Source: a virus
Lineage: Duplodnaviria; Heunggongvirae; Uroviricota; Caudoviricetes
Virus record (IMG/VR): IMGVR_UViG_2778260993_000018
Location: 1-16,902 of that record
Length of the DNA: 16,902 nucleotides
Direction: 5' to 3' (one strand)
Shown: positions 1-16,902 of the stretch, piece by piece
Layout: every line of letters begins with the position of its first letter
How positions within the stretch are numbered: position 1 is the first letter of the stretch
Notes under the pieces: generated by a model
The model's input: only the letters and a program-made list of their open reading frames with translations
The model's database searches: none
Told to the model about the DNA's origin: nothing
Program-made: the position numbers and the translations under genes

Positions 1-6904: not shown

Positions 6905-6933
6905 ACAATAGCCAAAGCGTTTGATTGTGTCAA
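6905..6933 (-). promoter_or_regulatory. Candidate leftward early promoter (PL-like)
   Basis: On the minus strand: TTGACA (6933..6928), 17-nt spacer, TATTGT (6910..6905), about 20 nt upstream of the Shine-Dalgarno of the dual-HTH gene. The operator-like 12-mer CAATCGCTATAG (6931-6942) overlaps the -35. Confidence 0.45.
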
Positions 6934-7021
6934 TCGCTATAGCTATGTATTTTGGGCAGCAAAGAACAGATTATGAGAGAAATGAGACGATACGTAGGGA
7001 GTTGAGATACAGGAAAGTAGA

Positions 7022-7042
7022 GCAGCTGCGCAATACAGCTGC
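7022..7042 (-). terminator. Hairpin downstream of cI (GCAGCTG-n7-CAGCTGC); weak terminator candidate
   Basis: Perfect 7-bp stem about 15 nt after the cI stop. The following minus-strand sequence is only moderately U-rich. Confidence 0.3.
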
Positions 7043-7055
7043 CGGTGATGTTGAC

Positions 7056-7760
7056 TTATCCGACCCTGTTATACTGGATTGACTGATGAATGAGAACTTT
7101 CCCCATTATGAATAGATGTTCTTCAGTTGATTCACTTATAAACCATTCCTTGTAGGCCGGATTGTCTGATATAACAGCAAGTTGCATCCCTTGCATTTGC
7201 AGGCGTTTGATATGGAAAGTGTGCCCAAAAATAAAAATATAGATACCGTCAGTTTCAAAATTTCTGACGGATACGTCGACAAACACCTGATCTCCTGCAC
7301 ACAGAGTAGGAGCCATGCTGTCGCCATCAACTGTTATCATCTTTATGATATTTGCTGGCCTGCTACAGAACAGACGTCTTGCGGCGTCATGTGAAAATTC
7401 TATAGCATGGACCGTTTCTGCAAAATCTGAAACAAGGAATGTTCCTGGTCCCGCGCTGGCAGCGATATCCAGGACTTCCACACGAAAAATATCCTTATCA
7501 TTTTCCAGCGGGGAATATGATACCTGTGGTGTCGGATTGCAGGATGTGCTTTCTTCTGGGGTCATAGGACCAACACCGTACGATAGCCACTCGGGGCGCA
7601 CGTTCAGGGTATTGGCTATCTCCACAACTTTCCTGGAGCCTGTGGCACCATTAACCAGTTTATTTACGCTCGATTGAGCCATGCCAACCTCTCTGGCCAG
7701 TTTTCCCTGCGAGTATCCGCGGATAGTCATAGCTAACTGTAGCCTGTCTGAAAAGCTCAT
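7056..7760 (-). CDS. cI: CI-like prophage repressor (N-terminal HTH, C-terminal LexA/S24 autopeptidase domain), 234 aa
   Basis: HTH (..RGYSQGKLAREVGMAQSSVNKLVNG..) and S24 signature (..VDGDSMAPTL.. with downstream ..IMGKVL..). ATG at 7760 preceded by AAGGAGG with a 5-nt spacer; the upstream 25 codons of the ORF-track call are probably untranslated. Divergent from cro. Confidence 0.85.
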   Translation of the reverse strand: MSFSDRLQLAMTIRGYSQGKLAREVGMAQSSVNKLVNGATGSRKVVEIANTLNVRPEWLSYGVGPMTPEESTSCNPTPQVSYSPLENDKDIFRVEVLDIAASAGPGTFLVSDFAETVHAIEFSHDAARRLFCSRPANIIKMITVDGDSMAPTLCAGDQVFVDVSVRNFETDGIYIFIFGHTFHIKRLQMQGMQLAVISDNPAYKEWFISESTEEHLFIMGKVLIHQSIQYNRVG

Positions 7761-7786
7761 AAGTCCTCCTTTTTCTGCCCTTTTAG

Positions 7787-7858
7787 TATATCGCCTTAGC
7801 GATATATACACAAACCGCTTTTCCGTACATTGCAATCGCTTTAATCAATCGCTATAGT
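7787..7858. promoter_or_regulatory. cI-cro intergenic switch region: candidate operators with rightward and leftward promoters
   Basis: 20-bp palindrome TATATCGC-CTTA-GCGATATA (7787-7806). Direct repeat CAATCGCT at 7833-7840 and 7846-7853. Candidate rightward promoter TTGCAA (7830-7835), 17-nt spacer, TATAGT (7853-7858). Candidate leftward maintenance promoter on the minus strand: TTGTGT (7813..7808) and TATACT (7790..7785). Confidence 0.5.
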
Positions 7859-7883
7859 GAATGAAATCAGGTTGGAGGTCGAT

Positions 7884-8147
7884 ATGAAAAATGAAGGTAT
7901 AGCCAAGGCTGTAGATATTGCGGGAAGCCAGATTGCTCTGGCTAGGCGTTGTGGTCGCGCGCAGTCAACAATTTGCGACTGGCTGAATGGGAAGAAAAAA
8001 ATTTCTCCTGAATTTGTTCCGTCTCTGGTTAAGGCGGTCGATGGGAAAGTCCAGGCGTATGAATTTCGTCCTGATCTACCGGAGCTTTTCCCACACCCAA
8101 GTTTAGCGCACACAGAAGATGGAGTGTGCGAAGGAGATAAACAGTGA
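7884..8147 (+). CDS. cro: Cro-like small helix-turn-helix regulator, 87 aa
   Basis: GGAGG Shine-Dalgarno 5 nt before the ATG at 7884. HTH-like segment ..SQIALARRCGRAQSTICDWLNG... Divergent from cI. The ORF-track start at 7857 is less likely. Confidence 0.7.
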   Translation: MKNEGIAKAVDIAGSQIALARRCGRAQSTICDWLNGKKKISPEFVPSLVKAVDGKVQAYEFRPDLPELFPHPSLAHTEDGVCEGDKQ

Positions 8148-8851
8148 ATACAACAATTTTTACCGATAAAGCATCCATGACCAGTATTGAGATAGCTGAG
8201 CTGGTGGGAAGCAGACCAGATAGTGTTAAGAGAACTATTGAAACACTGGCTAAAAAGGGAATCATCCAATTTCCACAGACTGTGGAAATTGAGAATAAAC
8301 AATCACTTGGGCCTCGCCGATTTTCTAGCGCGTATGTATTCGAAGGTGAACGAGGCAAACGCGACAGCATTATTGTTGTCGCACAGCTTTGCCCTGAATT
8401 CACTGCCCGCCTGGTAGATCGCTGGCGTGAACTGGAAGAACAAATCCGTAAACCGATGAGCCAGATTGAAATGGTTGCTGCAATGGCACTTGAAGCCGTT
8501 CGTCAACAAAGACGTCTTGAGCAGGTGGAAGAGAAAGTCACCCACGTTACTGAAACCGTCGAGAAAATCAAAAGAGGCACCATACGCGATGGTTATGCAG
8601 GCTACCGTCAGCTGGTGGCGAAAACGGGTATGTCAGATGCGAAATGCCGCAATCTGGTGAACGCATATCAGATCCCTACCGACACCCATGAGTTCATGAC
8701 GCCGGATGGATTGTTGTCGCGTCGCGCGATTGTTGCAGTAGAACCTTTCATGGCTGCTTTTCATCGCATGATGAGTGAAGCAGAGCCACGAGGTGCACGC
8801 TGGTATCACCCGAAAATGGGGTTGTTCCAGGCGCTGGGCTGGCAGGTGTAA
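8144..8851 (+). CDS. Phage regulatory / antirepressor-like protein (Rha or ORF6N-like N-terminal DNA-binding domain), 235 aa
   Basis: GTG start overlapping the cro stop (GTGA), with AAGGAG 7 nt upstream. N-terminus ..MTSIEIAELVGSRPDSVKRTIETLAKKG.. resembles phage Rha/antirepressor N-domains (recalled). Confidence 0.6.
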   Translation: MNTTIFTDKASMTSIEIAELVGSRPDSVKRTIETLAKKGIIQFPQTVEIENKQSLGPRRFSSAYVFEGERGKRDSIIVVAQLCPEFTARLVDRWRELEEQIRKPMSQIEMVAAMALEAVRQQRRLEQVEEKVTHVTETVEKIKRGTIRDGYAGYRQLVAKTGMSDAKCRNLVNAYQIPTDTHEFMTPDGLLSRRAIVAVEPFMAAFHRMMSEAEPRGARWYHPKMGLFQALGWQV

Positions 8852-8853
8852 TT

Positions 8854-9687
8854 ATGCTCACAGGTAACACATGCAAGTACTCAATCGCTGGTTCCGTGAT
8901 GGAAGGGGGCGTCGCGTCCACATTATACGCTGGGAGCCTGAAACACAGCGGGTTATTTACCTGCGTGATGGTTATCCGCATGAATGCTTCAGCCCGCTGT
9001 GGTTGTTTCGTCGTGATTTTGTTGAGTGTGAAGCGCCACCAGCATATTGATTCTGCAATTCCGGGACGTTACACTGTTCTGGCACCTTATAAAGCGGGTG
9101 CCGGGGGTCGCAGCCCGGAATTGCATACGGCGATATACGACGCGCCAGCGTCTTTTTTATCGTCCGCGCTCACGCACGCCAGAATTATGGTGGGCTGGGC
9201 AGGGGAGCCGAAAGGCTCGCCGGTTTCCGTATGCGCCGGTACTGCGAACCCTGTTCAGTCTGCCACCAGTGAGTTTCGCAGCTCCGGTGGTGGAAGTTAT
9301 CCATTGCATACGGAGGCTGCCATCATGGCTACAGACCCAACTTCCCCATACCTGAAAATCGAAGTCGTCAACGGCAAGGCCGTTATTTTCTCCCTGCATG
9401 TTGCCTGCCATTTCAAGCGCATGCACCAGAACATCGTCGACAAAATCGAGTATCTGAACTGCTCGCGCGAATTTTTTACCCGCAATTTCATACCGGGTAC
9501 TTATCACATCTATGGTGACTCCCTGCGTGGTTATTACATCACCTTTGATGGCCTGATGATGCTTCAGCTTGGGTTAAGTCTACGCACAATGCGGTACTAC
9601 GAGAGCTGCATTGAAGCATTCCATGAGGCAGGGAACAGCCTGAATCTTACCGCTTTCCGCCGTAATCAGTGGGAGGCGCGTCCATGA
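8854..9687 (+). CDS. Rha-family (Phage_pRha-like) regulatory protein; start uncertain (Rha-like domain begins at ATG 9325)
   Basis: C-terminal half (..KIEVVNGKAVIFSLHVACHFKRMHQNIVDKIEYL..FIPGTYHIYGDSLRGYYITFDGLMMLQLG..) fits the Rha pattern. GGAGG with 8-nt spacer precedes the ATG at 9325. The upstream in-frame 157 codons contain a promoter-like box and a terminator hairpin and may not all be coding. Ends ..EARP with an ATGA overlap to the next ORF. Confidence 0.55.
   Translation: MLTGNTCKYSIAGSVMEGGVASTLYAGSLKHSGLFTCVMVIRMNASARCGCFVVILLSVKRHQHIDSAIPGRYTVLAPYKAGAGGRSPELHTAIYDAPASFLSSALTHARIMVGWAGEPKGSPVSVCAGTANPVQSATSEFRSSGGGSYPLHTEAAIMATDPTSPYLKIEVVNGKAVIFSLHVACHFKRMHQNIVDKIEYLNCSREFFTRNFIPGTYHIYGDSLRGYYITFDGLMMLQLGLSLRTMRYYESCIEAFHEAGNSLNLTAFRRNQWEARP
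9047..9158 (+). ncRNA. Candidate small RNA / leader unit A: promoter box, 5' stem-loop and intrinsic terminator (RNA about 9082-9158)
   Basis: TTGATT (9047-9052), 17-nt spacer, TACACT (9070-9075). 5' stem CTGGCACC/GGTGCCGG (9079-9104). Terminator GACGC-gcca-GCGTC followed by six T (9139-9158). Paralogous to unit B. Confidence 0.35.
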
Positions 9688-9878
9688 TTAGTTACGAAAT
9701 TATTATTTCCACAACTGAATACAGAAACGATGTATCAGTTCGCACGGATGTATCTGTCTGGCACCGTCGCTATAAATCCAGAAAAACAGCGGAACTGAAA
9801 GCGGCAGAGATGTGTGAAACCATCTCAATGAAAGGTAGCCCGGTTAAATACGTAACTACGGCGGAGGTGCGTCCATGA
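9684..9878 (+). CDS. Hypothetical small protein, 64 aa
   Basis: ATG at 9684 within the junction GGAGGCGCGTCCATGA (ATGA overlap with the upstream stop). Ends ..AEVRP and is followed by the same junction. AT-rich relative to its neighbours. Confidence 0.45.
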   Translation: MISYEIIISTTEYRNDVSVRTDVSVWHRRYKSRKTAELKAAEMCETISMKGSPVKYVTTAEVRP

Positions 9879-10723
9879 TCCGCTACCTGAATATTGATTC
9901 TGCCATTCCGGGACGTTACACTGTTCTGGCACCTTATAAAGCGGGTGCTGGGATTGGCGTCCTGAAATTTACAGAAGAGCATAACCGCGCTCATGCGGTT
10001 TTTTCGTGTCATGAGCATTGCTACGCCCAAATTATGGTGGGGCGTGCAGGGGCATCGCAAGATGCGCCGGGTTCTTCTGTGACCGGTTACGCCAACCCTG
10101 TACGTCTCACCACCTCTGTGATTGGCGTCCCATGTGGTGAGTGTTTTAAACTCACAGAAGGGGCTGTCATCATGACTACTCTCCCAACCATCGCTCAACC
10201 TGAACTTTGCATTGTTGCTGGCAAAGTGGTTACTTCTTCTCTGTCTGTTGCTAGTTATTTCCGCAAACAACACAAAAATGTCATTCAAAAAATTGCGTCT
10301 CTTGAATGCTCTGCCGAATTTACTGAGCTGAATTTTCAGCCCAGTGATTACACTGACGTATCAGGCCGCAAACTTCCCTGCTACCAAATCACCCGCGACG
10401 GCTTTGCGTTTCTTGCTATGGGCTTCACTGGTAAACGTGCTACCCGGTTCAAAGAGGCATACATCAATGCCTTTAACCAGATGGAGAAGAGTTTATCAGG
10501 TGCCGATGCGTCTGATATGTCAGCTGTCGCACGAAACGCCAGAGGCGTATACCTGCATTTGCGTGAAATCCATCAAATCTGGACAAGCCAGCTTTATCCA
10601 ATGCTTAAGGCTGTTGAATCTCCGCTGGCCAGCAAACTGTACGACCGTGTAGGTGATGCTGTTTTTGGTGCTGCACTTGTTGATTCCTGGCTGAATGGTT
10701 CTGACAAGGAGGTGCGTCCATGA
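9875..10723 (+). CDS. Rha-family (Phage_pRha-like) regulatory protein, 282 aa; Rha-like domain begins near ATG 10172
   Basis: ..PELCIVAGKVVTSSLSVASYFRKQHKNVIQKIASLE..NFQPSDYTDVSGRKLPCYQITRDGFAFLAMGFTGKRATRFKEAYINAFNQME.. fits the Rha pattern. Start at 9875 uses the conserved junction GGAGGTGCGTCCATGA. N-terminal 99 codons are paralogous to the leader of the previous gene. Confidence 0.6.
   Translation: MIRYLNIDSAIPGRYTVLAPYKAGAGIGVLKFTEEHNRAHAVFSCHEHCYAQIMVGRAGASQDAPGSSVTGYANPVRLTTSVIGVPCGECFKLTEGAVIMTTLPTIAQPELCIVAGKVVTSSLSVASYFRKQHKNVIQKIASLECSAEFTELNFQPSDYTDVSGRKLPCYQITRDGFAFLAMGFTGKRATRFKEAYINAFNQMEKSLSGADASDMSAVARNARGVYLHLREIHQIWTSQLYPMLKAVESPLASKLYDRVGDAVFGAALVDSWLNGSDKEVRP
9894..10004 (+). 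ncRNA. Candidate small RNA / leader unit B: promoter box, 5' stem-loop and intrinsic terminator (RNA about 9929-10004)
   Basis: TTGATT (9894-9899), 17-nt spacer, TACACT (9917-9922). 5' stem preserved through a C-to-T change giving a G-U wobble. Terminator AACCGC-gctcat-GCGGTT with a T-run (9983-10004) at the same relative position as in unit A, with a different stem sequence. Confidence 0.35.
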
Positions 10724-10944
10724 TCCGCCACATCGTTAATTTCCTGTATCACCGATACAACCATTGCCCCCGTGTGGGGCAGTGGTTCACCACCAGCAAC
10801 GGACACGTTCTGCGGGTTTGCCTGGTCAATACAGAAAGCCAGAAGGTTGTCTGCCAGGTTCAGGGACGTACTCATACCCTGAGTTATCCGCTGGTGGCGT
10901 TTCAGTCCGGAAAAATGTTTAAGCGTCTGGGAGGTGCCGTATGA
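10720..10944 (+). CDS. Hypothetical small protein, 74 aa
   Basis: Starts at the conserved junction GGAGGTGCGTCCATGA (10708-10723). Stop overlaps the ATG of the replication initiator through a related junction GGAGGTGCCGTATGA. Confidence 0.45.
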   Translation: MIRHIVNFLYHRYNHCPRVGQWFTTSNGHVLRVCLVNTESQKVVCQVQGRTHTLSYPLVAFQSGKMFKRLGGAV

Positions 10945-11882
10945 GTAGCAAAATCCTAGGTAATGTCTGGGATGCATGTGCAGCATATGGCATCAAAGGT
11001 GCAAAACTGATGATTATGGCGCGCCTGGCGGATTATTCGAATGATGACGGGGTGTGCTACCCAGGTGTTGAAACCATATGTCGACAGCTTGGATTGGGAG
11101 AAAGTACAGTCAGAACGGCAATCTCCGAACTGGAGGCTGATGGCTGGCTGACGCGTCAGTCACGCCGCAAAGGTAACCGTAATACGTCCAATCTTTATCA
11201 TCTGAATGCTGATCGGCTTGAGCTGCTTGCCAGAACAGAGCGGGATAAGGTTGCAGAACTGAAACAGCAGCGCAGACTTTCAGTATTACGTGACCCTTCA
11301 GATTCTGAACCTTCAAAATCTGAACCTTCAAAATCTGAACCGTCAGAATCTGTATGTTCAGGCGTGTTTGACCCTTCAGATTCTGGCAAAAATACGCGTT
11401 TGACCCTTCAGAATCTGACCCCAGATCCACAAGGTTTAAAACATGAACCACCAGTAAATTCAAAACATGAACCGCAAGATATTGGCGCATCCGCTGACGC
11501 GTCTGCACCAGCGCGTTCTGCCAGACAGGAATATTCACCGGAATTTGAACAGGCCTGGCAGGAATATCCCAAACGTGCTGGTGGTAATTCCAAGTCAGCA
11601 GCCTTCAAAGCCTGGAAAGCCCGAATCAGGGAAGGTGTGACACCAGAAACCATGCTCAACGGTGTGAAACGCTATGCTGCCTGGGTGCGTGTCTCAGGAA
11701 ATACCGGCACCCAGTTCGTGAAGCAGGCGTCGACGTTCTTTGGACCCGATCGTCACTTCGAAGATTTCTGGCAACAGCCAGCAGCTCCCGGAGGTGGGCG
11801 ACAGCGACAGGTCGATGTCCTGGCTGGCCTGGGAGCCATGTCTGACAAATTCGGTAAATCCAGTGACAAATTGACATTCTGA
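10941..11882 (+). CDS. Phage replication initiation protein (lambda O-like replisome organiser; N-terminal HTH, internal iteron-encoded linker), 313 aa
   Basis: N-terminal helix-turn-helix-like region (..YPGVETICRQLGLGESTVRTAISELEADGWLTRQ..). Internal tandem DNA repeats encode a low-complexity DPSDSEPSKSEPSKSEPSES linker. Immediately followed by DnaC-like and DnaB-like genes. Confidence 0.75.
   Translation: MSSKILGNVWDACAAYGIKGAKLMIMARLADYSNDDGVCYPGVETICRQLGLGESTVRTAISELEADGWLTRQSRRKGNRNTSNLYHLNADRLELLARTERDKVAELKQQRRLSVLRDPSDSEPSKSEPSKSEPSESVCSGVFDPSDSGKNTRLTLQNLTPDPQGLKHEPPVNSKHEPQDIGASADASAPARSARQEYSPEFEQAWQEYPKRAGGNSKSAAFKAWKARIREGVTPETMLNGVKRYAAWVRVSGNTGTQFVKQASTFFGPDRHFEDFWQQPAAPGGGRQRQVDVLAGLGAMSDKFGKSSDKLTF
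11291..11417. repeat. Iteron array (candidate phage origin of replication) inside the initiator gene
   Basis: Six copies of a motif with palindromic core TCAGAWTCTGA: four in tandem at 15-bp spacing (about 11292-11352), two more at about 11369-11385 and 11400-11417. Followed by an A-rich stretch with a duplicated AAAACATGAACC (11441-11480). Confidence 0.7.
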
Positions 11883-11892
11883 GGTGACAGCG

Positions 11893-12771
11893 ATGATGAC
11901 GTTTAACCTGCGTGAACAACAAACAAGACTACAGGCGCGGATGGATGAGTTACGGGCAGAGATTGCATTTGCTCAGAAGGGCGAAAAACCATGGCCTTAT
12001 CGTTCCTGCTGGATGCGTGAAGGGCGCGGGTGTTGCGAAAAACATGGCGAATACCACACACATATTCTGGTGTGGAGGGATCGTAATGGCGAGGACAGAG
12101 AAAAAATTTCATGCTGCCCTGACTGCTTGATAGCTGAGGCCAACGATTTGACCATGGAGCTGTCGTCCCTCAAGGCGGAAGAACTGACTGATAACGCCGG
12201 AATTGCTCTGCGTTTTCGGGACTGCGAGTTTGATAATTATCTGGAGGTTAATCCTGACGCAGCCAGAAATCTTGCGGCCTGTCGCCGCTATGCGGAGAAC
12301 TGGCCAGATATGCTGGAGAACGGTACCAGTCTTGTTATGACCGGCAGTTGCGGTACCGGGAAAAATCATCTGGCGGTATCAATGGCAAAACACATCATCC
12401 GTAACTATCTGGCCAGTGTGGAGATCACCGACGTGATGCGCCTTACCCGGGCTGTGAAAAACTGCTGGCGGAATGACAGTGAAAAAACAGCGGATGACGT
12501 CATTGAGCATTATGCGTCACTGGATTTGCTGATTGTCGACGAAGTCGGCGTTCAGTTTGGCAGTGCGGCTGAAATGGCCATTTTGCAGGAAATTATCAAT
12601 GCCCGGTATGAGGGTATTTTGCCAACTATCCTGATCAGCAACCTTTCACCGGAAGAATTGTGGGCGTTCATCAGTCCCCGGATTGCCGACAGGATCACCG
12701 ATGGCGGGCGCAACTGGTTGTCGTTTAACTGGCCCAGCTACCGTTCTCGTATCGGAGGTGTTGCCGCATGA
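11893..12771 (+). CDS. DnaC-like helicase loader (IstB-like AAA+ ATPase) with N-terminal Cys/His cluster
   Basis: Walker A ..GSCGTGKNHLA.. and Walker B ..LLIVDEVG... N-terminal CCEKHGEYHTH..CCPDC cluster. ATG at 11893 with GAGG 8 nt upstream; the ORF-track GTG at 11884 is the alternative. Confidence 0.85.
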   Translation: MMTFNLREQQTRLQARMDELRAEIAFAQKGEKPWPYRSCWMREGRGCCEKHGEYHTHILVWRDRNGEDREKISCCPDCLIAEANDLTMELSSLKAEELTDNAGIALRFRDCEFDNYLEVNPDAARNLAACRRYAENWPDMLENGTSLVMTGSCGTGKNHLAVSMAKHIIRNYLASVEITDVMRLTRAVKNCWRNDSEKTADDVIEHYASLDLLIVDEVGVQFGSAAEMAILQEIINARYEGILPTILISNLSPEELWAFISPRIADRITDGGRNWLSFNWPSYRSRIGGVAA

Positions 12772-14168
12772 CCAGCCAGAACACCCCGGCATGGCGTAAC
12801 GATGACCTGGAAGGCGCTGTCATCGGTGCGTTTTTTCTGCGTGGGGCCGATCCGGAAGTGATGGATATTCTGGCCACACTTCCGGCGGATGTATTTTTTG
12901 TGCGTCAGTACCGGGATATTTACGCGGGGATTTGCAGACAGGCTCGCATATCCGGCGTCATTGACCCCGTACTGCTGTGCAATGAGATGCCGGAACTTGC
13001 CCCGGTGATTACCGACACCGGACGCAAAACCTGGGTGAAGTCTTCACTGGAGCACTATGTCGCAGCGTTGCGGCGCAATGCCGCACTGCGCGATGCAGAA
13101 AAAACACTGACTGAAGCATTACAGAATTTACGTGATGCGTATACCTGTGAAGCAGCCGAGGATGCCCTGAAGGATGCGCAGAACATGATGGCCTCACTGT
13201 CGACCGGAAAGGGCGTCATTCAGCCGGTTCACATTGATGATGTCCTTCCGGAAGTGGTCGACCGTGTTGAATGCCGCAATCAGGGACTGGAGAAATCCAG
13301 GGCGCTGATGACCGGTATTGATGAACTGGACGCAAAAACGGGCGGTATGGAGCCCGGAGACCTGGTATTCATTGCCGCCCGTCCTTCGATGGGGAAAACC
13401 GAACTTGCGCTGGACATCATCGACAAGGTGACTGAGCAGGGGCATGGCGTGCTTCTGTTCACCATGGAGATGGCGAACATCCAGATTGGTGAACGTATGG
13501 TGTCTGCTGCAGGGGGAATGCCGGTATCCCGTCTTAAGTCTGTTGCCCGTTTTGAAGACGAAGACTGGGCACGTTTCTCACAGGGCGTGGGACGAATGAC
13601 GGGGCGTAATATCTGGATGGTGGACCAGGCAAACCTGACCATTGATGAGATATGTGCAACCACGAAGCACCACCGGATGAAACACCCGGAAACGGCGCTG
13701 GTGGTGGTCGATTACCTCGGCCTGATTAAAACCCGCAGCACGGGGCGTCACGACCTTGCGGTGGGGGAAATCTCAAAGGGACTTAAAAGCCTGGCAAAAT
13801 CCGGCGGTTTTCCGCTGATTGCTCTGAGCCAGCTCTCCCGCGGCGTGGAATCCAGACCCAATAAACGCCCAATGAACTCGGACCTGAAAAACTCCGGGGA
13901 AATCGAGGCGGATGCCGACATCATTCTGATGCTTTACAGGGATGAGGTATACAACCCGGAAACTCAGGCCAGAGGCATAGCAGAAATCAACATCACGAAA
14001 CAGCGTAATGGCACGCTCGGGACCATTTACCGGCGTTTTCATAACGGACATTTTCTGCCTGTGGACCAGGAGAGTGCCCGGGTTCTTTCCACACCCATGA
14101 CGCCGGGCAATCCGCGCAGATACAGCAATAACCGCATGTCGGGCAGTAAAACGGAGCGTTTATTTTGA
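12768..14168 (+). CDS. DnaB-family replicative DNA helicase, 466 aa
   Basis: RecA-like core with Walker A ..ARPSMGKTELALDI.., Walker B ..LVVVDYLGLI.. and ..ALSQLSRGVESR... Start overlaps the loader stop (ATGA). Confidence 0.9.
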   Translation: MTSQNTPAWRNDDLEGAVIGAFFLRGADPEVMDILATLPADVFFVRQYRDIYAGICRQARISGVIDPVLLCNEMPELAPVITDTGRKTWVKSSLEHYVAALRRNAALRDAEKTLTEALQNLRDAYTCEAAEDALKDAQNMMASLSTGKGVIQPVHIDDVLPEVVDRVECRNQGLEKSRALMTGIDELDAKTGGMEPGDLVFIAARPSMGKTELALDIIDKVTEQGHGVLLFTMEMANIQIGERMVSAAGGMPVSRLKSVARFEDEDWARFSQGVGRMTGRNIWMVDQANLTIDEICATTKHHRMKHPETALVVVDYLGLIKTRSTGRHDLAVGEISKGLKSLAKSGGFPLIALSQLSRGVESRPNKRPMNSDLKNSGEIEADADIILMLYRDEVYNPETQARGIAEINITKQRNGTLGTIYRRFHNGHFLPVDQESARVLSTPMTPGNPRRYSNNRMSGSKTERLF

Positions 14169-14422
14169 ACAACAGAACAATCACTGTTTCACCGGAACAA
14201 CTTCGTCGGCAGGCGCAGGAGATGCTTCGTTGTGCTGAACAGATGGAAAAAACGAGCGTGAAAAAAGATACGCTCCGCAAGCAGCTTACTCCGGCGCTTC
14301 GTGATCTGCTGCAGGCAAAACACCGCACACAAAAGGCGGTGGATGAGCTGGTGGATTGCGTGGCGGAATTGGAAGGACAGGTAAGCCAGTTTGAAACGCT
14401 GGTGAAGGAGTTTACTGCGTGA
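14165..14422 (+). CDS. Hypothetical small coiled-coil protein, 85 aa
   Basis: TTG start overlapping the dnaB-like stop, with ACGGAG upstream. Charged helical sequence, no recognisable domain. Start uncertain. Confidence 0.4.
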   Translation: MNNRTITVSPEQLRRQAQEMLRCAEQMEKTSVKKDTLRKQLTPALRDLLQAKHRTQKAVDELVDCVAELEGQVSQFETLVKEFTA

Positions 14423-14468
14423 TGGCTGAATTTTTTTCTCCTGCGTTCATGCAATACCGTTCGCTGAG

Positions 14469-15464
14469 GTGACCGTGAGAGCACTGCTGACCCCTGAAAT
14501 TGCCCCGCGTATGGGGATCGTCTTGTTCAGACCCGGTTCAGAGCTGATGCCCCTGTTTATGCAGGGGCGTGTCCTGCTGGAGCCTGAGCCGGAACGTTAT
14601 TCATCTTTTGCCAGTGGTGCCGTTCCGGCAGCATCACAACCGCTGGCGGATGATCCTGCCGTTCGGGCCGTGTTCCGCCATGAGGCGGTGATCCGTCGTG
14701 CTGGTGGCGTGGAATGCCTTGAGAGCTGGTTACTTCGTGAAAAAGGCTGTCAGTGGCCTCATTCCGACTGGCACAGCGAGAACATGACCACAATGCGGCA
14801 CGCGCCAGGCGCAATCCGTCTGTGCTGGCACTGTGACAATCTTCTCCGTGACCAGTTCACGGAACGGCTGGAAGCAATGGCAACGGATAACTGTGCCCGC
14901 TGGGTGTTGTCTGTTGTGCGCCGTGATCTTGGTTTTGATGACAGTCACGTTGTGACAATGCCGGAACTGTGCTGGTGGCTGATTCGTAAGGACCTGGCGG
15001 ATGCCTTACCGGAAAGTGCAGCCCGTAAGGCACTGAGATTACCGAAGCCTGTTGTGCCGTCTGTCACCCGGGAAAGTGACCTTGTGCCTTCGGTTCCTGC
15101 CACCAGCATCATCCAGGATAAGGCGAAAAAGGTGCTGGCGCTGAAAGTGGATCCGGAGTCGCCGGAGTCTTTTATGTTACGCCCAAAACGTCGCCGCTGG
15201 GTTAATGAAAAGTACACGCGCTGGGTTAAGACGCAGCCGTGTGCATGTTGTGGTAAGCCAGCCGACGATCCGCATCACCTGATTGGCCATGGTCAGGGTG
15301 GAATGGGTACTAAAGCGCATGACCTTTTTGTGTTGCCTTTGTGCAGAAAACACCATGACGAACTGCATGCGGATACCGTGGCATTTGAAGAGAAGTATGG
15401 TTCCCAACTGGAGCTGATATTTCGTTTTATCGATCGCGCGCTGGCGATTGGTGTGCTGTCCTGA
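14469..15464 (+). CDS. DUF968-like phage protein with C-terminal Cys/His (HNH-like) motif, 331 aa
   Basis: C-terminus ..QPCACCGKPADDPHHLIGHGQGGMGTKAHDLFVLPLCRKHHDELH.. matches my recollection of the DUF968 family seen in lambdoid nin-region equivalents. GTG start at 14469 or 14475, with GAGG upstream. Confidence 0.65.
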   Translation: MTVRALLTPEIAPRMGIVLFRPGSELMPLFMQGRVLLEPEPERYSSFASGAVPAASQPLADDPAVRAVFRHEAVIRRAGGVECLESWLLREKGCQWPHSDWHSENMTTMRHAPGAIRLCWHCDNLLRDQFTERLEAMATDNCARWVLSVVRRDLGFDDSHVVTMPELCWWLIRKDLADALPESAARKALRLPKPVVPSVTRESDLVPSVPATSIIQDKAKKVLALKVDPESPESFMLRPKRRRWVNEKYTRWVKTQPCACCGKPADDPHHLIGHGQGGMGTKAHDLFVLPLCRKHHDELHADTVAFEEKYGSQLELIFRFIDRALAIGVLS

Positions 15465-15481
15465 TTTTGTGGAGAAAGTTG

Positions 15482-15862
15482 ATGCGTGATATTCAGATGG
15501 TTCTTGAACGCTGGGGGGCATGGGCTGCAAGTGGTAACACCGGGGTGGACTATTCTCCGATCGCTGCCGGATTCAAAGGACTTTTACCATCTGCCACTAA
15601 ACCACGTCCGGCCTGCTGCGATGATGACGGACTTATCATTGAAAACTGTCTTGCTCGTCTGAAGCAGAAAAAACCTGAGGAGTATTCGCTTCTCATTGCT
15701 CATTATTTGTTGCGAATATCAAAAAGACAGATAGCCAGGACGAGAAAGAAAAGCGAAAAAGCAATACGAATTGAGATGCAGATAGCCGAAGGGTTTATTG
15801 ACGGATGTTTGTCTGTGCTGGGGGTAAGACTGGAGATGGACGACTGGCTGCTAAAAAAGTAA
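15482..15862 (+). CDS. Q: Late-gene antiterminator Q (Phage_antitermQ type), 126 aa
   Basis: N-terminus MRDIQMVLERWGAWAA.. and ..AAGFKGLL..CCDDDGLII..ARLK.. match the Q-antiterminator family (recalled). GGAG 7 nt before the ATG at 15482. Followed by a short region ending in a strong intrinsic terminator. Confidence 0.8.
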   Translation: MRDIQMVLERWGAWAASGNTGVDYSPIAAGFKGLLPSATKPRPACCDDDGLIIENCLARLKQKKPEEYSLLIAHYLLRISKRQIARTRKKSEKAIRIEMQIAEGFIDGCLSVLGVRLEMDDWLLKK

Positions 15863-15930
15863 AAAATGATTAGTGCGGTCCGCAAAAAGTATGTCAGTAT
15901 GTTAAGAGTGGTTACTTTGCCACACAGCTT
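15863..15930 (+). promoter_or_regulatory. Candidate late promoter / Q-utilisation region (PR'-like)
   Basis: Position between Q and the terminator is as in lambdoid phages. -10-like hexamers TATGTC (15890-15895) and TATGTT (15898-15903) are present, but no convincing -35 was found. Confidence 0.3.
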
Positions 15931-15956
15931 AAACCCGCCGCGAGCGGGTTTTTTTA
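15931..15956 (+). terminator. Intrinsic terminator (tR'-like) downstream of Q
   Basis: AAACCCGC-cgcga-GCGGGTTT stem (5 GC pairs plus 3 A-U) followed by seven T. Confidence 0.75.
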
Positions 15957-16077
15957 TGGCTGAAATCTGTCCAGTACAGTAAACGCGCTGGCGGCGGTGC
16001 ATACCGTTCTTTCAGCTTGCTGGCTTTTTCGACAAGAGTTATTGGTGTGTCACGTTAACCGGAAAAGGGGAAAAGAC

Positions 16078-16275
16078 ATGCTGAAACAGCAGGATATGAC
16101 AGAAACCGCCAGAGTGGTGTTTAATGAATTAAGCGTCACCGAACCGGCGACAGTCGGGGAGATTGCACAGAATACGTACCTTTCACGCGAACGCTGTCAG
16201 TTAATACTGACCCAGCTTGTTATGGCGGGTCTGGCAGACTATCAGTTCGGTTGTTACAGACGCCTTCAGTCCTGA
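16078..16275 (+). CDS. Hypothetical small protein, 65 aa, possible winged-helix DNA-binding fold
   Basis: ATG at 16078 preceded by AAGGGG with a 7-nt spacer; the longer ORF-track form (15997) starts inside the terminator region. Stop lies within a terminator hairpin. Confidence 0.5.
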   Translation: MLKQQDMTETARVVFNELSVTEPATVGEIAQNTYLSRERCQLILTQLVMAGLADYQFGCYRRLQS

Positions 16276-16286
16276 AGGCTTTTTTA
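16262..16286 (+). terminator. Intrinsic terminator after the 65-aa gene
   Basis: GCCTTCAG-tc-CTGAAGGC inverted repeat (more likely a 6-bp stem with a 6-nt loop) followed by TTTTTTATTT. Confidence 0.65.
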
Positions 16287-16425
16287 TTTGTGGTAAATGG
16301 GCGGCTGGTGGGTGTTAGGGGCACTCACCAGCCATCTGCTCATGCGTCCGGATCACAAGCAAACCTCAGGCCCACTGCTTTGCGCAAAAGCAGAATGAGC
16401 CTATCAGAGAAGTGCTTATTGGTCT

Positions 16426-16902
16426 ATGGCTAATACTGTAAAAATATCCAGTTGTGAGCTAATCAACGCTGATTGCCTGGAATTTATCCAGACCTTACCG
16501 GAAAACTCTGTCGATCTGATAGTCACAGACCCGCCATACTTTAAAGTGAAGCCTGAGGGCTGGGATAACCAGTGGAAGGGCGACGATGATTACCTGAAGT
16601 GGCTGGACCAGTGTCTTGCGCAGTTCTGGCGGGTGCTGAAACCTGCCGGAAGTCTTTACCTGTTCTGTGGCCATCGCCTGGCATCTGACATTGAAATCAT
16701 GATGCGTGAACGCTTCAGTGTGCTGAACCATATTATCTGGGCGAAGCCGTCCGGACGCTGGAACGGGTGCAACAAGGAAAGCCTGCGGGCGTATTTCCCC
16801 GCCACAGAGCGCATTCTGTTCGCGGAACATTATCAGGGGCCGTATCGTCCGAAAGATGCCGGGTATGAGGCGAAGGGCAGGGCACTGAAACAGCATGTGA
16901 TG
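16426..16902 (+). CDS. DNA methyltransferase (N6-adenine/N4-cytosine, beta-class with N-terminal DPPY motif), 5' partial, runs off the window
   Basis: Not in the ORF track because there is no stop within the window. ATG at 16426, then ..LIVTDPPYFK.. (catalytic motif IV), continuing in frame for 159 codons to the window end. No clear Shine-Dalgarno. Confidence 0.8.
   Translation, partial: MANTVKISSCELINADCLEFIQTLPENSVDLIVTDPPYFKVKPEGWDNQWKGDDDYLKWLDQCLAQFWRVLKPAGSLYLFCGHRLASDIEIMMRERFSVLNHIIWAKPSGRWNGCNKESLRAYFPATERILFAEHYQGPYRPKDAGYEAKGRALKQHVM

Follow-up and report, generated by a model that had tools for sequence, protein, structure and literature searches.

The DNA analysed here, referred to as the window, is a stretch of 16,902 nucleotides from the virus record IMGVR_UViG_2778260993_000018 (Caudoviricetes). 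Two related modules, A and B, are located in tandem on its + strand. They belong to the early-right operon of a lambdoid prophage, with cro-proximal regulators on one side and replication genes on the other; the resident CI is encoded at 7056-7835, and O/DnaC/DnaB genes are present as well. The modules are collinear, with a constant offset of 847 nt and no indel over 302 nt (9029-9330 versus 9876-10177), and are 65% identical. Their features are detailed below.

Module A
8854-9687, + strand: long eta-like frame A, open from 8779, candidate starts ATG 8854 or ATG 8980; crosses the promoter and the IsrK-A and C4-A segments and shares its frame with the nested gene
8871-9050, + strand: DUF4222 gene (Pfam PF13973, 56.7 bits); its stop TGA (9048-9050) lies within the -35 hexamer of module A
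9047-9075, + strand: putative promoter, -35 TTGATT (9047-9052), 17-nt spacer, -10 TACACT (9070-9075); RNA start predicted 7 nt downstream
9082-9158, + strand: IsrK-like sRNA A, equivalent of P4 seqA and P1 a1b1 (Rfam RF01394, 57.0 bits, model positions 1-77 of 77); hairpin 1, hairpin 2 with a1 TCGCAG (9108-9113), linker with b1 GCATACGG (9123-9130), terminator (9139-9152), then U6
9183-9270, + strand: C4/CI-type antisense RNA A (Rfam RF01695, 80.4 bits, model positions 1-87 of 87); b' loop CCGTATGC (9227-9234), a' junction CTGCGAA (9242-9248), conserved AUG 9187 as counterpart of the first orf45 AUG of Gifsy-1
9275-9316, + strand: target a2/b2; a2 TTCGCAG (9275-9281), b2 GCATACGGAGG (9306-9316) over the Shine-Dalgarno sequence GGAGG (9312-9316) of the nested gene
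9325-9687, + strand: nested Rha-like gene A, 120 aa, placed as kil is in P4 (phrog_995, 1.4e-53; Pfam Rha 26.3 bits, below the cut-off)

Module B
9875-10723, + strand: long eta-like frame B, crossing the promoter and both RNAs of the module (IsrK-B, C4-B) and running on into the nested gene
9894-9922, + strand: putative promoter, TTGATT (9894-9899), 17-nt spacer, TACACT (9917-9922)
9929-10005, + strand: IsrK-like sRNA B (Rfam RF01394, 57.4 bits, model positions 1-77 of 77); a1 TTGGCGT (9954-9960), b1 TTACAGAAGAGC (9969-9980), terminator (9983-10000), then a U-run
10030-10117, + strand: C4/CI-type antisense RNA B (Rfam RF01695, 80.3 bits, model positions 1-87 of 87); b' loop GTTCTTCTGTGA (10071-10082), a' ACGCCAA (10089-10095), orf45-like AUG 10034
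10122-10162, + strand: target a2/b2; a2 TTGGCGT (10122-10128), b2 TCACAGAAGGG (10152-10162) over the ribosome-binding site upstream of ATG 10172
10172-10723, + strand: nested Rha-family gene B, 183 aa (Pfam PF09669, 109.5 bits; phrog_821, 2e-101)

The proteins encoded by the nested genes are 38% identical (E 6e-23); the Pfam cut-off for Rha (PF09669) is 29.9 bits. The pN/pS ratio was 0.23 for gene A, with an excess of third-position variation, and 0.48 for gene B. In order, each cassette reads as a putative weak constitutive promoter, a 77-nt IsrK-like RNA (a1, b1 and an intrinsic terminator), a C4/CI-type RNA (a', b'), the a2/b2 site and a Rha-like gene. The b2 element of this second target pair overlies the Shine-Dalgarno sequence, and the Rha-like gene would be of the antirepressor type, belonging to the Bro network.

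Promoters, IsrK-like RNAs and terminators

The 58-bp block common to both modules (TTGATT, 17-nt spacer, TACACT and the first hairpin, GCACCTTATAAAGCGGGTGC) contained a single mismatch, and the promoter stretch 9047-9081 was 97% identical between A and B. The hexamers TTGATT and TACACT are almost invariant in 16 related modules and are correctly spaced. TTGATT-N17-TACACT was absent from the list of a generic promoter scanner because only 8 of its 12 positions fit the sigma-70 consensus; the putative promoter assignment is based on this conservation and on the homologous promoters of P4 and Gifsy-1, the latter with TTGACA-N17-TATATT at the equivalent place.

Both units matched the Rfam isrK model (RF01394, gathering threshold 50 bits). 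Each has a pair of 5' hairpins and then a Rho-independent terminator that ends in a U-run, as the IsrK family requires. Members of this family have their own promoter and are primary transcripts of about 77 nt that bind Hfq. The terminator scan detected GACGC-GCCA-GCGTC followed by T6 (9139-9158) and AACCGCG-CTCA-TGCGGTT followed by T6 (9983-10005). The two stems share a CGC/GCG core, and the two pairs below it are swapped on both sides (G-C, A-U versus A-U, C-G), in accordance with the compensatory changes described in the original prediction; however, the loop sizes differ, and these are really two terminator alleles. Covariation of hairpin 1 was observed across 28 sequences, with double compensatory changes at 6 pairs. 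In total, 7 of the 13 predicted IsrK pairs carry such a change, a number in which the terminator is undercounted, as the two terminator alleles are out of structural register in the MAFFT alignment.

The original prediction, made from the sequence of the window, had described the promoter, hairpin and terminator of each unit, all of which were recovered at the same positions, together with the nearly identical 58-bp block. It had also proposed that each Rha-like gene is preceded by a small RNA or an attenuator leader, about 76 nt long, which corresponds to the full-length 77-nt matches of the IsrK family. The coupling of small RNAs to antirepressor expression, which it mentioned for some prophages, is what this cassette is known for (PMC4825925; PMC12197685).

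As in Gifsy-1, both IsrK-like RNAs are immediately followed by a C4/STnc1160-type RNA and then by a gene of the antirepressor type. For comparison, a strict C4 DNA pattern was run on viral contigs and retrieved 7 loci only; these were used together with diverse loci from phage and E. coli collections. The order isrK then C4, about 25 nt apart, was present in 26 of 26 further modules, including P4 (CI, seqA) and Gifsy-1 (IsrK, STnc1160), and the gap is 25 nt in both modules of the window. Given the isrK E-values of 3e-10 and 3.8e-10 over the whole window and the recurrence of the architecture in these 26 modules, the repeat is not a product of chance.

As an alternative, the IsrK-like unit might be a cis-acting attenuator and a1b1 decoy confined to the leader, as in P1, with the short terminated RNA as a by-product devoid of trans function. 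The a1/b1 element upstream of c4 in P1 and P7 is indeed described as part of the leader (Rfam RF03163, C4 clan), and a cis role of the IsrK segment in the inactive 'structure A' was shown for Gifsy-1 (PMC4825925). However, the isrK model covers the units of the window over their entire length, terminator included, and the c4-a1b1 motif scored 16.8 bits at 9069-9121, below its gathering threshold of 46.7 bits, which is reached in the relatives L005, L009, L019 and L022 and in Gifsy-1. An exclusively cis-acting element is therefore considered improbable.

C4-type antisense RNAs and pairing specificity

The second RNA of each module matched the Rfam C4 model (RF01695, gathering threshold 45 bits), so that the four matches to the two families in the window are all full length. 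The minimum free energy fold of C4-A (-45.7 kcal/mol) has the shape of the C4 family, and comparison with C4-B over 27 pairs revealed 6 compensatory changes, 4 one-sided changes and no broken pair. C4 and the CI RNA of P4 are cut out of the leader transcript by RNase P, with the participation of PNPase in P4. The original prediction had described only the first half of each cassette, here assigned to IsrK, and had overlooked the C4 antisense RNA.

Each C4 exposes b' in its loop and a' in its junction, and these are complementary to two targets: a1/b1 within the cognate IsrK, and a2/b2, which overlaps the ribosome-binding site in front of the Rha-like gene. Pairing tests were confined to these two elements. 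Duplex energies of the b' loop of module A were -13.7 kcal/mol with its own IsrK, -16.7 kcal/mol with its own leader and -5.1 kcal/mol with leader B; those of module B were -16.9, -14.1 and, with leader A, -8.6 kcal/mol. Cross-module b' duplexes ranged overall from -5.1 to -9.5 kcal/mol. Among 20 C4 loops, the own IsrK was ranked first in 19 and the own leader in 16. Duplex prediction with whole RNAs (C4 against the entire IsrK or leader) was also carried out, but it yielded large energies for all combinations, as intramolecular structure is ignored, and was dropped.

Across 26 related modules, the a and b elements co-vary three ways, in IsrK, in C4 and in the region of the ribosome-binding site. 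At least 10 b specificities and at least 5 a specificities were distinguished in the alignment, each of them altered in concert at all three sites. The variable stretch of IsrK, regarded as unconstrained in the original prediction, thus holds the a1/b1 specificity elements. Modules A and B of the window are unlike in both a and b; because their pairing elements differ and co-vary three ways across related modules, they are considered orthogonal. In Gifsy-1, the compensatory mutants G28A/C162U and G31A/C159U showed that the middle part of IsrK pairs with the 3' end of orf45 (PMC4825925), and by our own count these positions lie within 1-2 nt of a1 and a', elements that module B has in common with Gifsy-1.

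Long frames and constraint on the peptide

Both long frames start upstream of the internal promoter and continue in frame through the two RNAs into the shorter nested gene, which is the layout of the eta/kil type. ATG 9875 is preceded by GGAGG and overlaps the stop codon of an upstream 64-aa ORF (ATGA). The start of frame A is only a candidate, since its 5' part overlaps, in a different frame, the DUF4222 gene, whose protein is conserved in 9 loci; over this overlap the openness of frame A could be inherited instead of selected. A conventional protein starting at 8854 was rejected for module A, as its N-terminal part overlaps DUF4222 in the other frame and is itself poorly conserved.

The long frame was free of stop codons in 16 of 16 operon-embedded modules. 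Polymorphic stop sites across the cassette numbered 0 in the gene frame, and 14 and 16 in the other two. The pN/pS ratio of the cassette was 0.90 in the gene frame, compared with 0.90 and 0.85 in the two others, and variability over codon positions was flat. The downstream genes, used as controls, gave 0.23-0.48. The relative yong2 shows shifts and restoration of the frame (indels -2, -1, -1, -2), by which the peptide is altered while the RNAs are retained. Ten related modules, Gifsy-1 among them, are purely intergenic and have stops in every frame, which indicates that translation across the cassette is not required for the RNA switch itself. A search of genome contigs with the translated cassette as a protein pattern gave six pattern matches, none of which was confirmed.

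These data agree with the original prediction in two respects, namely the approximately 4 of 26 identical residues between the translations of the stretch compared, where 4 identical positions were counted, and the preference for constraint at the level of RNA over that of protein, given the lack of codon-position bias. Its alternative, a genuine N-terminal domain, was half right: the frame is selected to remain open, but the peptide is not conserved.

That the repeated block is a true N-terminal domain (Pfam 'Ash') of two-domain Ash-Rha proteins, with incidental hairpins, is very improbable: the Pfam family Phage_ASH (PF10554) does match both long ORFs (57 and 56.2 bits, cut-off 26), these are annotated as proteins in RefSeq and GenBank, and the absence of in-frame stops and the GGAGG and stop-codon overlap at ATG 9875 are in its favour, but the in-frame pN/pS equals that of wrong frames and exceeds that of real genes, so that PF10554 lacks the purifying selection of a protein domain, yong2 changed its peptide and kept its RNAs, ten homologous cassettes are intergenic, and the PF10554 model is coextensive with isrK and C4 and in P4 matches the obsolete 'cI protein' ORF overlying the CI RNA.

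The distribution of stops and substitutions therefore points to a long frame that is held open by selection while its peptide is not under selection. The long frame across both RNAs is probably a translated spacer and not a conserved protein domain. By analogy with P4, ribosome traffic on it may prevent termination, a role indirectly backed by the exclusion of stops without conservation of the peptide.

Comparison with Gifsy-1, P4 and P1/P7

One of the closest known systems is isrK - STnc1160/orf45 - anrP of Gifsy-1 (Salmonella; Hershko-Shalev et al. 2016, PMC4825925). Gifsy-1 and the window share the order of promoter, 77-nt IsrK with terminator, C4-type RNA, a2/b2 over the ribosome-binding site and antirepressor-type gene; in both, the C4-type RNA opens with the conserved AUUAUGG, and a1 and a' of module B are those of Gifsy-1, letter for letter. 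In the account of Hershko-Shalev et al. given in PMC12197685, orf45 is conserved in nucleotide sequence and variable in amino-acid sequence, a pattern that was also measured in the cassettes of the window. On the other hand, the Gifsy-1 cassette is intergenic, with an orf45 stop before anrP and further stops upstream, whereas in the window no stop interrupts the frames from a point before the promoter as far as the cargo gene and on into it. The two systems carry unrelated cargo proteins, and Gifsy-1 has one cassette, located downstream of antQ, in contrast to two in tandem in the PR operon.

The immunity region of P4 is organized as PLE - seqA - cI (CI RNA) - seqC within nested eta/kil (PMC10111431, presenting Forti et al. 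1999 and Sabbattini et al. 1995). In P4 the isrK model matched seqA and the C4 model matched CI, and the reading frame of eta (three ATGs at 8767-8761, 199 aa) spans isrK and C4 and continues in phase as kil (ATG 8365, 65 aa). According to the description in PMC10111431, translation of Eta from the upstream promoter prevents termination, and Kil is a truncated form controlled by immunity. Like the long frames of the window, eta starts upstream of an internal constitutive promoter, ends in a short nested gene and is free of stops, with no selection on the peptide. The junction peptides are also alike (...EAAIMATTLTP in P4; ...EAAIMATDPT and ...GAVIMTTLPT in the window). The seqA-CI spacer of P4 is longer than that of the window. 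The cargo of P4 is Kil followed by the replication operon, with PLL as upstream promoter and alpA coupling, and that of the window is a Rha-like protein, with presumably a lambdoid PR upstream.

The c4 - icd - ant immunity of P1 and P7 (a1b1-c4-a2b2-icd-ant; Citron and Schuster 1990, in the description of PMC12197685) is based on an antisense RNA of the same Rfam family as in the window, whose a'/b' bind a2/b2 at the ribosome-binding site, and likewise has a duplicate a1/b1 target upstream. Differences in the a/b sequences of P1 and P7 lead to heteroimmunity. The controlled ORF of P1 is icd, coupled to ant, and that of the window is the Rha-like gene. A separately terminated IsrK-like sRNA is not known from P1, and the c4-a1b1 model remained below threshold in the window.

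Interpretation and proposed mechanism

On the basis of their sequence, units A and B are copies of IsrK, a small RNA known from prophages, and each has a partner that is likewise known, the C4 antisense RNA. With a probability of about 0.85, the locus as a whole represents a tandem pair of RNA immunity cassettes, orthogonal to each other and of the type found in P4, Gifsy-1 and P1, in the early-right operon of a lambdoid prophage. The two Rha-like antirepressor-type genes would be guarded by two independent RNA switches, of a kind previously known.

Following the characterized relatives, only the internal promoters would be active in a lysogen with repressed PR, and the IsrK terminator would end most transcripts. 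Transcripts reading through it would be processed to C4, which would bind a2/b2, block translation of the Rha-like gene and expose the transcript to Rho-dependent termination. IsrK would offer decoy sites for C4, and binding of C4 or remodelling of the leader would switch translation on, as in Gifsy-1. In the model published for Gifsy-1, IsrK is an activator acting by leader remodelling (PMC4825925), unlike the models for P1 and P4, in which repression by C4 is emphasized. After induction, PR transcripts would reach the cassette with the eta-like frame already under translation (coupled through ATGA at 9875), and the ribosomes would melt the terminator and the C4 target structures and make expression insensitive to the RNA immunity, as was shown for P4 eta.

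Origin, distribution and significance

Module A was 95% identical to a module of Stx1 phage and module B about 92% identical to a module of Stx2c phage, values to be compared with 65% between A and B. Chance and a simple recent tandem duplication were rejected on these identities. Since each module is far closer to its counterpart in the Stx phages than A is to B, it is more likely that the pair was assembled by mosaic recombination.

Of 5,426 complete E. coli genomes, 1,621 were matched by the cassette query in a search of megablast sensitivity, but only 51 of them over most of its length. In the RefSeq and GenBank records inspected, the IsrK and C4 RNAs were unannotated, and the cassette was labelled as an 'Ash family protein', 'antirepressor' or 'immunity region' CDS. 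In studies of Stx phages, the Ash domain is listed as of unknown function (PMC8951638).

A further proposal, which we hold to be rather doubtful, is that the two cassettes are non-redundant, orthogonal RNA 'locks' that freely reassort a and b and provide separately addressable antirepressor-type outputs, joining a network of immunity and induction across prophages by acting as matches or decoys for the C4 and IsrK RNAs of further phages, whether resident or incoming. As a corollary, 'Ash' (PF10554 and several PHROGs) would be the translation of an RNA cassette that is forced open and selected solely for the passage of ribosomes.

The known mechanism is not changed by the cassettes of the window. 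What is new is the tandem orthogonal pair with reassorting a/b elements, a modest addition to how RNA immunities diversify. The identity of IsrK and C4 provides a testable function for an element that is common in lambdoid prophages, Stx-converting ones included, and that plausibly controls antirepressor-type genes and hence prophage induction.

RNA families in the repeated units

The entire window was scanned against Rfam, and four matches exceeded the curated thresholds, all of them full length. They are listed with the promoters and terminators of both modules.

Features of modules A and B
9047–9052 (A) and 9894–9899 (B), -35 hexamer TTGATT
9070–9075 (A) and 9917–9922 (B), -10 hexamer TACACT, 17-nt spacer to the -35
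9082–9158 (A), isrK (RF01394), 57.0 bits, threshold 50 bits
9929–10005 (B), isrK (RF01394), 57.4 bits, threshold 50 bits
9139–9158 (A), terminator GACGC-GCCA-GCGTC followed by T6, terminator scan
9983–10005 (B), terminator AACCGCG-CTCA-TGCGGTT followed by a T-run, terminator scan
9183–9270 (A), C4 antisense RNA (RF01695), 80.4 bits, threshold 45 bits
10030–10117 (B), C4 antisense RNA (RF01695), 80.3 bits, threshold 45 bits

The full-length isrK matches indicate that the two 76-nt promoter-hairpin-terminator units of the original prediction are IsrK-type small RNAs. The unit as described there was incomplete, as a C4-type RNA located 25 nt 3' of each IsrK unit had been missed. The repetition itself was confirmed: modules A and B are collinear with a constant offset of 847 nt, 65% identical without any indel over 302 nt (9029–9330 versus 9876–10177), and terminators were detected by the scan in both. 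The shared block begins just 5' of TTGATT, includes the 17-nt spacer and TACACT, and ends with the first hairpin; it has a single mismatch (97% identity over 9047–9081). The module promoter was absent from the list of a generic promoter scan because its hexamers match only 8 of 12 consensus positions. C4-A and C4-B have 27 base pairs in common, of which six differ on both sides and four on one side; none is broken.

The comparison covered another 26 modules, drawn from prophages of E. coli, sequenced phages (SfV, phiP27, cdtI, Stx1 and Stx2 phages, Hafnia yong2, Yersinia YpM_39 and others), IMG/VR contigs, P4 and Gifsy-1. In 26 of 26 isrK lies just 5' of C4, with a spacing of about 25 nt in most. 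The c4-a1b1 family (RF03163) shares a clan with C4; in several relatives its matches overlap with isrK, but its score in the window was only 16.8 bits. The element belongs to well-described families and is detected by current Rfam models. Other Rfam matches in the related loci were ryfA in Yersinia phage vB_YpM_39 (L021 106–404, minus strand), int-alpA RNA in an IMG/VR contig (L007 8488–8556) and the 3' part of tmRNA at a contig end (L003 12668–12790, minus strand), the last probably an attachment site.

Module A shares 95% identity with the module of Stx1 phages and module B about 92% with that of Stx2c phages, so that recombination, and not local duplication, probably brought the pair together. 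L001 and L002, both E. coli prophages, carry tandem module pairs as well.

Genomic context

The window is a portion of a lambdoid prophage.

Gene content of the window
1–1287, minus strand, integrase
2657–3676, minus strand, IS110-family transposase (Transposase_20 and DEDD_Tnp_IS110 domains), early-left region, inserted beside the next gene
3846–4673, minus strand, SPFH/Band 7 gene
7056–7835, minus strand, S24-type CI repressor
7857–8147, Cro/YdaS-like protein
8144–8851, Rha/Ant-like regulator
8871–9050, DUF4222 gene (56.7 bits)
from 9047, module A
9684–9878, 64-aa ORF
from 9875, module B
10720–10944, 74-aa ORF
10941–14168, O-like, DnaC-like and DnaB genes
15467–15862, Q antiterminator

A long frame extends in each module across the promoter and both RNAs into the nested Rha-like gene. 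Long frame B begins at an ATGA overlap with GGAGG just ahead. The start of long frame A is uncertain because this ORF covers, in a different reading frame, the whole of the conserved DUF4222 gene, an arrangement repeated in eight other phage loci; the TGA of DUF4222 falls within TTGATT, the -35 hexamer of module A. The nested proteins A and B are paralogues (38% identical) unrelated to Gifsy-1 AnrP, so the Bro-network cargo of the cassette varies.

The small ORFs and module B are bordered by three copies (9672–9687, 9863–9878 and 10708–10723) of the 16-nt junction GGAGG(C/T)GCGTCCATGA, in which a Shine-Dalgarno sequence is combined with overlapping stop and start codons (ATGA). This junction could both couple translation and act as a joint for recombination between mosaic modules. 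Within nested Rha-like gene A, the hairpin AACGGCAAGGCCGTT and the ATTTTCT after it (9370–9384) resemble a terminator, perhaps by chance.

Pairing elements and specificity

In both modules, C4 sites (a' and b') are complementary to sites in IsrK (a1 and b1) and in the leader of the Rha-like gene (a2 and b2).

Pairing elements
a1 (in IsrK): TCGCAG, 9108–9113 (A); TTGGCGT, 9954–9960 (B)
a' (C4 junction): CTGCGAA, 9242–9248 (A); ACGCCAA, 10089–10095 (B)
a2 (leader): TTCGCAG, 9275–9281 (A); TTGGCGT, 10122–10128 (B)
b1 (in IsrK): GCATACGG, 9123–9130 (A); TTACAGAAGAGC, 9969–9980 (B)
b' (C4 hairpin-2 loop): CCGTATGC, 9227–9234 (A); GTTCTTCTGTGA, 10071–10082 (B)
b2 (ribosome-binding site): GCATACGGAGG, 9306–9316, covering GGAGG 5' of ATG 9325 (A); TCACAGAAGGG, 10152–10162, 5' of ATG 10172 (B)

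Predicted b' duplexes were -13.7 to -16.9 kcal/mol for cognate and -5.1 to -9.5 kcal/mol for cross-module pairs. Across 20 modules, the C4 loop ranked its own IsrK first in 19 and its own leader first in 16. At least 10 b and at least 5 a specificities were found in a 16-module alignment, each changing together in IsrK, C4 and leader. Elements a and b reassort independently of each other: L001b, from the E. coli prophage with modules at 3383–3628 and 4231–4473, combines the b of window module A (GCATACGG) with the a of module B (TTGGCGT). Strong pairing of cognates only, the co-variation of the three sites, and the differences between A and B indicate that the two modules are orthogonal switches of one kind.

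SfV and Ayreon (L010, L011; 2543–2785) have the a specificity in common and differ in b, IsrK terminator and spacer. A perfect 12-nt inverted repeat, TGCAATTCCGGG / CCCGGAATTGCA, has one arm in the promoter spacer (9054–9065) and the other formed by the 3' strand of hairpin 2 in IsrK-A together with the linker (9114–9125); as the arms can pair only on transcripts initiated upstream, such as from PR, it might form an alternative structure specific to these.

Long open reading frames

The alternative to small RNAs was that the units encode genuine N-terminal domains. PF10554 (Phage_ASH) matches both long ORFs (8854–9687 and 9875–10723) exactly over isrK-C4, with the Rha match downstream, and comparable ORFs are annotated as proteins in public records. 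The related modules form two classes, intergenic and operon-embedded. The ten intergenic modules (PA28, Stx2 II, phi346 types, typing phage 9, TL-2011b, YpM_39, 569R5, IdasGreatGrand and the loci L005 and L007) have stops in every frame and a cargo gene beginning about 50 nt past C4; Gifsy-1, checked separately, has this layout too. The cassette RNAs thus occur without any ORF.

In the 18 operon-embedded modules, including A and B, the cargo frame is stop-free from IsrK to the cargo ATG. The 16 aligned ones have no distinct polymorphic stop site in the cargo frame versus 14 and 16 in the others; a stop-free frame this long arose in just 2–7% of single-module shuffles. Indels are multiples of three, save in yong2, where four of them (-2, -1, -1 and -2) shift the frame and later bring it back. 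Over the cassette pN/pS was 0.90 in frame versus 0.90 and 0.85 in the two alternative frames, and variability per codon position was flat (0.303, 0.321 and 0.299); downstream control genes showed pN/pS of 0.48 and 0.23 and a distinct third-position excess. In this class selection thus keeps the frame open without maintaining a protein domain. The N-terminal domain reading is thereby disfavoured, and the RNA-level interpretation, a small RNA or attenuator leader repeated before each Rha-like gene, is upheld by the full-length isrK matches and the unselected peptide. The low peptide identity reported earlier (about 4/26) was reproduced, with only four identical positions between A and B over that stretch.

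The obsolete P4 'cI gene product' ORF, which overlies the CI RNA (L027 8168–8584, minus strand), matches PF10554, and P4 epsilon, sometimes equated with Ash, is of a different family (PF25738). The 'Ash' family therefore seems to be the isrK-C4 RNA cassette in translation. PF10554 and PHROGs 821, 995, 3960 and 6928 model this translation (window 9046–9324 and 9893–10171). The conserved AUUAUGG at the C4 5' end holds an ATG (9187 / 10034), counterpart of the first AUG of Gifsy-1 orf45; being in frame with the long ORF and nested gene, it gives three nested in-frame starts per module.

Comparison with P4, Gifsy-1 and P1/P7

In Gifsy-1, isrK matches the experimentally defined IsrK (34316–34240) and C4 matches orf45/STnc1160 (34214–34131), 5' of anrP. 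IsrK has been described as structurally homologous to P4 seqA, STnc1160 was detected as a stable RNA downstream of it, and the compensatory mutants G28A/C162U and G31A/C159U showed that the middle part of IsrK pairs with the orf45 3' end (Hershko-Shalev et al., PMC4825925). By our count these positions lie at most 1–2 nt from a1 and a', a pair identical in module B and Gifsy-1.

In P4, isrK matches seqA (8692–8615) and C4 matches the CI RNA (8507–8420). As stated in PMC10111431 with reference to Forti et al. 1999, interactions between CI and seqA terminate the P4 internal-promoter transcript, and occasional read-through of the terminator allows translation of Kil, a truncated Eta. Translation of full-length Eta, according to the same source, occurs only from the late promoter upstream and is coupled to the preceding gene; it prevents termination. 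The layout is that of the window: eta (three ATGs at 8767–8761, 199 aa) starts 5' of the constitutive promoter and runs through seqA (isrK) and CI (C4), ending as Kil (ATG 8365, 65 aa). Forti et al. reportedly found that eta nonsense mutations cause premature termination of upstream-promoter transcripts. Such polarity would explain the stop-codon exclusion measured in the embedded frames.

By analogy with the systems of P4, P1 and Gifsy-1, mainly terminated IsrK would be made from the internal promoters in a lysogen. Read-through transcripts would give C4, which would mask the ribosome-binding site in front of the Rha-like gene and expose the transcript to termination; IsrK would offer decoy sites and could activate translation. 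After induction, upstream ribosomes would translate the eta-like frame across the cassette, making expression insensitive to RNA immunity.

At the RNA level, the orthogonal window modules are the counterpart of the heteroimmunity of P1 and P7 (PMC12197685). Three points go slightly beyond the literature examined: the occurrence of two orthogonal modules in tandem, the way in which a and b reassort, and values that show the 'Ash domain' to be an open, unconstrained frame over RNA genes.

Follow-up and report, generated by a model that had tools for sequence, protein, structure and literature searches.

A short junction sequence that recurs at successive gene boundaries upstream of the replication genes in a lambdoid prophage of the Shiga-toxin type is, in our assessment, probably a site at which ribosomes are handed over from one cassette to the next, with a partly shown role as a crossover point for the cassettes themselves. 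We located this junction, denoted J, in a 16,902-nucleotide stretch of Caudoviricetes DNA (IMG/VR record IMGVR_UViG_2778260993_000018, positions 1 to 16,902; hereafter the window), in which the stacked cassettes comprise two modules, each made up of an isrK small RNA, a C4 antisense RNA and a Rha antirepressor-type gene, together with genes encoding proteins of 64 and 74 amino acids (gp64 and gp74; Table 1). J has the consensus GGAGG(T/C)GCGTCCATGA, with plus-strand copies starting at 9672, 9863 and 10708. The copies reported in the first-pass annotation at 9672–9687 (one mismatch), 9863–9878 and 10708–10723 (both exact) were all recovered at those coordinates, as was the extended 21-bp identity between the second and the third. 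Allowing up to three mismatches, three matches were found against 0.12 expected by chance, and none of 200 shuffles reached three; furthermore, the 21-nt pair is one of just two exact direct repeats of at least 16 nt within 8800–11000. A related sequence at the start of the replication initiator, J′, is also present, one base off the position first reported. A degenerate copy claimed at about 8898–8925 did not hold up: the sequence there, GGAAGGGGGCGTCGCGTCCACATT (8901–8924), is not within three mismatches of the motif and lies inside a DUF4222 coding sequence (8871–9050; Pfam E 1.7e-15), to which gp74 shows weak similarity (25% over 44 aa, E 1e-5).

Table 1 Junctions, cassettes and component features in the window
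Feature	Position	Strand	Description
Cassette 1	9047–9687	+	promoter-like sequence, isrK-like sRNA with terminator, C4, cognate target sites before the RBS, short Rha
Cassette 1 promoter-like	9047–9075	+	TTGATT-17-TACACT; assigned from its location with respect to the 5′ end of isrK and its conservation
44-nt exact direct repeat	9058–9101 and 9905–9948	+	module 5′ end / 5′ part of isrK
Cassette 1 isrK-like sRNA	9082–9158	+	Rfam isrK, 57.0 bits
Cassette 1 terminator	9139–9152	+	within the isrK-like sRNA span
Cassette 1 C4 antisense RNA	9183–9270	+	Rfam C4, 80.4 bits
Short Rha CDS (rhaS)	9325–9687	+	Phage_pRha / phrog_995
J1	9672–9687	+	GGAGGCGCGTCCATGA, one mismatch; short Rha stop (..WEARP-stop) overlaps gp64 start (MISYE..)
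gp64 cassette	9684–9878	+	64-aa protein with J on either side; phrog_7046, E 2e-48
J2	9863–9883	+	GGAGGTGCGTCCATGATCCGC; gp64 stop (..AEVRP-stop) overlaps ATG
Cassette 2	9884–10728	+	845 bp; unit missing from relative L049; ends in J3
Cassette 2 promoter-like	9894–9922	+	
Cassette 2 isrK-like sRNA	9929–10005	+	Rfam isrK, 57.4 bits
Cassette 2 C4 antisense RNA	10030–10117	+	Rfam C4, 80.3 bits
Long Rha CDS (rhaL)	10172–10723	+	Phage_pRha, E 5e-32
J3	10708–10728	+	GGAGGTGCGTCCATGATCCGC, same 21-mer as J2; long Rha stop (..KEVRP-stop) overlaps gp74 start (MIRHIV..)
gp74	10720–10944	+	74-aa protein; phrog_1153, E 1e-43; constant last cassette before the replication initiator
J′	10930–10944	+	GGAGGTGCCGTATGA; gp74 stop / replication initiator start
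DnaC-like/DnaB junction	12754–12771	+	GGAGGTGTTGCCGCATGA; J style, extended SD plus ATGA

J is laid out as a Shine–Dalgarno (SD) sequence, GGAGGTG, which is the full complement of the 16S rRNA 3′ end, separated by a 5-nt spacer from an ATGA that merges the preceding stop with the new start codon; the GGAGG sits inside the upstream ORF, 7 nt ahead of the ATG. An ATGA combining an in-frame upstream stop with a downstream ATG was found at all five junctions (J1, J2, J3, J′ and DnaC to DnaB), and such arrangements are far more frequent than chance predicts, with four occurrences of GGAGG-N7-ATGA (0.13 expected) and four of GGAGGTG-N2-9-ATGA (0.07 expected). Calculated anti-SD duplexes are strong at J1, J2 and J3 (−11.8, −15.0 and −16.9 kcal/mol), compared to −9.5 and −9.8 kcal/mol for the weaker ribosome-binding sites (RBSs) of the two Rha genes themselves. 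From this arrangement, we infer that downstream translation is coupled to the upstream ORF at J. In published tests, strict coupling is the rule for ATGA gene pairs, holding in 13 of 14 (Huber et al. 2019, PMC6728339), and coupling at the orf45–anrP AUGA of the homologous Gifsy-1 isrK locus has been established experimentally by mutagenesis (PMC4825925). Folding predictions place the whole J1 SD in a 10-bp hairpin formed with the 3′ end of rhaS (probability unpaired 0.00) and leave the J2 and J3 SDs partly accessible (0.47 and 0.63), so that independent initiation is possible at the latter two. On the reading we favour, the 3′ end of each cassette would be built as a translational hand-over site, where ribosomes finishing one cassette begin again on the following one, and stacked insertions would leave no untranslated gap before the essential O, DnaC and DnaB genes.

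The earlier description of three consecutive genes ending in E(A/V)RP, each followed by a start within the motif, is correct as to the WEARP, AEVRP and KEVRP tails and the ATG overlapping TGA, but two of those genes (8854–9687 and 9875–10723) are maximal ORFs that cross isrK and C4 RNA genes, for which both modules score above the Rfam gathering scores (C4 45, isrK 50). The Rha domains begin at the ATGs at 9325 and 10172. ORFs labelled ‘Ash family protein’ or long ‘antirepressor’ that run across RNA genes are an annotation problem. The two Rha proteins match Phage_pRha with E-values of 5e-32 and 2e-6 and belong to PHROG families described as ‘transcriptional regulator / anti-repressor’; Rha is antirepressor-type by family membership, which is what the sequence establishes. 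The promoter-like element of cassette 1 was not flagged by a consensus promoter scan (just 8 of 12 consensus matches), and gp64 had no match in Pfam.

The nucleotides of J could be conserved on account of the peptide they encode, with the C-terminal E-(V/A)-R-P acting, for example, as a degradation or interaction tag and nucleotide identity being secondary. Four unrelated proteins indeed end in E-V/A-R/H-P, the fourth, from relatives, carrying a QEVHP-stop tail within GGAGGTACATCCATGA, and there is some variation at third codon positions (GTG/GTA/GTT, CGT/CGC). However, the amino-acid sequence of the tail often varies (V/A/G/E, R/H and P/L/Q; GGAGGTGCACCTATGA, which reads EVHL, and GGAGGTGCATCAATGA are examples), and invariance is limited to the SD and ATGA. 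Moreover, J′ carries SD nucleotides identical to those of J in another reading frame (..LGGAV-stop), showing that the constraint is on nucleotides rather than on the peptide; in relatives, the gp74-to-O junction takes the form GGGAGGTG-N4-(A/G)TGA ahead of several different O alleles. A conserved EVRP peptide is therefore rejected as highly improbable.

Since the operon is controlled by antisense RNAs that act on RBSs, J might instead be a regulatory target, either of the C4 or IsrK RNAs of adjacent modules or of a translational repressor protein. Each of the 22 C4 (a′, b′) types across relatives has perfect 8–10-nt a2 and 7-nt b2 complements, and the C4 segments and repeated target sites show three-way covariation in the module alignment, with one target set overlapping the downstream RBS; J, against these 22 specificity types, shows no covariation. 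The C4 of cassette 1 is perfectly complementary to its own leader over 9 nt, and k-mer complements reached 9 nt for cognate leaders versus just 4–6 nt for any J. The isrK of module 1 does carry an 8-nt complement to J1, but this match lies in the terminator stem and applies to the J1 variant only. Scored as RNA duplexes, pairings with J departed from shuffled controls by no more than 1.7 sd, a comparison in which known cognate leaders were equally undetected. Taken together, these results make J very unlikely to be a C4 or IsrK target or a repressor site.

To place J in a wider context, we turned to relatives of the prophage, in which the motif is retained while its flanks vary. Roughly 130 related prophage loci showed about 20 architectures in the Roi-to-gp74 interval, with one to three modules and optional small genes: 19 architectures in a J-anchored locus set, and 20 among 49 distinct intervals in a gp74-anchored set. 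J was found at every rha and gp64 3′ boundary in both sets, the first of which was chosen by exact 16-mer and therefore inflates the apparent invariance of J. The first-pass suggestion that gene content would differ between retained junctions is thus borne out, and the outcome named there as refuting it, a motif found in this genome alone with unvarying flanks, does not hold. Its suggestion of gain and loss of small genes applies to gp64, which is present in some relatives and absent from others, but the main exchanged unit is the 845-bp RNA-controlled antirepressor module, which went unrecognised in that annotation. Cassette 2 differs from cassette 1 in antisense specificity, and among stacked modules (one to three deep) the same specificity never occurs twice in one locus.

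From the Roi-like gene to the replication initiator, all cassette types in the window and its relatives (isrK–C4–Rha modules, gp64, a 76-aa gene seen in relatives, and gp74) share a format, starting with ATGAT and ending with GGAGG..C..CC; therefore, any order of cassettes regenerates the same junction, and the repetition of J follows from their stacking. A single 12-nt tail is common to four unrelated upstream genes, and ATGAT opens three unrelated downstream partners. Across 493 context pairs with non-homologous partners, identity ranged from 0.43 to 1.0 across J, was 0.94 at position +1, and averaged roughly 0.2 on both flanks, with scattered single-position peaks. The island of identity between non-homologous neighbours measures 17 nt, extending to 21–24 nt in particular pairs.

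The first-pass description of J as a standardised linker applies only locally: J serves four cassette types in one interval of one prophage group, is therefore no general standard, and has diverged to AAGGGGGCGCAAATGA in the Salmonella 118970_sal3 and Stx2a_1447 relatives. A search for the 21-mer in one genome per species returned just three chance matches, in GC-rich metagenome-assembled genomes, carrying no taxonomic information, and 8 of the 93 IMG/VR matches to the 16-mer were unrelated chance contexts.

Evidence for exchange at J comes from the partners it joins. Eight of the nine upstream/downstream partner combinations occur, and all four combinations of {gp64, rhaL} with {gp74, module} were found with an identical 16-mer and the same flanks for common partners. 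One relative, L049, matches the local flanks of the window exactly, and the two are distinguished there by an indel of 845 bp that has the 21-nt repeat at its limits and J3 as the right boundary; beyond these flanks the two are mosaic at 92–97% identity. Their near-isogeny is hence only local, and the 845-bp event may have been either an insertion or a deletion. At J2, the match to left-hand relatives runs to 9883 and that to right-hand relatives begins at 9890, and homology to complete E. coli genomes stops at 9886. Of 5,426 complete E. coli genomes, about 1,000 contain the gp64–J segment and none contains the gp64-to-module junction of the window (J2); among public E. coli and Shigella assemblies, over 1,600 complete genomes give a match. 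The window looks like the product of a fusion, within the 24 nt GGAGGTGCGTCCATGATCCGCTAC, between a rhaS–gp64–J lineage on the left and a J–module(rhaL)–J–gp74 lineage. Exchange of cassettes within J is well supported by these comparisons, given the four of four combinations with an identical 16-mer and the 845-bp indel bounded by the 21-nt repeat. Since J is the only sequence common to otherwise unrelated cassettes, we propose that rare short-homology crossovers or unequal exchanges in J would add, drop and re-order them.

The length of J bears on a contrary reading, which we judge unlikely while giving it serious weight, namely that J is a passively inherited RBS with a stop/start overlap and that the mosaicism arose by illegitimate recombination plus selection, spreading via flanking conserved genes. 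Published minimal efficient pairing segments (MEPS) are 23–27 bp for Red-beta and 31–34 bp for RecA (PMC3945230), and the J patches (an island of 17 nt, a window repeat of 21 nt and 24 nt with the inferred parents) are at or below these minima. Longer patches are close by: the modules carry a 44-nt repeat, and gp74, O and Roi are conserved genes. As a candidate homology patch, the 44-nt repeat at module 5′ ends is better than J. In addition, a given J variant mostly accompanies a particular allele of its upstream gene, and the region is finely mosaic throughout. An alignment with L045, made to map a crossover between diverged homologous flanks, contained indels and gave no clear breakpoint, and no recombinase genes were detected among the left-operon ORFs scanned. 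On the other hand, independent illegitimate joins would not yield an identical 16–17-mer across four upstream genes and three downstream partners, nor do they account for all four upstream–downstream combinations having identical junctions and flanks, or for an 845-bp indel bounded exactly by a 21-nt repeat. The proposal that J serves as a homology patch for module exchange is supported by its partner combinations and the indel, and weakened by its length and by the neighbouring 44-nt repeat. Once a small number of founding events had taken place at J, ordinary homologous recombination in flanking conserved genes or the 44-nt repeat could account for the spread of much of the variety in architecture.

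Sharply defined cassette borders marked by a short, repeated site would also be expected if J were the site of a dedicated site-specific recombination system, with cassettes mobile in the manner of integron cassettes. J has neither dyad symmetry nor a hairpin-forming inverted repeat, and there is no cassette-linked recombinase, the sole integrase being the prophage tyrosine integrase (1–1287); with neither a structured site nor an associated recombinase, such a system is exceedingly improbable. An IS110 element at about 2386–3799 is unrelated to J and missing from relatives.

Returning to J as a hand-over site, we tentatively raise a broader possibility, in which one standard junction serves as both ribosome hand-over site and recombination joint, allowing heterospecific, antisense-controlled antirepressor modules to be stacked before replication genes without polarity. 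The ATG of J2 opens a stop-free frame that threads module 2 into Rha; in the window, the equivalent of orf45 is fused in frame to Rha, without an AUGA joint. J2-type junctions might feed ribosomes into this frame, which would be free of amino-acid constraint as it crosses the module promoter, sRNA, terminator and antisense RNA to reach Rha. If so, upstream lytic transcripts would gain a C4-independent route to antirepressor synthesis, and an RBS acting as linker would allow the linker hypothesis of 1978 to be put to a direct test in a defined element of 17 nt.

Two models of phage mosaicism have long stood side by side, targeted exchange at short boundary sequences and random illegitimate joins followed by selection, and the scarcity of clean boundary sequences has made it difficult to tell them apart. 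The locus offers a compact natural test case, with a 17-nt junction that has its own functional reason for conservation, four unrelated cassettes ending in J, four of four recombinant configurations and a wide occurrence. The shuffled cassettes are antirepressor modules of many antisense specificities in Stx-type prophages, so that cassette turnover may have consequences for cross-talk between Shiga-toxin phages during induction.

Finally, we compared J and its cassettes with known systems. Morons and integron cassettes resemble the J-bounded cassettes as discrete units between conserved genes with variable presence among relatives. Morons typically have their own promoter and terminator and lack a common junction, and integron cassettes rely on attC hairpins and an integrase; the cassettes described here are, in contrast, translationally fused, with no dedicated recombinase evident. 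The immI loci of P1 and P7 (c4 antisense RNA–icd–ant) and the isrK–orf45–anrP locus of Gifsy-1 are comparable to the cassettes, not to J, since they place a C4-family RNA upstream of an antirepressor-type gene and have repeated target sites overlapping the RBS. P1 and P7 have heterospecific antisense specificities with compensatory target changes, as do the cassettes here. Unlike those loci, the cassettes lie inside the lambdoid early-right operon, one to three deep, and are delimited by J. As for J, ATGA coupled pairs (PMC6728339; Gifsy-1, PMC4825925) share its 4-nt overlap, an SD inside the upstream ORF and optimal spacing; coupling in Gifsy-1 is at the 5′ end of the antirepressor (orf45 to anrP), whereas J is at the antirepressor 3′ end and at small-gene boundaries. 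A further parallel is the linker model, in which conserved boundary sequences underlie phage mosaicism (summarised in PMC3233612; Susskind & Botstein 1978; Clark et al. 2001, HK620). Like lambdoid linkers, J is a short conserved gene-boundary sequence flanking non-homologous, interchangeable modules, whose content varies while the boundary is kept; the likeness to the HK620 boundary sequences is drawn at the level of published description. J differs in being itself an RBS with a stop/start overlap, which provides an independent functional reason for its conservation, and in spanning just 17–24 nt and serving four cassette types in one interval. J is a clean example of a known idea rather than a new mechanism.

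The window covers the early region of a prophage of the lambdoid, Stx-phage-like kind, whose left operon is broken by an IS110-family element; relatives align to positions 1–2385 and from 3800 onwards, with the element absent. Inside the O-like initiator gene, four direct repeats of about 23 nt and three of 20 nt, with overlapping inverted repeats, occupy 11285–11480 and represent the expected iteron-type origin.

Features of the prophage early region
Feature	Position	Strand	Source
Integrase	1-1287	minus	
IS110-family insertion	~2386-3799; transposase 2657-3676	minus (transposase)	
S24-type CI repressor	7056-7835	minus	
Cro/YdaS-like gene	between CI repressor and Roi-like gene		
Roi-like gene	8144-8851		
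Junction region of interest	between Roi-like gene and O-like initiator		
isrK	9082-9158 and 9929-10005		Rfam
C4 antisense RNA	9183-9270 and 10030-10117		Rfam
Rha-family gene 3′ of each RNA pair	ATG 9325 (120 aa); ATG 10172 (183 aa)		
O-like initiator with internal iterons	10941-11882		
DnaC-like loader, DnaB, DUF968/HNH gene, Q antiterminator	in that order, 3′ of O-like initiator		

The junction motif J, GGAGG(T/C)GCGTCCATGA, is found at 9672 (J1), 9863 (J2) and 10708 (J3), bearing out the first-pass annotation, which had claimed three copies at gene boundaries; with up to three mismatches allowed, there are three matches against 0.12 expected, a number reached by no shuffle. J2 and J3 are the same over 21 nt (9863–9883 and 10708–10728); besides this 21-mer, 8800–11000 contains just one other exact repeat of at least 16 nt. 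A related junction was also correctly recognised at the initiator start, albeit one base off: it lies at 10930–10944, where gp74 (74 aa, 10720–10944) meets the O-like gene. A fifth junction in the same style joins DnaC to DnaB (12754–12771). The degenerate copy proposed near 8900 sits within the DUF4222 coding sequence and is no copy of the motif.

J opens with GGAGGTG, seven bases fully complementary to the 16S rRNA 3′ end; a spacer of 5 nt separates them from ATGA, where the TGA of the upstream ORF overlaps the ATG. Predicted anti-Shine-Dalgarno duplexes amount to −11.8 (J1), −15.0 (J2) and −16.9 (J3) kcal/mol, compared with −9.5 and −9.8 kcal/mol for the Rha genes' own ribosome-binding sites. 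In the predicted folds the whole J1 Shine-Dalgarno is base-paired to the 3′ end of the short Rha gene (rhaS), whereas those of J2 and J3 are partly open; a predicted 10-bp hairpin (9631–9681) sets the J1 Shine-Dalgarno against the ..AFRR.. codons of rhaS, while J2 and J3 are not sequestered. The EVRP peptide was considered as the constrained entity and ruled out, since GGAGGTG is read in a different frame at gp74→O (LGGAV-stop) and relatives carry non-synonymous J variants (EVHL, EAHP and others), indicating that the constraint acts on nucleotides. ATGA pairs are as a rule strictly coupled (PMC6728339), and at the homologous locus of Gifsy-1 AUGA coupling was demonstrated by mutagenesis at the orf45–anrP junction (PMC4825925); judged from its sequence, J may likewise couple translation.

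Two tandem RNA-gene pairs score above the Rfam gathering score in the window, and two isrK + C4 + Rha modules, with antisense specificities unlike each other, extend over 9047–9687 and 9884–10723. The genes initially drawn at 8854–9687 and 9875–10723 are maximal ORFs that cross the isrK and C4 RNA genes. When seven module copies, taken from the window and Stx phages, are aligned, they show an almost invariant, promoter-like 5′ end (ATATTGATTCTGCAATTCCGGGACGTTACACTG) and an isrK terminator that separate terminator detection also found. The loop of C4 and its single-stranded segment covary with two sets of target sites in a three-way pattern; one of these sets overlaps the Rha ribosome-binding site. 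Among 135 module instances (related prophage loci L001–L183) we counted 22 specificity pairs (loop, b′), all with perfect cognate complements, and no specificity was shared between modules of one locus (0/15 loci with two or three modules). The Rfam pairs, covariation and cognate complements identify the cassettes as predicted antisense-controlled antirepressor modules, like those of P1 immI and Gifsy-1 isrK.

Read in phase with the Rha ATG, all 41 unique promoter-to-ATG regions lack a stop codon; they are 275, 278 or 281 nt long and contain indels in multiples of 3 only. In all contexts a start codon lies 21 nt 5′ of TTGATT, be it the ATG of J, the ATG of a different ATGA overlap that follows a 158-aa gene, an ATG located 108 nt past Roi or, in the DUF4222 context, a GTG; in DUF4222 contexts this frame is open back into Roi over 0.9–1.3 kb, with other genes in other frames within it (L025, L031, L040, L078). 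Less weight attaches to the stretch before the conserved AATTATGG start, since a second frame is open there as well in 13 of 33 sequences. The translated isrK–C4 region (8854–9324, 9875–10171) matches Pfam Phage_ASH (PF10554; E 1e-13); such ORFs are called 'ash family protein' in RefSeq, and PHROG 995 and 821 include the same N-terminal extension. Since codon positions 1, 2 and 3 differ little in variability (0.568, 0.587 and 0.577 bits), with no codon periodicity, what the 'Ash' family captures is probably a conserved RNA region or conduit ORF, not a folded protein. This resembles orf45, in which nucleotides but not amino acids are conserved and which in S. dysenteriae forms a fusion with anrP (PMC4825925). 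On one possible reading, ribosomes passed on at J2 would translate across the RNA module into Rha; if so, J would be a link in an unbroken translation chain from Roi to DnaB.

The exact J 16-mer was found in 93 IMG/VR stretches, eight of them unrelated chance contexts and the remainder related prophage loci, and a second sample of 80 gp74-anchored loci was free of bias for the motif. The Roi–gp74 interval takes 19 architectures in the former and 20, in 49 distinct intervals, in the latter, comprising between one and three Rha modules, alongside which gp64 (64 aa, 9684–9878), the DUF4222 gene, the 158-aa gene or a 76-aa gene may be present or absent. In both sets GGAGG-N7-ATGA occurs at every boundary 3′ of rhaS, the long Rha gene (rhaL) or gp64; gene content varies among relatives while the junction is kept, as had been predicted. 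The 76-aa gene is likewise J-ended (GGAGGTACATCCATGA, QEVHP-stop). In L118, L153 and L168 it (MCNNHYS...QEVHP) forms a fourth J-ended cassette between rhaS and gp74 (about 3770–4000), with an upstream junction one base shorter (GGAGGCGCGCCATGTGTAA) and GGAGGTACATCCATGA downstream. Three upstream and three downstream partners allow nine pairings, of which eight were observed. Across 493 context pairs with non-homologous partners on both sides, identity is 0.43–1.0 inside J, 0.94 at +1 and roughly 0.2 on average in the flanks, with scattered single-position peaks, which defines a shared element of 17 nt, GGAGG..C..C.ATGAT. The exact motif is lineage-specific, because Salmonella phage 118970_sal3 and Stx2a_1447 carry a diverged form, AAGGGGGCGCAAATGA, at the equivalent junction. 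In these two (L184 3490–3510, L185 3486–3506) the SE(V/A)RGRK-stop end of the antirepressor falls within AAGGGGGCGCAAATGATCCGG, a diverged class of the J junction; the MIRN.. ORF 3′ of it carries no annotation in 118970_sal3.

All four possible configurations (gp64-J-gp74, gp64-J-module, rhaL-J-gp74 and rhaL-J-module) occur with an identical 16-mer, and their flanks are also the same wherever a partner is common to them. Because gp64 and rhaL are unrelated, and past J gp74 and the module have nothing but TCCGC in common, the point of exchange lies inside the junction, barring repeated chance origin of identical joints. L049, a relative without cassette 2, differs from the window by a clean 845-bp indel with the 21-nt repeat at its bounds and identical local flanks. 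The best left-hand relatives of the window match up to 9883 and the best right-hand ones from 9890; the gp64-J segment is present in 1,022 of 5,426 complete E. coli genomes, the match ending at 9886 in all, and the gp64→module joint in none of the 5,426. The inferred parents have 24 nt in common (GGAGGTGCGTCCATGATCCGCTAC). Weak similarity (25% over 44 aa, pairwise E 1e-5) links the DUF4222 gene (8871–9050), which precedes module 1, to gp74, which follows module 2; J→module joints look as though the gp74 5′ end (ATGATCCGCCAC) had been joined through a CGCCAC microhomology to the DUF4222 3′ end (GCGCCACCAGCATATTGA).

At 17–24 nt, the J patch is at or under the minimal efficient pairing segments of Red-beta (23–27 bp) and RecA (31–34 bp; PMC3945230), and a 44-nt exact repeat at the module 5′ ends (9058–9101 and 9905–9948) is a better recombination substrate. 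The whole region is finely mosaic, so many architectures may stem from recombination in flanking homologous genes, with few founding events at J. A complement search against C4/IsrK gave no support for J as an sRNA target, and neither did RNA duplex energies, which failed to single out the known cognate leaders as well; a repeat search and a recombinase search among the scanned left-operon ORFs gave none for a site-specific recombination site. The initial observation largely holds, and the proposal of a coupler and exchange linker stands in its central prediction, varying content around a kept junction; its gene models, 8900 copy and wider scope do not, and the patch is short.

In a non-exhaustive literature search, no account of this particular junction was found. 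At the sequence level J has the features of an ATGA termination-reinitiation junction, and also those of the conserved boundary sequences put forward to account for mosaicism in lambdoid phages (Susskind & Botstein 1978; Clark et al. 2001, as cited in PMC3233612), with a length borderline for efficient homologous recombination. J is an unusually clean new example of an already known type of junction.

What the first reader, a model, noticed from the sequence alone, without database searches (positions are those of the whole stretch)
11291..11480. Origin-like iteron array embedded in the initiator gene, encoding a repetitive EPSKS linker
Six copies of a motif with palindromic core TCAGAWTCTGA, four in tandem at 15-bp (5-codon) phasing, lie inside the O-like gene, followed by an A-rich stretch with a duplicated 12-mer. 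This mirrors lambda, where the origin iterons lie within O. The in-frame phasing makes the DNA repeats double as a low-complexity interdomain linker.
Basis: partly seen in the sequence, partly recalled or inferred. Interest (0 to 1): 0.45.

Follow-up and report, generated by a model that had tools for sequence, protein, structure and literature searches.

The report
Phage replication origin inside initiator gene
The repeats are almost certainly the replication origin of a phiP27-type Shiga-toxin prophage, placed inside the gene of the protein that binds it, as in phage lambda; it is an ordinary design in an initiator family where it had not been described.

Summary
Six copies of TCAGAWTCTGA (at most 1 mismatch) lie at 11298-11418, and nowhere else in the 16.9 kb window (0.3 expected by chance). 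Four are tandem at 15 bp. An A-rich stretch with a duplicated 12-mer follows.

The gene (10941-11882) encodes a winged-helix N-domain (Pfam HTH_36), a predicted disordered linker and a helical C-domain. DnaC-like and DnaB-like genes follow it.

The repeats are constrained as DNA, not only as peptide:
- In 69 relatives, synonymous sites are scrambled in the N-domain (major-codon fraction 0.53) but nearly fixed in the repeat and A-rich segment (0.90).
- The last copy is read in a different frame in this clade.
- The motif is about 150 times denser in the linker than in the flanks across 80 species.
- 110 of 111 viral contigs that carry the distal repeat encode the N-domain just upstream.
- Phages with an identical C-domain but a different N-domain carry different repeats. 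The swap point is exactly 11480.
- More distant HTH_36 initiators (phi24B, a Vibrio phage) carry their own palindromic repeats at the same place.

The lambda-like origin reading is therefore supported, but only by comparison. Binding and origin firing are untested. The protein shows no detectable sequence similarity to lambda O. This is a new member of a known kind, of modest interest.

The parts
10941..11882 (+). Replication initiator gene (313 aa). It holds the lambda O position in the early-right operon of a phiP27-type prophage.
   Evidence: ORF. PHROG 270 'replication initiation protein', E=1e-79. Pfam HTH_36 at residues 17-70. 99.9% identical to Stx2_KH16-043 and 90.7% to phiP27 L17.
10941..11291 (+). 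Codes for the N-terminal winged-helix domain (aa 1-117), the presumed iteron-binding part.
   Evidence: Pfam HTH_36, GntR and MarR-type hits. The AlphaFold2 model has four helices, a beta-hairpin wing and a long helix at 90-116. The best fold matches are MarR/ArsR-type winged-helix dimers. The helix at residues 54-66 in the model and the wing residues are invariant in 9 diverse relatives.
11291..11308 (+). Iteron 1, TGACCCTTCAGATTCTGA (core 11298-11308). First unit of the 15-bp tandem block.
11306..11323 (+). Iteron 2, TGAACCTTCAAAATCTGA (core 11313-11323, 1 mismatch).
   Evidence: This is the unit type whose copy number varies among E. coli prophages.
11321..11338 (+). Iteron 3, TGAACCTTCAAAATCTGA (core 11328-11338, 1 mismatch).
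   Evidence: One 15-bp unit of the tandem block is absent in phiP27; MAFFT places the gap at about 11304-11318.
11336..11353 (+). Iteron 4, TGAACCGTCAGAATCTGT (core 11343-11353, 1 mismatch). Last tandem unit.
11369..11386 (+). Iteron 5, TGACCCTTCAGATTCTGG (core 11376-11386). Non-tandem, 33 bp after iteron 4.
   Evidence: Invariant in all E. coli relatives examined.
11401..11418 (+). Iteron 6, TGACCCTTCAGAATCTGA (core 11408-11418). It is 32 bp after iteron 5 and is read in a different frame (LTLQNLT).
   Evidence: A 1-nt deletion upstream and a 1-nt insertion downstream, relative to other subfamilies, shift the frame while the DNA motif is kept. It corresponds to the near-universal distal repeat CCCGYCAGAATCTGGNGGGGATCC of the family.
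11424..11479 (+). A-rich stretch, the presumed DNA-unwinding element. It has three GAWCC-headed units and the duplicated 12-mer AAAACATGAACC (11438-11449, 11462-11473).
   Evidence: 65% A+T, with 49% A and 16% T. Its 30-50 bp windows rank in the least stable 3-4% of the window. AT skew is +0.42 to +0.47. The homologous segment in 69 relatives has fixed synonymous sites: V=GTA, S=TCA and D=GAT, all 100%.
11480..11882 (+). Codes for the C-terminal domain (aa 181-313) plus the stop codon. This is a separate exchange module, presumably the contact to the helicase and its loader.
   Evidence: 99.8% identical from 11480 onward to 'replication protein O' genes of several Stx2 phages whose N-halves are unrelated. 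The same N-domain plus repeats is joined to at least 3 unrelated C-domain types in other species.
11884..12771 (+). DnaC-like helicase loader gene.
   Evidence: Pfam IstB_IS21 and Bac_DnaA. PHROG 50. NCBIfam DnaC, below its cut-off.
12768..14168 (+). DnaB-family replicative helicase gene.
   Evidence: Pfam DnaB_C, E=8e-74. PHROG 19. TIGR00665, E=3e-92.

Best explanation
Positions 11291-11479 are the origin of replication of this phiP27-type prophage, built into the coding sequence of its own initiator.

Proposed mechanism:
1. Dimers of the initiator's N-terminal winged-helix domain bind the palindromic cores (TCAGA-W-TCTGA) of the six repeats. The three full 17-mers at 11291, 11369 and 11401 are probably the strong sites.
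2. The resulting nucleoprotein complex destabilises the adjacent A-rich stretch (11424-11479).
3. The C-terminal domain brings in the phage's own DnaB-type helicase with its DnaC-type loader, both encoded immediately downstream.
4. Because the repeats must also be translated, they encode a Ser/Pro/acidic disordered tether between the two domains.

Shown here: the anatomy, nucleotide-level selection, co-inheritance of the repeats with the N-domain, and the domain and gene context. Inferred: binding, unwinding, helicase recruitment and origin firing.
For: 1. The motif is real and unique to this spot. It is the only iterated repeat array in the window.

2. The gene context is a replication module: initiator, then DnaC-like, then DnaB-like, downstream of CI-like and Cro-like genes and upstream of a Q-like gene.

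3. There is DNA-level constraint.
- In S-x-S peptides of the linker of 78 relatives, the first Ser is TCA in 279 of 311 cases and the second is TCT in 242 of 311. Elsewhere in the same genes TCA is 17% and TCT 9.5% of Ser codons.
- In 69 distinct genes, amino-acid-conserved columns have a major-codon fraction of 0.53 in the N-domain and 0.90 in the distal-repeat/A-rich segment. F TTT, E GAA, D GAT, V GTA and S TCA are all at 100% (Mann-Whitney p=2e-6).

4. The distal repeat keeps its DNA but is read in another frame in this clade, through a -1/+1 pair of indels.

5. Family-wide location. In 80 Enterobacterales loci the motif occurs at 14.06 per kb in the linker and 0.09 per kb in the flanks. 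78 of the 80 loci have at least 2 copies. 110 of 111 viral contigs with the distal repeat have the N-domain about 397 nt upstream; the exception is an IS insertion.

6. Specificity follows the N-domain.
- Stx2_EH2201 has the same C-domain from 11480 on but another N-domain, with GGGAAAV repeats and its own AT-rich 12-bp tandem.
- phi24B 'O' and Vibrio phage D77 'O-like' are about 40% identical in the winged helix. Each has three 21-bp palindromic repeats of its own sequence right after that domain.

7. The helix at residues 54-66 of the model and the wing residues are invariant across the family, as is the repeat core.

8. The layout matches annotated lambda ori: four dyad-symmetric iterons inside O, then an A-rich tract on the same strand. 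Synonymous iteron mutations abolish replication of a lambda-type Stx-phage plasmid (PMC7466680).

9. AlphaFold2 predicts residues 118-195 as disordered, between a winged-helix domain and a helical domain.
Against: - There is no experimental evidence for binding or origin firing in this family. The held literature does not mention it.
- The A-rich stretch is only 65% A+T and is not the least stable DNA in the window. Intergenic regions at 4.6-6 kb are less stable.
- The 15-bp tandem spacing is about 1.4 helical turns, so neighbouring sites face roughly opposite sides. This differs from lambda's spacing of about 2 turns. The tandem units may be weak or accessory sites.
- In the wider family 313 of 315 motif copies are in the S-x-S frame, so some protein-level constraint on the linker also exists.
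- Symmetry beyond the 11-bp core showed no significant covariation.
Confidence: 0.8

Rival explanations
1. The repeats are initiator-binding sites, but their role is regulatory rather than origin firing. Examples would be autoregulation, a transcription roadblock that controls the downstream helicase genes, or titration and handcuffing of the initiator. The actual start site would lie elsewhere.
For: The evidence for nucleotide-level selection and for co-inheritance with the N-domain only shows that the sites are bound by something that travels with the N-domain. It does not show that replication starts here. The A-rich stretch is not the easiest DNA to melt in the window.
Against: The conserved unit includes the A-rich segment with fixed synonymous sites, not just the binding sites. 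The whole block (N-domain, repeats and A-rich tract) is swapped as one module ending at 11480. No other repeat array exists in the window. The same layout is the proven origin in lambda (PMC7466680) and in SPP1 oriL (PMC6316719).
Confidence: 0.08
2. The repeats are only a low-complexity protein linker made by replication slippage of a 15-bp unit. The DNA sequence itself has no function.
For: The tandem unit number varies from 2 to 6 among E. coli prophages, and protein lengths step by 5 aa. Nearly all copies are in one frame. The encoded segment is predicted to be disordered.
Against: Synonymous sites are nearly fixed, including in the single-copy distal segment that cannot be homogenised by slippage. 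Ser codon choice is asymmetric, TCA then TCT, and this creates the palindrome. One copy is kept in a different reading frame. Unrelated or distant N-domains carry different palindromic repeats at the same place.
Confidence: 0.05
3. The conserved nucleotides act in the mRNA, as a structure that affects translation or stability of the initiator message.
For: The RNA fold of 11281-11480 is more stable than shuffles (-47.4 kcal/mol, z=-4.26).
Against: The predicted stems pair one palindromic repeat with another, which any such array would do. In five close relatives no pair shows a compensatory change and the covariation term is unfavourable, at +1.6. Copy-number changes of 2-6 units would rearrange any fixed fold. 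No Rfam family matches here.
Confidence: 0.03
4. The conserved DNA is recognised by something other than the initiator. This could be a host protein such as Dam/SeqA at the GATC sites, or it could be a conserved junction sequence that promotes recombination between modules.
For: The segment ends exactly at a mosaic junction. GATCC is fixed twice in the wider family at a synonymous position.
Against: This does not explain a palindromic motif repeated 2-8 times, or why the repeat sequence changes when the N-domain changes. This window has lost two of the three GATC sites that phiP27 has. No DnaA box lies within 11007-12033.
Confidence: 0.04

Closest known systems
Phage lambda ori inside gene O (four 18-19 bp dyad-symmetric iterons followed by an A-rich tract), with the O/P system
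   Same: The origin lies inside the initiator ORF, between an N-terminal DNA-binding domain and a C-terminal partner-binding domain. Several dyad-symmetric repeats lie in one orientation, with an A-rich tract on the same strand just downstream. The repeats encode the interdomain linker. The N-domain and repeats are exchanged together between phages.
   Different: There is no detectable sequence relation to lambda O: Pfam HTH_36 versus Phage_rep_O, BLASTP with no significant match, and hhalign probability 0.2%. The repeat core is 11 bp rather than 18-19 bp. Four units are tandem at 15 bp rather than about 20-24 bp. The partners are a DnaC-type loader plus the phage's own DnaB-type helicase, instead of lambda P with host DnaB.
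Six-iteron origins of lambda-type Stx phages (933W and the 'P27' of the Wegrzyn laboratory; PMC7466680)
   Same: These are Shiga-toxin prophages with extra iteron copies that lengthen the initiator's linker. There, iteron function was proven by synonymous mutations.
   Different: Those iterons are of the lambda type (ATCCCTCAAAACGAGGGA) in a lambda-type O gene. The 'P27' of that work is not the replication module of phiP27 (NC_003356), which matches this window.
Bacillus phage SPP1 oriL inside gene 38, with gp39 loader and gp40 DnaB-family helicase (PMC6316719)
   Same: The gene order is the same: origin-binding protein with the origin inside its own gene, then helicase loader, then DnaB-family helicase. 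The origin is direct repeats plus an AT-rich unwinding element.
   Different: The host phylum differs. Homology of the initiator to gp38 was not tested here. SPP1 has a second origin copy (oriR); none is seen in this window.
Iteron-controlled plasmid origins (Rep_3-type initiators such as RepA, RepE and pi)
   Same: Repeated initiator-binding sites lie next to an AT-rich unwinding element, and the initiator has a winged-helix fold.
   Different: Plasmid iterons usually lie outside the rep gene and are bound by monomers as direct repeats. Here the sites are palindromic and intragenic, and the protein gives no Rep_3 hit.

Membership tests
Lambda-type phage origin (origin embedded in the initiator gene) | Several repeats with dyad symmetry, in one orientation, inside the initiator ORF between its two domains | tested here: met
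   Six copies at 11298-11418 inside ORF 10941-11882.
Lambda-type phage origin (origin embedded in the initiator gene) | An A+T-rich, easily melted tract directly downstream of the repeats | tested here: inconclusive
   11431-11479 is 65% A+T with strong A/T strand bias. It ranks in the least stable 3-4% of the window but is not its minimum. Its sequence is conserved at synonymous sites in relatives.
Lambda-type phage origin (origin embedded in the initiator gene) | Repeat sequence is specified by, and inherited with, the N-terminal domain, while the C-terminal domain is a separate module | tested here: met
   The mosaic junction is at 11480. There are three C-domain types on one N-domain plus repeats. 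Other HTH_36 initiators carry other repeats. Co-occurrence is 110 of 111.
Lambda-type phage origin (origin embedded in the initiator gene) | The initiator binds the repeats, and replication starts there | not testable with these tools
   This needs EMSA or footprinting, a mini-replicon, or marker-frequency analysis.
Lambda O protein family (Pfam PF04492 Phage_rep_O) | The N-terminal domain matches the Phage_rep_O profile or lambda O itself | tested here: not met
   The window protein has no PF04492 hit, while lambda O scores E=6e-36. BLASTP finds nothing significant. hhalign probability is 0.2%.
HTH_36-type phage replication initiators (Pfam PF13730; PHROG 270) | A winged-helix domain matching PF13730 in a protein that matches a phage replication-initiator family over its length | tested here: met
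   PF13730 scores 46.7 bits against a cut-off of 25. PHROG 270 matches residues 2-312 with E=1e-79. The model and fold matches are winged helix.
Iteron plasmid replicons (Rep_3 initiators) | A Rep_3-type initiator with two winged-helix domains, and direct-repeat iterons outside the rep gene | tested here: not met
   There is no Rep_3 hit. The repeats are intragenic and palindromic.
SPP1-type replication module (origin binder, loader, DnaB helicase) | Gene order is initiator (with internal origin), then helicase loader, then DnaB-family helicase | tested here: met
   The genes are 10941-11882, 11884-12771 and 12768-14168. The SPP1 description is in PMC6316719. Sequence homology to gp38 was not tested.

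The most novel reading that the evidence does not exclude
The 15-bp tandem block may act as an evolvable dial on the origin. Its unit number differs between otherwise near-identical E. coli prophages (2 to 6 units), and up to 8 motif copies occur in a Providencia relative. This could tune initiation strength or initiator titration.

The same repeat core is also kept across prophages of more than 60 Enterobacterales species whose initiators are only about 60% identical. Co-resident prophages of this family might therefore fire, or compete for, each other's origins.
Probability: 0.2. Interest if true: 0.5.

Novelty: new member of a known kind. Interest (0 to 1): 0.33.

Why it matters
The result gives a concrete, testable origin for a replication module that is widespread. 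It occurs in phiP27-type Stx2 prophages, in 57 of 5426 complete E. coli genomes, in Shigella serotype-converting phages SfII and SfIV, and in prophages of dozens of Enterobacterales genera.

Public annotation mostly labels the initiator as 'helix-turn-helix domain-containing protein' or 'GntR family transcriptional regulator'. Replication of Stx prophages is tied to toxin output, so knowing the origin and its binding sites helps studies of induction and of inhibitors. The synonymous-site test used here is also a simple way to find origins hidden in initiator genes.

It does not change the picture of how phage origins work.

Tried and rejected
- **Homology to lambda O.** Pfam, BLASTP and hhalign were all negative. 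'O-like' is kept only as an analogy.
- **RNA structure.** The fold energy is good, but there is no covariation and the stems are repeat-to-repeat pairings. There is no Rfam hit in the region.
- **Extended dyad symmetry with covarying arms in the distal repeat.** Positions +/-5 to +/-9 are mostly symmetric, but symmetric pairs do not clearly exceed the count expected if the two arms varied independently (14 versus 11.1 at +/-6). This is not used as evidence.
- **Origin-only elements (satellites carrying the repeats without the initiator).** 110 of 111 viral contigs have the N-domain upstream, and the exception (L174) is an IS insertion.
- **DnaA boxes near the repeats.** None within 11007-12033 at up to 1 mismatch.
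- **Promoters or terminators inside the array.** Nothing above chance.
- **Literature.** No paper in the held library mentions iterons or an origin for this module. The Eru classification papers list HTH_36 proteins but never an origin. Searching for the repeat sequence itself found only unrelated primers.
- **Solved structures.** No close relative by sequence. The whole-protein model has low confidence (mean pLDDT 53.6), so fold matches are used only to say 'winged helix'.

Full report
**What is there**

The window is the early region of a lambdoid-style prophage. In order it carries an integrase (1-1287, minus strand), an IS transposase, a CI-like repressor (7056-7835, minus strand), a Cro-like gene, Ant/Rha and Ash/Rha regulators, then the gene in question (10941-11882). 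After that come a DnaC-like loader (11884-12771), a DnaB-family helicase (12768-14168), a DUF968/HNH gene and a Q-like antiterminator. The gene is 99.9% identical to one in Stx2a phage Stx2_KH16-043 and 90.7% identical to L17 of the Stx2e phage phiP27, where it is annotated only as a helix-turn-helix protein.

**The observation**

TCAGAWTCTGA with at most one mismatch occurs six times, at 11298, 11313, 11328, 11343, 11376 and 11408. It occurs nowhere else in the 16.9 kb window. Chance expectation is 0.30, and none of 200 shuffles reaches six.

A longer 17-mer, TGACCCTTCAGAWTCTG, is exact at 11291, 11369 and 11401. The first four copies form a 15-bp tandem array. The spacings are 15, 15, 15, 33 and 32 bp. 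The exact 12-mer AAAACATGAACC lies at 11438-11449 and 11462-11473, within a stretch that is 65% A+T, with 49% A and 16% T. No other iterated repeat array exists in the window.

The description is therefore correct. The one correction is that the sixth copy is not in the S-x-S reading frame.

**The protein**

Residues 17-70 match Pfam HTH_36, with weaker GntR, MarR and PaaX-type hits. The whole protein matches PHROG 270, 'replication initiation protein'.

An AlphaFold2 model built on 19 homologues gives a winged-helix domain at residues 1-88, followed by a long helix at 90-116. Residues 118-195 have pLDDT around 30, and a helical C-domain follows. The best structural matches of the N-domain are MarR/ArsR-type winged-helix dimers, at weak E-values. 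Residues 118-195 correspond to nt 11292-11525, so the repeats and the A-rich stretch encode the predicted disordered tether.

**Is the DNA itself under selection?**

A scan of one genome per species found 80 loci in Enterobacterales that encode an N-domain 59-87% identical to this one.
- In those loci the motif TCAGAWTCTG (at most 1 mismatch) occurs at 14.06 per kb in the 280-nt linker segment and at 0.09 per kb in the flanks. 78 of the 80 loci have at least two copies.
- Conditioning only on the peptide S-x-S in the linker, the first Ser is TCA in 279 of 311 cases and the second is TCT in 242 of 311. Elsewhere in the same genes TCA is 17% and TCT 9.5% of Ser codons. This asymmetric choice is what makes the palindrome.
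- In 69 distinct genes, columns with a conserved amino acid have a major-codon fraction of 0.53 in the N-domain, so synonymous sites there are scrambled. In the single-copy distal-repeat/A-rich segment the fraction is 0.90, with F TTT, E GAA, D GAT, V GTA and S TCA all at 100% (p=2e-6). That segment cannot be homogenised by slippage.
- In the clade that includes this window, the distal repeat is read as LT(L/R)QNLT instead of PSESGG. A 1-nt deletion upstream and a 1-nt insertion downstream shift the frame over the repeat, while its DNA sequence is kept.

The constraint is therefore on the nucleotides.

**Do the repeats go with the N-domain?**

Nine Stx2 phage records are at least 99.5% identical to this gene from nt 11480 onward, and further Stx1 and Stx2 records are 91-96% identical, but all have an unrelated 5' half. 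In one of them, Stx2_EH2201, that half carries five GGGAAAV repeats and its own AT-rich 12-bp tandem at the same position. Similarity to this window begins at ATTGGCGCATCC, right after the A-rich tract.

Conversely, the same N-domain plus repeats is joined to at least three unrelated C-domain types in other species.

More distant HTH_36 initiators are about 40% identical in the winged helix. Each has three 21-bp palindromic repeats of its own sequence just after that domain: GGGGTGGGGCAGGAGCTGCCC in phi24B 'O' and CCTAGTGACAAAATGTCACCA in Vibrio phage D77.

In IMG/VR, 110 of 111 contigs that carry the family's distal repeat and have enough upstream DNA encode the N-domain about 397 nt upstream on the same strand. 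The one exception is an IS insertion into the gene. The helix at residues 54-66 of the model and the wing residues are invariant in nine diverse relatives, matching the invariance of the repeat core.

**Variation**

Among E. coli prophages the tandem block has two to six 15-bp units, while the two non-tandem copies never change. Homologue lengths step by 5 aa, from 298 to 328. phiP27 has one unit fewer than this window.

**Comparison with known systems**

In the lambda record, four dyad-symmetric iterons are annotated inside O and are followed by an A-rich tract on the same strand. In lambda-type Stx phages, six such iterons lengthen O, and synonymous iteron mutations abolish plasmid replication (PMC7466680). 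The 'P27' of that work has lambda-type iterons and is not the module seen here. In SPP1, oriL lies inside gene 38 and is followed by the loader gp39 and the DnaB-family helicase gp40 (PMC6316719). That is the same gene order as here.

The present element works like these, but the initiator is not a member of the lambda O family. There is no PF04492 hit, no BLASTP similarity, and the hhalign probability is 0.2%.

There are three differences in detail:
- The palindromic core is 11 bp rather than 18-19 bp.
- The tandem spacing is 15 bp. Neighbouring sites therefore face roughly opposite sides of the helix, whereas copies 2, 4, 5 and 6 (spacings 30, 33 and 32 bp) lie roughly on one face. This last point is my inference.
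- The A-rich tract is only moderately unstable.

**Rivals**

- A pure protein linker is contradicted by the synonymous-site and frame evidence.
- An mRNA structure has a good energy (z=-4.26), but the stems are repeat-to-repeat pairings, no compensatory changes are seen, and the copy number varies.
- A role as regulatory binding sites without origin firing cannot be excluded by computation. It is less likely because the A-rich tract is conserved and exchanged together with the sites.
- No DnaA boxes, promoters or terminators stand out in the region.

**Verdict**

The mechanism (binding, unwinding, helicase loading) is inferred by analogy. The two papers read that classify Stx-phage replication regions do not mention iterons or an origin for this module, and the other searches of the held library found no description either. 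This is a new member of a known kind: useful for annotation and for work on Stx-phage replication, but not surprising to a specialist.

Noticed in passing
window 9082-9270 and 9929-10117 (+): Two tandem pairs of Rfam isrK (57 bits) followed by C4 antisense RNA (80 bits). Each pair lies inside one of the two adjacent Ash/Rha-family ORFs (8854-9687 and 9875-10723). It looks like a duplicated P1/P7-style antisense-controlled antirepressor cassette.
   Followed up: no
window 11424-11479, compared with L001 3468-3524: phiP27 and most relatives have GATC at the head of each A-rich unit (GATCC, fixed at a synonymous site in 69 species). This window keeps only one, at 11424, and the other two are GAACC. 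This suggests a Dam/SeqA link to the origin that this phage has partly lost.
   Followed up: partly
L090 662-684 (lambda 39161-39183): To the right of its A-rich tract, lambda ori has CGTCAGAGAATTCTGGCGAATCC. This resembles this family's distal repeat CGTCAGAATCTGGCGGGGATCC. The AT-rich tandem of Stx2_EH2201 also contains TCAGAGAATAC. It may be chance, or a shared feature of otherwise unrelated origins.
   Followed up: no
literature (PMC7466680) versus L001 (NC_003356): There is a name collision. The 'P27' Stx phage whose O protein and six iterons were studied biochemically has lambda-type iterons. It is not the replication module of phiP27, which matches this window.
   Followed up: yes
L091 1730-1795 (phi24B 'O') and L093 1705-1770 (Vibrio phage D77): Each has three 21-bp palindromic repeats, spaced 21 and 24 bp, directly after a related winged-helix domain. 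In phi24B they encode a Gly/Ala-rich linker. These are likely unannotated origins of those phages. phi24B's core is CAG-N3-CTG, like the one here.
   Followed up: partly
L174 about 643-1190: An IS transposase gene ends about 50 nt upstream of the distal repeat and replaces the 5' part of the initiator gene. It is the only one of 111 viral contigs with the repeat but no N-domain.
   Followed up: yes
window 2657-3676 (-): A transposase ORF (PHROG 2199) sits inside the prophage's early-left region, between the integrase and the immunity genes.
   Followed up: no
window 10941-11882, public annotation of homologues: Hundreds of near-identical proteins are named 'helix-turn-helix domain-containing protein' or 'GntR family transcriptional regulator'. 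Only a UniRef name and some phage records call it a replication protein.
   Followed up: no
window 11110-11538 (-): A 142-aa mechanical ORF lies on the opposite strand across the repeat region. No evidence for or against expression was gathered.
   Followed up: no
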